Part shown: positions 1-57,120 of the stretch, piece after piece
Position numbering within the stretch: position 1 is the stretch's first letter
How the letters are laid out: each line of letters opens with the position of its first letter
Source of the DNA: Candidatus Campbellbacteria bacterium
GTDB lineage: Bacteria > Patescibacteriota > Minisyncoccia > Phycocordibacterales > CSBR16-193
Assembly (NCBI GenBank): GCA_007125155.1
Contig: SLDR01000028.1
Coordinates: forward strand, 1-57,120
Direction of reading: 5' to 3'
Length of the DNA stretch: 57,120 nucleotides
Position numbers and translations under genes: made by a program
Notes under the pieces: model-generated
What the model saw: only the letters and a program-made list of their open reading frames with translations
Told to the model about the DNA's origin: nothing
The model's database searches: none

Positions 1-2202
1 ATAAGGAATGGCCGAAGAGGTGAAGGTCCCCGGTGTGTCAAAAAGGCTAAGGAAGGTGGGATCGGCCCATTCGGGAATTTGTTCGTCAGAGACCCTTAGG
101 ATCTGACCGGTCTCTCCGATGCCCAGGGTGGAAAGAATTTCCTCGTCAGTGGCGTAAATCATATCCCCTATGGAATATTCACTTATTCCGGTACCTCCGC
201 GAGAAACAATGAGAGGCTCTCCGCCGATCAAATTTATATCCAATTCTCCTTCCACGACATCTACCAATATATTGGCTTCGGATAGACTAACAGAGACTCG
301 ATCGGAGCCGGCGGCAACGCCTCTAAACTGCAATTCTTCACCTTCTCTTTGATGAAAAACTCCGTAACCCAAAGTGTTAACATTAACCAAGAAGTACAAC
401 ACATCATCACCTACTCCGGCAATCGTTTGCCAGATCAGATTACCCGATCCGTCTACAGTCAAAACCTGTCCAGACATTCCACCTTCTTCCGGCCAGAAAT
501 AATCAACTCCGGAAAAAGTGGTGGTACCTGTAACACCCAAAGAACCGAAAACATCGAGTGTCCTTTCCGGAGAGTCGGTACCGATACCCAAACGCTCCAG
601 ATCAATGTCCCATGTTATACCCTGAGTTCTCTGCGCTACAGATCCAATCGTGGAAATGTTATGAACCATTCTACCTTGAACATCAATATCAACGCCCGCT
701 TGTGGAGCTCCTCCACCACTAACGGTCGTGCTTATACGGAACACTCCATCTTCAACTTCACTGATCGTTATTCTGTCGCCGGCTTGGATGCCTTGTACCA
801 TATCAATACCCAATAGCCTCCCGCCTTGAAGATCGATGTCGGCTCCACCTGTTAAAACTCCACCTGTAGCCGTAATACTTTCATAAAAGTGACTTTCTCC
901 AAAAACGCTGGTTTCCCCGTAAAGTAAAGTGGAAGTCGAGACCATTAACTCCGAAAAGATAGAGGGAGAAAGAAAGGTACTTGTACCGGTGACGGTAAGT
1001 AAGTCCTGAAGATAAGCATGACCCTCAAGGTTAAATGTTCCGTCGACAGAAAAAGACCCTTCCCTCCAAGAAAGGTCGGGGCTTGATGTTAATTCACCAT
1101 CCTCTGTCCAAAAAGCGATCTCGCCCTCTACACCGGCCCCCGCTACGGCTCCCATATCAGTAATGGAAGTCCATGTTAGTTGTCCTTGATCATCCGTGAC
1201 CAGTATATTGTTATCATCCAGACTTTCGGGCCAGGTATAAGTCAGACCGCCAAAAGTGGTGACATCTGCGGCGGTTAAAGGTCCGGCCACATCGACAGAT
1301 TGAAAAAAAGAATCACCCTCAACACTCAGGTCTTGACTTAAAAGAGTATCCACATTGATCTCAAAATAACCTTGACCTTCAACAACCTGAAGGAAAACCT
1401 CGTCTGCGGGGGCACCTAAGAAATCTTCAAAATATCTCAATGGTATAGATTCGGGTGAATTATCATCATCTAAAGAAACATCATCTTGAGAAGCCGAACC
1501 CGTTTGAGCCAAGAATGATCCCGGGTCACCTATAGGGTCATTATATCTTCCAACAAACATTGGGATGAAAGAATCAAGGCTCTTGTGAACGAAAGCAGGC
1601 AAAAGGTGTTCCATCTCAAAGGAGCGAATGACCTGTAATGTGGCCGTTGTACTTAAAAAAATAAAAAGTAGGAGTAAAACCAAAACCGTAGTTTTTTTGG
1701 TGGCTTTTTTAAGGGCATCAAGTCTGGTCTCATCCAAGTCCAATATCGATCGATAATGAGAATTCAAATCTCCTTCGCTGTTAGAGTGTTCTTGATATAA
1801 AGACGGACTCGATTTCTTTTTTGCATAAGACGAGGTCTGATTTACGACATCATGGTCATCATTAAGATCGTTTTCTTTTTTGGGTAAACCTTTAGAGTTG
1901 GATGAATTTTGATCTCTAATATTCAAAGGTTCGCTGGCGCCAATTTGGACATCGTCGTTATTACCTATTGATCTTTTAATGGGAATGAATAAAGGAGGTT
2001 TATTTTCAATTTGAGGTATTCCTGAAGATATTCCATCCTTGTACCTGATAAGATCGTCCTGTTGTATAAGCCAACTGCGTCCATCTTTACGACACACAAC
2101 CAGCCCGGCTCGACAAAGTTGCCCGATGTAGTCAGTCGTGTATCCCGTAACTCTGGAAGCTTCACGAGTCGAAAGATATATTTTTCCTTTCACTTCTTTC
2201 AT
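1..2202 (-). CDS. Large membrane-anchored surface protein with an N-terminal excisionase/MerR-type HTH, one TM helix and a long Gly/Thr/Val-rich extracytoplasmic region. The 3' end runs off the window.
   Basis: Own minus-strand translation starts at ATG 2202-2200: MKEVKGKIYLSTREASRVTGYTTDYIGQLCRAGLVVCRKDGRSWLIQQDDLIRY. A hydrophobic segment TTVLVLLLLFIFLSTTATLQVI lies about 170 aa in (around 1650-1700). I checked that the frame is open at 1980-1921 and at 60-1 (..PTFLSLFDTPGTFTSSAIPY). It is absent from the ORF track because no stop lies in the window. The + strand ORFs 170-352 and 349-816 are shadow frames. Confidence 0.7.
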   Translation of the reverse strand, partial: MKEVKGKIYLSTREASRVTGYTTDYIGQLCRAGLVVCRKDGRSWLIQQDDLIRYKDGISSGIPQIENKPPLFIPIKRSIGNNDDVQIGASEPLNIRDQNSSNSKGLPKKENDLNDDHDVVNQTSSYAKKKSSPSLYQEHSNSEGDLNSHYRSILDLDETRLDALKKATKKTTVLVLLLLFIFLSTTATLQVIRSFEMEHLLPAFVHKSLDSFIPMFVGRYNDPIGDPGSFLAQTGSASQDDVSLDDDNSPESIPLRYFEDFLGAPADEVFLQVVEGQGYFEINVDTLLSQDLSVEGDSFFQSVDVAGPLTAADVTTFGGLTYTWPESLDDNNILVTDDQGQLTWTSITDMGAVAGAGVEGEIAFWTEDGELTSSPDLSWREGSFSVDGTFNLEGHAYLQDLLTVTGTSTFLSPSIFSELMVSTSTLLYGETSVFGESHFYESITATGGVLTGGADIDLQGGRLLGIDMVQGIQAGDRITISEVEDGVFRISTTVSGGGAPQAGVDIDVQGRMVHNISTIGSVAQRTQGITWDIDLERLGIGTDSPERTLDVFGSLGVTGTTTFSGVDYFWPEEGGMSGQVLTVDGSGNLIWQTIAGVGDDVLYFLVNVNTLGYGVFHQREGEELQFRGVAAGSDRVSVSLSEANILVDVVEGELDINLIGGEPLIVSRGGTGISEYSIGDMIYATDEEILSTLGIGETGQILRVSDEQIPEWADPTFLSLFDTPGTFTSSAIPY

Positions 2203-2350
2203 ACAATAACGAGAAGTGTTTCTTGAAAATTCATTTATCTCGGCCGTATCTCGGTTATCTCGGACACGAATCAAGTTATTCAAATTACACCTTTTCCTCT
2301 CTCGTACTACTAATTGTAACAAAGAACATGAAGGTTTTATCAGTGACCTT

Positions 2351-2359
2351 TGTGGATAA
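2351..2359 (-). promoter_or_regulatory. Perfect DnaA-box 9-mer (TTATCCACA on the minus strand)
   Basis: The plus strand reads tgtggataa in the divergent intergenic region between the surface-protein gene and atpC. It sits about 35 nt upstream of the atpC -10 element. Confidence 0.35.
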
Positions 2360-2389
2360 CGATCTCGGTTAAAAATGACTGATTTGGCA

Positions 2390-2398
2390 TGCTATAAT
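2390..2398 (+). promoter_or_regulatory. Extended -10 promoter element (TGcTATAAT) for atpC
   Basis: tgctataat lies at 2390-2398. The predicted TSS is near 2405, only about 6 nt before the ATG at 2411. This argues against the upstream start at 2375. Confidence 0.4.
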
Positions 2399-2410
2399 CA
2401 AAGCCGTAAC

Positions 2411-2692
2411 ATGAATAATGATTCAGAAAAAAGAGATGGGGTTGAGGAATCCATTTTGAAGGTGCGTGTCATGGCTTTAGGAGAGATGATCTGGGAAGGT
2501 TCTGCAATGACCGTCTCCGCTGAAAATACTTCCGGTCCCTTCGATATTCTTCCTGAACATGCTAACTTCATCACCATTTTAAAAGAGTCTCCGATCACGA
2601 TCCGGACAGCGAATGGAATAAAAGAGTTTTCATTCCCCAGATCCTTGCTTTATGCGGGTGACAACGTTATCAAAATATACGCCGGCATATGA
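2411..2692 (+). CDS. atpC: F1 ATP synthase epsilon subunit, short form (beta-sandwich domain only)
   Basis: The ORF 2375..2692 contains LKVRVMALGEMIWEGSAMTVSAENTSGPFDILPEHANFITILKESPITIRT, which matches the epsilon N-domain pattern (..G..GILP.H...). The start is placed at the internal ATG 2411 because of the -10 box. At about 93 aa it lacks the C-terminal helical hairpin. Confidence 0.7.
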   Translation: MNNDSEKRDGVEESILKVRVMALGEMIWEGSAMTVSAENTSGPFDILPEHANFITILKESPITIRTANGIKEFSFPRSLLYAGDNVIKIYAGI

Positions 2693-3817
2693 TTCGGCAT
2701 CAATCTATATAATTTAAATATTTTTAGTAAAAAAAGAAAAAAACTCTAAAATTTGGCAAAATCATCAAATTAATATGTTCACTCAAATGGATCGTGATCT
2801 CTTAATTGATATCTATATTTTGATCTCCCGAATACCACATTCGCCCAGATCGAACAAGATTAAGTCCATCAAAAGACCTTAAAACTAGATCAAGAATATT
2901 TTCACTACATTAAAACAACGGCAAAATTACCTCAAAACTAAAGATCTCGGATATAGATAAAAATATAAATGGGTCTGATCCATGAATATTATCAATTCAT
3001 ATATAACGTTCTTTGTGTCAATACCGATACATAAATTTGAGTTAATGCATAATTTATAACAGAGACTTCAAAAAAAGACCGCCAAGATCAATAAATTTTA
3101 TAAATCGAAGTCCTTACATGAGCTACCGATATGATCACAAAAGACACCATAATGGAAGGTGAGCTATCAGGATTTTTAAATATTAAGATCAAAATATTTT
3201 CGGGCGACCCCGATCCCGGAGAAACACAAAACCAAGACAAGCAATGTGTTGTGCATGTGCGTGAAACGGTCATTAAATTACTTTTAACTTATCGCGATAT
3301 TCAGCTCTACCCCCCCCTCCACCTTTTTTTAAAAGATCGCCCACTTGATTTTCAGCAAACATTATGTTGCTATTTAATTCTGGCTTAAGTTCCGATACGG
3401 CCGAGATACAGCCTAGATAAGCTATTTATTCTGAAATAATATTCTCCATATCGCAACTTTTAATCCGGATGGGGAATCAAATAATCAGCACATAGGAACG
3501 TGTTTTATTGAAACACAATAACAACAATCGTGCTTAGACCGAATAATCAGACATCTACGGTTCCGGCTTCTGTAAAGACCCTTGATCTGAATTCTGCTTG
3601 GTATCTCAATTAGCCAACCACCTTTTGCGACACCTTGACTTCCGGTCAAAATATTTAAGATGTCCGATCAAATCGCAGCCACTGACAATAAAAGCTTTGA
3701 ATACAATCACGGGCCCGTTCGTATTGCGATCTTTAATATCCAAAATACCTTTTCCTAAACAAAAAAATTTAATAATTCGAGAATATTTATCGATTCTGAA
3801 TCGAAGGATCTTTTAAC

Positions 3818-3846
3818 AAAAAAACCAGGTTGCAGATGCCCTGGTT
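3818..3846 (-). terminator. Rho-independent terminator ending the atp operon
   Basis: The minus strand reads AACCAGG-loop-CCTGGTT followed by TTTTTTT (the A-run at 3818-3824 on plus). It lies about 30 nt after the atpD stop. Confidence 0.7.
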
Positions 3847-3876
3847 CCCAAACCGGAAGTTGTCTTTTGTTTATAT

Positions 3877-6103
<2,227 letters not shown>

Positions 6104-6152
6104 TTGATACTACAAATTAACTTTCCGGTGTATTAAAATATCAACCCGTCTA

Positions 6153-7724
6153 TTATTCCTCTTCGGCGACACCGATATCTTTATCATCTTCAACGGGTTC
6201 TTTATCTTTTTCTTTAACAATGTTGGAAGATGAAGATGAATCCTTATTTTTACCTGTAGCAACCTCCAACTCATTGATACCTTTTTCAAGTTCTATCAGA
6301 AGGTCAGAAAATCCAAGATCTTTTGAAGAGGTCATTTCCCTGGCTCCGGCCAGGGACTTGCCTTCTTCGAGTGTTTTGATTATATTTTCACGTTCAAAAC
6401 CTATAAAATCGAGATCTCTATCTTCGGGTTCAAAAAAACGAGTAAAGACAAGTGCCAATAATAGAATTTGAGTTGTTAATGACAAGAATCCAATATTCTT
6501 TTGGTTCATCAGCTCACTTATGATCCTTCCTCTTTTTAGTATATCCCGCGCATGAGAACTGAGTTGGGTCCCGAAACGACTATACTCCTGCTGACGCGGG
6601 TACTCAGAAAGTATATTTATGATACTCGTTGACAGTTCTCGCTGAATTTTATTGTGAGTTGCGTGCCCTACACGGGTGACCGACTGAAGTACGGATATTG
6701 CCGGCTTAAAACCTTCAGCATGTATCTCCTTTGAGAATAGAAGATGCCCATCGGTTGATCCCATTAAGTTTGTGGGTATCATGTTCGTAAATCCCTCCAT
6801 ATCGGTCTCCAGGACCGGAAGAAGAGTGATGGTCCCATTGCCCTGTTTATCATTAAAGCTTCCGCTCCTCTCCATCAGGCTTGCGTGTCTATAGAACATA
6901 TCTCCGGGATATGACTCTCTTCCGGGGAACTGATTTGATAAGAGGGCTATCTCTCTTAGATACTTGGCATGAATGCCAAGGTCATCCAATATTAGGACCA
7001 CATCTTTTCCTTGATTGCAGAAATGCTCAGCTATCAAGAAGGCTGTTGATGGCGCAATACTTATCATGGGCGCCGACTCATCCGAGAGTGCCGAAACTAT
7101 TATAGTGTTATCCATGGCATCATTTTCCTCCAAAACCTTTATCAAACCGGATGTGAAGTTAACCGGTTTACCAATAGCGGCATATATACAAATGTTTTGA
7201 AGTTCTTTTTGATTGATCGCGACATCTCTTAAGAAATCATTCTTTCCACTGTGTATCGGCCCATATATAAGCTCGCGCTGACCTTTTCCTATCGGCAAAG
7301 TGATGTCAACCAAAGCAAACCCCGTAACCAGCTGCCTGTCAATAAAAGAACGTGAATCGATGTCTCTTGCTTTTTTATCAAAAGAAAGTTTCTCGGAAAA
7401 ATTACCTTTATAACGCTTACCGATCCCATTATCCGAAACCACCTCACCTAATGCATTCAACACCTTTCCTTTAAGGTGTTCACCGATATGTATCCTGGAA
7501 CCCTCGCTGTCAATAAAAAATTCTATCCCGGGACTGGCGGGTTTGTTATCAAGAAATAATGCTTCTATTGATCCGGGCAAAAGAGAATGAACCACGGCTT
7601 TCCTGCCTTCTTCATCCACGATGATATCATTAATGCGGGCCGACGGTAGTCCCTTTATGCTCAGAAGGTAACTGTTGACCTTTGTTACGTAACCAACCTC
7701 TTTCTTTATCAGGTTCTCCATCAT
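6153..7724 (-). CDS. atpA: F1 ATP synthase alpha subunit, divergent P-loop and acidic C-terminal tail
   Basis: 523 aa with PIGKGQRELIYGPIHSGKNDF, ILDDLGIHAKYLREIALL and PGRESYPGDMFYRHASLMERS. The tail is ..SSSSSNIVKEKDKEPVEDDKDIGVAEEE. Confidence 0.9.
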   Translation of the reverse strand: MMENLIKKEVGYVTKVNSYLLSIKGLPSARINDIIVDEEGRKAVVHSLLPGSIEALFLDNKPASPGIEFFIDSEGSRIHIGEHLKGKVLNALGEVVSDNGIGKRYKGNFSEKLSFDKKARDIDSRSFIDRQLVTGFALVDITLPIGKGQRELIYGPIHSGKNDFLRDVAINQKELQNICIYAAIGKPVNFTSGLIKVLEENDAMDNTIIVSALSDESAPMISIAPSTAFLIAEHFCNQGKDVVLILDDLGIHAKYLREIALLSNQFPGRESYPGDMFYRHASLMERSGSFNDKQGNGTITLLPVLETDMEGFTNMIPTNLMGSTDGHLLFSKEIHAEGFKPAISVLQSVTRVGHATHNKIQRELSTSIINILSEYPRQQEYSRFGTQLSSHARDILKRGRIISELMNQKNIGFLSLTTQILLLALVFTRFFEPEDRDLDFIGFERENIIKTLEEGKSLAGAREMTSSKDLGFSDLLIELEKGINELEVATGKNKDSSSSSNIVKEKDKEPVEDDKDIGVAEEE

Positions 7725-7807
7725 ATTGATTAATTATACTACCGTTTCACCTTCTTTAATAAGTGGAAAAAAAGATGAGGCATGCATCAACGCATACACC
7801 AAAGAGA

Positions 7808-8338
7808 TCAAAGAATATTTTCATTCATTATCTCTTTTATACGGGATGATATCTTTTTGTATTGTGTTTTTTTCATGCTTTTGAAGCTCATATCGTACTT
7901 CTCGTCACCCCAACTGAAATAACAACCCGCGGCCATATCGCAATCAGCTTTAAAAATTAAAAAAGCTCTTTCATCAACATTTTTTTTGATCCATTTGCCA
8001 ATAAATACAACATCCTCACTCCTGGGTTCTACAGGCGTTTGCAAAAAGAAAACAGGGCATTTTTTAAAATCATCTTCAATTTCTGAAAGAATATCGTATG
8101 GATCTTTAGAAGATAGGATCTTTTTGAACAAATCTTCACCCCATTCTTTTACCGCTTCCTTATTATCATCAGTTATCCGTTTACCAACACAGAATCGATC
8201 GAATCTATCCAGAACCGGTAGATGTTTTTGTCGATCTTTATACAATAGAAATTCAATAAATTCCTTAAGCAAAGAAAAACGACGATGAAAATCAGTGTAA
8301 GTATATGTATTGGAAAAAATAATATCAGAAATTCTCAT
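7808..8338 (-). CDS. atpH: ATP synthase delta (OSCP) subunit, divergent
   Basis: 176 aa, positioned between b and alpha. The C-terminal pattern LIFKADCDMAAGCYFSWGDEKYDMSFKS resembles the delta ..D..IIGG....G...D.S motif. AGGAGGGGG lies about 12 nt upstream. Confidence 0.6.
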   Translation of the reverse strand: MRISDIIFSNTYTYTDFHRRFSLLKEFIEFLLYKDRQKHLPVLDRFDRFCVGKRITDDNKEAVKEWGEDLFKKILSSKDPYDILSEIEDDFKKCPVFFLQTPVEPRSEDVVFIGKWIKKNVDERAFLIFKADCDMAAGCYFSWGDEKYDMSFKSMKKTQYKKISSRIKEIMNENIL

Positions 8339-8356
8339 AAGATATTGAACCCCCTC

Positions 8357-9547
8357 CTATTCGAAAGCCCCTCTCTTTTTGGCTTCTTCAAGAGCATTGA
8401 TTATAACCTCCCTGTGATCATCATGTGTGAGTTTCGTGTTTAATGCTATTTGAGCGGTTTCTTCCACAAGTGTAACTATCTGTTCATCAACAACTCTCAT
8501 TCTGTCACGTCTGTATTCCTTAACTTCCCTCTTTAAATCTTCAAGTTCTTTATTGAACGCGCCTTTAAGCATCTCAATAAACTCCGCCTTAGATGCCGAT
8601 ATGTCCTCTGACACCTTGCCTATCTCCTCATTCATTTGCTCGCAAGATCTTTTACTTACCTCTTCAATGGCACTTGTGGCCTTAAGGACAGAATCCCTCA
8701 AGTGATCTCGCGCTTCTTCGGACATCTCACCGGAGATCCTCTCCAGGTTTTGAGCATTTTCCGCAAAAACATTCCTGGCATCATTGTTCATTTCTTCCAG
8801 CTGTTGTGAGAATTTATGACTGTTGGCGCGAGCTTCTTCGGACATCTCACCGGAGATCCTCTCCAGGTTTCGAGCATTTTCTTCAAAAGCATTCCTGGCA
8901 TCATTGTTCATTTCTTCCAGCTGTTGTGAAAATTTATGACTGTTGGCGCGAGCTTCTTCGGACATCTCATTCGAGATCCGGTCAAAACACTTTCCGCATT
9001 CCTCGAAAGCTTTTCTGGCCTCGGAATTCAAAACCTCGAGCTGTTTCACGGAACTCTCGACAACATTTAAATCCTCTGAAGTTCTATTCATTTTTTCTTC
9101 CATATTCTCTATGGCAAGATCCAATGATCTTTTTATATCCTCGTTAGCCTTATCAAGAGTCGAATCCATCTTTGTTCGGGCTTCATGCAACATCTCATCA
9201 GAGAACTCCGAAACCTTTTTAACGCTTTCGGAGAGGCTTTTTCCGGCTTCCCGACTCAGATCTTCCAAACACTCGGTAAAAGAGGCGTGCATTCGATCTA
9301 TTTCAGACTTTCTTTCGGATAGATATTGACCCGCACTCCGCTCCGCTACCAGCAGTGTTTCACCGGCCTTCAGGCGGGTCTCTTCCATCAAATTTCTCGC
9401 TCGATTCTTCGTCGAATCTATTATCTTATGGTAAGAATTTTTTTGTTCTTCCAGTTTGCGTAAAAGCCAAATGGTTGAAAAGAGTAAAAGGATCACTGAG
9501 GTGATCAAAAGTATCAAAAGCACAGATATTGGGTCCATTTCAAACAT
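8357..9547 (-). CDS. atpF: ATP synthase b-like stator subunit, greatly elongated coiled coil with tandem repeats
   Basis: 396 aa. It has a single N-terminal TM (ISVLLILLITSVILLLFSTIWLL) followed by a long Glu/Lys/Arg-rich helix. The C-terminus IVTLVEETAQIALNTKLTHDDHREVIINALEEAKK matches the usual b-subunit C-terminal pattern. It sits directly upstream of atpH. Confidence 0.6.
   Translation of the reverse strand: MFEMDPISVLLILLITSVILLLFSTIWLLRKLEEQKNSYHKIIDSTKNRARNLMEETRLKAGETLLVAERSAGQYLSERKSEIDRMHASFTECLEDLSREAGKSLSESVKKVSEFSDEMLHEARTKMDSTLDKANEDIKRSLDLAIENMEEKMNRTSEDLNVVESSVKQLEVLNSEARKAFEECGKCFDRISNEMSEEARANSHKFSQQLEEMNNDARNAFEENARNLERISGEMSEEARANSHKFSQQLEEMNNDARNVFAENAQNLERISGEMSEEARDHLRDSVLKATSAIEEVSKRSCEQMNEEIGKVSEDISASKAEFIEMLKGAFNKELEDLKREVKEYRRDRMRVVDEQIVTLVEETAQIALNTKLTHDDHREVIINALEEAKKRGAFE
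8708..8975. repeat. 120-nt tandem repeat (about 2.2 copies) inside atpF
   Basis: Sequence rows 8701, 8821 and 8941 align at an offset of exactly 120 nt (..gcttcttcggacatctcaccggagatcctctccaggttt..). The repeat encodes ARNAFEENARNLERISGEMSEEARANSHKFSQQLEEMNND. Confidence 0.9.
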
Positions 9548-9584
9548 TTTAAAAGAATATCTTAATTTTATCCGATCTGAATAT

Positions 9585-9612
9585 ATTTTATCATGCGAAT
9601 ATCGAGTTTCAA
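9585..9612 (-). promoter_or_regulatory. Candidate sigma70-type promoter upstream of atpF
   Basis: The minus strand reads TTGAAA (9612-9607), a 16 nt spacer, then TAAAAT (9590-9585). This is an AT-rich region, so a chance match is possible. Confidence 0.3.
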
Positions 9613-9631
9613 CGAAAAACCTTTGACCTTT

Positions 9632-10462
9632 TTACATTACCCTGATAATAAAGACGGGTATAAGCAAGATCAGCGCGCTCAACAGAAGCCCGCCAACGCT
9701 TATCAATATGACCAGGAACATGTTAAATATCATCATCTTCTGTATCGACTGTCGAGCCAAGGGGTTCCTTCCGAGGGCCGAAAGTCCATCTTTAACATTT
9801 GCCTTGAAAAAATAATAAGCAAAATAAAAAGCCCCTAGAGCCACCATGGCCGCAGCCATATAACGGGCGATCATTGCCAAATAATGCTCGATCTGCTCAA
9901 GAACGGAATCCTCCTCATCTTCAGCCGGGAAGATATCTTCGTCCCCCTCTGTTGCTCCTATCTTAAGATCGACCAAGAGCTGACCAGCGGGGATCTCTTG
10001 ATCAAATATGTCAAAAACAATATCTGTGGCACCACTCTCGGTAAGGTCCTCCAACGCAATACCAACCAAATTTCGGTGTTCTGAGCCCGCCGTCATACCG
10101 TAACCGGGAACATCAGAAGTGACTATACGGTCTCCGGTCCTTATCGGTCCGTCTTTTAAAACGACATTAACTCTTGCCTGCCCTGTTCTTAAGACCGAAA
10201 CATTGCTCTCTTCATCAGGAATAATGGTCATCAAAGGCCTCTCCACAATGACACCGAAAACATCCGGGCTGTCCACCGTTCGGGAGAGATAGAAAAAACC
10301 TGTTCTGGAATCGCGAGAAATTATATTTCCGGGGACAATTCCTTCATCGCTAACGGGATTAATACCCTGACCCACTTGGGCCGATACCGTATTGAAAAGA
10401 TACGCTGAAACTCCCAGCAGACTCAGTATAATTAAGAATGAAATTAAAGAATTTACGTACAT
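9632..10462 (-). CDS. Secreted/membrane protein: signal peptide, ~200 aa beta-rich domain and a C-terminal two-helix hairpin resembling an ATP synthase c subunit
   Basis: The ORF is 9632..10489 (TTG start); the ATG at 10462 gives MYVNSLISFLIILSLLGVSAYLF. The C-terminus is RYMAAAMVALGAFYFAYYFFKANVKDGLSALGRNPLARQSIQKMMIFNMFLVILISVGGLLLSALILL. It occupies the atpE position upstream of atpF. Confidence 0.55.
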   Translation of the reverse strand: MYVNSLISFLIILSLLGVSAYLFNTVSAQVGQGINPVSDEGIVPGNIISRDSRTGFFYLSRTVDSPDVFGVIVERPLMTIIPDEESNVSVLRTGQARVNVVLKDGPIRTGDRIVTSDVPGYGMTAGSEHRNLVGIALEDLTESGATDIVFDIFDQEIPAGQLLVDLKIGATEGDEDIFPAEDEEDSVLEQIEHYLAMIARYMAAAMVALGAFYFAYYFFKANVKDGLSALGRNPLARQSIQKMMIFNMFLVILISVGGLLLSALILLIPVFIIRVM

Positions 10463-10654
10463 GTGAGATCTAAGACTCAAAAAATTCAAGTGGAGGATTT
10501 TTAAACCAAAACAAAACTCTTCCTTGACATTTATGGTAACATTTTATCATATGATCCAACTTTAGATGTACCCATATTTAAGACTTCGTTTTTTATACAT
10601 TATCTTTAAATTCATAAATATTTAAAATTGTCCCAATGAATAAGTCAGGACAGA

Positions 10655-12283
10655 TCATATATCAACCTTAAAGGTCTCCCTGATGATACCGTCCTTTACC
10701 TCAAAGGGCTCGGAGGTATAAACATTCCTATAGCTATCCTCTCCCTCTTTGCAATCAATGCTTACATAATAGAAACCATTAGTTACGAGTGAAAAATATC
10801 TCCCGTAGGCATCACACACCACCTTATAAGCCTCGTTACCACTATCGACCAGACGAATCCGGACGATGGCAAAAGGTAGGGGTTCCCCGTTTCTCTCATT
10901 GACCACCTTGCCCAGTCGGCGCGGCTTGATCCTGATCATTCTTACAAACATCAGAAGTAAATAGAGGGAAACTATTATAATGTTATATACGGTAGGCATC
11001 AGTAACAAAGCCACGAGTGAAAAAATGAATCCAATATAAAAGAACCAATTAAGAATGACCGCCTTGAAGAAGTCACCATAAGAATAATAGTTAAGTATCT
11101 TCTTATTAAGTTTTGCAAACTCATTCCAGTCAAATTTATCGGGATCCATGGGGACATTCTTTCCGGCAATGGCAACTTTATCGTTTATCTCAAAGATCTC
11201 CCCAAAATAAAGATCGTCGTATATGACATCGCTTCTTTTCCCCTTTAATTTTTTTGAAGGAAAACTATAATTTGTCTTGTTGACCTTCAATCTGTATCTA
11301 CCTGGCTCAACCAGGAACCCGTATCGACCATCAATATCGGTTATCGAGGTTTTTATGTCATTTCCGTCTTCATCTTGGAGTTGAACATAAGCCGGATCTA
11401 TAGGCTGCTTGGTAACACTGTCATAAACGACCCCCCAAGGTCTCAAACGCTTCTTGAAACCCAAAAAACCCACGAACAGAGCCCACAGCCTGAAAGGTAA
11501 TAGAATGATCTCCAATATCCTTAAAGACGAAAAGAACAATGATGTCAAAGTTAAAAAAAATCCCGCAATGATACCCAGAATGGAGACCATTTGAGCCAAC
11601 GTTACTCCGACATCGGTTTGTAAGAATTCACGTGCCATGTCTACGGCTCTACTGCCCATGTACTGGAAAGCCCCTACGTCATGAATAATAAGGTCCATAA
11701 AACTCGTTTCCGACAAACTTGGAGTAACTTCCGAAGGGGTCTTGCTGACAACGGCCGAACCATGCCTACCGATCCGGAGATCGACCATTATCAAGCCTGA
11801 CGGGTATGTTTCCCCATTGGCCAATGTAACAACTTCCTCGGTATCATCCTCGTCTAAAGATTCAAGAGCGATACCAAGAGTATAGCGATGATGACCTTGA
11901 ACGGCCTGGCCGAAGCCTGAAACATCGGATGTGGTTATGTTGTCACCCCTTTCTATCGGTCCGTCCTTTAAAATTACATTGACGGGAGTCTGGCCCATCC
12001 TAATGACCGGAACAGATCCCGATTCGGTCCGAAACATTAACATGGGATTCTCCACAACCACGCCGAAAACGTCGGGGCTGTCTTCAACGGCGGAAAGCCA
12101 AAGAGTATTACTATATCTGTCACGAACGATTATGTCCCCGGGAATGGTATTAAGATTCTCTATCGGATAAGTAACGGAAAGATTGTAGTGAAGAGAATCG
12201 AGGGCGGATGAACCAAGCGGGAAAATGAGCAGAAATAAAAAAAAAAAAACAATGCGATATTTGGAAAAAAACGAACTTCTCAT
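10655..12283 (-). CDS. Multi-pass membrane protein with an N-terminal domain paralogous to 9632-10462 and two carboxypeptidase-regulatory-like beta-sandwich domains
   Basis: 542 aa with signal peptide IVFFFLFLLIFPLGSSA. DSPDVFGVVVENP..VIRMGQTPVNVILKDGPIERGDNITTSDVSGFGQA..LGIALESL parallels the neighbouring protein. DEDGNDIKTSITDIDGRYGFLVEPGRYRLKV and VDSGNEAYKVVCDAYGRYFSLVTNGFYYVSI are CarboxypepD_reg-like. It has four predicted internal TM helices. Confidence 0.55.
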   Translation of the reverse strand: MRSSFFSKYRIVFFFLFLLIFPLGSSALDSLHYNLSVTYPIENLNTIPGDIIVRDRYSNTLWLSAVEDSPDVFGVVVENPMLMFRTESGSVPVIRMGQTPVNVILKDGPIERGDNITTSDVSGFGQAVQGHHRYTLGIALESLDEDDTEEVVTLANGETYPSGLIMVDLRIGRHGSAVVSKTPSEVTPSLSETSFMDLIIHDVGAFQYMGSRAVDMAREFLQTDVGVTLAQMVSILGIIAGFFLTLTSLFFSSLRILEIILLPFRLWALFVGFLGFKKRLRPWGVVYDSVTKQPIDPAYVQLQDEDGNDIKTSITDIDGRYGFLVEPGRYRLKVNKTNYSFPSKKLKGKRSDVIYDDLYFGEIFEINDKVAIAGKNVPMDPDKFDWNEFAKLNKKILNYYSYGDFFKAVILNWFFYIGFIFSLVALLLMPTVYNIIIVSLYLLLMFVRMIRIKPRRLGKVVNERNGEPLPFAIVRIRLVDSGNEAYKVVCDAYGRYFSLVTNGFYYVSIDCKEGEDSYRNVYTSEPFEVKDGIIRETFKVDI

Positions 12284-12416
12284 GGTTACTAAGACCTTAA
12301 CGTCAAATCGATCATTCTTATGAACATCTTATCACAGTGGATGCTTAAAGCTTCCATTAAAAATATTATGGAAGTCGGTATTCCATATTATTTGAAAAAA
12401 AATTCTTGATCATTTT

Positions 12417-14711
12417 TTATATCGGACAGCCTCCCGCAACGCAGGCGTACTCCTTGGCGCCCTCAGTGTTATCTTCCCCTTCATAAGTAACTATCTTTGA
12501 GAAATCAATACCGGTAAATCTTTTAGCCATCTCTTTGTATCTTTCCTCATCTATCTCTTCATAAGGGGCGAGGCTGTAAACATGATCATTTTTTGGCAAA
12601 AAGGAAAGTCCGCCAATTATTTCCCAGTTATTATAAAGCCAGTGAGCTGTTGATATCCATTCACTTTCATCAACGGTGACGGTTACCGAAGGATTGTGTT
12701 CGGTGTAATTTTCTTTTACCTTTTTCCAGTGGTCAAGTTGATCTTGAGAATTAAGATCCCCGCTTGTTATAGCTCCCTCCGGCGCCTTGACGGGAAACTC
12801 AAGAACATAAGTATTAGCGTCACTTTCCGTTTGACCAACCTCAGGATAAAAAGGTACCCCTTGATCCCTTAACATGTGGAATAACGAGTCTGTGGAAGAT
12901 ATCCTTATTCTCCTGATGTAATATTTGGCATACCTTGGATGCATTCCGGAAGATGAGTTGACCAACTGGGAGACGGTACCGGATGGTTTTATACAGGTAA
13001 CTGCGGTTGAGGGATTCACGCCGAATCTTAAAGCATATTCCCTATTGACCTTTATGGCTTCTTTCTTCAGAGCCTTCAAATTTTCAGCTTTTCTCGATTC
13101 CTTCGAATCCCACTGTCCGGTCACTGAAACCCCCAACAGACACTCCTCTCTGCAGTTCCTGGTCCATTCCTCAGAAAGATAACCAAAGTTCGTCAAAGTA
13201 GATTGATAAGTTCCCAATATCGCGGCGAGTTTGATCTTTCTCAAAAGATCCACTTTAGTGTCCCCTGCACGAGCTACCACTTCCGAAAGATTACAGAACT
13301 GTTTAGAACGCAAGATTATCTCTACGCAAGGATTCACTCCCGACAGATCTATATCATTTTTGAATATCTTCCAACGTCTTTTTGGAAGCTGTTTCTCAAG
13401 AGATCCCCTGTTGAATATACCTCTCTCACCCGAACGAGACTTCATTAAAGCCAACCACTCATCAAGAAAATCCGTTTCTGTAGGCTTTTCATTGTAAACA
13501 ACGGAATTATTGGCCATCGATCTTTGCGGTTCCGTCACATAAAACCTTCCTTTCTTTGAATCTCTCATGAGCTGATCATCCAAGTCGGAAATAGATATCA
13601 ACGCACTGCGCCTAACACCCCCGGCCACCACCACCTGACCTATTTTGCAAATTATGTCATATGCATCCAAGGTTGAAAGACGACGCCCTTGTTTTGAAAG
13701 AACCTTATCTCTGGAAAACCTCAAAAGATCCCTTAACGGTTCCGGTCCTGAGCTTTTTCCTCCCATGGTCTTTAGCTTGGATCCTTGCGGTCTTACTTTA
13801 GAATAATCAAATTCAATATCACTTCCGGAAAACCAGGTTTCCAAACCCAAAACCAATGCATCGGCCCAACCCTCCTTGCTGTCATCTATCACATGAGTGG
13901 GTTTTTTCTCCCCCGTTTGCTTCCGTATCTGAGGCAAAGCTTCTATGTGCTGGCCTTCAACCGAAAAACCAACTCCGACTCCACACATAGAAAGATAAAC
14001 TATCTCCCCGAAATCGCGAAGCTTCCTCGGTGCGATAAAAGAGCAATTATATGCGCAAACATTGGTCCTGCGAGCCGCCTTACCCGCACTCCACATCAAT
14101 CTCATGGACGGCATGACATCCTGATTCAATATCGCTTCCCTTATTTCATCATATTCCTTTTTATGAAGCTTATCTCCCAAATTTTCTTTCATAAAATCCA
14201 TATACCTGTCGACCGTCTCCACCCATGTCTCACGGCGTCCCTTCTCATCGATCCAACGAGAGTAAGTTCGGTAGTAGACAAACTCTGAAAGAGGTTCCTT
14301 AAGATACTTCTTGCTTTCTTTTGTTAGTTTCTTGACACTATCCGGAACCCTTACACCTCGCCTTCGAAGCCGAGCTCTTTTTTCTCGATAGAGAATATAT
14401 TTTTTTGCCGAATTCACATAATCTCCGAGAATAAGTTCTTTTTCGACCGTGTCCTGTATCCCTTCCACCGATGGTATAAAATACTTTTGCTTCTTTCTTA
14501 TCCTGACAAGATCGGCAAAAACCTTGTTGGCAACCATGCTGGCCTCCACGTCGGAGCCCTCGTCGGCGGCAAGCATGGCTTTGTATATCGCATTAGCTAT
14601 CCTGCTAAGATCGAACGGCTCTATGGAATCATCACGTTTTCTTACCTTCTCAATGAACTCATTTATTCTCTTGGGGTCCGTGAGATCAACGTGTCTTCCT
14701 TTGTTAGCCAT
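12417..14711 (-). CDS. nrdJ: Class II (adenosylcobalamin-dependent) ribonucleotide reductase with N-terminal ATP-cone
   Basis: 764 aa. The ATP-cone reads VRKRDDSIEPFDLSRIANAIYKAM. The active-site region reads VNPCVEIILRSKQFCNLSEV. Confidence 0.85.
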   Translation of the reverse strand: MANKGRHVDLTDPKRINEFIEKVRKRDDSIEPFDLSRIANAIYKAMLAADEGSDVEASMVANKVFADLVRIRKKQKYFIPSVEGIQDTVEKELILGDYVNSAKKYILYREKRARLRRRGVRVPDSVKKLTKESKKYLKEPLSEFVYYRTYSRWIDEKGRRETWVETVDRYMDFMKENLGDKLHKKEYDEIREAILNQDVMPSMRLMWSAGKAARRTNVCAYNCSFIAPRKLRDFGEIVYLSMCGVGVGFSVEGQHIEALPQIRKQTGEKKPTHVIDDSKEGWADALVLGLETWFSGSDIEFDYSKVRPQGSKLKTMGGKSSGPEPLRDLLRFSRDKVLSKQGRRLSTLDAYDIICKIGQVVVAGGVRRSALISISDLDDQLMRDSKKGRFYVTEPQRSMANNSVVYNEKPTETDFLDEWLALMKSRSGERGIFNRGSLEKQLPKRRWKIFKNDIDLSGVNPCVEIILRSKQFCNLSEVVARAGDTKVDLLRKIKLAAILGTYQSTLTNFGYLSEEWTRNCREECLLGVSVTGQWDSKESRKAENLKALKKEAIKVNREYALRFGVNPSTAVTCIKPSGTVSQLVNSSSGMHPRYAKYYIRRIRISSTDSLFHMLRDQGVPFYPEVGQTESDANTYVLEFPVKAPEGAITSGDLNSQDQLDHWKKVKENYTEHNPSVTVTVDESEWISTAHWLYNNWEIIGGLSFLPKNDHVYSLAPYEEIDEERYKEMAKRFTGIDFSKIVTYEGEDNTEGAKEYACVAGGCPI

Positions 14712-14851
14712 TTGATTTATTGGTTTAGCCTATAATATTATATATTCTATCAATCAAGCCACCTCTAACAAGCTCGAATATTGGACACCCAAGCCAAAAG
14801 GATGCGTAGTTGAACATTAAAATAAAGGCTTTACGAAAGAGGTCCGAAAAC

Positions 14852-14860
14852 TGTGGATAA
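14852..14860 (-). promoter_or_regulatory. Perfect DnaA-box 9-mer (TTATCCACA on the minus strand) upstream of nrdJ
   Basis: The plus strand reads tgtggataa, about 141 nt upstream of the nrdJ start codon. Confidence 0.35.
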
Positions 14861-14935
14861 CAGATAAATTCCGTATGGCGTCAAGATAAAAAAATTCATT
14901 AGTATCGGAGCTTACATCCAAAAATAAAGACCTCG

Positions 14936-15415
14936 CTAATGAATGGTGAACAGACTTCCGACACCCCATTCCATTTCCGCCACCATACCTGACTCAACCT
15001 CAAGAACAAATAAGGCCGGGTCGTAAGGTCTGAATACTTCGGGGAAAGTTTCCGGAGAAACATCCTCTTTTATAAATATCACCCTGCCCGACCGGTCTAT
15101 CCATATGATATCGATAGAAAAACGCATATCCTTCATCCATATTCCATGTATATCTTCTTCGGGAAAAACAAAGAGAAGGCCGTCCGCGTAACCGATACCA
15201 TCACGACCGGAAAGACCGATACGGAGATCTTTATTTTCCTCCACTATCTCAACCAGTATCTCATCCCCGTCTATATAAGCCTTCCGAAACTCGCTTTTTT
15301 CGAAAGATTCATGACTCTGATCTGAGAACCAAAAAAAGAAAACGGCCGATACGGCGACAAGCACGGCCGTCGCCAGCCCCAAGTTCTTAAAAAAATTGAT
15401 CCTGTTCTCGTACAT
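14936..15415 (-). CDS. DUF192 family protein with N-terminal membrane anchor
   Basis: GLSGRDGIGYADGLLFVFPEEDIHGIWMKDMRFSIDIIWIDRSGRVIFIKEDV is typical of DUF192. The start is set at the internal ATG (MYENRINFFKNLGLATAVLVAV) to avoid overlapping pheT. Confidence 0.7.
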   Translation of the reverse strand: MYENRINFFKNLGLATAVLVAVSAVFFFWFSDQSHESFEKSEFRKAYIDGDEILVEIVEENKDLRIGLSGRDGIGYADGLLFVFPEEDIHGIWMKDMRFSIDIIWIDRSGRVIFIKEDVSPETFPEVFRPYDPALFVLEVESGMVAEMEWGVGSLFTIH

Positions 15416-15489
15416 CTGTATCAAAATCTCAAAGGTCGATCCCCGCCCGGGTACATTAAAAAAATGGCACATCAAGATCAGGGCCACAT

Positions 15490-17439
15490 TTAACGAACCG
15501 ACCATTCGTCATGGGAGTTTACTGCGGAAGATATCACATCCATAACCTTATTTACCTCGGAATCCGAAAGTGTCCTTTCATGAGAAACAAAAACCAAACG
15601 AAAAGCGTAAGAACGCCAATTTCCCCCTTTGTCATCGATCTTTTCATAAACATCAAAAAGTCTGACATTCTTGAGAAGATCGCCCGCGTTACTTTTTATC
15701 ACCTCACGGACTTGATCATCTCCAACATTAGCGGGAACAAAAACCGCAATATCCCTTAATACGAATGGGTATGGCGATATAGGTTGATATTTTATACCTC
15801 TTTTTTCACGGTGAAAGATATCCCACTCTTCCGGTTGAGGTAACTCATTCAAAACTTCATCCAAACAACACTCCCAAACGTTGCCCGATACGAATGAACC
15901 TATCTTTTTAAGGTCTGGCCCCAAATCGGTGGATATCTCTTCCAGTGCCGATACCACCAACTCCTCTTCTCCGGGTTTCTGTTTCTTCTTGGTATTTTTA
16001 ACCCCTAAGGTAAGATGGGTCTTCTCTTCCTTCGGAGTAAAAACATTCGCAATCTCAAAAAGGCGGACTCTTTCTTCGCCGACCAACTCAATGTTCCTTT
16101 CGTTGAAAACAAGAGCTTTTTTCATATCCGTACTCAGTTCGTTCCTCAGATATCTTCTATCGCTTGTTAGCGGGTTCTCAAGCTCGACCGCCCCCATGTC
16201 TCCCACCGAATAAGTGAATATCTCAGAAAAACCGATCTTCGTTAAACACAAACGTATCCTCGCTTGATAATAGAAACGCTTGTTGATATCTATCCTTCCC
16301 TTAACGGGCCTAAGATCGACGGGTTTTAATTTTTCATATCCGTAGATACGCCCCACTTCCTCAATGACATCCTCCGGTATCTTCAGATCAACTCTGTCCT
16401 TGGGCGGTTCAACCTCGACCATCTCGCCTTTTATTGCCACCTTACACCTTAAACGCTCAAGTATTTTCGAAACTTCTTTGGCGGGCACATCCGATCCCAG
16501 TGTCGCTTTTATCTCAGACAGAGGAAATGAAACGGTCCAACTTGGTACCTTAAAAGGATATATGTCTGTTGTTTTTCCGATTGAAATGAGGGACGAGTAC
16601 TTCTTCGAACCGGGGTCCGTCTCCAACCCGTTATCGCATATCAATTTACGAGCAAATTCGGCGGAATGTAGAGCATATTCGGGAGAAGGATCATTTTCAA
16701 ATCTTTTTGAAGATTCAGTCAAAATGTTAATACGACGCGAAGTCCTTCTTACGCAGACCGGGTCAAATGATGCGGCTTCCAAAACTATATTTTCAGTATT
16801 CTCATCAACCTCGGCTTTTTTACCGCCCTTTATCCCCGCAAGGGCCAACACCGAATCTTCATCGGCGATGATCAATTCTGTTCCATTTAACATTATCTCA
16901 TTTCCGTCAAGCGTGATCATGCTCTCACCCTTACGCGCCAGTCTGACGTATATCTTATCTCCTTTTATTTTATCCCTGTCAAAAGCGTGAAGAGGTTGGC
17001 CGGTATCGAACATCACGAAATTCGTTATATCAACAATGTTATTTATCGGCCTTTCACCTATTGATTCGAGCCTTTTTCTCAACCATTCGGCTGAGGGACC
17101 GACACGTACATTGGAAACAGGCAAGGCTACATAGCGCCGACAAAGCTCAACATCTTCAACCTCAACAAAAAAACCGCCCCCCTTTCTTTCCGCCTCGGGA
17201 ACCTCTCTTGCCTTTAACTCAAAGCCGTAAATGGCGGAGATCTCGCCGGCCACGCCACGATGAGAAAGACAATCGTGAGCGCGGTTCGGAAGAATGTCGA
17301 CATCTATGACCGCTTCCTCTCCTTTGCCATGAACTCCTTCAACCTCGAAAGCTCTAAGAGACAGCATCTCCGCCATCTCCTTAGGATCCGGTAATTTTTC
17401 CCTTATATGATCCTGCAACCAAGAAACTTTAATCTTCAT
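15490..17439 (-). CDS. pheT: Phenylalanine--tRNA ligase beta subunit (short form, no N-terminal tRNA-binding domain)
   Basis: 649 aa. MKIKVSWLQDHI.., a B3/4 region (DITNFVMFDTGQPLHAFD) and a C-terminal FDX-ACB-like region (RSYAFRLVF). Confidence 0.9.
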   Translation of the reverse strand: MKIKVSWLQDHIREKLPDPKEMAEMLSLRAFEVEGVHGKGEEAVIDVDILPNRAHDCLSHRGVAGEISAIYGFELKAREVPEAERKGGGFFVEVEDVELCRRYVALPVSNVRVGPSAEWLRKRLESIGERPINNIVDITNFVMFDTGQPLHAFDRDKIKGDKIYVRLARKGESMITLDGNEIMLNGTELIIADEDSVLALAGIKGGKKAEVDENTENIVLEAASFDPVCVRRTSRRINILTESSKRFENDPSPEYALHSAEFARKLICDNGLETDPGSKKYSSLISIGKTTDIYPFKVPSWTVSFPLSEIKATLGSDVPAKEVSKILERLRCKVAIKGEMVEVEPPKDRVDLKIPEDVIEEVGRIYGYEKLKPVDLRPVKGRIDINKRFYYQARIRLCLTKIGFSEIFTYSVGDMGAVELENPLTSDRRYLRNELSTDMKKALVFNERNIELVGEERVRLFEIANVFTPKEEKTHLTLGVKNTKKKQKPGEEELVVSALEEISTDLGPDLKKIGSFVSGNVWECCLDEVLNELPQPEEWDIFHREKRGIKYQPISPYPFVLRDIAVFVPANVGDDQVREVIKSNAGDLLKNVRLFDVYEKIDDKGGNWRSYAFRLVFVSHERTLSDSEVNKVMDVISSAVNSHDEWSVR

Positions 17440-17463
17440 GATCTTTAATTTACATTCAAAAAA

Positions 17464-18207
17464 TCAAAACTGCCTTATGAAACGCAAATCGGCGGAATGA
17501 AACAGACGTATATCTTCAATCCCATACTTTAACATAAGGATCCGCTCGGGACTCAAACCAAAAGCTATTCCTTTCCACTCCGATGAGTCGATCCCCACTG
17601 AGGAGAAAACATTCGGGTGGACCATTCCGGCGCCCAGTATTTCTATCCACCCCGTATCTTTACATATTCCACAGCCTTCCGCTCTACAGAAAGAACAGGA
17701 TATGTCGATCTCAACTCCCGGCTCAACAAAAGGAAAATACCCCGGCCTGAACCTTATGACCAATTCTTCATCTTCAAAGACCTTTTTAAGAAAATCTTCG
17801 AGGATGGCTTTCAGACTTGCCAAAGTTATCCCTTTCTCTACGACCAAACCCTCTATTTGATGGAACTGTGTTTCGTGTGTGGCATCTGTCGCTTCCTGCC
17901 TGTAAACCCTCCCCGGTACGATGACCCTGAACGGAGGCGGGTTACTCTTCATAAAACGAACCTGAACACAGGAAGTGTGGGAGCGAAGGATAACTCTGTC
18001 ATCGACGGGATCCTTTATCCAAAAAGTATCCTGTTGATCCCGAGAAGGATGATCGGGAGGAACGTTCAAAGCATCAAAATTATTATACTCTGTCTCCATC
18101 TGAGGTCCTTCGGCGACGGTAAATCCCATATCCCTGAAAATGGAGTGCGTTGAATATACAAAACTTGTGACCGGATGCAATGAGCCGGATCTTTCTTCCT
18201 CAGTCAT
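17464..18207 (-). CDS. pheS: Phenylalanine--tRNA ligase alpha subunit (catalytic core only)
   Basis: 247 aa with HPVT, FDALNVPPDHPSRDQQDTFW, FHQIEGLVV and GIAFGLSPERILMLKYGIEDIR. Confidence 0.9.
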   Translation of the reverse strand: MTEEERSGSLHPVTSFVYSTHSIFRDMGFTVAEGPQMETEYNNFDALNVPPDHPSRDQQDTFWIKDPVDDRVILRSHTSCVQVRFMKSNPPPFRVIVPGRVYRQEATDATHETQFHQIEGLVVEKGITLASLKAILEDFLKKVFEDEELVIRFRPGYFPFVEPGVEIDISCSFCRAEGCGICKDTGWIEILGAGMVHPNVFSSVGIDSSEWKGIAFGLSPERILMLKYGIEDIRLFHSADLRFIRQF

Positions 18208-18298
18208 ATCTGGATATTATAGCAAAATCGTTAAGAAATCAAAAAACCGGATCTCTCATTTATAAAAAGATCCTTCTATTAAGAAAATTGAATGAATT

Positions 18299-18326
18299 TT
18301 GATATTTTAAAAGTTCATTGTATAAT
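18299..18326 (+). promoter_or_regulatory. Promoter for the RNase P RNA gene
   Basis: TTGATA (18299-18304), a 16 nt spacer, then TATAAT (18321-18326). The RNA 5' end GGGTTCGC begins about 6 nt downstream. Confidence 0.5.
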
Positions 18327-18351
18327 GTAACGGGTTCGCATCGGGTAGTCG

Positions 18352-18427
18352 CCCCGCTCTTTTAGTTTTCGTAATATATCGAAATAAAAAAGCACTTTCG
18401 ATATCAACGAAATTTAAAAGAGCGGGG
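18352..18427 (+). repeat. Hairpin module copy 1 (P3 position)
   Basis: ccccgctcttttagttttcgtaatatatcgaaataaaaaagcactttcgatatcaacgaaatttaaaagagcgggg, 76 nt. Confidence 0.9.
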
Positions 18428-18490
18428 AGGAAAGTCCGAACACCCATTCGTTCATTTAAACGTCTAAAATGGTAGCGGGTAACACCCGTC

Positions 18491-18553
18491 CCCCGCTCTT
18501 TTAGGCCCTTTTAAAGTACGTTCACTTCAAAAAAAGGGTTTAAAAGAGCGGGG
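18491..18553 (+). repeat. Hairpin module copy 2 (P9 position)
   Basis: It has the same arms, ccccgctcttttag...ttaaaagagcgggg, with a different interior (gcccttttaaagtacgttcacttcaaaaaaagggt). Confidence 0.85.
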
Positions 18554-18665
18554 AGAGGTGCGAGCAGTGACGCCAAAGCCGAAAGGCGGAGGGTCCCCTT
18601 GGGGGATAATTCTTCGGAAACGGAGAAGTGAAACGGCTAAATCCTTACCCGGGTGCAAGGCCGTG

Positions 18666-18761
18666 CCCCGCTCTTTTAGGTTTCGTTAAACCGATAAATA
18701 AATAACTCCGATTAAAAAAGAAATGTCAGAATTGTTACTAACGAAATTTAAGAGAGCGGGG
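18666..18761 (+). repeat. Hairpin module copy 3 (P15-P17 region)
   Basis: ccccgctcttttaggtttcgt...acgaaatttaagagagcgggg, 96 nt. It shares the extended arms with copies 1 and 4. Confidence 0.85.
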
Positions 18762-18811
18762 AGTGCCGCAAGAGGTGAATGGTAACATTCATCCCAGATA
18801 AATGGCTACCG

Positions 18812-18887
18812 CCCCGCTCTTTTAGGTTTCGTAATATATCGAAATATAAAAGCACTTTCGATATCAACGAAATTTAAAAGAGCGGGG
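18812..18887 (+). repeat. Hairpin module copy 4 (between the P2 3' strand and the P4 3' strand, the P19 position)
   Basis: 76 nt. It differs from copy 1 at 2 positions in my alignment. Confidence 0.9.
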
Positions 18888-18926
18888 TACAGAATTCGGC
18901 TTATAGATGCGAACCTTTAAAACATG

Positions 18927-18963
18927 AAAGCCTCTCGTTAATTAACGAGAGGCTTTCTTTTTA
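18927..18963. terminator. Bidirectional hairpin terminator between rnpB and gatB
   Basis: gaaagcctctcgttaattaacgagaggctttc followed by ttttt. The stem is about 14 bp. Confidence 0.75.
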
Positions 18964-18974
18964 TATCTTTTAAG

Positions 18975-20399
18975 TCAGCCCCTGATAAGATCTTTTATGA
19001 CATCTTTCAAAAGTTGAGGATTGGCCGAACCTTTACTTTTTTTCATACCTTGACCGACAAGAAACTGCAAGGAGCTGTCCTTTCCACCCCTGTAATCGCT
19101 CACAACGTCGGGATTTTCTTTCATCACCTCTTCTGCCAAGGTGCGGATCTCCCGGTCGTCACTTGATTGGATCAGTCCGTATCTTTCAGCCAGATCATGG
19201 ACATTGCCTTCCTCTCCTTTATACATATGTAAAAGAATATCTTTGCCTCCACGAGAAGACAGCTTACCCTCCGATATCATTATCATAAGTTCAGCAAAAC
19301 GTGATGCCGATAAAGAGACCGTGTCCAGACCATCTTCCTTCATCAGCCCCAAAAGGTCACTCAATATGTAATTTGCGGCTCTTTTGGCCGAATTATCAAC
19401 GTCGGAAGGAATTATTTCGATAACCTCCTCAAAAAAATCCGATAATTTGGGGGTATTAACAAACATCTCCGTCTGCTCGGCATCAAGGCCGAAGCTTTTC
19501 TCGTATCTTTCCCTCTTTTCCCAAGGCAACTCGGGCAATGATGAACGAATGGATGAGGACGAAAATTCTTCAAATTCGGAAAGGCGGAAAGGCGGTATAT
19601 CAGGTTCGGGGAAATAACGATAGTCGTGTGATTCTTCTTTCTGTCTCTGTGAGACGGTGACGCCCTTTTCTTCATCCCATCCCCGTGTTTCTTGAGATAT
19701 CTTCCCACCTCTTTCAAGCACTTCGGTATGCCTTTCTATTTCATACGCAATTGCCTTTTCAACCGCCTTGAACGAATTCAAGTTTTTGACCTCTACCTTG
19801 GTACCCAGTTCCTTTGATCCGCTTATGGAAAGGTTGGCCTCAACACGCATCTCCCCTTTCTCCATATTGGCACGTCCGGTGTTCAAATATCGTAAAAGTA
19901 GTTGTAGCTCCCGGGCAACATGAGCCGCCTCTTTTCCACTCTTTATTTCGGGTTCAGTAACAAGCTCCATAAGTGGCAATCCGGACCTGTTAAAATCGAT
20001 AAGAGTGTTTCCGCCTTTATCATGGGTCGACCTGGCTGTATCTTCTTCCAAATGTATTCTGGTCAATTTTATACCCGCCAAAACCCCTCCTTCCACGAGA
20101 GGATGTTTATACTGACTTATCTGATACCCCTTGGGAATATCAGGGTAAAAATAGTGCTTCCTGTCGAATTCTGTAAAATCCGCAATTTTTCCTTCAAGAG
20201 CCTCCCCTACCTGAAGGATCTTATACACGGCCTCCTTGTTAACCACCGGGAGCGTGCCGGGTTGACCGGTACATATCGGACATATGTTTATATTAGGCCT
20301 TTTTTCATCGGGATCATTCAGACAACGACAAAACATTTTGCTTTCGGTCGAAAGTTGAGCGTGAATTTCCAAACCTATAGTGGGAATATAATTTTTCAT
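18975..20399 (-). CDS. gatB: Asp/Glu-tRNA amidotransferase subunit B
   Basis: 474 aa. IGLEIHAQL, the Cys cluster CRCLNDPD..NINICPICTGQPGTLP, and a C-terminal YqeY-like tail. Confidence 0.9.
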   Translation of the reverse strand: MKNYIPTIGLEIHAQLSTESKMFCRCLNDPDEKRPNINICPICTGQPGTLPVVNKEAVYKILQVGEALEGKIADFTEFDRKHYFYPDIPKGYQISQYKHPLVEGGVLAGIKLTRIHLEEDTARSTHDKGGNTLIDFNRSGLPLMELVTEPEIKSGKEAAHVARELQLLLRYLNTGRANMEKGEMRVEANLSISGSKELGTKVEVKNLNSFKAVEKAIAYEIERHTEVLERGGKISQETRGWDEEKGVTVSQRQKEESHDYRYFPEPDIPPFRLSEFEEFSSSSIRSSLPELPWEKRERYEKSFGLDAEQTEMFVNTPKLSDFFEEVIEIIPSDVDNSAKRAANYILSDLLGLMKEDGLDTVSLSASRFAELMIMISEGKLSSRGGKDILLHMYKGEEGNVHDLAERYGLIQSSDDREIRTLAEEVMKENPDVVSDYRGGKDSSLQFLVGQGMKKSKGSANPQLLKDVIKDLIRG

Positions 20400-20487
20400 G
20401 ATCTTTAATCAAAACAGATCGAAGCCAAAGGCTTGTCCTTAAAATAATATTTAACTATAACAATTCCAAAAACTTTATCAAAGAGTG

Positions 20488-21468
20488 TCATTGATCTTCC
20501 TTTTTCACCAGACCGACAAGCCCTTTTGAAAGTTCGTCAATGGAATCATCATCCAGAACGGAAACCGAATAAGTATCCAGTCCCGTTTCCTCAGAAACGT
20601 TATCCTTCAATTTCTTCAAATCTTCACGACCTACGACATCGGATTTGGTAATAATTATGATCTTAGGTTTAATAAGTATCTCGGGATCATAAAGTTCAAG
20701 CTCATTCTTAACAGCTTCAAATTCCGAGAGCAGATCTTTACTTTCGGAGGAAATGCAAAAAGCCAAAATACGGGTCCGGGAAATATGTTTTAAAAAAGAA
20801 TGACCAAGACCTTTACCCTTCGAAGCACCCTCTATCAATCCCGGAATATCGGCAATGATCACGCCATGCAAAGACCCCAGATATGGCTCAACAGTTGTGA
20901 ACCTATAGTTTCCCACCTTGCTTTTAGCGCCCGTCAGTGAATTGAGAAGCGTCGATTTTCCGGCATTTGGAGACCCGACCAATCCTATATCGGCAATAAG
21001 TCGAAGTTCGATCGAAAATTTGGCGCTTTCACCCGATTTGCCGTCAGTCTGCTCCTTGGGAGTAATATTTTTCGAACTTTTGAAGTACTCGTTACCCAAA
21101 CCGCCCTTACCTCCTTTCAGGAGAATGACCTCGTCCCCTTCTTTCAAAAGCTCCCATTTTTCACCCGTATCTTCATTTTTTATAACGGATCCGACAGGTA
21201 AAAAAAGTACGAGATCCTCTCCCTTTGCACCGGTCCGACTATTTTTCATCCCGTCTTGACCGTTCTTTGCCGAAAGCTTAGAAAATTGAGCGTAGTGGGA
21301 AAGTTTGGTTATATCCCTAACCGCCTTAGCGTAAACATCTCCTCCGCGACCCCCATTTCCTCCGCTGGGTCCGGCTTTTTCCTTGTACTTCTCATGACGC
21401 CAACGCACAACGCCGTCCCCTCCCTTACCTGCGCTCAGGTTTATTTTCAGTTCATCGGTAAAAGCCAT
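20488..21468 (-). CDS. obg: GTPase Obg
   Basis: 326 aa. The Gly-rich Obg fold reads GKGGDGVVRWRHEKYKEKAGPSGGNGGRGGDVY. G1 is GSPNAGKST and G3 is DIPGLIEGA. Confidence 0.9.
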   Translation of the reverse strand: MAFTDELKINLSAGKGGDGVVRWRHEKYKEKAGPSGGNGGRGGDVYAKAVRDITKLSHYAQFSKLSAKNGQDGMKNSRTGAKGEDLVLFLPVGSVIKNEDTGEKWELLKEGDEVILLKGGKGGLGNEYFKSSKNITPKEQTDGKSGESAKFSIELRLIADIGLVGSPNAGKSTLLNSLTGAKSKVGNYRFTTVEPYLGSLHGVIIADIPGLIEGASKGKGLGHSFLKHISRTRILAFCISSESKDLLSEFEAVKNELELYDPEILIKPKIIIITKSDVVGREDLKKLKDNVSEETGLDTYSVSVLDDDSIDELSKGLVGLVKKEDQ

Positions 21469-21476
21469 ACTTTTTA

Positions 21477-22385
21477 TTAAAGCTGATCTATTAAGGCACC
21501 TTCGATCGCTGTTTGAGCCAACTTTTCAGCTCCTTCTTTAGATCTTGCTACCGAGAGAAACCCTTTATCATGAGAAAATACGGCATCTTCAACACCGGTT
21601 ACCTCAGCCAATTCCGAATCTTTCTTTCCAGCCCATTCCTTTGGAAAAGGCGAACGGGATCTGAATGAGTCCTTATGCTTGGGCACAGATTGAGCATGCC
21701 ACATTTCACCGCTTAAGCTCGGATAAATAACGAAAAGCGGTTCCGGATGGTTTGAGATGGCCGATTTCCATGGATAATATTTATCCAAAACAATGACACG
21801 TTTATCCTTTGAGTCATTAAAACGCTTCTCAACGATCTTTGTAGCCTCTTTTACATCCTTTGCCAAACGTATCTCTCTTCTCAAGATCTTTATTGCGATA
21901 CTGACACAGTTGTTAAACACAAGATCGGTATCGACGTCGTTCTCTTTCCATGTAGGCAAAAAAGCTTGGAACATATCTTGAATGGTGTAAGGACTTATGC
22001 CCGGGAACAGATTGCTTGATACTTTGACCCCGTTGTCTTCAGCGTCAACGGGCTGAACTATCTTCTCATCAATTGCATCAGCTATCTCCCCATCTCCCGT
22101 GATCTCCCTGCCATAAGATCTCCAAACAAGCCCGAAAGACGCATAAGGGACTCCGTTTGACCTCTCTCCCGCCCCTCCTTCTTGATGATGGTCAAATCTC
22201 TTTTTTTCGGGATCATATTCACCCCCTATATCGACCACGAAATCGGCCATTCTTACCGCCTCCTCACTGCGTGTCCGTATCACCTCCATATCAGCATCAT
22301 CTCCCAAAAAGAGACGGAGTGTCGCAACCGCGAATATGTCGTCGCTGTGAAAGGGGTCATTATGTGTAACTATTTTTGTTTTCAT
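21477..22385 (-). CDS. MYG1/UPF0160 family metal-dependent hydrolase
   Basis: 302 aa. The N-terminus is IVTHNDPFHSDDIFAVATL, followed by FDHHQ. Confidence 0.75.
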   Translation of the reverse strand: MKTKIVTHNDPFHSDDIFAVATLRLFLGDDADMEVIRTRSEEAVRMADFVVDIGGEYDPEKKRFDHHQEGGAGERSNGVPYASFGLVWRSYGREITGDGEIADAIDEKIVQPVDAEDNGVKVSSNLFPGISPYTIQDMFQAFLPTWKENDVDTDLVFNNCVSIAIKILRREIRLAKDVKEATKIVEKRFNDSKDKRVIVLDKYYPWKSAISNHPEPLFVIYPSLSGEMWHAQSVPKHKDSFRSRSPFPKEWAGKKDSELAEVTGVEDAVFSHDKGFLSVARSKEGAEKLAQTAIEGALIDQL

Positions 22386-22459
22386 TTTTTAAGTTTATTA
22401 ACCGATAATGATGTCTAATGATCTCGAGTGCCGATCGTAATGATCCGTAAAAACAACTA

Positions 22460-22813
22460 TCAGTGTGAATGAACGGAGTGGACCAGCCTGTTTCCGAGCC
22501 AATTCAAAACAGCCACCAGAGCCGCCGCTAAAACCGCCCACCAAAATCCGGCCACATCCAAACCTTCAACGAACGAGGCCAAGAAAAGAAGAAGTAAGCC
22601 GTTTATGACAAAAGTAAAAAGACCGAAAGTGAGAATATTCAAAGGAAGAGTTATTACTATCAACAGAGGACGTATAAAAATATTCAGAAGACCCCAAAGA
22701 AGGGCCACTATCAGAGCGATGTACGGTCCGGATACCGTGACGGCATCAAGCACTTCGGCAACTATGATAATAGACAGCGCCCCTATAAGCCATTTCGCCA
22801 ATACTAACGACAT
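22460..22813 (-). CDS. Small four-TM membrane protein, YvlD/phage-holin-4-like family
   Basis: LNIFIRPLLIVITLPLNILTFGLFTFVINGLLLLFLASFV matches that family's pattern. The start is set at the internal ATG (MSLVLAKW). Confidence 0.55.
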   Translation of the reverse strand: MSLVLAKWLIGALSIIIVAEVLDAVTVSGPYIALIVALLWGLLNIFIRPLLIVITLPLNILTFGLFTFVINGLLLLFLASFVEGLDVAGFWWAVLAAALVAVLNWLGNRLVHSVHSH

Positions 22814-22929
22814 GCTCTGAATTTTATCATAAATAAACAATGCTTCCCAAGCGGAGGATCTTTAAAAAGACACTTTATCCATAATACCGAAGGCTCAGAT
22901 ACGGTCTGCTACGGACTATCACGATCACC

Positions 22930-24912
22930 CTAATTCGTTTTTTCGGATCTGAGTTCTTCCAGTTTGCTTACATACTCCATTACGGTAATGATGAATTCGG
23001 CGTGACTCCATATCAACGGAGCAACCGATATTTGATCACCGGTATAAGGATCAATTTGCTCCGATAGAACCCCGGAAGGTAGAGCGTGATCGACCGCCCA
23101 CATCAGTTCATCATTCACAAATTCAAGTTCCTCTTCGGTGCTCGCTCTGGCTATTTTATACTGAATAAGCCACAAAGTCGTTACAAACCAAGGATTCCCG
23201 GGTACATTATTATAACCTTTGCCCGGAGCATGATACATGTCTTTCTCGTACCGAGCGGTGCCTCCCACAGGTATGGGATCGCTGATGGCTTTTTTCGTTG
23301 ACTCAAAAGCTCTATCCATTCTCTCATCATCAACCGAAAGAACCCCCAGACGAAAACATCCGTAAAAAGAGCTCGCATCTATTGTCTTATTTCCTTTGAC
23401 CTCCCCGTCCTCCAAACTGACCGATTTCAAAAACACCCCTCTTTCCTCATCGTAAAGATATTTTATGATCAGATCTTTTATTTCTTCGGCCGTTTGGGCA
23501 TATCTGTCCCGATCATCATTCTTACCCAAAAGATCGGCAAATTTGGAAGCGGCCACCAAACCGCCATATACCGTGGCGCAAGTGAAAGTGGAAACGGCAT
23601 AATTCTCCTCCCAGAGATCATAGGTGGGACGAGGCAAACCTGTAGCGTCATCTCTGTAGTTCCTTATGAAATCAGCTCCCTTCTTCACTAAAGAGTTATA
23701 AACCTCTTCAATGAACTCCAGATTCCTGTTAAATCTATAATGCTCCCAAAGTCCAAATAACAAAAGAGCCGTCTCGTCTTCCTGAATGGCTAACTGTGGC
23801 TTTTCTCCTTGGGTCCACGGATGCCAGGAGCTCCCCAAGGACATATCCGGTAAATATTTATGCAGTATATAACCACCATCCGTTATGACGTTATTGCAGA
23901 ATCGATAAAAACGCTCAGATACCTCGGAGTGACCGACCTTATCCATACCCAACGCGATGAAAACTCCATCACGAGGCCAAACATAACTATACGTATCACG
24001 TCCATGCTGAAACTGAGCGGAATCTCCGGATGCGATTATTCCGCCTCTGTTGTCACAATGGGTTCTTACGACAAGCAGAGATCTTTTGAAAAGAGTCTTG
24101 GCCTTGTCGGAAAGATCCTCAAGCTCAATATCAAAATTATTTACCCAAGCATGCCAAAAATTACTGGTGGTCTCGATTACATGATCTTCCGTTTTGTAGA
24201 TCAAATGACCTTGAAGTCTCTCCACTTCACCGAGTGTCTCTCCTACACATATCCAATAGTTGGCACGACTCTCACTTTTTGCGTTTATCTTGAATACCAA
24301 TCCCAAAGTGGAATCAACAGAACCGTGCTCGATCGGATTCCTTGAGAGTATTCCGTCTTCAGCATCCCTCCAAGTGCCCTCTTTTCCTTCTATGTTGAAA
24401 AGTCCGGTAGAATACTCGGAAAAGAATTCTTTGTTATCACTTCTGCCACCCACTAAAAAGACCCTTCTGCCTTTGTAATGAATAAGGGCATGTAATGCAG
24501 GATTATAATAAGCCGTATCCGCATAATATGTCTGCGAGATCTCGAACTGCTGATTAAAGAAGACCTTAACTTCACGTTCTCCGTCGGCATGATTCTCGAT
24601 CCTTATAGAACGCAAAAATATATTCTTTTCATTGTACACCACATCAGTGAAATAGACCGAGAGGCGCATTTTGTCATTATGCGCCCTTATATCGGAAGTC
24701 AACATGTCCTCTTTGTAATAAGGATCAATGCTCCATTCGTCATCAGAAAACCAGCTGACCCTTCCGTCAGCCCAAACTCCTATCTTGTGCACATCCCTCC
24801 TCCCTATGTGATTCTCAGAGCCCACGTAAGGAAAATAAAAGTCTCGGACCTGACCGTATTTATCCAGGCAAACCAATATCATTCCATTACCAAGGACCAA
24901 AGGTCTAGACAT
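22930..24912 (-). CDS. Glycoside hydrolase family 15 (glucoamylase-like)
   Basis: 660 aa. GGIIASGDS..YSYVWPRDG is present, and the (alpha/alpha)6 region contains LWEE. Confidence 0.8.
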   Translation of the reverse strand: MSRPLVLGNGMILVCLDKYGQVRDFYFPYVGSENHIGRRDVHKIGVWADGRVSWFSDDEWSIDPYYKEDMLTSDIRAHNDKMRLSVYFTDVVYNEKNIFLRSIRIENHADGEREVKVFFNQQFEISQTYYADTAYYNPALHALIHYKGRRVFLVGGRSDNKEFFSEYSTGLFNIEGKEGTWRDAEDGILSRNPIEHGSVDSTLGLVFKINAKSESRANYWICVGETLGEVERLQGHLIYKTEDHVIETTSNFWHAWVNNFDIELEDLSDKAKTLFKRSLLVVRTHCDNRGGIIASGDSAQFQHGRDTYSYVWPRDGVFIALGMDKVGHSEVSERFYRFCNNVITDGGYILHKYLPDMSLGSSWHPWTQGEKPQLAIQEDETALLLFGLWEHYRFNRNLEFIEEVYNSLVKKGADFIRNYRDDATGLPRPTYDLWEENYAVSTFTCATVYGGLVAASKFADLLGKNDDRDRYAQTAEEIKDLIIKYLYDEERGVFLKSVSLEDGEVKGNKTIDASSFYGCFRLGVLSVDDERMDRAFESTKKAISDPIPVGGTARYEKDMYHAPGKGYNNVPGNPWFVTTLWLIQYKIARASTEEELEFVNDELMWAVDHALPSGVLSEQIDPYTGDQISVAPLIWSHAEFIITVMEYVSKLEELRSEKTN

Positions 24913-24917
24913 GATGG

Positions 24918-25742
24918 CTATCTTAATTTTAAAAATTTAGCCAGAACATCATACATCTCCTTCCTACCGCGCACCTTCTCAAGTTCGTAGGCGATCTCTC
25001 CTTCCTTAAGAACATCTCGAACCCAGGAGGCAAAATCATTCCTGCCATCCGCAGTATGATGATCGAATTGTTTCTTCGTCATGGTACCCAAATAGTATTC
25101 CAGATCCCAGAGATCTTTTAATGTCGGACCGTTATGAATGACAAAATACTGTCCTGCCGGTGCCTCGGTCAAAGCTTCTTTTTTTTCCTTAAAGGATCCG
25201 GGGGAGTGATTCTCTTCTTCCGGTTCGGGTTCGGTCGGAGTTTCGTCAACCTCTCCTTGAGAGGGATGGTCGTCACCACTTTCAACGGGGAGAGCTTCGT
25301 CTTCAGTATCATTCTCAAGAGAGATGGAAATTCGATCATCTTTCGATTCGAATTCAGTCGGAATTACGTCAATCTCCTCCTCAAGTTCACCCTCATCAGG
25401 AGAAGGCTCTTCCTCAACCACTTCCTTAAAATGATCGGAGTTTTCATTCTCTTCCTTCGGTTTGGGTTCGGTCGGAGTTTCTTCATCTCCAATATGAGAT
25501 ATTTCTTCCTCATTTAATTTTCCGACCTCTGGTTCATTGGAAACAACGGGTGATCCTTCTTTAGGTGCCGACTTTTTTTCCCTTCCTTCCAATAAACTCA
25601 TAAGGTCCTCGTCCTCATTTCTTACCGGAATAACTCGCTCTTCTTGCGGAGTTGATGAGAGCTTTTCCGAGCTTTCTTCTTCGTCATAGGTGCCGAAAAA
25701 TTCTTCCCAAAAACTTTTTTTATCTTTTTCTTTGCCACTCAT
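24918..25742 (-). CDS. Acidic low-complexity protein with a conserved-looking C-terminal domain, function unknown
   Basis: 274 aa. The internal duplication is ETPTEPKPKEENENSDHFKE versus ETPTEPEPEEENHSPGSFKE. The C-terminus is FVIHNGPTLKDLWDLEYYLGTMTKKQFDHHTADGRNDFASWVRDVL. Confidence 0.5.
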   Translation of the reverse strand: MSGKEKDKKSFWEEFFGTYDEEESSEKLSSTPQEERVIPVRNEDEDLMSLLEGREKKSAPKEGSPVVSNEPEVGKLNEEEISHIGDEETPTEPKPKEENENSDHFKEVVEEEPSPDEGELEEEIDVIPTEFESKDDRISISLENDTEDEALPVESGDDHPSQGEVDETPTEPEPEEENHSPGSFKEKKEALTEAPAGQYFVIHNGPTLKDLWDLEYYLGTMTKKQFDHHTADGRNDFASWVRDVLKEGEIAYELEKVRGRKEMYDVLAKFLKLR

Positions 25743-25748
25743 AATTTT

Positions 25749-26993
25749 TTACTCGAACATAAGTTCTTTTTTTATTGTATCGATCTTTTTTTTCTCTTTT
25801 TTCTTTTTGTCTATCCTGATCTTCAAGTCGTTCACTACATTGATAAAAGCAATGAAAGCTTCGTAAGGAGATTCGTAGGGATTAAAATACTTATGTACAT
25901 CTCCATCTTGAAACCACTTCGTGCACATGTAATAGAAGTGATCGGAAGTTTGAAGCTTCCTCCAGTTATGAGTTATCTCAGGATCATCCAGTTCGATAAC
26001 GTCTCTCTCCAATTCATAAATACACCTCAAGGCATCGTGTTGTATCTCGTTCGATCTCCAGGCCGATATATCACGCTCGGCATCAGCCCACGAAACATAA
26101 TGTGGCGCCTCTATCTCTCCGACCGGTTCATATCTTTCTATGGCTTCACTGGGGGTAACGAAATTGTTGTCGGGATGTTTAAGGAACTCGGAAGGAAAAT
26201 GCCTCAAGAACTCGAATATCCCGGTATCCTCCCATTGATGCTCTCCGAATGTTTCATAATCCATGAAAAGGTTTATGATCTCGCCGTCACCGTTATAGGC
26301 AGATGCCCACTGTGAGAACTTCTCAGCGGTAAGAGGATATTCCTTCCAGCTTCTTTCTCCAAAACGAAAAGCGATGTCGTCTGACAAACGATAATTCTTT
26401 AACATTAAAACCAGATCGTCCACTCCGGCCGGCTTGTAAAGAAAATTCGGACTCCTCCATCCCAAAACATGATCCGCTCCTTCTGCCAACATGGCCTTAA
26501 AGCCCATTTTTCTAACTTCCCTTACTATGTCGTCACTGTAAATAAGTTCGGTATTCCTGAAGATATCGGGTGCAACATCAAAGACCTCTTTGACCGCCTC
26601 GCTGTGAAGCTTGACTTGTTTCTCAAACTCCTTTTGCGAATACAAAGAAGCCAATGAGTGATAATAAGTCTCGCTCATCACTTCAACCCTACCTGTCTTT
26701 ATCAATTCCCTGAAAGATTCCAAAACTTCAGGAGCATACATTGCACACTGTTCCAGAAAAACTCCCGAGAAAGAGAAACTGGCCCTGAAATGAGGATTTT
26801 CATCCAAAACATTCTTCAATACCCGATTCGCCGGAATATAACATTTATTGGCGACCTTTTTAAGTATACGACAGTTATTCAGATCGGTCTCACTGTCATC
26901 ATTGAAATAATCACGATCACCTACATCGAAAATTCCATACTTCCTCACACGAAAGGGCTGGTGAACTTGGAAGTAAAAGCAAATTGAAGCCAT
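25749..26993 (-). CDS. Glycoside hydrolase family 57 (alpha-amylase/glucanotransferase-like)
   Basis: 414 aa. The N-terminus is ICFYFQVHQPFRV, and MDYETFGEHQWE is present. Confidence 0.75.
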   Translation of the reverse strand: MASICFYFQVHQPFRVRKYGIFDVGDRDYFNDDSETDLNNCRILKKVANKCYIPANRVLKNVLDENPHFRASFSFSGVFLEQCAMYAPEVLESFRELIKTGRVEVMSETYYHSLASLYSQKEFEKQVKLHSEAVKEVFDVAPDIFRNTELIYSDDIVREVRKMGFKAMLAEGADHVLGWRSPNFLYKPAGVDDLVLMLKNYRLSDDIAFRFGERSWKEYPLTAEKFSQWASAYNGDGEIINLFMDYETFGEHQWEDTGIFEFLRHFPSEFLKHPDNNFVTPSEAIERYEPVGEIEAPHYVSWADAERDISAWRSNEIQHDALRCIYELERDVIELDDPEITHNWRKLQTSDHFYYMCTKWFQDGDVHKYFNPYESPYEAFIAFINVVNDLKIRIDKKKKEKKKIDTIKKELMFE

Positions 26994-27162
26994 GTAATTA
27001 AAAATTATATCTATAATCTTAAGAACTCAGGATATTAAAGTAATCTTTGTATCATAATAACTCGGAGCTTGGGGTTAAATCAATGTTAATAAAAAAAGTC
27101 ACCAAGGTAACTTTTAAACTTCGACCGTCTTTTGTAGAGAAAAGGATTAGAAATAAGGACCC

Positions 27163-28422
27163 CTATCTCGCCAGACTCCTGTAAATACCAAGGATCTTCT
27201 CGCCGGCAGAATTCCAGTCGATTCCCGTAACCTCGATCCTGCCGCTTGCTCTCAAGCACTGCTGAAGAGAAGGATTCCTTAAAACTGAAACGACTTTGTT
27301 GGTCATCTCATCCACATCCCAAAAATTTGCCTTCAGAGCATGATTGACGACTTCACTGACACCCGCCTGGTGGGATATAAGGACGGGAGTATCCTGGATC
27401 ATTGCCTCCAAGGGAGTAAGGCCGAAGGGTTCCGAGACGGAAGGCATGATGTACATGTCTGCAGCCCTATAAACGGTATTTAGGGCTTCACCACGCAAAA
27501 AACCTGCAAAAATGAACCTGTCGGACATCCGGGCGGAAGCGACTTCGCGGATCATCTGCTTTTCCATATCTCCGGAACCGCAAACCACAAAAAAAGTATT
27601 CGGCTCATATTTACGCACCTTTGCGGCCATCTTTACAAAGTAATCCGGTCCTTTCTGAAAAGTTATCCTTCCCACAAAAAGCACTATCTTGTAACCATGC
27701 TCTTTGAGTCCGCTTACCACCGAAGCGGGTGACTCTTCCAACGCATCAGCATAATCTTGATCGTTTATTCCGTTATGAACGACCGTTATCTTGCTCTCCG
27801 GAACGCCATAGCGTTCTATCAAAATGTTCTTTGTAAAGTTGGAAACCGATACGACCTTGTCTGCCAAATGCATTCCCCTTCTTTCAATGTCATAAATATC
27901 TTGATTAACCTTCTCACCGCTCCGATCGAACTCTGTGGCATGTATATGTGCGACCAAAGGCTTCCCGCTGGCTTCCTTTGCCGCTATACCGGCCTCGAAA
28001 GAAAGCCAATCGTGAGCATGAATTACATCGTGTTCCGTCTCATCGGCAACATCACCCGCCAACTCCCCATATCTATAAACCTCTCCGATAAGGGTTCCGG
28101 CATACTGGGCCGACCTGTTTTCCTTTCTTTTCCTTTTCTTTACATTTCCTTCTATTATATCTTCATAAAGATGTTCCTTATAACTCTCAGATGTTACATA
28201 AGGCATGAGCAGAACATCAACCTCCTTTGTGTTAACTGAGTTCATCGTCTTGTCGGCAAACACCACATTCTTGGAAGCCGAACCGATAGGGACTTTTTTA
28301 GGCAGAACGAAAGTGACGTCAGCTCCCCTCGAGCAAAGAGTGTCAACTATTCCCTTGCAGGCAACACCCAATCCTCCACTGTTATGAGGGGGAAATTCCC
28401 AGCCGAACATCAAAACTTTCAT
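27163..28422 (-). CDS. Glycogen synthase-like glycosyltransferase
   Basis: MKVLMFGWEFPPHNSGGLGVAC.., HAHDW, and the C-terminal GT-B motif PSVSEPFGLTPLEAM. Confidence 0.75.
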   Translation of the reverse strand: MKVLMFGWEFPPHNSGGLGVACKGIVDTLCSRGADVTFVLPKKVPIGSASKNVVFADKTMNSVNTKEVDVLLMPYVTSESYKEHLYEDIIEGNVKKRKRKENRSAQYAGTLIGEVYRYGELAGDVADETEHDVIHAHDWLSFEAGIAAKEASGKPLVAHIHATEFDRSGEKVNQDIYDIERRGMHLADKVVSVSNFTKNILIERYGVPESKITVVHNGINDQDYADALEESPASVVSGLKEHGYKIVLFVGRITFQKGPDYFVKMAAKVRKYEPNTFFVVCGSGDMEKQMIREVASARMSDRFIFAGFLRGEALNTVYRAADMYIMPSVSEPFGLTPLEAMIQDTPVLISHQAGVSEVVNHALKANFWDVDEMTNKVVSVLRNPSLQQCLRASGRIEVTGIDWNSAGEKILGIYRSLAR

Positions 28423-28443
28423 ATATACTTTACACAAGTGTTG

Positions 28444-29529
28444 CTAATAATTGCTTTCATAGTTTGCGACCTTTTGCACCTCATAAGCGTCCGGCGTGGT
28501 AATGAGCGGATATATTTCAATTATAGCAAACATTAAAGCCAATACAACCGGACCAACAATAAATCCTATCGCTCCAAAAAAACTGATCCCGCCCATAACG
28601 GAAAGAAGTACCAAAAAAGGATGTATCTGCATGCGCTGGTCTATTAAAATCGACCCTAAATACTCATCTATGATAATAACGGACATTATACCCCAAGCCA
28701 ATATCCCCACAGCCGACCAAACGAATCCGGTAAAAAAAAGTATCAAGGAGGTGGGGATAATTATCATAAGCGGGCCAACCACGGGAAGCATTGATGTTAC
28801 CGCCGCAATACTCCCCCAAAGTACCGGACTGGGGAGTCCAAAGACAGCGAATCCCGTACCTATGATAAAACCCTGTATGACCCCGACAAGAAGCCTTCCT
28901 CTGACCACGGCGTTGATGGCTTCACCGATCTTGGAAAAAATCGTTTCAGTATAATCTTCTTTCAGAGGGCTAAGTTCCAACAGTTTGTCAACCATCTTCT
29001 TTCCGTCCCTGAAAAGGTAAAACAGCGCCAAAACCAGAAGGAATAAGCCTATCCCAAGCCTCAAGACCCCGGCAAATATTCGGTCAAAGTAATTGACCAC
29101 CGTACTTAGGCCCTGCTGAACCAGATGTTCTATCTCCGTATAACGACGTATTTCAATATCGGCCCCCGGTAAAAGATCCGATATCTTTCTTTCGGCGGAT
29201 ATGATGAATCTGTCGACCGAAACCAAAGCGGCACTACTTTCGATCCCACCTTCATATATACCTCGGGCCTCTTGAAAGATGAGGAACCCTAAAAGTGCAA
29301 CGGGAATGAATATTATAAATAGGACCAGTGCGGTACTGGCAAGGGCCGAAAGGTTATTACTGCCCCTTAAGATCCTTTTTATGAAATTATGCAACGGCAT
29401 AAAAGCAATGACGAAAACTATCGCCAAAAAAATAGAGGCCAGGTAGGTCTTTATAATAAAGAACATCAACACCGTTACCGATAAAGCGAGTACTGCAAAA
29501 AACTTAAGCTGTTCTTTAGCCGCCAACAT
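28444..29529 (-). CDS. AI-2E (PerM/UPF0118) family transporter
   Basis: 361 aa, multi-pass, with ..LPVVGPLMIIIP.. and ..IHPFLVLLSVMGGISFFGAIGFIVGPVV. Confidence 0.7.
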   Translation of the reverse strand: MLAAKEQLKFFAVLALSVTVLMFFIIKTYLASIFLAIVFVIAFMPLHNFIKRILRGSNNLSALASTALVLFIIFIPVALLGFLIFQEARGIYEGGIESSAALVSVDRFIISAERKISDLLPGADIEIRRYTEIEHLVQQGLSTVVNYFDRIFAGVLRLGIGLFLLVLALFYLFRDGKKMVDKLLELSPLKEDYTETIFSKIGEAINAVVRGRLLVGVIQGFIIGTGFAVFGLPSPVLWGSIAAVTSMLPVVGPLMIIIPTSLILFFTGFVWSAVGILAWGIMSVIIIDEYLGSILIDQRMQIHPFLVLLSVMGGISFFGAIGFIVGPVVLALMFAIIEIYPLITTPDAYEVQKVANYESNY

Positions 29530-29556
29530 TAGGATCTAGAAAATATATTATAAGAA

Positions 29557-30234
29557 CTATTGTACCATGTTCCGGGAACGTCTCTGTGTATAAATCAAGA
29601 CGAAAACAAGAAAGGCTGAAAGTAGAAAAAGAAAGGTGTAGGCGACAATTGATTCGATCTCCGCTATTCTATCGGCGTGACGTCGGTAAGTTTCACCAAG
29701 ATACCATCCCAAAGAAGCAAAAAAGCAAGTTCTGATAGAAACACCCGCAAGTGTTATCAGAGTATAAGTTATGAGTCTCATCTTGATAAATCCGCACATT
29801 GAAGCCAGTACGACACTGGGAACCAAAGGGACGATTCTTAAGAAGAACAACGTTCCTTCATCCCAATAAGTTCTCTTCATCCTCCCTCTTAATCTTTCTA
29901 TGTCATCCCACGAAACCCCGAACCATTTCCCCCATTTATTGACGACCCTCTCCCCAAAAAAGTAAAGCGCTCCGTAAAATAGAAAAGAACCGACCGTAAC
30001 ACCGATGGCGTAGGGAATAGCTATCAAAAATACCAATATAAACAAAAAATCATATGAAAAAGGACCTTCCAAAATAAAGAATCCGGCTGATGTCATTATC
30101 ACCGGTGAAGGCAAAGGAGCTATGATCTCTTCCGTGAATGAAGCCAACAAAACACCCCACACTCCGAAAGAATCTATTATCCCCTCCAAATACTCTATTA
30201 TTCCGGCTATCATGGCAACAGTATACACTATCAA
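29557..30234 (-). CDS. DedA/VTT family membrane protein
   Basis: 225 aa. FGVWGVLLASFTEEIIAPLPSPVIM and ..FFLRIVPLVPSVVLASMCGFIKM. The first codon is TTG, so the ATG at 30213 is an alternative start. Confidence 0.7.
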   Translation of the reverse strand: MIVYTVAMIAGIIEYLEGIIDSFGVWGVLLASFTEEIIAPLPSPVIMTSAGFFILEGPFSYDFLFILVFLIAIPYAIGVTVGSFLFYGALYFFGERVVNKWGKWFGVSWDDIERLRGRMKRTYWDEGTLFFLRIVPLVPSVVLASMCGFIKMRLITYTLITLAGVSIRTCFFASLGWYLGETYRRHADRIAEIESIVAYTFLFLLSAFLVFVLIYTQRRSRNMVQ

Positions 30235-30437
30235 GAAAACGACCGAGTAATTCGTATTAACACATTAATGTCCGGGAGGTTACCTCGATCGAAGGGTCCT
30301 TTCTTTTTTCTAAACAGTAAAGATGATCATGGGAATCGGGAGTATCATGTTCCCGATTACCTATCCAAATGATAATGAAGATAAAAGAATTCGGGTCTGA
30401 AGAAGGCCACCGGATGGGGTCATTCCTCCTCCGAACT

Positions 30438-32927
30438 TTATTCACCGCAACATTTCTTTAATTTTTTTCCCGAACCGCAAGGACATGGGTCGTTTCTACC
30501 AACTTTTTCTCCTTTTTCATTCAAGACCTTTTTGGAAACGGAAGGAGTTCCACCTCCGGCGGCGGCCAATATGGATCCGGCCTTATGTATCTCTCTCAAG
30601 TTGGTCCTCTTTTCTTCAAACTTAAAATCCTCACCTGTATGAGGAAGGGTCTTGGCCAGTTCCTCAACAACCGACTCCCTCATTTCCTGAAAAAGACGAA
30701 GGCCTTCCCTCTTGTACTCGACTAAGGGATCTCTTTGCCCGTAAGCACGAAGGTTAACGCTGGAACGAGTATAATTCATAATATCCAGATGCTCCATCCA
30801 CAGCATATCAATGGTCTGTAAGATCATTTCACTAACAGAAGTGTAGAACTTCTCCTCTTCCATATCTTTACGCAAGGACTCGAAAAGCGATCTCTGCTCC
30901 GGCGTCATGTACTCACCGGCTCTTTCAATATAGCTTTCTATTTTATCCTTATCGCCCAATAGGACCTTTCTGCGGTCCTCATAAACTGACTTCCTTTGGT
31001 GATTTAGAACATCATCGTATTTAAGTATCTGCTTACGAGCATCAAAATGAAAACCCTCTATCTTGGCCTGAGCCTTTTCAAGAGAACGCGAAATAAATCG
31101 ATTCTCTATGGGTTGGTCTTCGGGAATATTGAAAGTTCCCATCATGCTTTTTATTGAATCGGAAGCAAAAACACGCATCAAAGTATCCTCCAGGGAAACA
31201 TAAAATCTGGTCTCTCCCGGATCCCCCTGCCGGCCCGACCTACCTCTAAGCTGATCATCTATTCTACGTGCTTCATGACGCTCGGTTCCTATGATAAAAA
31301 GTCCTCCAAGCGATCTCACCTCTTCGTATTCCTTTTTGTCCGCATTAACGCCACCGAGTTTTATGTCCACCCCTCGTCCGGCCATATTGGTTGCGATGGT
31401 AACGGCACCTCTTCTTCCGGCATGAGCGATTATCTCTCCTTCTCTTTCATGATTTTTGGCATTAAGAACTTGATGATCGATTCCTTGCCTGGAGAGATAC
31501 TCCGATAAGACCTCATTCTTTTCGATCGATACCGTTCCTATCAGAACGGGCTGTCCTTTTTTGTTTAGCTCCTTGACCGTATCTGCGACTGCTTTGAATT
31601 TACCCTGCTCGGTCTGAAAAATAAGATCGTTGTTATCGATCCTTTGCGGCGGTTTATTGGTGGGAATTGAAACGGTTGGGAGACCGTAAACTTTAAAAAA
31701 CTCCTCGGCGGAAGTGGTGGCGGTTCCGGTCATACCTGAAAGCTTTGGATACATTCTGAAGTAGTTCTGGTAAGTGACCGAAGCAAATGTACGTGACTCA
31801 CGCTGAACCGCCAGACCTTCCTTGGCTTCAATGGCTTGATGGAGACCTTCCGAAAGACGCTTCCCCCACTGAAGACGTCCTGTGAAAGGGTCAACCAGTA
31901 TAACTTTGCCTTCACGCACAACATAATCAGTGTCTTTTTGAAAAAGCGCCTTGGCGCGAGCGGCGGTTTCAAGATGGTGAACATATTTAATTCCTTTCTC
32001 TGTGTAAATATTATCAACCCCGAGCGCCTTCTCCGCTTTTGATATCCCTTCCTGACTCAAGCTTACGGTTCGACTTTTTTCATCGACCGTATAATCATCT
32101 TCTTCTTTAAGCCGAGCGGCGATACGCGCAAAAGTCCCGTAAAGATCTTCGGCTTCATCTGCCGGTGCGGAAATTATCAAGGGTGTCCTGGCTTCATCTA
32201 TTAAAACCGAATCAACTTCGTCGACTATGGCAAAATTGAATTCTCTTTGACGAAGATTCTCTTGTCTCCTCTCGGTATTGTCACGCAAATAATCGAAACC
32301 GAACTCGTTATCGGTACCGTAGGTAATATCCGCCTCGTAAGCTTCTCTTCTGGTGACCGGTTTTATGAAATCTTCGACCAATTTGAATGATCCTTTTTCA
32401 TCCCTTTCTTCGTCCTTTCCGGCAACAGCACCGCTATCATAAACAAATGATGCGTCATGAGTTATGACCCCGACACTGAGCCCCAAATGATCATATATCT
32501 GCCCCATCCATATAGCATCGCGTCTTGAGAGGTAATCATTTACAGTCACAACGTGAACCCCTTTGCCTGACAGAGCATTCAAATAAACAGGAAGAGTGGC
32601 AACCAATGTTTTTCCTTCACCGGTTCTCATTTCTGTTATGTTTCCTTTATGGATTGATATTCCTCCCAATAATTGAACATCGAAGTGTCTTTGGGAAAGC
32701 GTTCTCTTTGATGTTTCCCTCACGACCGCGAAGGCTTCCGGTAGAAGTTCATCAAGAGTTTCCCTACCGGCCAGTCTTTCCTTGAACTCATCGGTCTTGT
32801 CCCTGATCCCCTTGTCGGAGAGTTTGCTAATTTCAACCTCTAATCGGTTTATCTCATCTACTATAGGTTGATATTTCTTTATAGGTTTTGTGAATTCGTT
32901 TCCGAAAAGTTTTTTAAAAAAATCCAT
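30438..32927 (-). CDS. secA: Preprotein translocase ATPase SecA
   Basis: MDFFKKLFG.., MRTGEGKTLVATL, DEVDSVLIDEARTPLIIS and the C-terminal zinc motif CPCGSGKKLKKCCG. The start is set at the second ATG. Confidence 0.95.
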   Translation of the reverse strand: MDFFKKLFGNEFTKPIKKYQPIVDEINRLEVEISKLSDKGIRDKTDEFKERLAGRETLDELLPEAFAVVRETSKRTLSQRHFDVQLLGGISIHKGNITEMRTGEGKTLVATLPVYLNALSGKGVHVVTVNDYLSRRDAIWMGQIYDHLGLSVGVITHDASFVYDSGAVAGKDEERDEKGSFKLVEDFIKPVTRREAYEADITYGTDNEFGFDYLRDNTERRQENLRQREFNFAIVDEVDSVLIDEARTPLIISAPADEAEDLYGTFARIAARLKEEDDYTVDEKSRTVSLSQEGISKAEKALGVDNIYTEKGIKYVHHLETAARAKALFQKDTDYVVREGKVILVDPFTGRLQWGKRLSEGLHQAIEAKEGLAVQRESRTFASVTYQNYFRMYPKLSGMTGTATTSAEEFFKVYGLPTVSIPTNKPPQRIDNNDLIFQTEQGKFKAVADTVKELNKKGQPVLIGTVSIEKNEVLSEYLSRQGIDHQVLNAKNHEREGEIIAHAGRRGAVTIATNMAGRGVDIKLGGVNADKKEYEEVRSLGGLFIIGTERHEARRIDDQLRGRSGRQGDPGETRFYVSLEDTLMRVFASDSIKSMMGTFNIPEDQPIENRFISRSLEKAQAKIEGFHFDARKQILKYDDVLNHQRKSVYEDRRKVLLGDKDKIESYIERAGEYMTPEQRSLFESLRKDMEEEKFYTSVSEMILQTIDMLWMEHLDIMNYTRSSVNLRAYGQRDPLVEYKREGLRLFQEMRESVVEELAKTLPHTGEDFKFEEKRTNLREIHKAGSILAAAGGGTPSVSKKVLNEKGEKVGRNDPCPCGSGKKLKKCCGE

Positions 32928-32963
32928 AGCACAAGTATACATATTTAGGTATCACTCCACAAG

Positions 32964-32996
32964 AAAAACATCGCCGATCGGGATCGGCGATGTTTC
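32964..32996 (-). terminator. Rho-independent terminator after the lysine-rich protein gene
   Basis: The palindrome is aaacatcgccgatcgggatcggcgatgttt. The minus strand continues with TTTTTCTT. Confidence 0.7.
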
Positions 32997-33027
32997 CAAG
33001 CGCTTTTTTTGTATTGAAAGCGATCTA

Positions 33028-33312
33028 TTATTTTCTGCGTTTGGTCTTTGCGGCGGTCTTCTTTCTTGCCGGAGCTTTCTTTCTGGCGGGAGCTTTCTTC
33101 TTGGCTGCGGTCTTCTTTCTTGCCGGAGCTTTCTTCTTGGCTGCCGTCTTCTTTCTTGCCGGAGCTTTCTTCTTGGCTGCCGTCTTCTTTCTTGCCGGAG
33201 CTTTCTTTCTGGCGGGAGCTTTCTTCTTGGCTGCGGTCTTCTTTCTTGCCGGAGCTTTCTTTCTTGCCGGAGCTTTCTTCTTAGAAGAGGTGGCGCGTTT
33301 TCGAGTGGCCAT
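33028..33312 (-). CDS. Histone H1-like lysine/alanine-rich repeat protein (probable nucleoid protein)
   Basis: 94 aa: MATRKRATSSKKKAPARKKAPARKKTAAKKKAPARKK.. The underlying nucleotide repeat is about 33 nt. A terminator lies downstream. All other frames are open only because of the repeat. Confidence 0.6.
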   Translation of the reverse strand: MATRKRATSSKKKAPARKKAPARKKTAAKKKAPARKKAPARKKTAAKKKAPARKKTAAKKKAPARKKTAAKKKAPARKKAPARKKTAAKTKRRK

Positions 33313-33427
33313 AATACTTTTGAAAGTATTTAAATTTATAAAAAGAATTATTGTACGACCTAACTACATTGTCTTATATATATTTCATTGTGACAATGTC
33401 TTTTGAAAAAAAGTTGTGGACAATTTT

Positions 33428-34480
33428 TTATGACAAAAGTTTTACTTCGTAATCAACTTCAATTCCGGTTGCGTCCTTAACTCCCTTTTTTATCTCTTCA
33501 GCGAAAGCGAATATCTCCTTCTGGGTGGCACCGTTGTAAGCTACCAGTACAAGCGGTTGTGAATCAAAAAGACCGACATTGCCATGTCTTAATCCTCTGA
33601 CCTTCAAAAGTTTATCCAATATCCAGGCCAACGGTACTTTAAAATATCCCGATCCATGGGGATAAAAAGGAATATCCGGAAATTTCATTTTTACCTTCTG
33701 AAGATCATCTGACGACAAGACCGGGTTTTTAAAAAAAGACCCGACACTTCCGGTACCTTCTTCATCGGGAAATTTCTTTGAACGTATGTCCAGTACCATT
33801 TCACGCATACCGGCACCATCTTGGGAATAATTCCCTGACGACATTCTTTCGGAAATATCTTTATAGTCGGAAACAAAATAAGGCCTCTTGGATAACTTCA
33901 TGATCACGGAAGTTATCAAAAAACGTCCGGGCGAATTCTTAAAAATACTTTCTCTGTAGCCGAAAGAACATTCTTCATTTTTAAATACGGTGAACTTTTC
34001 TTCTTTGGCATCATAAACCTCGACTTCAAACACAAGACCGGAGATCTCCACACCGTAAGCGCCGATATTTTGCACCGGAGCGGCGCCGGCCGTACCGGGA
34101 ATACCCGAAAGATTTTCTAAACCATACAGACCGGCGGAAACACTTCTTTCGACCACCTTGTCCCAATCCTCCCCTGCAAAAACTTTCATGAGGATCGAAT
34201 CCTTTTCTTCATTATTGAAACTTATACCGGGAATCTCCATCTTCACCACCATCCCTTGAACCCCTTCATCCGAAACCAAAATATTCGATCCTCCCCCGAT
34301 CGGTATCAAGGGTGTTTTTTTTCTTTTGGCGAACTTTACTATATCTTTTATATCCTCAACTGATGACGCTCGCGCAAAGTAACGAGCGGGCCCGCCGACT
34401 CCCAGAGTGGTAAAAGGTGCCATTATAATATTCTCTTCAATAAGGGACATATGGTGCATCGAAAGAATTAAAAAGCTCAT
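33428..34480 (-). CDS. murB: UDP-N-acetylenolpyruvoylglucosamine reductase
   Basis: 350 aa. FTTLGVGGPARYF, the FAD-binding region IGGGSNILV, and the C-terminal GSVGSFFKNP. Confidence 0.85.
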   Translation of the reverse strand: MSFLILSMHHMSLIEENIIMAPFTTLGVGGPARYFARASSVEDIKDIVKFAKRKKTPLIPIGGGSNILVSDEGVQGMVVKMEIPGISFNNEEKDSILMKVFAGEDWDKVVERSVSAGLYGLENLSGIPGTAGAAPVQNIGAYGVEISGLVFEVEVYDAKEEKFTVFKNEECSFGYRESIFKNSPGRFLITSVIMKLSKRPYFVSDYKDISERMSSGNYSQDGAGMREMVLDIRSKKFPDEEGTGSVGSFFKNPVLSSDDLQKVKMKFPDIPFYPHGSGYFKVPLAWILDKLLKVRGLRHGNVGLFDSQPLVLVAYNGATQKEIFAFAEEIKKGVKDATGIEVDYEVKLLS

Positions 34481-36270
34481 TTATCCCGCTCTTCTTCTAT
34501 TCCCAGGATCTTATTGAGTCGTTCTTCGGGGATCTCGCGTATATTGCTTTCATTGGAGCTTGTTTTACTTTTTTTTATTTTTTCTTTACTTTCCTTTATC
34601 TCTTCTTTATTCGATCTCTCTACTTCACTTTCTATCGTTACATCTTCTTCAGTCTCGATATCAAGCGAAGCACTCTCATCCTTCTTCTCTTTTTTCACAC
34701 CCTTAATGGGACCTCTCTTATTTTTCAAAGCCTCCAACGCTTGCCTCAGCTCCACTTTTGCATCTTTTTCCCGATTGGGGATCTTTTTGATGACCGATCT
34801 CTTTCCGGCCACCGCCTTGCGGATCATTTCCCCGATATCTTCCGTTTCCTCGCTCTCCTTCAATAAAGCGGTACTCGGCATATTCTTTTTGATACCGACT
34901 TTTTTCTTCACCTTGGCGGAAGAACTGACCGAGGTTCTCTTTTTTTCCTCGGACATTTCCGTGGTCTCTTTTTTGTCCTGGTTATACCACACCTTTATAT
35001 GATCTTCGACGGACACCCTGGATCGAGAATAAGTCTGTCTGGAATAATCAACGATCCTCGGTTTAAGGGTGAACTCGGGAGGTTCAATGGGGGGCAAAGT
35101 ACGAGCGGAAAAAGGAGATGAGCTTACGCCGTCTATCATGAGCTTCAGATAAACCTGAGCGAAGCCGAGGTTAACGAGGTCCTCCGCAGTAAACTTGGGA
35201 GCAAATTCCTTCTCCAAAACCTCAGCGTCGTAAGCCCCGACCCGAAAAGAGATCATTGTGCCTACGTTTCCAAAAACGGCATCTTTAACCTCTTCTGCCA
35301 TCTGTTCAATATATTGGTGTGCAAGAGTAAGGTTTAGTTTATATTTTCGAGCCTCAGAAAGTATGTCCGCGAAGGACTCGTTGGCAAAGGACTGGAACTC
35401 ATCGACGTAAAGAAAGAAATTCGGAAGCTTTGCAAGCTCCCTTTCCTCCGTGTCGGCGCGAGACATGGCGGCGAGATAAAGTTTGGTTATGATCATGCTT
35501 CCCAAGAGGTTGGCATTGACCTCCCCTATCCTACCTTTGGAAAGGTTGACAATGAATATCTTTCGCTTGTCCAAAATATCCCTCAGATCGAAACTTGATA
35601 TCGGCTGCCCGATTATGTTCCTTATCAAAGGATTGGAAGTGAACTGCCCAACCTTGTTCTGGATGGCCGGGGTCGCCTCGGCGGCGAACCTGTCGGTGTA
35701 ACGTGCGAACTCCTCTTCCCAAAAAGCTCTTACCGTAGTATCGGTCACATTCTCGACTACTGTTCTTCTATAAGTCTTATCGGAAAACATCCTGTTTATA
35801 CTTAGCAGTGTGGAACCCGGATACTCCAAAAGAGCCAGCAAAGTGTTTCCAAGTATATACTCCATCCTCGCAGACCACGCATCAACCCATATCTTCTTGA
35901 AAGCGCTCATAAGGCCGCTCATTACCAAATGACGCTTGTCATAACCGACATCCTCCATGACATTGAAGGCTATGGGATACTCAACATCAAAAGGGGCGAA
36001 ATATACGACATCCTCTATCCTCTCCTTGGGGATATAATCAAGAAGAAGGTCAGCGCTCTTACCGTGCGGATCGATAAAAGCCAAACCTTCACCGTTCTCG
36101 ATATCCTGAACGGCCATATTCTCAAGAATGGTGGACTTTCCCATTCCCGTCTTCCCAATTATATACATGTGGCGGGATCTATCCTTGGCCTTTATACCAA
36201 AGACCTTTCTTTTACTGCGGGAGTCCGTTTCTCCTATATATGTAACTTTCTCCGGATCAATACTCTTCAT
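34477..36270 (-). CDS. TraD/VirD4-like (type IV coupling protein-like) P-loop ATPase with a Lys/Glu-rich C-terminal tail
   Basis: 597 aa. HMYIIGKTGMGKSTILENM is Walker A, FFLYVDEFQSFA is Walker B, and ARKYKLNLTLAHQY is present. GAGG lies 4 nt upstream of the ATG. The stop overlaps the murB start (ATGA). Confidence 0.6.
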   Translation of the reverse strand: MKSIDPEKVTYIGETDSRSKRKVFGIKAKDRSRHMYIIGKTGMGKSTILENMAVQDIENGEGLAFIDPHGKSADLLLDYIPKERIEDVVYFAPFDVEYPIAFNVMEDVGYDKRHLVMSGLMSAFKKIWVDAWSARMEYILGNTLLALLEYPGSTLLSINRMFSDKTYRRTVVENVTDTTVRAFWEEEFARYTDRFAAEATPAIQNKVGQFTSNPLIRNIIGQPISSFDLRDILDKRKIFIVNLSKGRIGEVNANLLGSMIITKLYLAAMSRADTEERELAKLPNFFLYVDEFQSFANESFADILSEARKYKLNLTLAHQYIEQMAEEVKDAVFGNVGTMISFRVGAYDAEVLEKEFAPKFTAEDLVNLGFAQVYLKLMIDGVSSSPFSARTLPPIEPPEFTLKPRIVDYSRQTYSRSRVSVEDHIKVWYNQDKKETTEMSEEKKRTSVSSSAKVKKKVGIKKNMPSTALLKESEETEDIGEMIRKAVAGKRSVIKKIPNREKDAKVELRQALEALKNKRGPIKGVKKEKKDESASLDIETEEDVTIESEVERSNKEEIKESKEKIKKSKTSSNESNIREIPEERLNKILGIEEERDK

Positions 36271-36319
36271 AAAACCTCAATTATGATCCCATGATAACAC
36301 TTTCGGTCTTTGAACAACA

Positions 36320-37645
36320 CTAAGGAGCCGGTTTCAGAGCACCGGGTGTATATCTGTTCGAAGGGTCCCATAACATCCAAGAATCAAGACCGGCGGAATA
36401 AACCGCTTGTATCTGAAGGCGCACATCTTCGGCCGTATAAGGTCCGCCGTAACGAAAGTCTTGGATCCAAGGACGGATCTTGTTCTTATCGAAAACATCC
36501 TTGGTATATATGGCCGGGGTTGTGGTCCCCACCCTTTCACCTTCGATGGTCTTGATCGTGGTCGTGGCGGCGGTGGTTCTCTCTATGGCATCATCCAAAG
36601 ACCATTTTACGATCTGGTACGGGTATTCGTTCGGATTGCCCAGCCCTTTGAATCCGACGGGGTAATGAGACGGATAGACCATTGGAGAAATAAAATCAAA
36701 GTAAGGCAGAGCTTTCTCCCATATCTGTCCTATACCAAGATCGCTGTAAACAGAGGTCGTCATGCCGAAAAGGTCTGCTGAAGTGACAACGCCCACGTCT
36801 TTCAGCTCTTGATGAAGATAGTGAAAGAACTCTTCAATAACATCGGCTCTCTCTCTTTCTTTGCTATGAGGAAAATAAATATCACCCATCGGACCGTCGG
36901 ACGGGAACCGAATGTAATCAAAATTTATCTCATCAAAACCCAACTCATAAGATTCCTTGGTAAGCTTTATATGATAATCCCAAACTTCCACCGAGGACGG
37001 ATCGGTAAAGCTTATTCCTTTGTTGTCCCTCCATATCACTCTGTCACTTTCACGCAAAACAGCCAGATCCGGTCTTTTCTTTGTCAAAAAATTATCTTGA
37101 AAAACAGATATTCTTCCTATGACATATATTCCTCTTTCGTTAAGTTCATGGACAAATTCCTTCATATCACCTACAGGGCAGTGGGTTGCGTATGCTTTTT
37201 CAAGTTCAGGGTCATTAGACCTGAAAGAGATCATGCCCGTAAAATCCTTAATGTCTATAACTATGGAATTAAGCTCCGTAGTCTCGATAAGTTGAACCAG
37301 TCCGCTTCGCAATGAAGGCGACCCGGCATAACAGCTGGTCATATACAAAGACCTGACCCTCTCAGGTGTTTGCATCCTTATCGGAGAAAGGTGTTCGGTT
37401 TCTTCCTCACCGTCCTCAGGTCGAACCTCAACCTCATCTTCATCATCACGCTCCTCTTCTCTTATTTCTTCATTAGCGTTATCCTCTTTCAGGCCTTCGT
37501 CCTCTTCTTCTTTATCCGTTTGGGTCTCTACGTTCAACGATCCATTATCATTTTTTAAAGCGGAAAAACCGATGACCAGAGATACCGTCAAAAAAAGAGA
37601 CACAAGAAAAAGAGCCGGCAAGATGATCAATAACTTCTTTTTCAT
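36320..37645 (-). CDS. Secreted putative glycoside hydrolase-like TIM-barrel protein (DUF4015-like)
   Basis: 441 aa with an N-terminal TM/signal and an acidic linker. NSIVIDIKDFTGMISF, YVIGRISVFQD and GFDEINFDYIRFPSDG follow. Confidence 0.5.
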   Translation of the reverse strand: MKKKLLIILPALFLVSLFLTVSLVIGFSALKNDNGSLNVETQTDKEEEDEGLKEDNANEEIREEERDDEDEVEVRPEDGEEETEHLSPIRMQTPERVRSLYMTSCYAGSPSLRSGLVQLIETTELNSIVIDIKDFTGMISFRSNDPELEKAYATHCPVGDMKEFVHELNERGIYVIGRISVFQDNFLTKKRPDLAVLRESDRVIWRDNKGISFTDPSSVEVWDYHIKLTKESYELGFDEINFDYIRFPSDGPMGDIYFPHSKERERADVIEEFFHYLHQELKDVGVVTSADLFGMTTSVYSDLGIGQIWEKALPYFDFISPMVYPSHYPVGFKGLGNPNEYPYQIVKWSLDDAIERTTAATTTIKTIEGERVGTTTPAIYTKDVFDKNKIRPWIQDFRYGGPYTAEDVRLQIQAVYSAGLDSWMLWDPSNRYTPGALKPAP

Positions 37646-37668
37646 CTGTTTCTACTTTTTCAAAACAC

Positions 37669-37965
37669 CTAAAAGGACTCCTCCCCCTCGGGAGATCCTT
37701 CTTTTTTCTCCTTATCTGTTTTTTTCAAACCTGACGAACGTTTGACCACCTTGCTTTGTATCCTTTCACCATAGACCTCTGTGTTCACCTCATAATCTCG
37801 AAAAAAGGCGTCCTGGGCACGCATTATGACCGCGTAAAGCTCAATGACCACTATTATTCCTCCAAGTAAAAAGAGAACGTAAGGCTCCCAACCTCTGGGG
37901 AAACCCAAAAGGGGTGTGAGTATTATCAGGATGGCCGTAATTATTATTATACTTGATCTCGACAT
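37669..37965 (-). CDS. Small two-TM membrane protein, unknown function
   Basis: The internal ATG gives MSRSSIIIITAILIILTPLLGF.. The longer ORF from 38052 would overlap murC by 74 nt. Confidence 0.4.
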   Translation of the reverse strand: MSRSSIIIITAILIILTPLLGFPRGWEPYVLFLLGGIIVVIELYAVIMRAQDAFFRDYEVNTEVYGERIQSKVVKRSSGLKKTDKEKKEGSPEGEESF

Positions 37966-37978
37966 GGATATTTGAACA

Positions 37979-39349
37979 TCAACTTTTTTGAACAATGGCC
38001 TCTTTAAAGCAAGTATATCTTTCCGGCCGAACTTTTTCCAGTAACAATTCATCGGTAGCGGTGTAGATGTCTCCGGCCCCCATCATGATGACTATGCTGT
38101 CTTTGTCCGATATCGATGAAACCAATTCCGAGACACCATCCAATGAACCGACAAAAGAAGCTCCGCCTCCCCCCGCTATGATGGAGGAAGCCATCTGTTC
38201 GGAAGAATATAATGGCTCATGATCTTCCGTTCTGGCCCGGCATACCGGTGTTAAAACGACATGATCGGCTTTAGACAGAGCCTTGACAAAATCATCAAAG
38301 AAAAAGTCGGTCCGGCTATGAAGATGAGGCTGAAAAACCACCACTATCCTCTTATCTTTGAATCTCTCCATCGCCGCCTCTATGGTTGCCGATATCTCCG
38401 CCGGATGATGTGCGTAATCATCGAAAACTAAAGCTCCTCCGGCTGTCTTTCCTTTGTATTCGAATCTTCTCCAAGTTCCGGCGAATGAACCGAGTCGTTT
38501 TACGGCTTCAACTTCCGATACTCCCAAGATCTCAGCGACGGTAACAGCGGCTTTAGCGTTGTTTCGATTGTGTTCTCCGGGAACCATAAGGTCCTCCATT
38601 TTTATCCTTTTACTTCCGTAATTCAATACATCCAAATCGGAATGACCCACTACCGACCTCACAGTATCATCATCGGTCAAACACACCAGTTTTCCGCCGG
38701 GAGCGACTCTTGATACCATTTCTTCAAAAGCGAAACGAATGTCCTCCAGATCCTTATAGCAATCAAGATGGTCCTCTTCTATGTTGGTAATTACAAGTAT
38801 GTCCGGATACAAATGTAAAAAAGACCTTTTGTACTCACATGCCTCGACGACAAAGCAGTTGTCATTTCCAACACGAAAGTTCGAGAATCTTTTTTCGTCG
38901 GCACCGCCCTTTACCATTGAACCCACTATCACCATGGGATCCATACCCGAATTCTCAAGTATGTGAGCCACCATAGCGGTTGTTGTTGTCTTGCCATGAG
39001 TACCCGCAACGGCTACTGTAAAAATTTCTTTCGATATGAGACCTAAAGCCTCCGGATAAGATAGAACCGGAATGTTCATTCGCCTCGCCTCCAACAGTTC
39101 AGGGTGGTCATTCGATATCGCCGGAGTATGCACCAAAAGATCGACGGTATCCTTTATGTCATGAATTAAACCCCCACAAGTTATTCCCGCACCGGCATCC
39201 GAGAGACCTTCAATTATTTCAGAGAAGCCCTGATCGGAACCGGTTACCACCTTTCCGCAAGAAAGACACATTCCCGCCAATGCCGACATGCCTATGCCAC
39301 CAATACCGGAAAAGTGTATTCTTTCAAATCGGTCGAGACCTCCTAACAT
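37979..39349 (-). CDS. murC: UDP-N-acetylmuramate--L-alanine ligase
   Basis: 456 aa. HFSGIGGIGMSALA and VAGTHGKTTTTAM. Confidence 0.9.
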   Translation of the reverse strand: MLGGLDRFERIHFSGIGGIGMSALAGMCLSCGKVVTGSDQGFSEIIEGLSDAGAGITCGGLIHDIKDTVDLLVHTPAISNDHPELLEARRMNIPVLSYPEALGLISKEIFTVAVAGTHGKTTTTAMVAHILENSGMDPMVIVGSMVKGGADEKRFSNFRVGNDNCFVVEACEYKRSFLHLYPDILVITNIEEDHLDCYKDLEDIRFAFEEMVSRVAPGGKLVCLTDDDTVRSVVGHSDLDVLNYGSKRIKMEDLMVPGEHNRNNAKAAVTVAEILGVSEVEAVKRLGSFAGTWRRFEYKGKTAGGALVFDDYAHHPAEISATIEAAMERFKDKRIVVVFQPHLHSRTDFFFDDFVKALSKADHVVLTPVCRARTEDHEPLYSSEQMASSIIAGGGGASFVGSLDGVSELVSSISDKDSIVIMMGAGDIYTATDELLLEKVRPERYTCFKEAIVQKS

Positions 39350-39390
39350 GAAAAAAGTATAGCATATATGCTATATAATAAAAAATATCC

Positions 39391-40737
39391 CTATTTGGTG
39401 GACAGTTCTTCTCTCTTTTTTTCAAGAACATTCAAGAAAGACCTTTCTCGCTCATACTCGTTACCGAACTGGGAAAAAGAGGCAAAGGCCGGACTAAAAA
39501 GAATAACGTCTCCCTCTTCAGATATCGAATAGGCCGTATCAAGAGCATCTTCAATATCGTCGACCAACTTGATTTTTGATGGGTTTATCATCTCCTTTAT
39601 TCTTTCGGTTCCCGACCCGGGTAAAAAAAGACATTTATGAACCGAGTTCTCGACCACCTCCGCCAGAACGTTAATGGGAAGATCCTTGTCGGCACCTCCC
39701 GCTATCAATATGATCCTTCCTTTTTTTTCCAAGGCCTTTACGGAGGCGGCGGTAGCTTCGGGTGTGGTCGCGTTGTTGTCGTTGTAGAACATCCTTTCTT
39801 TTATCTTTCCTTTATATTGCAGACGACCGGATACACCCGGAAATTCGGCAAGGGAAGCTCTGCATGTATCTTGAGATACTCCCAAGGACAACGCCGTAGA
39901 TACGGCCAGAGCGGCGTTAACACGGTTATGCTCTCCCTCTACGGAGACGGGCCAATCGGATGGAATATCAATGTTCGACACGCTCTTTACTTTGCTTTTT
40001 ATCCTTCCTCCATATCTTTCTTTGATCATTCGACATACCCGCTCTTCGGCGATCAGAAGATCCGTTTCTTTCTGGTTAAGAAAAATAGACGCCTTGTCAT
40101 TCAAATATGAATCCATATCTCCTTTATAATAATTCAGATGGTCGGGCCCGAAGTTCGTAAAGATAGACAGATCCGGGGACATGGAGACCTCGGAGAAGCC
40201 CTGCAACTGCCAAGAATCCAGTTCAAGTAAAGCCAATTCATCTTTTGAACTCTCAGGCAAATGGGCCAACGTGGAAGACAGATACGCATTTCCACCAAGA
40301 AATACCTTCTTACCGGCTTTCTTCAAAATATAATATAATAAATGAGACACGGTGGTCTTACCTTTTGTGCCCGTCACACCAATGACGAGTGAGGGTGTCA
40401 TCTCCGCAAACAATGCGGTACTCATTCTGACGGGAATACCGGCCTTTCGGGCCTCGTTTATATAAAAGGAATCCAAAGGGACTCCCGCTCCCTTGATAAC
40501 CATGTCTATATCTCGAAAATCCCTGATCCTGTGACCACCCAGTACGAACCGAATGTTCTTGAGGTCATCCAGTTTAACCACGCTTTCTTTAAGATGTTCT
40601 TCGGATTTGATATCGGTAACGGTAACATAGGCTCCGCACTCCGCCAAAAACCTTGCGTCACCTATACCCCTGCCGAGCGATCCAAGACCCATCAATGTTA
40701 TTCTTTTGCCTTTGAAATATTTCTCAAAAGAGGCCAT
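39391..40737 (-). CDS. murD: UDP-N-acetylmuramoylalanine--D-glutamate ligase
   Basis: 448 aa. The N-terminal Rossmann region is ITLMGLGSLGRG, followed by GVTGTKGKTTV. Confidence 0.85.
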   Translation of the reverse strand: MASFEKYFKGKRITLMGLGSLGRGIGDARFLAECGAYVTVTDIKSEEHLKESVVKLDDLKNIRFVLGGHRIRDFRDIDMVIKGAGVPLDSFYINEARKAGIPVRMSTALFAEMTPSLVIGVTGTKGKTTVSHLLYYILKKAGKKVFLGGNAYLSSTLAHLPESSKDELALLELDSWQLQGFSEVSMSPDLSIFTNFGPDHLNYYKGDMDSYLNDKASIFLNQKETDLLIAEERVCRMIKERYGGRIKSKVKSVSNIDIPSDWPVSVEGEHNRVNAALAVSTALSLGVSQDTCRASLAEFPGVSGRLQYKGKIKERMFYNDNNATTPEATAASVKALEKKGRIILIAGGADKDLPINVLAEVVENSVHKCLFLPGSGTERIKEMINPSKIKLVDDIEDALDTAYSISEEGDVILFSPAFASFSQFGNEYERERSFLNVLEKKREELSTK

Positions 40738-40750
40738 AGGAGTTTTTCTG

Positions 40751-40835
40751 TGCCGTGGGGGAGAGTTGAACTCCCACTCCCTTTAAGGGAACTGCGCCCT
40801 GAACGCAGCGCGTCTACCAATTCCGCCACCACGGC
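40751..40835 (-). tRNA. tRNA-Leu (anticodon CAG), long variable arm
   Basis: The reverse complement is GCCGTGGTGGCGGAATTGGTAGACGCGCTGCGTTCAGGGCGCAGTTCCCTTAAAGGGAGTGGGAGTTCAACTCTCCCCCACGGCA. The anticodon loop is TTCAGGG. CCA is not encoded. Confidence 0.9.
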
Positions 40836-40951
40836 ATTCACAGAAAATATAACAATAAAAATAAAAAGAGTCCAAAAAAGTCGAGGGCCACGATCGGTGG
40901 TCGATAAAAACCGGCAAACATTCAAGCACGCGAACAACATTATGTTGTTCG

Positions 40952-40980
40952 TTGAATCTTTATTGTAAAACTAATAAAAT
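40952..40980 (+). promoter_or_regulatory. Sigma70-type promoter that places the TSS on the glycerate kinase start codon
   Basis: TTGAAT (40952-40957), a 17 nt spacer, TAAAAT (40975-40980), 6 nt, then ATG at 40987. Confidence 0.45.
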
Positions 40981-40986
40981 CTATTC

Positions 40987-42264
40987 ATGACGTACATTAG
41001 AAACTTCGGAAAGTTGGCCACTAATCCCGGCCGGCGTGACGCATTGAATATTTTGGAGGCCGGCTACGAAGCGATAAATACCGAGAGGATAATGCTTTCA
41101 AAGATAAAGATCGAAGGTGATGAACTCATCATTAAAAACAAAAGTTATGATCTTTCGATATACAAGAACATATATTTCATAGGGGTCGGTAAATGTGCAC
41201 TGGAAGCAGGAAGGGTGATGGAGATAATTATGGGAGACCGGATCCGAGACGGTGTCGTGATCGATAACGTTAAAGGGACGCTTGAGCGCATAAGAACATA
41301 CTATGGAACTCATCCCTGGCCGTCGGAAAAGAACATTTCCGCCACCAAAGAAATTATGGAGCTTCTGGAAAGATCAACAGAAGATGATCTGATAATAGTG
41401 GTGATCTCCGGGGGAGGATCGGCTTTGATGTGCATGCCTTATGAATCCAGCTGTCAGGACTTAATAGACATAAGTCGAACAATGACCAAAAAAGGTGCGG
41501 ACATCTACGAGCTTAACACTGTCAGAAAACACCTATCGGCGATAAAGGGCGGTCAGATGGCTCAAATGGCCTACCCCGCCGAAACGATCTCTCTTCTGTT
41601 CTCCGACGTTCTCGGAGACGATATTTCAGTCATAGCTTCAGGCCCAACTGTTAAAGACGGTACCACTGTTTATGATGCCGAAGAGATCCTTAAAAAATAT
41701 GGCATCTTCAATAAAGACAACCTCCCTCCTTTAAGAACCACTCCCAAAGAGGATAAGTGGTTTGAAAGGGTGGCAAATATATTGATCGCAACCAACAGTG
41801 ATGCCATAGAAGCAATGGAGGTCGAGGCGCGAGAATTGGGATACGAAACAGTGCCGGGTAATAAAAAAGTCTCCGGGAAAGCTCGCATTGTCGGCGAACA
41901 GTTCGCTAAAACAAATCTTTTGCCCGGCAGAGTTCAGATAAGCGGAGGAGAAACCACAGTCGATATAAAAGGGTCCGGCGAAGGTGGCAGAAACCAAGAG
42001 ACCGCTCTGGGTGCCCTGAGCCACATCTCCGACAATGCCGTTTTTATAGCGGCCGGGTCCGATGGAATAGACAACACTGATGCCGCAGGTGCCATTTGTG
42101 ACAAGGAAATAAAAGAGAGAGCTGAAAAGTTACACCTTGACCCGAATCAATTTATCTCCGACAATGATAGTTATAATTTTTTCGCCCGGGTCGGGGGACA
42201 GATAATGACCGGGCCAACCGGCAGTAATGTATCCGATCTATATATTTTGTTGACTTATAAGTAA
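40987..42264 (+). CDS. Glycerate 2-kinase (MOFRL/DUF4147 family)
   Basis: 425 aa. GVGKCALEAG, ISGGGSALM, ISGGETTV..GEGGRNQE and AAGSDGIDN. Confidence 0.8.
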   Translation: MTYIRNFGKLATNPGRRDALNILEAGYEAINTERIMLSKIKIEGDELIIKNKSYDLSIYKNIYFIGVGKCALEAGRVMEIIMGDRIRDGVVIDNVKGTLERIRTYYGTHPWPSEKNISATKEIMELLERSTEDDLIIVVISGGGSALMCMPYESSCQDLIDISRTMTKKGADIYELNTVRKHLSAIKGGQMAQMAYPAETISLLFSDVLGDDISVIASGPTVKDGTTVYDAEEILKKYGIFNKDNLPPLRTTPKEDKWFERVANILIATNSDAIEAMEVEARELGYETVPGNKKVSGKARIVGEQFAKTNLLPGRVQISGGETTVDIKGSGEGGRNQETALGALSHISDNAVFIAAGSDGIDNTDAAGAICDKEIKERAEKLHLDPNQFISDNDSYNFFARVGGQIMTGPTGSNVSDLYILLTYK

Positions 42265-42274
42265 AAGTAAAAAT

Positions 42275-44692
42275 ATGTCTGATAACAATAATCAATTACT
42301 TCTTTGGTTCGACCAAGTAAACAATGACGACGTTGAAAAGGTCGGAGGAAAGAACGCTTCACTGGGAGAGATGTATACCATCCTGTCCCAAAAAGGGATA
42401 AGAGTACCCAATGGTTTCATAATCACCGCCGAAGGATACAGATCATTTATAAAGGAATCCGGATTGGACGAATTGATACGTTCCCTTCTTAAAGATCTTG
42501 ACACTGCCGATATCAGAGCCCTTCAAAAAGCGGGTAAAAAGATCCGGGAAGCCGTTATCAAAGCCGAGCTGTCCTCCGAATTGAAAAATGAGATCGATGT
42601 CGCTTATAAAAACCTGTCTTTGTCATACGGCCAAGAGGCCACAGATGTGGCGGTAAGGTCATCAGCGACGGCGGAAGATCTACCAGGGGCAAGTTTCGCC
42701 GGTGAACACGACACCTATCTTAACGTTGTGGGAATCGAAAACGTTCACAAATATGTCAAACACGCCATGTCTTCCCTCTTCAATGACAGAGCCATCTCAT
42801 ACCGACAGGATAAGGGCTTCGATCATTTTGACGTTGCTCTTTCCGTAGGTGTTCAAAAAATGGTTCGCTCAGACAAAGGTTCTTCAGGTGTGATGTTCAC
42901 CTTGGACACCGAGTCCGGTTTTAAAGATGTTGTTCAGATAAGTGCGTCCTACGGACTGGGTGAAATGGTTGTTCAAGGAAAGGTCAATCCGGATGAGTAT
43001 CTTGTTTTCAAACCAACCCTCCATGAGGGCTTCAGTCCGGTCATTAAAAAGAGCTTGGGATCGAAAGAGATAAAGATGGTATATGAAACCAAAGGACAGT
43101 CTCCCGTTAAAGAAATAAAAACATCAAAAAATGAAAAGACATCTTATGCCTTAAACGACGAAGAGATCCTGATGCTGGCAAGATGGGGTATGGAGATCGA
43201 GAGACACTACTCCGAAAGAGCCGGAAAGCATTCACCGATGGATATAGAGTGGGCAAAAGACGGTATTAGCGGGGAGCTGTTTATAGTACAAGCCAGACCT
43301 GAGACCATTCATGCCGAGAACAAAGGTCTGGAAATAAGAGAATTCCACCTGAACACCAAAGAAGAACCCATCGCCGAAGGGATAGCGGTAGGTACGAAAA
43401 TTGCCGCCGGAAAAGCCAGGGTGATAGATTCGGTAAAAGACATTCACACTTTCAAAGAAGGAGAGGTGCTGGTAACTGAAATAACAGACCCGGACTGGGA
43501 ACCTATCATGAAGATAGCTTCGGCTATCGTCACCGAAAAAGGAGGAAGGACTTCTCATGCGGCGATTGTTTCCCGAGAGTTGGGTATCCCGGCCGTAATC
43601 GGAACACCGAATGTACGCAAGGTCGTGAAGACCGGTCAGATGATAACCTGCGACACCTCAAGCGGTACCGTGGGAAAGATATATGACGGCAAGCTGGAAT
43701 GGGAAGAAGTAGTCCACCAAATTGATCAGATACCGGAAACCAAGACCCGTGTGTCAATGAACATAGGAAGTCCGGAAAGTGCCTTTGTCTACTCTTCAAT
43801 ACCTAATGACGGGGTTGGCTTGGCCAGAGAAGAGTTCGTCATAGCTTCCCATATTCAAGTACATCCGCTTGCTCTTTTGAACTACTCTTCTCAGTCGCCT
43901 TCTTTGAAAAAAAGGATCGATGAGGCAACATTGGGCTACGACGACAAAAGACAGTTCTACGTCGATAAACTCGCCGAAGGAGTAGGACAGATAGCCGCCG
44001 CCTTTTACCCGAAACAGGTGATTGTCAGATTCTCGGATTTTAAAACAAATGAATACGCCACCTTGATAGGCGGTAAGGAATATGAACCCGAAGAGGAAAA
44101 CCCGATGATCGGCTGGCGTGGCGCTTCGCGTTATGCTCATCCGGATTTCACGGAAGCATTTAAGCTTGAATGTGAAGCCATGAAAAAGATACGTGAGCAG
44201 TTTGGTCTTAGGAATCTGGCCGTAATGGTCCCCTTCTGCCGAACTCCCGAAGAAGGACGGCAGGTTCTTGACATAATGGCAGAGTGTGGACTCGCAAAAG
44301 GACACGATGACCTTAAGGTCTACGTCATGTGTGAATTGCCGACCAATGTTTTAAGAGCTGACGACTTCCTTGATATCTTTGACGGTTTTTCCATCGGCTC
44401 CAATGACTTGGCGCAGTTGACCCTCGGTTTGGACAGGGACTCCTCTATAGTGGCCGGTATATCGAACGAAAATGATCCGGCTGTTAAAAAGTTCATCTCA
44501 CAAGCCATCAAAAAATGCCAAGAAAGAGGTAAATACATCGGCTTTTGCGGACAGGCGCCTTCCGACTACAAAGATTTCCTTCGTTTCCTTATACAAGAGA
44601 ACATAGACTCCGTTTCTCTTATACCGGACACCATCATCCCGATGAAATTCGAGATACACGAGGAAGAACAAAAGAGATCTGAAGAATCTTAA
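42275..44692 (+). CDS. ppsA: Phosphoenolpyruvate synthase (pyruvate, water dikinase)
   Basis: 805 aa. VGGKNASLGEM, the phospho-His loop GGRTSHAAIVSRELGIPAV, and the PEP-utilising C-terminal domain GSNDLAQLTLG. Confidence 0.9.
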   Translation: MSDNNNQLLLWFDQVNNDDVEKVGGKNASLGEMYTILSQKGIRVPNGFIITAEGYRSFIKESGLDELIRSLLKDLDTADIRALQKAGKKIREAVIKAELSSELKNEIDVAYKNLSLSYGQEATDVAVRSSATAEDLPGASFAGEHDTYLNVVGIENVHKYVKHAMSSLFNDRAISYRQDKGFDHFDVALSVGVQKMVRSDKGSSGVMFTLDTESGFKDVVQISASYGLGEMVVQGKVNPDEYLVFKPTLHEGFSPVIKKSLGSKEIKMVYETKGQSPVKEIKTSKNEKTSYALNDEEILMLARWGMEIERHYSERAGKHSPMDIEWAKDGISGELFIVQARPETIHAENKGLEIREFHLNTKEEPIAEGIAVGTKIAAGKARVIDSVKDIHTFKEGEVLVTEITDPDWEPIMKIASAIVTEKGGRTSHAAIVSRELGIPAVIGTPNVRKVVKTGQMITCDTSSGTVGKIYDGKLEWEEVVHQIDQIPETKTRVSMNIGSPESAFVYSSIPNDGVGLAREEFVIASHIQVHPLALLNYSSQSPSLKKRIDEATLGYDDKRQFYVDKLAEGVGQIAAAFYPKQVIVRFSDFKTNEYATLIGGKEYEPEEENPMIGWRGASRYAHPDFTEAFKLECEAMKKIREQFGLRNLAVMVPFCRTPEEGRQVLDIMAECGLAKGHDDLKVYVMCELPTNVLRADDFLDIFDGFSIGSNDLAQLTLGLDRDSSIVAGISNENDPAVKKFISQAIKKCQERGKYIGFCGQAPSDYKDFLRFLIQENIDSVSLIPDTIIPMKFEIHEEEQKRSEES

Positions 44693-44763
44693 AAAGGTGT
44701 TTAAGATTAAAGGATCATCAAATTACGCGAATGACACCTGATGCTTAAGAACGAGGATCAAAA

Positions 44764-46008
44764 ATGATACCGAAAATTGAGAACATAATCGCAAGACAGA
44801 TAATAGACTCTCGGGCCGTACCGACCATTGAGGTGGATCTGGTTTTGGATAATGGCGCCTTCGGTCGAGCGGCCGCTCCTTCAGGGGCTTCAACCGGAGG
44901 AGAAGAAGCTAAAGAAAAAAGAGATATGGATCCCGATCGCTACCGAGGTCTGAGCGTTAGCAACGCCATATATAATGTGGAAGGAAAGATATTACCTCAT
45001 CTTGCCGGAAAAAGATTCATCCAAGAAGAACTTGATCAAACCCTTATCGAGATAGACGGAACAGCGGATAAAAGCAACCTCGGGGCAAATGCCATCTTGG
45101 CGGTTTCATTAGCCTTCTCCAAAGCGCTTGCTTACAATGCCGGCCTACCCCTCCATCTTTATCTTGGAGATATGTTCTCGGAATATGAAGAGATGCCAAG
45201 ACCGATGTTCAACATAATAAACGGCGGAGTACATGCCAATAACGGACTTTCTTTTCAAGAGTTTCTTATCGTCCCTCAAGGAGCCACCTTCGAGGAAGAC
45301 ATGCGGTGCGGTGTGGAGATCTACCACTCTCTCAAAGATCTGTTAAAAGAGAATGGTCTGGGAACTTCGGTCGGAGATGAAGGAGGCTTTGCCCCGGCTC
45401 TTAATGACAATGAAGATGCTTTGAAAATAATTCGGGAAGCCGCTCAAAACGCCGGCTATGAGGCCGGTACTGATTACAGATTCGCCCTTGACATAGCCGC
45501 TAATGAGATAATGGATGGAAATAAATACCTTTACAATGGAAAATTCTTGAAAAAAGAAACATATATTTCAAAATTGACCGATATTATAAACGAATTCCCG
45601 TTTCTATCCATAGAAGACCCGTTCGATGAAAAGGATACCGAGGGATTCATTGAACTAAACCGACTCATAGGAAAAGATGTACTGATCATAGGGGATGATT
45701 ACCTTGTCACCAACCCCGGCAAGATCAAAATAGCCGCGGAAGAAAAAGCCGTAGGTGGCGTAATAATAAAACCGAACCAGATAGGAACCGTGACCGAAAC
45801 TCTGAACGCGACACTGGCCGCCATGAGCAACAGACTGATCACCGTATTCTCTCATCGATCGGGTGAAACCGAAGATACCGGCATATCTCATCTGGCTGTC
45901 GCTTCCAGAGCGCCACTTGTTAAATTCGGAGCTCCCGCACGCGGAGAAAGAACATCAAAATACAACGAGTTGTTGAGGATCGAGGAAGATATGGAAATGA
46001 TACTGTGA
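44764..46008 (+). CDS. eno: Enolase
   Basis: 414 aa. ARQIIDSRAVPTIEVDL, SHRSGETEDT, and GAGGA 8 nt upstream. Confidence 0.95.
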   Translation: MIPKIENIIARQIIDSRAVPTIEVDLVLDNGAFGRAAAPSGASTGGEEAKEKRDMDPDRYRGLSVSNAIYNVEGKILPHLAGKRFIQEELDQTLIEIDGTADKSNLGANAILAVSLAFSKALAYNAGLPLHLYLGDMFSEYEEMPRPMFNIINGGVHANNGLSFQEFLIVPQGATFEEDMRCGVEIYHSLKDLLKENGLGTSVGDEGGFAPALNDNEDALKIIREAAQNAGYEAGTDYRFALDIAANEIMDGNKYLYNGKFLKKETYISKLTDIINEFPFLSIEDPFDEKDTEGFIELNRLIGKDVLIIGDDYLVTNPGKIKIAAEEKAVGGVIIKPNQIGTVTETLNATLAAMSNRLITVFSHRSGETEDTGISHLAVASRAPLVKFGAPARGERTSKYNELLRIEEDMEMIL

Positions 46009-46143
46009 TCAACAAATAAAAACAATTTTAAAAATATTTGATTTTTAAGGGTTGCTGATCAATTTCAAAACAGGAGCAACATTTTGATAAAAATAAAGTG
46101 ATCGATAAGTAACACATCCGATAGGAGATCTAATTGATATTAT

Positions 46144-46758
46144 ATGCTTTTAAACTTCAGTGAAAGCCTAGATATACTAAATAAATATGAAATACCGACC
46201 GTAGAAAGTTACGTCGTGGAAAACGATGAGGGTCTTTTCAGTGCCATGGAAAAGATCCCCTTCCCTTTTGTCATGAAAATAGATTCACGTGAAATAATTC
46301 ATAAGACCGACAAAGGTGGGGTTGTGTTGGGAATATCGAGTCGAGAAGAGGCTGTCTCGCGCCTGAGGGAACTTTTGGAGATCTGTGACGGTGGAGTCAT
46401 CGTCCAAAAACAAACCGAGGGGGAAGAGATCATAATAGGCGGAAAAAGAGATGAGGTCTTCGGTCCGGTGGTAATGGTCGGTCTGGGTGGTATATTCGTT
46501 GAGATCTATAAAGACATCGTTTTCGGACTCGCTCCTTTGAATAAAAAAGAGGCTCTAAACATGATAAACAGTATAAAAGGAAAAAAAATACTTGAAGGTT
46601 TCAGAGGAAGGCCCTCCGTCAATAAAGAGGCTCTCGCTGAAGTTCTGGAAAGAACATCAAATCTTATCCAAAACGAACCTCAAGTAAAAGAGCTTGACCT
46701 TAACCCGGTCCTGGTCGGTGAAAATTCTCTTGTTTGTGACGTAAAAATATTGATATGA
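46144..46758 (+). CDS. ADP-forming acetyl-CoA synthetase, beta (ATP-grasp) subunit
   Basis: 204 aa. VMKIDSREIIHKTDKGGV, LDLNPV. It is translationally coupled (ATGA) to the next gene. Confidence 0.75.
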   Translation: MLLNFSESLDILNKYEIPTVESYVVENDEGLFSAMEKIPFPFVMKIDSREIIHKTDKGGVVLGISSREEAVSRLRELLEICDGGVIVQKQTEGEEIIIGGKRDEVFGPVVMVGLGGIFVEIYKDIVFGLAPLNKKEALNMINSIKGKKILEGFRGRPSVNKEALAEVLERTSNLIQNEPQVKELDLNPVLVGENSLVCDVKILI

Positions 46759-48101
46759 AAGTTTTTTTTGATCCAAAAAAAGTGGCGGTAGTAGGTGCCA
46801 CAGAAAGAGATAGATCGGTCGGACGAGGTCTTATGGAAAACCTCATGATCGACGAAAGAACGATCTTTCCCGTAAATCCCAATCATGAACACGTCTTCGG
46901 ATTAAAGGCGTACCCGGACATATTGTCGATACCGGAAGAGATCGATCTGGTCGTGATCGCGATCCCTAAAGCCGGAGTCAGAAATGTTGTCAAAGAATGC
47001 GTCGCAAAGGAAGTCGGTGGAGTCATCATAATATCAGCCGGCTTCGGGGAGACGGGAACGGAAGGAAAGAGGGAGGAAGAGGATATCGTTCAAATACTTA
47101 ATGAGAAGAACATACCTTTAATAGGACCCAATTGCCTCGGAATAATACGACCCCCCTCCAAACTGAATGCCTCCTTCGCGCCCGACACACCAAAGTCCGG
47201 AAAGATAGCATTTATATCTCAGTCCGGGGCACTGATAGATTCGGTCATAGACGGTTCCGTTGAAGAAAATTACGGTTTTTCATTTTTAGTCTCGCCCGGA
47301 AACGCGGCAGGTTTGTCTCTTGTGGACTACATTAAGCAAGCAAATGAAGATGAAAAGACAGAAGTCATTGCTCTTTACATAGAAGGTCTGAATGACGGGA
47401 GAGAATTCTACGAAACCATCAAAAATATCAACAAGCCCGTTGTCGTCATAAAGGGTGGAAAGAGTGAAGTTTCTCGAAAGGCCGTTTCATCCCACACCGG
47501 TTCCATGGCGGGAGAATCCGACATATTCTCAGCAGCCGTCAGACAGGCCGGGGCTATAGAAGTATCTTCAATAAAAGAACTTTTCAATGTTGCAAAAGCC
47601 CTTTCATGGCAGAGGCCGTTCAACGGAGGAATAGCGATAGTGACCAACGGAGGAGGTGTGGGTGTACTGACAGCTGATTATCTTGAAGGAGAATCTTTGC
47701 CGGAAATGAAACCGAAAACCCTCGATCTTATGGTAGACCACATGCACCCGGGTTACTCGGCAAGCAACCCGCTTGATATTGTCGGCGACGCCACGGCGGA
47801 TAGGTACAAGGTCGCCATTGAAGGAGTTTTGAGACAAGACGACATCGAAGCTCTGATAGTTATCCAGACACTACAAATTATGACCGAACCGGAAAAGAAT
47901 GCTAAAATAATGATAGAAGCAAGAGAAAAACACGGTAAAACAATGGTGGCCTGTTTTATGGGAAAGGGTGAAGAAACCAAAAGAGCGATAAATCTTTTGG
48001 AAAAGGAAATGATACCCAACTATCAAGATCCTCTTGAAGCTTCTCAAGCATTAAAAGTATTAAGCTCGATTGGAAAAAACAATGAAAAAAATAGTATTTG
48101 A
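46755..48101 (+). CDS. ADP-forming acetyl-CoA synthetase, alpha (CoA-binding/ligase-CoA) subunit
   Basis: 448 aa. KKVAVVGATERDRSVG, GPNCLGII, FISQSGAL and SSHTGSMAG. Confidence 0.8.
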   Translation: MKVFFDPKKVAVVGATERDRSVGRGLMENLMIDERTIFPVNPNHEHVFGLKAYPDILSIPEEIDLVVIAIPKAGVRNVVKECVAKEVGGVIIISAGFGETGTEGKREEEDIVQILNEKNIPLIGPNCLGIIRPPSKLNASFAPDTPKSGKIAFISQSGALIDSVIDGSVEENYGFSFLVSPGNAAGLSLVDYIKQANEDEKTEVIALYIEGLNDGREFYETIKNINKPVVVIKGGKSEVSRKAVSSHTGSMAGESDIFSAAVRQAGAIEVSSIKELFNVAKALSWQRPFNGGIAIVTNGGGVGVLTADYLEGESLPEMKPKTLDLMVDHMHPGYSASNPLDIVGDATADRYKVAIEGVLRQDDIEALIVIQTLQIMTEPEKNAKIMIEAREKHGKTMVACFMGKGEETKRAINLLEKEMIPNYQDPLEASQALKVLSSIGKNNEKNSI

Positions 48102-48306
48102 AAGAGAGAAATGTATAGGTTGCGGAGCGTGTGTTTCCGTCTGCCCCTCCTTCTGGGAAACAAGCAATGACGGGAAGGTCGATCTGAAAGAAGGAGTCGA
48201 AGAGGACGGAAACTTTAAAAGGGAAATGGAGGATGCGGGGTGCAATCAAGAGGCATCTCAAAGCTGTCCGGTTCAATGTATTCACGTTAAAGAAAACGAT
48301 TCTTAG
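48082..48306 (+). CDS. Small iron-sulfur ferredoxin
   Basis: MKKIVFEREKCIGCGACVSVCP...SCPVQCI. It sits between the acd and oxidoreductase genes. Confidence 0.7.
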   Translation: MKKIVFEREKCIGCGACVSVCPSFWETSNDGKVDLKEGVEEDGNFKREMEDAGCNQEASQSCPVQCIHVKENDS

Positions 48307-48392
48307 AAAGATAAAAGATGAAGAAATAAAAATACTGTGACATAGGATCAGAGTATTTATAAATTATAAATTTAAGACAAGCTGTTCATTTT

Positions 48393-50045
48393 ATGGAAAA
48401 CTTTCAAATAATAGTGGGAGGCGCGGCCGGAGAAGGGTCCAAAAAGGCGGGGCTCATTATAGCCAAGATGTTCAACTCCTACGGTTACAGAGTTTTTATT
48501 CACGAAGATTACCATTCTCTGGTAAGAGGGGGTCATAACTTTTCCCAGATATCAGTATCATCTGATATCGGGATCGAGGCTAAAAAAGACAGAATAGATT
48601 TTCTTCTGGCCTTGAATGAAGACACGGTTATGAAACATAAAGATAAGCTGGGTGTGGGAAGCGTGCTCATGTATGATGTTTCCATAACGAACACGGAGGT
48701 CTTGCAAAAGGATGGGATAGAAACGATACCTGTCCCAATAGACGAAATAATAAACGAATCGGAAGGATCATCTTTGATGAAAAACACCGCCTTGGTATCT
48801 TCTTTTTCAAAAATGATGGGAATGGAATTTGAAAAGATAAAACCGATACTCGAGAAAGAATTCAATAGAGAAACAGAGAAGAATATTAAGGTTTCGGAGA
48901 CGGCCTTCAATAAAACGGAAAAAAGAAGAGAGACAATTGAGACCGGTAAAGATCCTCTGCCTTTACTGTCCGGTAATAAGGCGGTAGCTATGGGAGCTTT
49001 AAAGGCGGGGCTGGAATGCTGTATATCGTACCCAATGACCCCGGCAACCGGCGTTTTCAGTTTCCTTACGACAGTTGAAGGAATACGGACCTGCCAACCG
49101 GAAAATGAGATATCGGTGGTAAGCATGGCTCTCGGAACCGCCTACGCCGGCAGAAGAACTATCGTTTCCACTTCCGGTGGAGGATTCGCACTGATGACTG
49201 AGAGTCTAAGCTTTTCCGCACAGTCTGAGATCCCCCTTCTTATAGTTCTGAGTCAAAGGATGGGTCCGGCGACCGGGGTGCCCACGTACGTTGGGCAAGG
49301 TGATCTGCTTTTCGCCTTAAACTCCGGACATGGGGATATGGAACGTTTCGTAGTGGCACCCGGCGATGTTGATGAGGCGTATTACTGGGGAGGCAAGGCG
49401 CTCAACATCGCGTGGAGGTATCAAATGCCATCAATCCTCCTTTTGGATAAAGAGCTCTCAGAAAATACATACGGACTTGAAGGAAGGTACCAAATAGAAA
49501 AGGAGGACATTGTCGAGGGTCTGAACGATACCGGATATAAGAGATATGAAGGAAACGACATCTCCCCCATTGCCTTTCCCGGCGGAGAGGCGGTTGTAAA
49601 AGCTACCGGTTATGAGCACACGAAAGACGGAATATCAACAGAGACCCCTCAAGAAGTGAAAGAGATGGTGGAAAAAAGGATCCGCAAAGGAGAAAGACTA
49701 AGAGAAGAACTGGAAGTACTGGAAGCGGTCAAAGTCTATAAAGAAGGTCCTGTCGCGATAGTCTTTTGGGGATCAACCAAAGGTGCCCTTCTGGAGGCGA
49801 CAAAGGATATGAATGTAAGGTTGGTTCAACCCCTGGTCATGCAGCCCTTCCCTGAAAAAAGGATGAAAGAGGCACTGGAAGGCGCTGAAAAGGTGATCTG
49901 TGTCGAGATGAACTCCGGGGGCCAACTTGCACAGGTGATGAGAATGAATGGAATTGAGGTCGATGATAAAGTATTGAAATATGACGCCAGGCCTTTTACT
50001 GTCGAAGGTCTAAGATCGATATTAGAAGAAAAAATAAACATCTAA
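48393..50045 (+). CDS. 2-oxoacid:ferredoxin oxidoreductase, fused gamma-alpha subunit
   Basis: 550 aa. The N-terminal gamma-like region is IIVGGAAGEGSKKAG and the alpha region is GNKAVAMGALKAGLECCISYPMTPAT. Confidence 0.8.
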   Translation: MENFQIIVGGAAGEGSKKAGLIIAKMFNSYGYRVFIHEDYHSLVRGGHNFSQISVSSDIGIEAKKDRIDFLLALNEDTVMKHKDKLGVGSVLMYDVSITNTEVLQKDGIETIPVPIDEIINESEGSSLMKNTALVSSFSKMMGMEFEKIKPILEKEFNRETEKNIKVSETAFNKTEKRRETIETGKDPLPLLSGNKAVAMGALKAGLECCISYPMTPATGVFSFLTTVEGIRTCQPENEISVVSMALGTAYAGRRTIVSTSGGGFALMTESLSFSAQSEIPLLIVLSQRMGPATGVPTYVGQGDLLFALNSGHGDMERFVVAPGDVDEAYYWGGKALNIAWRYQMPSILLLDKELSENTYGLEGRYQIEKEDIVEGLNDTGYKRYEGNDISPIAFPGGEAVVKATGYEHTKDGISTETPQEVKEMVEKRIRKGERLREELEVLEAVKVYKEGPVAIVFWGSTKGALLEATKDMNVRLVQPLVMQPFPEKRMKEALEGAEKVICVEMNSGGQLAQVMRMNGIEVDDKVLKYDARPFTVEGLRSILEEKINI

Positions 50046-50046
50046 C

Positions 50047-50856
50047 ATGGATAATTTGATACTACCTACAAAAAACACCTGGTGTCCCGGTTGCGGTAAT
50101 TTCGGGATACAAAATGCATTAAAGGAAGCCGTTTCCGAAATGGATCCCGGTAAAACGGTTCTGATATCGGGGATCGGCTGTCACGGTAAGATCTCCGACT
50201 ACATGAACCTAAACAGCGTATACGCCCTTCACGGAAGGAGTATACCGGTGGGTACGGGGATAAAGATCGGAAACAGAGAGCTTAATGTGGTATGCATGGT
50301 CGGAGACGGCGATACTTATGATGAAGGTGTGTCCCACTTCGTACACGCAGCCAAAAGGAATTCCGACATAACCGTTATCGTTAATGATAACAGGGTATTC
50401 GCTCTAACGGTCAACCAACCCACCTCCACAAGCCCAAGAGGATACGTAAGCACCACCAGTCCCAAAGGGACGACAGAGGATCCTTTGAATCCCTTGGATA
50501 CCGCTCTTTCTTTGGGTGCGACATTCGTAGCCAGAGGGTATGCCGGAAAACAAGAGCATCTAAAGAGACTCATTCTTGAAGGAATGAGGCATAGAGGATT
50601 TTCATTCATAGAGGTCCTCCAGCCTTGTGTTGTCTGGTTCAACACATTTCCGGAATACAATGAAAGATGCTACGAAATGGAAGAGGAATATCTTCCAATC
50701 GAAAAAGCTCGAGAAAAAGCTCGAGAGTGGGACTATGCTAACGATAATCAGATACCTCTGGGCATATTCTACAAAGAGGAAAAACCCACCAATGAAGAAC
50801 AACTTGGCGATATTCACCAGGTGGATGTCTTGGCTATGATGGAGGAGAGTAAGTAG
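50047..50856 (+). CDS. 2-oxoacid:ferredoxin oxidoreductase, beta (TPP-binding) subunit
   Basis: 269 aa. WCPGCGNFG, GDGDTYDEG and NDNRVFALT. Confidence 0.85.
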   Translation: MDNLILPTKNTWCPGCGNFGIQNALKEAVSEMDPGKTVLISGIGCHGKISDYMNLNSVYALHGRSIPVGTGIKIGNRELNVVCMVGDGDTYDEGVSHFVHAAKRNSDITVIVNDNRVFALTVNQPTSTSPRGYVSTTSPKGTTEDPLNPLDTALSLGATFVARGYAGKQEHLKRLILEGMRHRGFSFIEVLQPCVVWFNTFPEYNERCYEMEEEYLPIEKAREKAREWDYANDNQIPLGIFYKEEKPTNEEQLGDIHQVDVLAMMEESK

Positions 50857-50874
50857 TTGTTAAGACTTAAGATC

Positions 50875-50906
50875 AAAAAAACGCACCCTTATCGGGTGCG
50901 TTTTTT
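50875..50906. terminator. Bidirectional rho-independent terminator
   Basis: aaaaaacgcacccttatcgggtgcgtttttt lies between convergent genes. Confidence 0.8.
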
Positions 50907-50927
50907 AATTTTCATTTTTTAATAGGA

Positions 50928-51614
50928 TCAACCCTGATCCCCTTCTTTATTATTTTCTTGCTTTTCCCTCAAACTCTTTCTGTATTCCTTGACGGTTTTT
51001 ATGAATCCTGCGAGCTGTAAAAGTGGAACTATTATCACCATTGCCAAATAAACCCAATGAAGCCAGTCATCGGAAGGAAATCCCGGACGTAAAAGAGCTC
51101 TGTCTATCACATGAACCACCACAAGCCACCATATGACGTAAGTAAAATAGTTCTGGATCCATTTCCATGAATCGGAGCCCAGATAGTTTATGGCTCCCCT
51201 GAAGGATAAGGCGGCCAGTATGACGGCCATGACCGTCGCAACCAAGGCACCGAAAGCCCAAGGATTTATGTTCAAAAGATAACCTACAACATCCCAGTCT
51301 CTTCCCGCAAAAACAAAAAGAGTGTGTATAACGGACCACACGGCAAACCATATGCCCAGCTCGGCTCTCCAATTCCAAGGAAAATCACCCCACTTGGGAA
51401 AAAGGACCGGAAAAAGCTTCATTATGGGACCAATGATCATCACAAGAAAAAGAAGAAAGAACGGTATGGCCCCAACAGCTCTCGACATCAAAAGTATCTT
51501 CTCAGAGGTGAAAGATATCTCATCAACCGTGAAAAACCACGGAATCAAAACCGCTAAAAAAGTGGCAACCGCTATTATCGTGTGAAATGATAACTTGTTC
51601 TGTGCATCTATCAT
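50928..51614 (-). CDS. Six-TM membrane protein, ferric-reductase-like/MsrQ-like transmembrane domain
   Basis: 228 aa. The conserved-looking His-containing helices are WRAELGIWFAVWSVIHTLFVF and SWKWIQNYFTYVIWWLVVVHVI. Confidence 0.45.
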   Translation of the reverse strand: MIDAQNKLSFHTIIAVATFLAVLIPWFFTVDEISFTSEKILLMSRAVGAIPFFLLFLVMIIGPIMKLFPVLFPKWGDFPWNWRAELGIWFAVWSVIHTLFVFAGRDWDVVGYLLNINPWAFGALVATVMAVILAALSFRGAINYLGSDSWKWIQNYFTYVIWWLVVVHVIDRALLRPGFPSDDWLHWVYLAMVIIVPLLQLAGFIKTVKEYRKSLREKQENNKEGDQG

Positions 51615-51705
51615 GTCATTAATACTTAAAGATCGATTAACTTTTTCCCATAATTATCAATAAAATTATAACAGATAAAAAATAATAATTATAAACAGAT
51701 CAATA

Positions 51706-52929
51706 CTACTTCAAATACGAATCCGGCCTGGCTCTCAAGAGATAATTGGTTATCAGGGGACTGATAAGGGTCGTGGTTATGCTGAGAATTATTATTGCAG
51801 TGGTCAACTCCGGCGATAAAAGTTCGAGACGCTGACCCACCAAAACAACCGCCAGCGTGGTAATAAGCTGGGGCACGCTGGTTACACCGACCAAAACGCT
51901 CTTGTAATTACTAAGGCCCAACCATCTTGAAGAAAGCCAACCCGAGAGGAACTTGGACAAAGAAGATCCCAAAAGAACCACAAGGACCAATGGCCAGATC
52001 GTCGAAGCCTCTTCAACCAATAACCCTATATCTGTCCACCCTCCTATGGTCACAAAGAAAATGGGAATAAAAACCCCGTATCCGAGTACGTGTATCTTGC
52101 TTTCCAATATCTTGCTTCTGGTTATCTCGGCCAAGATGAGACCGGCAAAAAAAGCTCCCACTATGGTCTCCAATTTAAAGAACTCAAAAAGTATGGAGGT
52201 ACCGATAAGAATGGCCACCACTAAGGTCAACTCCTGTTCAAATAAAGAATGAGTGCCGGGCTTTCTGTTACGAAGTCCGGCCAACCACTGTCTAAAAGGT
52301 GTTATGTATTTTCGCGCCAACATTCCCATTGCAAGCGCGAAGAACATGAATATCATGAGAACCGGTAAAGATACGGTCGTATCGGGTGATATGAACTGCA
52401 AGAACATACCCAAAAGAATAAGACTGGCTATATCCTGGATCATGGTGGAAGCAATGATTATTCTTCCGAGCTTGAAATGAAGAACACCCCTTGCTTCCAG
52501 TGTCGGGATAACCACGGCGAAGGAAGAACTTGTGAATATTATTCCCAAAAGTAAAGAAGTGGCCAGTCCGAATCCAAAGGAAAGACCTATGATGATCCCG
52601 ACCATCGCGGGAACAAAGCCGGATATGGCTCCGATAACAGTGGCCTCTTTCCAAACGGACTTTATCGAAGATATCTTGGTTTCCATCCCGGCAATGAACA
52701 TAAGGAATATTATCCCAACTTCAGCCAGGAACATGACTATCTCATTGAGCTCGAAAAGGCCGATGCCTTTGGGCCCCATTACTATCCCTCCCAATATCAA
52801 GGCGATAGCCCACGGTACTTTAAACCTTCGGAATAAGGCCGAAAACACCAGAGCGGTCACCAGGGCGATGAAAAAAGCCACCAGAGAAGTAAATATCACG
52901 TCGGGATCTCGAATTATGGAAGGGTCCAT
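51706..52929 (-). CDS. Cation:proton antiporter (CPA2, Na+/H+ exchanger family)
   Basis: 407 aa with about 12 TM helices. ..FLAEVGIIFLMFIAGME.. is typical of the family. Confidence 0.75.
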   Translation of the reverse strand: MDPSIIRDPDVIFTSLVAFFIALVTALVFSALFRRFKVPWAIALILGGIVMGPKGIGLFELNEIVMFLAEVGIIFLMFIAGMETKISSIKSVWKEATVIGAISGFVPAMVGIIIGLSFGFGLATSLLLGIIFTSSSFAVVIPTLEARGVLHFKLGRIIIASTMIQDIASLILLGMFLQFISPDTTVSLPVLMIFMFFALAMGMLARKYITPFRQWLAGLRNRKPGTHSLFEQELTLVVAILIGTSILFEFFKLETIVGAFFAGLILAEITRSKILESKIHVLGYGVFIPIFFVTIGGWTDIGLLVEEASTIWPLVLVVLLGSSLSKFLSGWLSSRWLGLSNYKSVLVGVTSVPQLITTLAVVLVGQRLELLSPELTTAIIILSITTTLISPLITNYLLRARPDSYLK

Positions 52930-53055
52930 GGTCTTATCTTCTCAAGATTAAATTAGAAATCGAAAACACAAATTCTGCCGTTTATTCAGGATGAAAGATG
53001 TCCCAAGAACATCCAATATGTAAATTATAACACAACAAGAAGTCCATCACAGGTA

Positions 53056-54492
53056 TCATATGTTCTCGACGAAAAGCATGTTTGTCTTCGCGTCCGGATG
53101 ATCGAACGGAACTCCGGCTGCAACGACAACACTGTCACCTTCCTTGGCAAGACCCTTATTTATCACATATTCTCTTACAAGCTCAAATGCCTCTCCGACA
53201 TCTTCCGGTGCTTCAATATGAACCGGAACACAACCAAAACTTAAGACCAACTTGTAATAAACATTTTTGTCGGTGGCCATTGCGATGATCAGCGGTTTAG
53301 GTTTATGTCTGGAAAGCATTCTTCCGGTAAAACCGGAATCGGTCAAAGCCACTATAAGTCCGGCCTCCAGATCACTTGAAACACGGACAGCGGCTGAGGT
53401 TACGGAGTTTACGGTACACATGGAAGGGGTCTTTTGTTTAGAGAGTCTTTTTACATCGAAATGCCCTTTTTTCAAACTCTTCTCTGTTTGTAAAGCGATC
53501 GTCGACATTACCTTCAATGACACCAAAGGATTTTTACCCATGGATGTTTCCGCCGAAAGCATCACTGCATCAGTTCCATCAAGTATGGCATTGGCTACAT
53601 CAGAAACCTCCGCACGAGTTGGAACAAGGGATTCGATCATCGACTCCAACATCTGGGTAGCGGTTATGACGGGCTTCCCGAGAATATTGCAAGCTTTTAT
53701 TATCTCTTTTTGGGCCATAGGGACATTTTCGGGAGAGATCTCGACAGCCAGATCTCCACGGGCGACCATTATGCCGTCTGAACTTTGCAATATGGAATCA
53801 AAGTTCTCGAGTCCTTTTTTGGTTTCAATTTTCGCAATTATATCAGGTCTTGTACCTTCCATATTCTCATTAATGATCTCCCGTAAGGCCTCAATTTCTT
53901 CAGCCGATTTGACAAAAGAAAGGGCCACGAAGTCAACACCCGCTTCCAGCCCCATCTTCACATCTTGGATGTCTTTTTCCGACAACAAAGGCAATGAAAG
54001 AGACCTTTCCGGGACCGTTAAGCCCCGATTTCCCCTTATAACAGAACCTCTCAAAACACGACAGTATATCTCAACCTCACTCGTTCCGAGAACCTCAAGT
54101 TCCACCCTTCCGTCATCTAAAACTATCTTGTCCCCTTCCTCGACTTCTGAAGGAAGATCATGATGGTCGACATAAACCATTTCGCTATTACCCTCAATAT
54201 TGATATCCGTCGAAAGTGTAAAGTTGTTTCCGGCGATCAAAGCGACCTCTTGGGTATTAAAGTCACCCGTTCGGATCTTGGAACCCGAAAGGTCCTGCAT
54301 GACGGCAACAGGCAGATCCCGATCTTGACGGATCCTTTTGATCGCCTCGATCATCTGTCTGTGTTCTCGATGGTCACCGTGGGAAAAATTAAGTCGAAAA
54401 ACATTGACTCCGACATCGATCATTTTTTCTAACATGTCGTCCTCCAGCACCCTCGGGCTTATCGTGGCCACTATTTTGGTCTTTCTTTTCAT
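53056..54492 (-). CDS. pyk: Pyruvate kinase
   Basis: 478 aa. KTKIVATISP, RLNFSHGDH, MVARGDLAVEI and ITATQMLESM. Confidence 0.95.
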   Translation of the reverse strand: MKRKTKIVATISPRVLEDDMLEKMIDVGVNVFRLNFSHGDHREHRQMIEAIKRIRQDRDLPVAVMQDLSGSKIRTGDFNTQEVALIAGNNFTLSTDINIEGNSEMVYVDHHDLPSEVEEGDKIVLDDGRVELEVLGTSEVEIYCRVLRGSVIRGNRGLTVPERSLSLPLLSEKDIQDVKMGLEAGVDFVALSFVKSAEEIEALREIINENMEGTRPDIIAKIETKKGLENFDSILQSSDGIMVARGDLAVEISPENVPMAQKEIIKACNILGKPVITATQMLESMIESLVPTRAEVSDVANAILDGTDAVMLSAETSMGKNPLVSLKVMSTIALQTEKSLKKGHFDVKRLSKQKTPSMCTVNSVTSAAVRVSSDLEAGLIVALTDSGFTGRMLSRHKPKPLIIAMATDKNVYYKLVLSFGCVPVHIEAPEDVGEAFELVREYVINKGLAKEGDSVVVAAGVPFDHPDAKTNMLFVENI

Positions 54493-54538
54493 CTATTTTA
54501 AGAATTAATTCAGATCAAATAAAAGCTAAAGCTCAACA

Positions 54539-54985
54539 TTAATATAATGACTTCTTGTCTTTACTGTAGTATTCCGATGCGGCCTGACCTGTCATTACAT
54601 AAAGGCCGTTAACAACCCCCAAAATGAAAAACAGAAAGGCCAAAACGACATAGGCGGGCCCAAGATAAAACCAAACCGAACTGTAACCTATCAAAAGAAC
54701 GGACACCGAAAGTGCCCAGACCTTCGGTTTTAAACGAGTACTCCAAATTGGATAAATACTTATGAAAGTCACCAAGGCGCACAACAGACTATACAAGGCC
54801 ATAAAGATTATCCCGAAGGAAACCGTGTGATAATCAACCAAGATCAAAAGTGATAAAAGGCCGAAGACGAGCAAAAAATGAACGGCAAGGATCGCATAAA
54901 CCAGTATCAAGATCCGCAAACCGCCGGGAATTGATGAATCATAGATGAAGTGACGAAACTGTTTCTGTCTTTTTTCGAGGCTCAT
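54539..54985 (-). CDS. Four-TM membrane protein, unknown function
   Basis: 148 aa with a hydrophobic pattern only. Confidence 0.4.
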   Translation of the reverse strand: MSLEKRQKQFRHFIYDSSIPGGLRILILVYAILAVHFLLVFGLLSLLILVDYHTVSFGIIFMALYSLLCALVTFISIYPIWSTRLKPKVWALSVSVLLIGYSSVWFYLGPAYVVLAFLFFILGVVNGLYVMTGQAASEYYSKDKKSLY

Positions 54986-55179
54986 TTTAAAACGATCAAG
55001 TCAAATAAAATATATTGAACGTTCCTTTATTTTATCAATTTATATCAGGTTTTCAAAACAAGTGAGCAACAACCCAAAAAAAACAACACGGGTATTTATA
55101 TCTTCTTCCATCTTAAGAACGAGACTCGGAAGCATTCTCCGCTCTAACATTGGTTTGAGCGCGTGAAGAAGGTATTGTG

Positions 55180-55253
55180 TGCGCGTGCCAGGATTTGAAC
55201 CTGGGACCTCGTCATTATCAGTGACGCGCTCTAACCAACTGAGCTACACGCGC
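55180..55253 (-). tRNA. tRNA-Ile (anticodon GAU)
   Basis: The reverse complement is GCGCGTGTAGCTCAGTTGGTTAGAGCGCGTCACTGATAATGACGAGGTCCCAGGTTCAAATCCTGGCACGCGCA. CCA is not encoded. Confidence 0.9.
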
Positions 55254-55330
55254 ATATTAAGCAAATACAAGGTTTAGATTAACAAAAAAGAAATAATAAA
55301 ACAAGAAATTAGATGGACATTCTATAGAAA

Positions 55331-55364
55331 AATAAAAGACCCCCGCCAACGGCGGGGGTCTTTT
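55331..55364. terminator. Strong GC hairpin with flanking T/A runs in the 16S-tRNA-Ile spacer (terminator-like or processing stem)
   Basis: aaaagacccccgccaacggcgggggtctttt. On the minus strand the stem is followed by TTTTATTTTT. Confidence 0.5.
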
Positions 55365-55688
55365 CAAAACCGCTTTTTATTTTGTTTCGTTCCCTATGCC
55401 GGTAAATTACCGGCTTTCTCTCCATTTTTACCATGAAGAGTAAGGTGGTCTCAGTTTAAAGCCCGAGACCGAGGCTTTGGCAAACACTGTTTAAATAACA
55501 ATGTTTGAACGACCTGTCACTTTATACCGACCCAGTAGGCGAACGGTATAAAGAAATCTTTCGATATATTCCACGACCAGCTTCCGCTAGCCGTGCCTTG
55601 TTACGACTTCGTCCCTGTTACTGAGCTTACCTTCGGCCCCGCTAGGCGAGGACTTCGGGTACTCCCAGCTCCCTTGACGTGACGGGCG

Positions 55689-56579
55689 ATTGTTTACCAT
55701 AAGTTTTTGGCATTGACGTTCCCACTGTACGTGCGGATTTCCCGCATACAGCGAGCTCTAGTGCATTTGTTGCTTTATCTTATAAATTTTTTGCATTCCT
55801 TTAACAGTCAAGTGTTCTTTCCTTCCAATTATATGAATCAATTTACAGAAAAGCTCAAAATCTTTTTGTTTAGAAGCAAGTTTTGGTTTGTTCTTTTTAA
55901 AGAACGGAATGATCTTTTCAACTAAATCAATCCTATTAAAAACCTCATATCTGTAACAGTCTTGGTGATTTTTTCGTCTGTCTTTCTGGAAATATACTTT
56001 TCCACAATCAAAGTATCTTTGTAATTGATAAAGTATATCTTTATCTTTCTCAACAAACTTAACGTAAAACTTTGGTTCAATACGAACGCGTCTTTTTCGT
56101 TCATTTGAATCATTTAAGTTCTTAACATAAACAGTAAAACTTCCTTCACCATCCACAAGACCGACAATGTAACTTGAATCTAACATTAGTTCACACTAGA
56201 GAGAGTCCTTCCCGATCACTATTAATAAAATAAAAAATAGTGGCCGGTACTATGACTCAGCTGACTCCTGACGCTGCGTTAAACTTAATTATACCACTAA
56301 CTGCAAAAACAGATGTGGACAGCTTCAGGTCTCCCCGGGTTACGCATATCTCTTTTCCAAACATCCAATATAAGCTTTTTTGATCTTCCCTATCCTCACC
56401 ACCCAATGATAGGTCGATCTGCTTGCCGTTTTAACGGCTACATACAGGCTGTTCTTTGCTTTCAGATCCTCCGCCATCAACCTCGCGATCAATGACTATC
56501 CTTCAGCTACGCCCCATAGACGAATGGGGGAGCAGATTTTAACTGCTTAGATATATGCGCTGCCGGGCGCTTTTTCATG
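55689..56579 (-). mobile_element. ~0.9 kb intervening sequence/intron in 16S at the position equivalent to E. coli C1400/G1401
   Basis: The 5' exon ends ..CTTGTACTCAC(C) and the 3' exon resumes (C)GCCCGTCACG. The canonical sequence is CTTGTACACACCGCCCGTCA. The boundary is ambiguous by 1 nt. Confidence 0.8.
55758..56186 (-). CDS. Single-motif LAGLIDADG homing endonuclease encoded inside the 16S intervening sequence
   Basis: 142 aa: MLDSSYIVGLVDGEGSFTVYV.., consistent with the homodimeric I-CreI-like class. Confidence 0.85.
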   Translation of the reverse strand: MLDSSYIVGLVDGEGSFTVYVKNLNDSNERKRRVRIEPKFYVKFVEKDKDILYQLQRYFDCGKVYFQKDRRKNHQDCYRYEVFNRIDLVEKIIPFFKKNKPKLASKQKDFELFCKLIHIIGRKEHLTVKGMQKIYKIKQQMH

Positions 56580-57120
56580 GTGAGTACAAGACTCGAGAAC
56601 GTATTCACCGCTGCGTTGATGATCAGCGATTACTAGCGATTCCAACTTCATGAGGTCGAGTTTCAGACCTCAATCCGAACTGGGGCGACTTTTCTTAGGA
56701 TTGGCTCGGGGTTTCCCCGTCGCGACCCGTTGTAGTCGCCATTGTATCACGTGTGTAGCCCAGGGCGTCAGAGGGTCATGCTGACCTGGCGTCATCCTCT
56801 CCTTCCTCCCCGCCCTCTAAACACTAAATTTGCATTAATGTTCAAAGGGCGAGGCAGTCTCGTCTGACACGTATAACAGACGATGAGGGTTGCGTTCGTT
56901 ACCCCACTTAAGGGAACAGTTCAAACCACGAACTGACGACGGCCATGCAACACCTGCCTATGTGCCCGAAGGCCCCCTCCGTTTCCGGAAGAGTTCACAT
57001 AGGTTTCAAGCCCTGGTAAGGTTCGTCGCTTACTGTCGAATTAAACCACATGATCCACCGCTTGTGCGAGTCCCCGTCTATTCCTTTGAGTTTTAAGCTT
57101 GCGCTCGTACTACCCAGGCG

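Follow-up and report, generated by a model that had tools for sequence, protein, structure and literature searches.

The protein encoded in the atpE position of this DNA is probably (about 60%, in our estimate) a descendant of the F-type c subunit, belonging to a reduced and divergent F-type ATPase of Patescibacteria with no canonical ion translocation. The widespread Patescibacteria "ATP synthase" that includes such a c-like gene probably does not move ions in the usual way, because the proton-binding acid is absent and no a subunit is encoded nearby. The window referred to below is the whole analyzed stretch of 57,120 nucleotides.

The c-like fusion protein and its operon

The c-like gene (9632..10462, minus strand), defined from the ORF list and the sequence, starts with ATG and encodes a protein of 276 aa; an alternative TTG start at 10489 would yield 285 aa. 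An identical 276-aa copy is held in the public protein collection (P0001). The AlphaFold2 (AF2) single-chain model of the protein, with a mean pLDDT of 82, starts with a hydrophobic helix (residues 2-23) that corresponds to a predicted signal peptide (residues 1-28; 10379..10462, minus strand). The family alignment shows almost no variation at A28 and Q29, at the end of this peptide, which suggests cleavage after VSA. The peptide is followed by a predicted extracytoplasmic beta-barrel domain (residues 30-170; 9953..10375, minus strand; pLDDT about 90) and by an acidic disordered linker, EGDEDIFPAEDEEDS (residues 171-186; 9905..9952, minus strand; pLDDT below 50 at 174-185). The C-terminal part is a helical hairpin (pLDDT about 88 for both helices). 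Its helix 1 (residues 187-232; 9767..9904, minus strand), delimited by the AF2 model, column statistics and the hhalign register with c helix 1, contains the conserved pair R200-Y201. The loop G231-R232-N233-P234 (9761..9772, minus strand) aligns with RNP/RQP of solved c subunits and is the equivalent of their F1-facing R-Q/N-P. Helix 2 (residues 234-275; 9638..9763, minus strand), placed by c-subunit alignments, includes N247 (9722-9724) and I252 (9707-9709). The predicted topology, with the N-terminus out, the basic GRNP loop on the cytoplasmic side and both hairpin ends out, fits the canonical orientation of subunit c; since the N-terminus is out and the basic loop is in, the beta domain would lie on the outer face. 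Ahead of the gene, a consensus scan gave weak candidates for a terminator-like hairpin (10629-10652) and then a promoter-like site (10599-10626), both on the minus strand (10599..10652).

A b-like gene begins 84 nt downstream of the c-like gene, and the genes for delta, alpha, gamma and beta follow. The b-like peripheral-stalk subunit (396 aa; 8357..9547, minus strand) carries a single TM helix at its N-terminus, together with an extended coiled coil and a 40-aa tandem repeat; its matches to ATP-synt_B and subunit B' are weak, and its position and architecture are conserved in 64 loci. A relocated charge in its TM helix was considered and rejected, as no charged residue is conserved there. The delta (OSCP)-like protein (176 aa; 7808..8338, minus strand) has no Pfam match by itself; it aligns with its positional equivalents in related operons, 48 out of 56 of which match PF00213 (OSCP). 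F1 alpha (6153..7724, minus strand; Pfam ATP-synt_ab, 8.6e-58) is divergent and scores 295 bits against NCBIfam atpA (cut-off 484) vs. 302 bits against the alpha model of the mycoplasma gliding ATPase. Gamma (5261..6103, minus strand; Pfam ATP-synt, 2.8e-20) is very divergent, with 48.5 bits against TIGR01146 (cut-off 194). F1 beta (3877..5277, minus strand; Pfam 4.3e-63) reaches 461.5 bits against TIGR01039 (cut-off 462.85), and its catalytic motifs, P-loop GGAGVGKT and GERIREG, are intact. Epsilon (2375..2692, plus strand; NCBIfam epsilon models, 1e-9) is encoded on the opposite strand, an inversion seen also in the closest relatives. In the metatranscriptome of the same sample, two short contigs cover the repeat of the b gene, and none lies over the c-like gene.

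The first 3.9 kb of the window are poor in listed ORFs; positions 1-2373 form a single open frame on the minus strand that continues past the window edge. An alternative code or an RNA in this region was rejected, as the open frame explains the gap and Rfam finds no match there.

The main claims of the initial annotation about the layout hold. The C-terminus that it described as two hydrophobic helices joined by an R-N-P loop was quoted exactly and is a hairpin in the AF2 model; the signal-peptide-led extracytoplasmic N-terminal domain is likewise predicted; and the gene indeed occupies the atpE slot directly upstream of atpF.

Foldseek comparison of the beta domain with BFVD gave E-values down to 1.6e-9 at an rmsd of about 3 A over 142-156 columns, and comparison with PDB retrieved the capsid decoration proteins of phages BB1 and TW1 (8pkh, E 2.7e-4; 5wk1). 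The Pfam family PF23982 (XM1_gp53) is matched at E<=10 by 5 of 26 members of the protein family, with one of them (P0009) scoring 27.0 bits, equal to the cut-off, and does not match the window protein itself. The N-terminal domain has the same fold as the barrels of phage decoration, cement and appendage proteins (PF23982, PF09956/DUF2190; 8pkh, 5wk1), at 14-24% identity; the latter are capsid-borne, whereas here the barrel is predicted to be exported and held at the membrane by a hairpin, and no shared function is implied. A profile search with the domain recovered little beyond the fusion family itself and gave no clue to function. A paralogous outside domain (46% identity over 134 aa, E 1e-34) occurs together with CarboxypepD_reg domains in a 542-aa membrane protein encoded upstream (10655..12283, minus strand). 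Among the loci compared, this protein is confined to the five closest relatives (L005-L009), and it is thus a lineage-specific neighbour and possibly a partner of the c-like protein. The idea that it is a disguised a subunit was rejected in view of the outside-domain paralogy, the CarboxypepD_reg domains and the restriction to the closest relatives.

Relationship of the hairpin to subunit c

The resemblance of the hairpin to subunit c is recoverable by family profiles only, because all single-sequence tests fail: the window protein alone has no c-subunit match in Pfam and NCBIfam and no phmmer match in PDB, and BLASTP against E. coli c aligns 8 residues with E=2. No single family member reaches the gathering score of Pfam ATP-synt_C (24 bits; the best is about 15 bits). 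Distant members do produce repeated sub-threshold matches to ATP-synt_C and to NCBIfam c models, and three members bear the JGI name COG0636. In a search of PDB with the family profile, c chains of ATP synthases accounted for all 11 matches at E<=10, including 4bem_J; they aligned in register, the best with E=0.001, and the family RNP stood opposite RNP/RQP of the c subunits. Alignment of the family with a reference c-subunit profile, itself checked against PDB, gave an hhalign probability of 91.8-92.9% (E 4-7e-7, 74-76 columns). The score of 38.2 compares with 9.3 +/- 2.0 for 100 c-subunit profiles with shuffled columns (max 17.7), and with 13.0 +/- 1.5 for a control in which the helices were shuffled and the loop was retained. 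Taken by itself, helix 2 aligns with c in register (E 9e-4), and helix 1 aligns weakly. In Foldseek, c subunits match the hairpin at TM 0.7-0.82 and rmsd 1.5-2 A. Judged by these profile comparisons, the hairpin and the F-type c subunits are homologous. This agrees with the c-subunit derivation proposed in the initial annotation and with its pairing of the GRNP loop with ARQP of c, which recurs in both the PDB and the hhalign alignments; the profile search that it had named as a test recovered c chains.

The Asp/Glu column of subunit c corresponds to Ile252 of the window protein in both the HMMER and hhalign alignments, and across the family it is occupied by I/V/L/A/G/F; neither D nor E was found at profile positions 58-76 in 257 family sequences. 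The GxGxGxG packing motif is absent from helix 1, which in the window protein reads AAAMVALGAFYFAYYFF and carries Ala, Phe or Tyr at the motif positions, the family consensus of this helix being A14, S21, G25-F26 and F29-G30. Both substitutions had been read by eye from the window protein, as Ile/Leu in place of the acid and aromatic residues in place of the glycines; the loss of the acid extends to all 257 homologues, and the loss of the glycines is seen in the A/F/Y of helix 1. R-N-P is invariant (257/257) and G41 almost so (256/257); A46, I50 and N57 are nearly invariant although the lineages overall are only 25-30% identical. The Asn at profile position 57 (N247), five residues from the lost carboxylate column, is present in 239 of the 257 sequences, and Gln51 (Gln241) is retained in 192. 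Of the two roles suggested initially, a repurposed ring component is favoured as the putative role of the protein, and a degenerate remnant counts as less likely, given the invariant R-N-P and the intact fusion across these 257 diverse sequences.

The window protein thus shares with F-type subunit c (AtpE; PF00137, COG0636) the two-helix hairpin with termini outside, the cytoplasmic R-(Q/N)-P and the slot upstream of atpF. Unlike AtpE, it has no helix-2 Asp/Glu and no GxGxGxG, is fused to a signal peptide and an outside domain of ~140 aa, scores below the Pfam threshold and has no a subunit encoded near its gene. Carboxylate-free c-type hairpins can enter rotor rings, as exemplified by c1 of Acetobacterium woodii (4bem_J) and by V-type c; those rings, however, retain the carboxylate in their other hairpins and are accompanied by an a subunit, whereas the carboxylate is found in no member of the family described here.

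Distribution of the family and missing subunits

The family comprises 1267 clusters at 50% identity (E<=1e-3) and is represented in at least 167 species-level genomes, and both the fusion architecture and intact ORFs are kept across these clusters. The gene order c-like, b, delta, alpha, gamma, beta, epsilon was found in about 80 species-level Patescibacteria genomes from Microgenomates, WWE3 and Paceibacteria-type lineages, with WWE3 and OP11-type (Microgenomates) loci dominating; in about 70 related loci, as in the window, the c-like gene immediately precedes the b-like, delta, alpha, gamma and beta genes. The habitats include groundwater and lake MAGs, not alkaline sites alone. The survey of homologues for atp linkage and the carboxylate, proposed in the initial annotation, finds the gene linked with atp genes in practically all loci of sufficient length, with the carboxylate in 0/257 sequences. 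Both b and delta are missing from nine loci, and some lineages without these two subunits have a shortened alpha.

Each locus was viewed over +/-10 kb around the c-like gene, and the absence of a and c holds for that span: in 85 loci and the window, none of the 40 multi-TM ORFs located up to 10 kb from it matches ATP-synt_A (PF00119), the a subunit with the essential Arg against which subunit c works, and the hairpin HMM, applied to the 85 loci at E<=10, retrieved fusion proteins only and no canonical c. No conserved multi-TM partner gene adjoins the operon in the loci examined, and no second alpha/beta cluster lies within +/-10 kb in the 85 loci. Two candidates from this survey were discarded. 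The ORFs upstream of the c-like gene in one locus (L004) are not an a subunit; one encodes a small secreted protein, and the product of the other is of the HTH type and has one TM helix. An extra ATP-synt_ab ORF in another (L019) is probably not a second ATPase, as it is truncated, stands beside M23 peptidase and Obg genes and fits Rho.

In a WWE3 genome, the membrane subunits next to alpha, beta and gamma were reported to "lack significant homology", and a "putative c subunit" was noted to recur in OP11 and WWE3 ATPase operons (Kantor et al., 2013, mBio, PMC3812714). That subunit, a transmembrane protein beside alpha, beta and gamma and common to WWE3 and OP11 like the family studied here, very probably belongs to the same family. 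Kantor et al. left its function open, and the c homology, the carboxylate loss, the outside domain and the missing a subunit are not described there. Chiriac et al. (2022, PMC9166423) reported CPR MAGs with "only the F1 subunit". The ATPase is missing altogether from about 40% of Patescibacteria MAGs, and other Patescibacteria encode a, b and c (PMC8672522). Our full-text literature search found no paper analyzing the c-like fusion protein, the remarks on it being passing ones (PMC3812714, PMC9166423).

Competing explanations and a possible role of the complex

Bacterial atpB and atpE are normally found inside the atp operon, and this counts against the possibility that canonical a and c subunits, or a second F1Fo operon, are encoded elsewhere in these genomes, the protein being then an accessory or minor ring subunit or a part of an additional, paralogous F1-like cluster comparable to types 2 and 3 of mycoplasmas. 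The confinement of the view to +/-10 kb per locus leaves room for such genes, the similar scores of alpha on the mycoplasma gliding model and on atpA would suit an extra cluster, and complete sets of a, b and c do exist in the phylum (PMC8672522). Still, none of the 85 loci has a second alpha/beta cluster (the L019 ORF being likelier Rho), and the F1-only MAGs (Chiriac et al., PMC9166423) speak against this explanation as well; we regard it as unlikely. Alternatively, the ring could carry ions through a non-canonical site, for instance with Asn247, Gln241 or backbone carbonyls binding Na+, in combination with an unrecognized stator. The frequent retention of this Asn and Gln in the family, the origin of the window from a Na+-rich soda-lake or alkaline sediment sample and the presence of b and delta in most lineages, suggesting that torque still matters, are in favour of this. 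However, we know of no carboxylate-free c-ring that binds the coupling ion, and the E. coli cD61N mutant is inactive. Moreover, Asn57 sits towards the cytoplasmic end of helix 2 instead of in the middle of the membrane, the operon is not adjoined by a conserved multi-TM partner, the b-like TM helix has no conserved charge, and the family is not limited to alkaline sites. Ion carriage of this kind is therefore considered improbable.

The two remaining explanations deny the protein either its ancestry or its function. The initial annotation had allowed that the similarity to c might be convergent, the hairpin being an unrelated two-helix anchor of a secreted protein that stands upstream of atpF by chance. 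Such hydrophobic hairpins are common, single-sequence searches are empty, and helix 1 alone aligns weakly; nevertheless, the profile matches c subunits exclusively and in register, the invariant RNP is the loop of mitochondrial and Chloroflexus c, and the same topology and operon slot recur in about 80 genomes. Convergence is quite improbable, because the composition-preserving shuffle controls score far lower, even with the loop kept. Least credible to us is a decaying and now functionless Fo remnant, in an ATPase on its way to disappearing. The absent a subunit, the lost carboxylate, the lineages that have dispensed also with b and delta and shortened alpha, and the numerous MAGs without ATPase (PMC8672522) would agree with decay; yet the ORFs and the fusion are intact in 1267 clusters, highly diverged lineages share an invariant RNP and a nearly invariant G41, A46, I50 and N57, and the catalytic motifs of beta are preserved.

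Under the preferred reading, a c-subunit descendant in an ATPase without canonical ion translocation, the protein would be exported N-terminus first, leaving its beta barrel outside. Copies of the hairpin could assemble into a c-ring-like oligomer, whose invariant GRNP loops would dock the gamma/epsilon foot of F1 and whose outer face would bear a crown of beta domains. The canonical a/c mechanism of H+ or Na+ transport would be closed to such a complex, which would neither make ATP from an ion gradient nor build one. Most speculatively, F1 might be an ATP-hydrolysing motor tethered to the ring, turning it where b and delta are present, with a mechanical or conformational output at the cell surface. 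Rotary output could not be the common function, because in the nine loci without b and delta there is no peripheral stalk and the ring cannot be turned.

A partial parallel is provided by the F1-like ATPases of mycoplasmas (type 2 of M. mobile gliding, and type 3, MSC_0618-0619), in which a motor of the alpha/beta/gamma type is combined with non-Fo membrane proteins and performs cell-surface work instead of coupling to ions. The alpha and beta proteins of the window score strongly against the NCBIfam models of these ATPases. The type 2 and 3 clusters accompany a normal F1Fo as additional copies and include no subunit derived from c; unlike them, the operon described here retains delta, b, epsilon and the c-derived gene, and appears to be the sole cluster within the loci. 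The most far-reaching form of the proposal, phylum-wide F-type ATPases without ion coupling, in which F1 turns or deforms a carboxylate-free c-ring crowned with phage-decoration-like domains and does its work at the surface, is put forward tentatively and is more doubtful than the c-subunit descent itself.

Genome surveys routinely credit Patescibacteria (CPR) with an "F-type ATPase" and infer from it, for cells that have no respiration, ATP synthesis driven by the proton motive force (PMF) or PMF build-up. A large share of such operons, here amounting to 1267 sequence clusters and at least 167 species-level genomes, may encode a ring without an ion-binding site and lack an a subunit. For annotation, the family should be treated as a c-derived subunit and should not count as evidence of a functional Fo. 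If our reading is true, the PMF inference would fail for lineages with the c-like operon, and how their membrane is energised would become a sharper question. The family would be the first c-ring family wholly without the carboxylate and with each protomer bearing an extracellular domain, and would represent a natural experiment on the possible coupling partners of F1. Under the tentative proposal above, a rotary ATPase of this kind would do mechanical work at the surface of these epibiotic ultrasmall bacteria, e.g., on the wall, the S-layer or the contact with the host, instead of serving a proton gradient.

The c-like fusion protein and its operon

The gene in the atpE position (9632-10462, minus strand) encodes a protein of 276 aa, an alternative TTG start at 10489 adding nine residues. 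Its C-terminal sequence is exactly that quoted in the initial annotation, and it immediately precedes, as noted there, a gene for a b-like single-TM, coiled-coil protein (8357-9547, 84 nt downstream). Genes for delta-like (7808-8338), alpha (6153-7724), gamma (5261-6103) and beta (3877-5277) subunits follow on the same strand, and epsilon (2375-2692) is encoded on the opposite one. Judged by sequence, the F1 genes are divergent: beta scores 461.5 bits, slightly below the NCBIfam atpD equivalog cut-off (462.85), alpha 295 bits (cut-off 484), and gamma 48.5 bits (cut-off 194). The P-loop and the catalytic GER(I)REG motif of beta are intact in the sequence.

Several other features of the region were observed. 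Alpha scores equally well against the Mycoplasma mobile gliding-motor alpha-like model and against atpA. The b-like subunit is unusually long (396 aa, compared to ~230 aa in related operons and ~156 aa for b of E. coli), and its gene contains a 120-nt (40-aa) tandem repeat in 2.6 copies (8712-9019), at which DNA contigs of the source metagenome end. The epsilon-beta spacer (1.18 kb) is AT-rich (GC ~0.37), with no ORF or Rfam match; the epsilon inversion is shared with the related loci L005 and L007-L009, in which just ~0.4 kb separates the two genes. One open frame of at least 791 codons without a Pfam domain (1-2373, minus strand) runs off the window start and is conserved downstream of epsilon in L005, L007, and L008. 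At the other end, the 3' part of a bacterial 16S rRNA gene (56529-57120, minus strand) leaves the window; tRNA-Ile(GAT) (55179-55253, minus strand) lies ~1.3 kb downstream of it, and the next kilobases contain protein-coding ORFs, with no 23S gene found there.

A confident AlphaFold2 model of the c-like protein (mean pLDDT 82), built with a 26-sequence family alignment, comprises a hydrophobic N-terminal helix, the putative signal peptide (residues 2-23), a beta-rich domain (30-170), an acidic disordered linker (174-185), and two long helices (187-232 and 234-275) joined by the loop G231-R232-N233-P234. Because the loop and the residues that follow it are rich in basic side chains and the linker is highly acidic, the N-terminal domain is predicted to be outside and the loop cytoplasmic, the same orientation as in a normal c subunit. 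The fold of the N-terminal domain resembles phage capsid decoration and appendage barrels (Foldseek against BFVD, E 1.6e-9, rmsd ~3 A; PDB matches 8pkh and 5wk1), and one family member reaches the cut-off of Pfam PF23982. Since a profile of this domain recovers almost exclusively the same ~255-aa fusion proteins, the fusion is old and stable. The membrane protein encoded directly upstream (542 aa; 10655-12283, minus strand) carries this beta domain a second time (46% identity over 134 aa, E 1e-34), on a different, multi-TM anchor and together with two CarboxypepD_reg-like domains; this pairing is kept only in the closest relatives (L005-L009).

Relationship of the hairpin to subunit c

Single-sequence comparisons were uninformative on homology to subunit c: BLASTP against E. 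coli c yielded E=2, and phmmer against PDB yielded no matches. Family profiles gave a different outcome. The window protein has 25 homologues in a collection of 5.8 billion proteins, and the hairpin profile retrieved 1267 clusters (50% identity, E<=1e-3). Against all PDB sequences, this profile produced 11 matches at E<=10, all of them to ATP synthase c chains and all aligned end-to-end and in register; the best was Chloroflexus c (E=0.001), in which GRNP is also present. The reference c profile was made from nine canonical c subunits and was validated by its matches to 44 PDB c chains (E<=1e-10). Its hhalign comparison with the family gave 91.8% probability (E 7e-7, 76 columns), rising to 92.9% with 257 family sequences, and helix 2 by itself aligned in register (E 9e-4). 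The score of 38.2 compares with 9.3 +/- 2.0 (maximum 17.7) after shuffling the columns of the c profile 100 times, 10.6 after reversing it, and 13.0 +/- 1.5 when the loop was fixed and the helices alone were shuffled. In Pfam the window protein itself remained unmatched, while distant family members repeatedly gave full-length matches to ATP-synt_C and NCBIfam c models, all sub-threshold. Three family members are annotated as COG0636 by JGI, and Foldseek superposes the hairpin on c subunits with TM 0.7-0.82 and rmsd 1.5-2 A. Taken together, these profile and model comparisons identify the hairpin as a homologue of F-type subunit c, as had been proposed from the sequence; convergence, the caveat attached to that proposal, is unlikely given the distance between the observed and shuffled scores.

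The Asp/Glu column of subunit c is occupied by Ile252 in every alignment made, and by I, V, L, A, G or F across 257 distinct family sequences, none of which has Asp or Glu at profile positions 58-76; the missing carboxylate of the initial annotation is thus a property of the family. R-N-P is kept in all 257 sequences, G41 in 256, and A46 and I50 in 255. The sole conserved polar residue within helix 2 is Asn (N247 in the window protein; 239/257), located five positions closer to the cytoplasm than the column that has lost its carboxylate. In helix 1, an Ala/Ser/Gly stripe and two conserved Phe take the place of the GxGxGxG motif.

The operon in Patescibacteria

Three distant homologues (27-57% identical) are immediately followed by b, delta, alpha, gamma, beta, and epsilon genes, with neither a nor c among the gene calls at these loci. 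A scan of one genome per GTDB species revealed 167 relatives, of which 80 loci were read with 10-kb flanks. All credibly labelled hosts are Patescibacteria (Levy-, Roizman-, Woese-, Ames-, Shapiro-, Gottesman- and Daviesbacteria, WWE3, and Campbellbacteria/Paceibacterota), closed chromosomes among them; the closest relative is a Campbellbacteria MAG. The window itself originates from a soda-lake or alkaline sediment metagenome. The order c-like, b-like, delta, alpha, gamma, beta, epsilon is found in 64 loci, and 48 of 56 positional delta proteins match Pfam OSCP. Genes upstream of the c-like gene differ from locus to locus. At E<=10 the hairpin HMM, sensitive enough for ordinary c subunits at that database size, found only fusion proteins in these loci, and none of 40 multi-TM ORFs within 10 kb of the c-like gene matched ATP-synt_A. 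The linkage to atp genes therefore holds in other genomes, and the suggested c-derived anchor with a secreted domain extends to a conserved, phylum-wide operon type.

In nine loci (L014, L018, L032, L037, L041, L043, L050, L061, and L082), including the closed chromosomes OY969569.1 and CP066686.1, b and delta were not detectable within 10 kb, and the c-like gene directly adjoins or overlaps alpha in seven of them. Several alpha subunits of these loci are C-terminally shortened (429-434 aa). Other variations include a Roizmanbacteria contig (L053) with two c-like fusion genes (3124-3909, plus strand, and 7686-8510, minus strand) bracketing an inverted alpha-gamma segment; a 573-aa single-TM protein between the c-like and b-like genes (L021, 10215-11933; L035, 10232-11950); three additional small genes between b and alpha (L016, L017); and a reverse transcriptase (RVT_1) with a bAvd gene just downstream of the operon (L001, 10816-11835; L002, 10079-11494), the combination that typifies a diversity-generating retroelement.

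Candidate function of the complex

Although derived from subunit c, the protein departs from that family in several defining features: carboxylate and glycine motif are missing, Pfam does not recognise it above threshold, and no a subunit is encoded nearby. It should not be annotated as a functional AtpE. Rings with some carboxylate-free hairpins are known (A. woodii c1, V-type proteolipids), but no ring wholly devoid of the carboxylate is known. The nearest functional analogy is provided by mycoplasma F1-like ATPases, which act on surface machinery without an Fo; these are encoded in additional clusters devoid of any gene derived from c.

A canonical Fo, or a second operon, could be encoded elsewhere in the genome. 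Against this, no second alpha/beta cluster was found within the +/-10 kb read per locus, a single odd ATP synthase operon was reported in a WWE3 genome (Kantor et al., 2013; PMC3812714), and CPR MAGs were described as "F1-only" (Chiriac et al., 2022; PMC9166423). The single extra ATP-synt_ab ORF in the related loci, considered as a second ATPase, resembles Rho. The c-like family had very probably been encountered by Kantor et al. (2013), who described a "putative c subunit" that "lacks significant homology"; no later analysis was found in full-text literature searches. A non-canonical ion site around the helix-2 Asn is possible but would be unprecedented, and the loci read contain no conserved partner protein for it. 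Decay of the gene, the "degenerate Fo remnant" option of the initial annotation, is argued against by invariant motifs and intact ORFs over very diverse lineages.

The gene heads, in a conserved slot, an operon with F1 and usually b and delta, with no a or ordinary c nearby; its product combines a c-derived hairpin of predicted canonical topology, an invariant F1-facing loop and no membrane carboxylate in any member, with a modelled outside domain on each protomer. The hairpins would assemble beneath gamma/epsilon into a ring or, at minimum, an oligomeric anchor, and the beta domains would make up an extracellular crown. Such a complex would be unable to move H+ or Na+ via the a/c mechanism, and F1 would act as an ATPase, not a synthase. 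Retention of b and delta in most lineages suggests a continuing need to hold alpha3beta3 in place while the rotor turns; speculatively, ring and crown would be the driven element, which cannot apply to the nine loci in which b and delta were not detected. Mechanical output at the cell surface seems rather unlikely; the reading we favour, with a probability of 0.6, is that of a ring or anchor derived from c in an ATPase that does not translocate ions.

Follow-up and report, generated by a model that had tools for sequence, protein, structure and literature searches.

What is shared by four hairpins that carry the same stem at four places in one RNase P RNA gene, and what keeps their sequence alike? 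Few universal ribozymes have been studied as thoroughly as RNase P RNA, in which peripheral helices normally covary freely and independently of each other. The window analysed here is a stretch of 57,120 nucleotides from a Candidatus Campbellbacteria bacterium (assembly GCA_007125155.1, contig SLDR01000028.1, positions 1 to 57,120, forward strand), in whose rnpB gene such hairpins had been described in a sequence-only reading. That reading offered repeated invasion by a palindromic element, a repeated protein-binding module and a set of double-strand-specific processing sites as explanations. Its coordinates and sequences all check out; its explanations are weighed below.

The RNase P RNA gene

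The segment at 18333-18917 (forward strand, ~585 nt) comes from a CPR bacterium of the Paceibacteria type and is a genuine bacterial RNase P RNA gene of type A (RF00010). The core had been called intact, and a search with the Rfam model agrees: the alignment to RF00010 is full length (model positions 1-367, 91.4 bits, E = 2.1e-28) and includes P1-P4, CR-I, CR-V, P8, P15 and P18. P1 joins 18333-18342 to 18906-18915 with 10/10 positions complementary, P2 is intact, and so are CR-I (18427-18438, forward strand, GAGGAAAGUCCG), which is overlapped by the last G of the 3' arm of the first hairpin, and CR-V with the 3' strand of P4 (18889-18906, forward strand, ACAGAAUUCGGCUUAUAG). Because of the four inserts the score falls under the Rfam gathering score of 100, and the gene is missed at that threshold; an orthologue that lacks modules (L130) serves as a natural control and reaches 113.8 bits. 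The rnpB genes of two other relatives (L003 and L129) score merely ~49 bits each, since their interchangeable module arms derail the covariance-model alignments. Without the four hairpins the core is ~273 nt (277 alignment columns), and across the alignment of 10 species it is 83-96% identical.

The gene is preceded by a sigma-70-type promoter (18299-18326, forward strand; TTGATA-16 nt-TATAAT, 11/12) and by a motif, ...TTGTATAAT..., that is kept 5' of rnpB in all relatives. It is followed by an intrinsic terminator (18926-18957, forward strand; a 14-bp stem, then a T run), which is bidirectional and common to the convergent gatB. In syntenic relatives with the far flank recovered, rnpB adjoins gatB and then pheS or a DUF192 gene. 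J15/16 reads GGGGAGU (...GCGGGGAGUGCC), and the GGU motif of L15 that pairs with the tRNA 3'-CCA, which is not needed for membership in type A, was not found in the window rnpB; the tRNA-Ile of the window has no encoded CCA. There is no GNRA L9 loop in the window rnpB, where the second hairpin forms P9, or across the clade that carries the module.

The four hairpins

The arms CCCCGCUCUUUUA/UAAAAGAGCGGGG are common to the four hairpins, the 5' arm occurring at four sites with its inverted partner at each, and all hairpins lie on the forward strand. Copy 1 (18352-18427, 76 nt) is helix P3 and consists of 14 bp, a U·U mismatch and 6 bp. Copy 2 (18491-18553, 63 nt) is helix P9, with 22 contiguous bp; its upper stem, GGCCCUUUU/AAAAGGGUU, does not have the CGUU/AACG top found in other copies. 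Copy 3 (18666-18761, 96 nt) occupies the P16/17 position distal to P15 and has 23 contiguous bp, one A>G change in its 3' arm giving a U·G pair. Copy 4 (18812-18887, 76 nt) has 21 contiguous bp and stands at the P19 position, between the 3' strand of P2 and the 3' strand of P4 in the RF00010 alignment. These placements agree with the sites proposed earlier. Repeat finding pairs copies 1 and 4, described there as nearly identical, over 78 nt with 97% identity. The helices at P3, P9, P16/17 and the P19 position are thus one paralogous, rnpB-specific module made of ~22 bp and a variable interior.

Each hairpin is stable on its own, with folding energies of -35 to -40 kcal/mol and z-scores of -6.7 to -11. 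In the whole window, hairpins with arms of at least 18 nt are limited to the modules and the rnpB terminator. Long-range pairing between the interchangeable arms had been considered conceivable, but the minimum free energy (MFE) and centroid folds of the full 586-nt RNA retain the four local hairpins, and the MFE fold retains P1 and P2 as well; local folding should win because in every hairpin the 3' arm follows its 5' arm directly during transcription. The window modules (63-96 nt) contain no ORF, and a search of Rfam gave no intron hits in them; nor did it assign the module to any known RNA family, the sub-threshold matches being spurious ones to microRNA-type hairpins. A K-turn (a three-nucleotide bulge flanked by tandem sheared G·A pairs) or other protein-binding motif was looked for and is absent from the conserved 22 bp, which form a continuous Watson-Crick/G·U helix. 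The internal loop above this helix in copies 1 and 4 (AAU/CA) contains no G·A pairs and shows no conservation.

Distribution and descent

In ten gatB-syntenic relatives, whose GatB proteins are 70-81% identical to that of the window, the same module is found at the same sites (P3, P9, P16 and P19) in 0-4 copies per gene. The module is old in a roughly family-level clade, and the most parsimonious reading of a GatB neighbour-joining tree (unbootstrapped) places it at P3, P16 and P19 in the common ancestor. The catalytic core can do without it, to judge by the 0-4 copies in relatives. Sites without a full module in relatives carry hairpins of 20-29 nt, and modules are lost by truncation to a ~12-bp hairpin. 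Turnover is fast in at least one pair: L129 and L126 have cores that are 96% identical, and they differ at all four sites. The pattern as a whole needs several losses or gains.

Modules are inherited vertically, site by site, as seen between L002 and L128 at P19 (41/54) and P16 (23/25) and between the window and L002 at P16 (copy 3, 50/71). They have also occasionally been copied or converted between sites through their identical arms. The interiors of the P3 and P19 modules of the window match at 45/46 aligned positions, and P16 and P19 of L003 share a 25/28 tract; recombination between copies, raised earlier as a possibility, has left its mark here. The P3 interiors of L002 and L131 match at 38/43 positions, a similarity that is incongruent with the species tree, and modules have probably been exchanged between lineages too.

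Sequence constraint

The anatomy of the module was derived from 22 copies. Base pairs 1-13 are nearly invariant (6/286 cells deviate, mainly to wobble pairs), bp 14 is G·U in 19/22 copies, bp 15-18 covary, and bp 19-22 are a conserved CGUU/AACG beyond which the interior is variable. Mismatches occupy 12/88 cells at bp 15-18 versus 1/286 at bp 1-13. The helix is ~22 bp long in nearly all copies and has 20-23 contiguous bp in most; among P3 copies, the majority contain a mismatch within bp 15-17. Over the module, 96.1% of cells are paired and eight pairs have changed on both sides; 0/500 shuffles reach these values, and slid controls are 36-61% paired. Other helices of the same RNAs are far more variable at 83-96% core identity, with deviating cells numbering 17/100 in P1, 12/70 in P2, 15/70 in P12b and 8/80 in P18.

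The truncated hairpins provide a control within the same genomes. Those that keep only the arms (P9 of L002, L128 and L003; P3 and P19 of L126) drift by compensatory change, even between sisters whose GatB proteins are 91% identical, while full modules in those genomes are invariant. Perfect arms are also present where no conversion partner exists, in the single-copy lineages L131 (P3 only) and L132 (P19 only); in L133 the P19 arms are perfect as well and P16 is short, with P3 and P9 unrecovered. Homogenisation is not pervasive, because P3 copies of several species retain a site-specific C3>U.

Bp 1-13 are invariant, bp 14 is a conserved G·U, bp 15-18 covary freely and bp 19-22 are conserved, a pattern which suggests that the sequence of the module, beyond its pairing, is under purifying selection at the RNA level. 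A conserved G·U is impossible as an inverted-repeat feature of duplex DNA, so the constraint would act on RNA. Selection of this kind would imply a trans-acting factor that reads the full 22 bp, and it strengthens both the protein-site and the double-strand-processing ideas of the sequence-only reading.

Possible functions

The account that we put first, tentatively, is that the module is an rnpB-specific dsRNA element read by a trans-acting factor, most likely leading to RNase III-type excision as in the intervening sequences (IVS) of rRNA. A double-strand-specific RNase of the RNase III type would recognise the conserved 22-bp helix, the upper stem and interior would be cut out post-transcriptionally, like the intervening sequences of 23S rRNA, and the GC-rich basal stubs of the arms (~11-12 bp) together with P1-P4 would hold the pieces of the RNase P RNA together. 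The ~12 bp left in the evolutionary truncations are roughly the remnant that would be expected from a mid-helix cut. That the modules are dedicated excision sites, and the mature RNase P RNA a fragmented ribozyme of up to five pieces, is a more doubtful proposition. RNase III is not known to require as many as 13 invariant base pairs, and processing alone would therefore not explain the conservation of the arms. The mismatches in most P3 copies at bp 15-17 also speak against this account, as do the variable copy number, the widespread hairpins of unrelated sequence and the rarity of sequence-specific reading, all taken up below. Pfam scans of 34 ORFs of the 57-kb window (four of them without a match above threshold) gave no rnc, dsRBD, rnpA or L7Ae, and a regular-expression search of its six-frame translation found no RNase III signature; as the window is only part of the genome, both results are uninformative.

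A possible though rather improbable alternative is that the hairpins are functionless expansion segments. Template switching, or gene conversion over short homologies, would duplicate them within rnpB, their peripheral position would make them tolerable, and only pairing constraint and conversion between copies and lineages would keep them alike. Hairpin duplication of this kind is not peculiar to the module: paralogous hairpins of unrelated sequence are present in 11/101 other Patescibacteria rnpB genes (~10%), among them L035, with 100% identical hairpin copies, and L008, with a 120-nt element in three copies. These point to a general copy-paste mutation for which no dedicated factor is needed. 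The visible recent conversion, the fast turnover between L129 and L126 and the dispensability of the modules all suit this alternative. It does not account well for the invariant arms of the single-copy L131 and L132, for the P3-specific C3>U, for the contrast in mismatches between bp 15-18 and bp 1-13, for the quick drift of truncated copies in the same genomes, or for the conservation of the bp 14 G·U and the 22-bp length.

It is unlikely, but nearly as likely as RNase III excision, that the mature RNA retains the modules and that a single protein, either a chaperone or a new RNase P cofactor, binds to each of them. Such a protein would replace lost RNA tertiary contacts, in the way that L7Ae binds several K-turns of archaeal RNase P RNA. 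Constraint on bp 1-14 and 19-22, with the conserved G·U, would be expected of a binding site, as would the disappearance of that constraint once the upper module is deleted, and the clade lacks the GNRA L9 loop. The conserved part, however, is a continuous Watson-Crick/G·U helix that offers no bulge, K-turn or loop motif, and for a protein to read a fully Watson-Crick helix sequence-specifically is unusual. Close relatives, a module-less species included, differ in copy number and in the sites occupied, and variation from 0 to 4 copies is more to be expected of a dispensable or selfish element than of a site for an integral cofactor. A protein gene linked to rnpB was considered as the module reader and set aside: no candidate adjoins the gene, the neighbours all being housekeeping genes (pheST, gatB, obg, MYG1, GH15, RNR and DUF192), in a 57-kb fragment that is uninformative on this point.

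Confinement to rnpB

Invasion by a dispersed palindromic mobile element (MITE-, REP- or RPE-like), in which a transposase binding the 13-14-bp terminal inverted repeats entered rnpB repeatedly, was the first explanation offered by the sequence-only reading and is now largely refuted and very improbable. The search for copies outside rnpB took in the window, which is the 57 kb of this genome covered, related DNA and species representatives, and no credible copy turned up elsewhere. With up to one mismatch the 13-nt arm occurs eight times in the window, all within rnpB; with up to two it occurs 10 times, against 1.68 +/- 1.19 expected (0/100 shuffles reach 10), the two additional matches, at 8139 and 8368, being unpaired. 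In ~1 Mb of fetched Patescibacteria DNA, scanned with up to one mismatch, 53 arms lie in rnpB and two lone matches lie outside, and a relaxed hairpin search of all fetched loci (up to three mismatches per arm) gave no credible copy outside rnpB. No copies were found outside rnpB in ~130 kb of clade DNA. A scan of one representative genome per species (185,579 species) returned three loci, all in rnpB, and the IMG/VR, phage and plasmid collections gave no matches. A 16S h40 hairpin appeared faintly arm-like in the relaxed search and is treated as probable chance.

The structure of the insertion sites is equally unlike that left by a mobile element. The flanks of the four copies (GUCG/AGGA, CGUC/AGAG, CGUG/AGUG and ACCG/UACA) contain no direct repeat and thus no target-site duplication, the arms directly abut the conserved core, and they align to the model's own P3, P9 and P16 stems with no native stem beneath. 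The copies are old and orthologous at each site. Conserved terminal inverted repeats around a variable interior, a patchy occurrence among relatives and the incongruent P3 interiors of L002 and L131 would suit such an element, but the bp 14 G·U makes the repeat asymmetric at the DNA level and is not a DNA-level feature. Also compatible with mobility is the rnpB of L049, from another Patescibacteria lineage: its P16/17 insert contains a GIY-YIG ORF (E = 3.7e-15) and shares its arms with ORF-less hairpins of the same gene. Related genera conserve the sequence of the module, which is absent elsewhere in the DNA searched, and it therefore looks more like a recognition or processing site than a jumping element.

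An assembly artefact (repeat collapse or chimera in this metagenome-assembled contig), for which one might cite two Logan contigs (L133 and L135) that end in or next to rnpB and mark the region as hard to assemble, can be dismissed for practical purposes: an independent NCBI assembly (GCA_003565365.1, PXCH01000043.1, a contig that differs in length) has the same rnpB with all four hairpins and one SNP, orthologous modules are present in at least nine other assemblies (NCBI, ENA, Logan), and rnpB is full length with P1, P2, CR-I and CR-V in place.

Significance

A single sequence-conserved dsRNA module stands at up to four structurally unrelated positions of RNase P RNA and is kept across genera, which would imply a reader: a nuclease, a protein cofactor or a recombination system. 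Were the modules excised, this would be a naturally fragmented bacterial RNase P RNA, the first to be assembled from fragments, and a tractable model for CPR insertions in stable RNAs; the phenomenon of rRNA intervening sequences, and that of CPR stable-RNA insertions, would extend to RNase P. Were they retained and bound, they would point to a new bacterial RNase P-associated protein. Hairpin copy-paste within rnpB recurs in Patescibacteria, and as a mode of structured-RNA evolution it appears to be undescribed. There is a practical side as well, as the gene lies under the Rfam threshold, the arms derail covariance-model alignments and rnpB, or the DNA beside it, is where two assemblies break off.

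Comparison with known systems

REP/BIME, Correia/NEMIS and Rickettsia palindromic elements and MITEs are dispersed palindromic units, and those of Rickettsia can lie inside genes at permissive positions. Like them, the module is a palindromic unit of ~60-100 nt whose inverted ends are conserved and whose centre varies; unlike them, it is found in one gene only, has no target-site duplication, is inherited vertically and replaces whole helices where they would interrupt them.

Vioque reportedly described, in 1997, STRR heptanucleotide repeats in helix P12 of the RNase P RNA of heterocyst-forming cyanobacteria. Both cases have repetitive sequence tolerated in a peripheral rnpB helix, but the STRR sequences are short tandem repeats in a single helix and, unlike the modules, are also abundant elsewhere in the genome. 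In archaea, L7Ae/Rpp38 binds multiple K-turns (P12, P16) of RNase P RNA, so that one motif is repeated at several peripheral helices, as here; the module differs in being a regular helix without a K-turn, its host is bacterial, and its partner protein is hypothetical.

The intervening sequences of bacterial 23S and 16S rRNA (Salmonella, Leptospira, Campylobacter and others) are excised by RNase III without re-ligation and are similar in several respects. The module likewise has a near-perfect stem of at least 20 bp, standing where a peripheral helix of a stable RNA would otherwise end in its terminal loop, a sporadic distribution, conserved stems with variable interiors, and signs of conversion and lateral exchange, and the ORFs of some rRNA intervening sequences have a counterpart in the GIY-YIG insert of L049 rnpB. 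Here, however, the host is RNase P RNA, up to four copies stand in one RNA of 585 nt, the arms are conserved far beyond the known needs of RNase III, and excision is putative.

Brown et al. (2015), as cited in PMC9698310, reported both protein-coding insertions and introns that splice themselves from the rRNA genes of CPR bacteria. That structured RNA genes tolerate inserts is equally apparent from the window's own 16S gene, which has a ~0.9 kb insertion with a LAGLIDADG ORF, and from the GIY-YIG ORF of L049 rnpB; the window modules differ from such insertions in their size, in carrying no ORF and in having no intron-like fold.

Lui, Nielsen and Arkin (2021, PMC8172020) reported that CPR RNase P RNAs are diverged, have 'large extensions of helices' and fall below Rfam thresholds, and that the L15 motif for tRNA CCA is missing in about two-thirds of CPR. 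That paper, the sole relevant one in an incomplete literature search, does not mention repeated or paralogous helices, and no published description of a repeated hairpin module in rnpB was found, in keeping with the earlier impression that the arrangement had not been described. The window rnpB resembles the RNAs of PMC8172020 in scoring below the Rfam cut-offs, in its extended helices and in lacking the L15 motif. It differs from them in that the extensions are 3-4 copies of one conserved 22-bp module, shared across genera.

Results

The RNase P RNA gene (rnpB) of the window is authentic: with an E-value threshold it matches the Rfam bacterial class A model RF00010 over its full length (1-367; 91.4 bits, E = 2.1e-28). 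The sequence-only reading of 18332-18917 agrees with the DNA; P1 is complementary at 10/10 positions, and repeat finding locates four instances of the 5' arm CCCCGCTCTTTTA with an inverted partner after each, the first and fourth copies being 97% identical over 78 nt. Alignment to RF00010 bears out the positions that had been proposed for the four hairpins, namely P3 (18352-18427), P9 (18491-18553), P15-17 (18666-18761) and between the 3' strands of P2 and P4, the P19 position (18812-18887). The arms align with the P3, P9 and P16 stems of RF00010 itself and so are those helices, not insertions above a native stem. The gene is preceded by a sigma-70-type promoter at 18299-18326 (TTGATA-16-TATAAT) and followed by an intrinsic terminator at 18926-18957. 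Folded singly, the hairpins reach -35 to -40 kcal/mol (z -6.7 to -11), and the minimum free energy fold of the whole RNA retains all four local hairpins with P1 and P2, against the long-range arm pairings that had been thought conceivable.

The 13-nt arm with at most one mismatch occurs eight times in the window, always within rnpB; allowing two mismatches raises this to 10 matches vs 1.68 expected, and 0 shuffles reach 10. The same gene, with one SNP, is present in GCA_003565365.1, an independent assembly of this species at NCBI; this essentially excludes an assembly artefact. The neighbouring genes are pheT, pheS, gatB, obg and a MYG1-family gene; the best matches of GatB are Patescibacteria/Paceibacterota labelled Campbellbacteria and Taylorbacteria, and the organism is a CPR bacterium.

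The hairpin module is an rnpB-specific, clade-conserved, paralogous unit of ~22 bp of double-stranded RNA. In a clade sample of ~11 species, rnpB adjoins gatB in every syntenic relative recovered, with GatB 70-81% identical to that of the window and rnpB cores, hairpins removed, 83-96% identical. The window has the module at P3, P9, P16 and P19; among rnpB loci fetched from other Patescibacteria (L-numbers), L124 (= L001) has it at P3, P9 and P19, L002, L003, L128 and L129 at P3, P16 and P19, L131 at P3 only, L132 at P19 only, and L133 at P19 with a short P16, its P3 and P9 not being recovered from a contig that ends within the gene. L126 has arm-only 12-bp hairpins at P3 and P19; its P9 and P16 hairpins have arms of another family (CCCGCUCCACUUCU). 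L130 has zero modules and four unrelated AU-rich hairpins (20-27 nt); this natural 'insert-deleted' control scores 113.8 bits, exceeding the Rfam cut-off, and the module is dispensable for the rnpB core. When mapped on an unbootstrapped neighbour-joining tree of GatB, module presence is most simply explained by an ancestor that would have carried modules at P3, P16, P19 and possibly P9, followed by several truncations or losses.

Modules undergo conversion, truncation and loss. Interiors are orthologous per site (L002/L128 P19, 41/54 matching; L002/L128 P16, 23/25; window/L002 P16, 50/71), so the copies are old and vertically inherited. Recombination between copies, earlier thought conceivable, is seen in the window P3 and P19 interiors (45/46) and in an L003 P16/P19 tract (25/28), both of them recent non-reciprocal events. 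The P3 interior of L002 resembles that of the distant L131 (38/43) and not that of its sister L128, suggesting exchange between lineages or replacement, and L129 and L126 differ at all four sites with 96% identical cores.

Over 22 module copies, bp 1-13 are almost invariant, with 6/286 cells deviating: four are wobbles (C>U three times, A>G once), a single U-A>A-U change is fully compensated, and one G>U is terminal. G·U stands at bp 14 in 19/22 copies, bp 15-18 vary and covary (GU/AU/GC and UA/CG), bp 19-22 are conserved as CGUU/AACG, an A, mostly unpaired, follows at position 23, and the helix is ~22 bp long in nearly all copies. By pair counting, over cells that are not phylogenetically independent, 96.1% are paired and eight pairs show changes on both sides; 0/500 shuffles reach these values, and slid registers are 36-61% paired. 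Other helices of the same RNAs are 5-10 times more variable (deviating cells: P1 17/100, P2 12/70, P12b 15/70, P18 8/80). The truncated arm-only hairpins compared (P9 of L002, L128 and L003; P3 and P19 of L126) carry substitutions that compensate one another, even between sister lineages whose GatB is 91% identical, whereas full modules in the same genomes are unchanged. The single-module L131 and L132 keep perfect arms though they have no gene-conversion partner, and their interiors and bp 15-18 have diverged. The truncated-versus-full contrast and the perfect single-copy arms argue that the sequence itself is selected, beyond pairing; the conserved G·U is an RNA-level feature, since an inverted repeat acting as duplex DNA would be symmetric there. 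We infer that the module sequence is probably under RNA-level constraint. Restricted to this clade is a short form whose stem of 12-13 bp ends in CUUUA-NUAG-UAAAG (L126/L127 P3 and P19; L002/L128 P9); it drifts in its lower stem by compensatory change, which full modules do not, and may be either a deletion product or the ancestral state.

A scan of 185,579 species, each represented by one genome, with both arms required 36-66 nt apart, returned only three loci, all within rnpB of other Patescibacteria. Across ~1 Mb of fetched Patescibacteria DNA, arms with at most one mismatch lie 53 times in rnpB and only twice elsewhere, lone and unpaired; a relaxed hairpin search (up to three mismatches per arm) found no credible copy beyond rnpB, and IMG/VR, phage and plasmid collections gave zero matches to the module. 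In the 57-kb window, which is the part of this genome covered, no hairpins other than the modules and the rnpB terminator have arms of at least 18 nt, and no target-site duplication surrounds the window modules. The dispersed MITE/REP-like element offered in the sequence-only reading is thereby essentially excluded. Elsewhere, a hairpin of L048 (CCUGCACCUUUUA...) lying after CR-I inside rnpB recurs just 3' of the gene as a terminator-like hairpin, and L060 has long AT-rich palindromes on both sides of rnpB and none within it, so rnpB hairpins of some lineages do have relatives outside the gene.

Paralogous rnpB hairpins are a general phenomenon in Patescibacteria. An unbiased scan of metagenomes, using 22 nt of conserved core sequence, yielded 120 further Patescibacteria rnpB loci (L004-L123), none with window-type arms; insert lengths run from ~7 to several hundred nt at P9, P16 and P19. 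Outside the window's clade, 11/101 distinct complete genes have paralogous hairpins of their own at two or more sites, with lineage-specific, unrelated sequences and, in the folded examples, stems mostly of 17-25 bp. Copies lie at P9 and P16 in L035 (66 nt, 100% identical) and L025, and at P3 and P16 in L112; L094, L081 and L086 are further such genes, and L008 has a 120-nt three-hairpin element in three copies (P3, P16, P19). The 295-nt P16/17 insert of L049 (locus coordinates 560-850), also present in L082 and L103, encodes an 85-aa GIY-YIG nuclease domain (PF01541, Pfam E = 3.7e-15); the arms on either side of it, CCCCCCACCA, are common to two ORF-less hairpins of the same gene (at P3 and after CR-I). 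The L008 element belongs to a separate structured family of ~120-150 nt with three hairpins, also at P19 of L029 and L100 and P16 of L046, with the pattern CCAAUUUUGU...ACAAAAUUGAGC.UCCCGAG...CUCAGGG...CGAUUUUGC.CCACCU..GGUGGGCAAAAUCGG; its L008 P3 and P19 copies are 97.5% identical, and it matches no Rfam family.

The 16S rRNA gene of the window appears to have a ~0.9-kb insertion close to the 3' end (region 55594-56590, minus strand): helix 44 drops out of the Rfam match at ~56586, and the 3'-end motif AAGTCGTAACAAGG, which is conserved, is at 55594-55609. Between these two points are a LAGLIDADG endonuclease ORF of 142 aa (55758-56186; Pfam E = 1.8e-19) and, at 56205-56305, a group II intron D1-D4 match that is weak (33.2 bits, below the cut-off of 35); this is typical of insertions in CPR rRNA. 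Helix 40 (56805-56851, minus strand) is expanded into a hairpin of 47 nt (CCUCGCCCUUUGAACA...UGUUUAGAGGGCGGGG) with AGGAAGG after it; 10/13 positions at the hairpin base agree with the rnpB arm, in a GGGG-AGGAA context as at P3/CR-I, a likeness that is probably chance or native h40 sequence. tRNA-Leu(CAG) (40750-40835) was found by ARAGORN and is unlisted by Rfam at the gathering threshold. tRNA-Ile(GAU) (55179-55253, minus strand) does not encode its 3'-CCA (…GCGCA followed by CAC), and the rnpB J15/16 strand (18757-18768) reads GGGGAGU, without the GGU motif that pairs with CCA; both fit the CPR trend of RNase P RNAs often lacking the CCA-binding motif (Lui et al. 2021, PMC8172020).

Discussion

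According to Lui et al. 2021 (PMC8172020), RNase P RNAs of CPR bacteria often fall below Rfam thresholds and either lack helices or show 'large extensions of helices'; this paper, the sole relevant one from a limited literature search, makes no mention of repeated helices. Two genuine rnpB genes, L003 3130-3693 and L129 4534-4962, score only ~49 bits because the covariance model pairs one module's arm with another's. Interchangeable arms are thus an annotation pitfall, and RF00010 at the Rfam curated (gathering) threshold misses the window rnpB. Logan assemblies break inside rnpB just 3' of P9 (L133) and at window 18928 (L135), consistent with de Bruijn assembly failing at the internal repeats or at the palindromic terminator.

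From the pattern of sequence conservation, we put at nearly even the chance that a trans-acting reader of the module exists. A functionless copy-paste expansion, its copies kept alike by conversion, is doubtful; it is hard to square mainly with lineages that have a single copy and with the difference between full and truncated modules. The protein-binding module of the sequence-only reading, if retained for that role, is less probable again, standing close behind excision like that of rRNA intervening sequences (IVS). Such excision, akin to the double-strand-specific processing also proposed there, is our favoured reading, held tentatively and, taken by itself, unlikely: the upper stem and interior of the module would be cut out of the RNA. 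The classic substrate of RNase III in bacteria is a long duplex that runs uninterrupted for two helical turns, a structure that stable RNAs normally avoid. We favour IVS-like excision for this substrate type, for evolutionary truncations that retain ~12 bp, roughly the remainder of a mid-helix cut, and for the likeness to rRNA IVS: like these, the module replaces a terminal hairpin, is patchily distributed, and has conserved stems and variable interiors.
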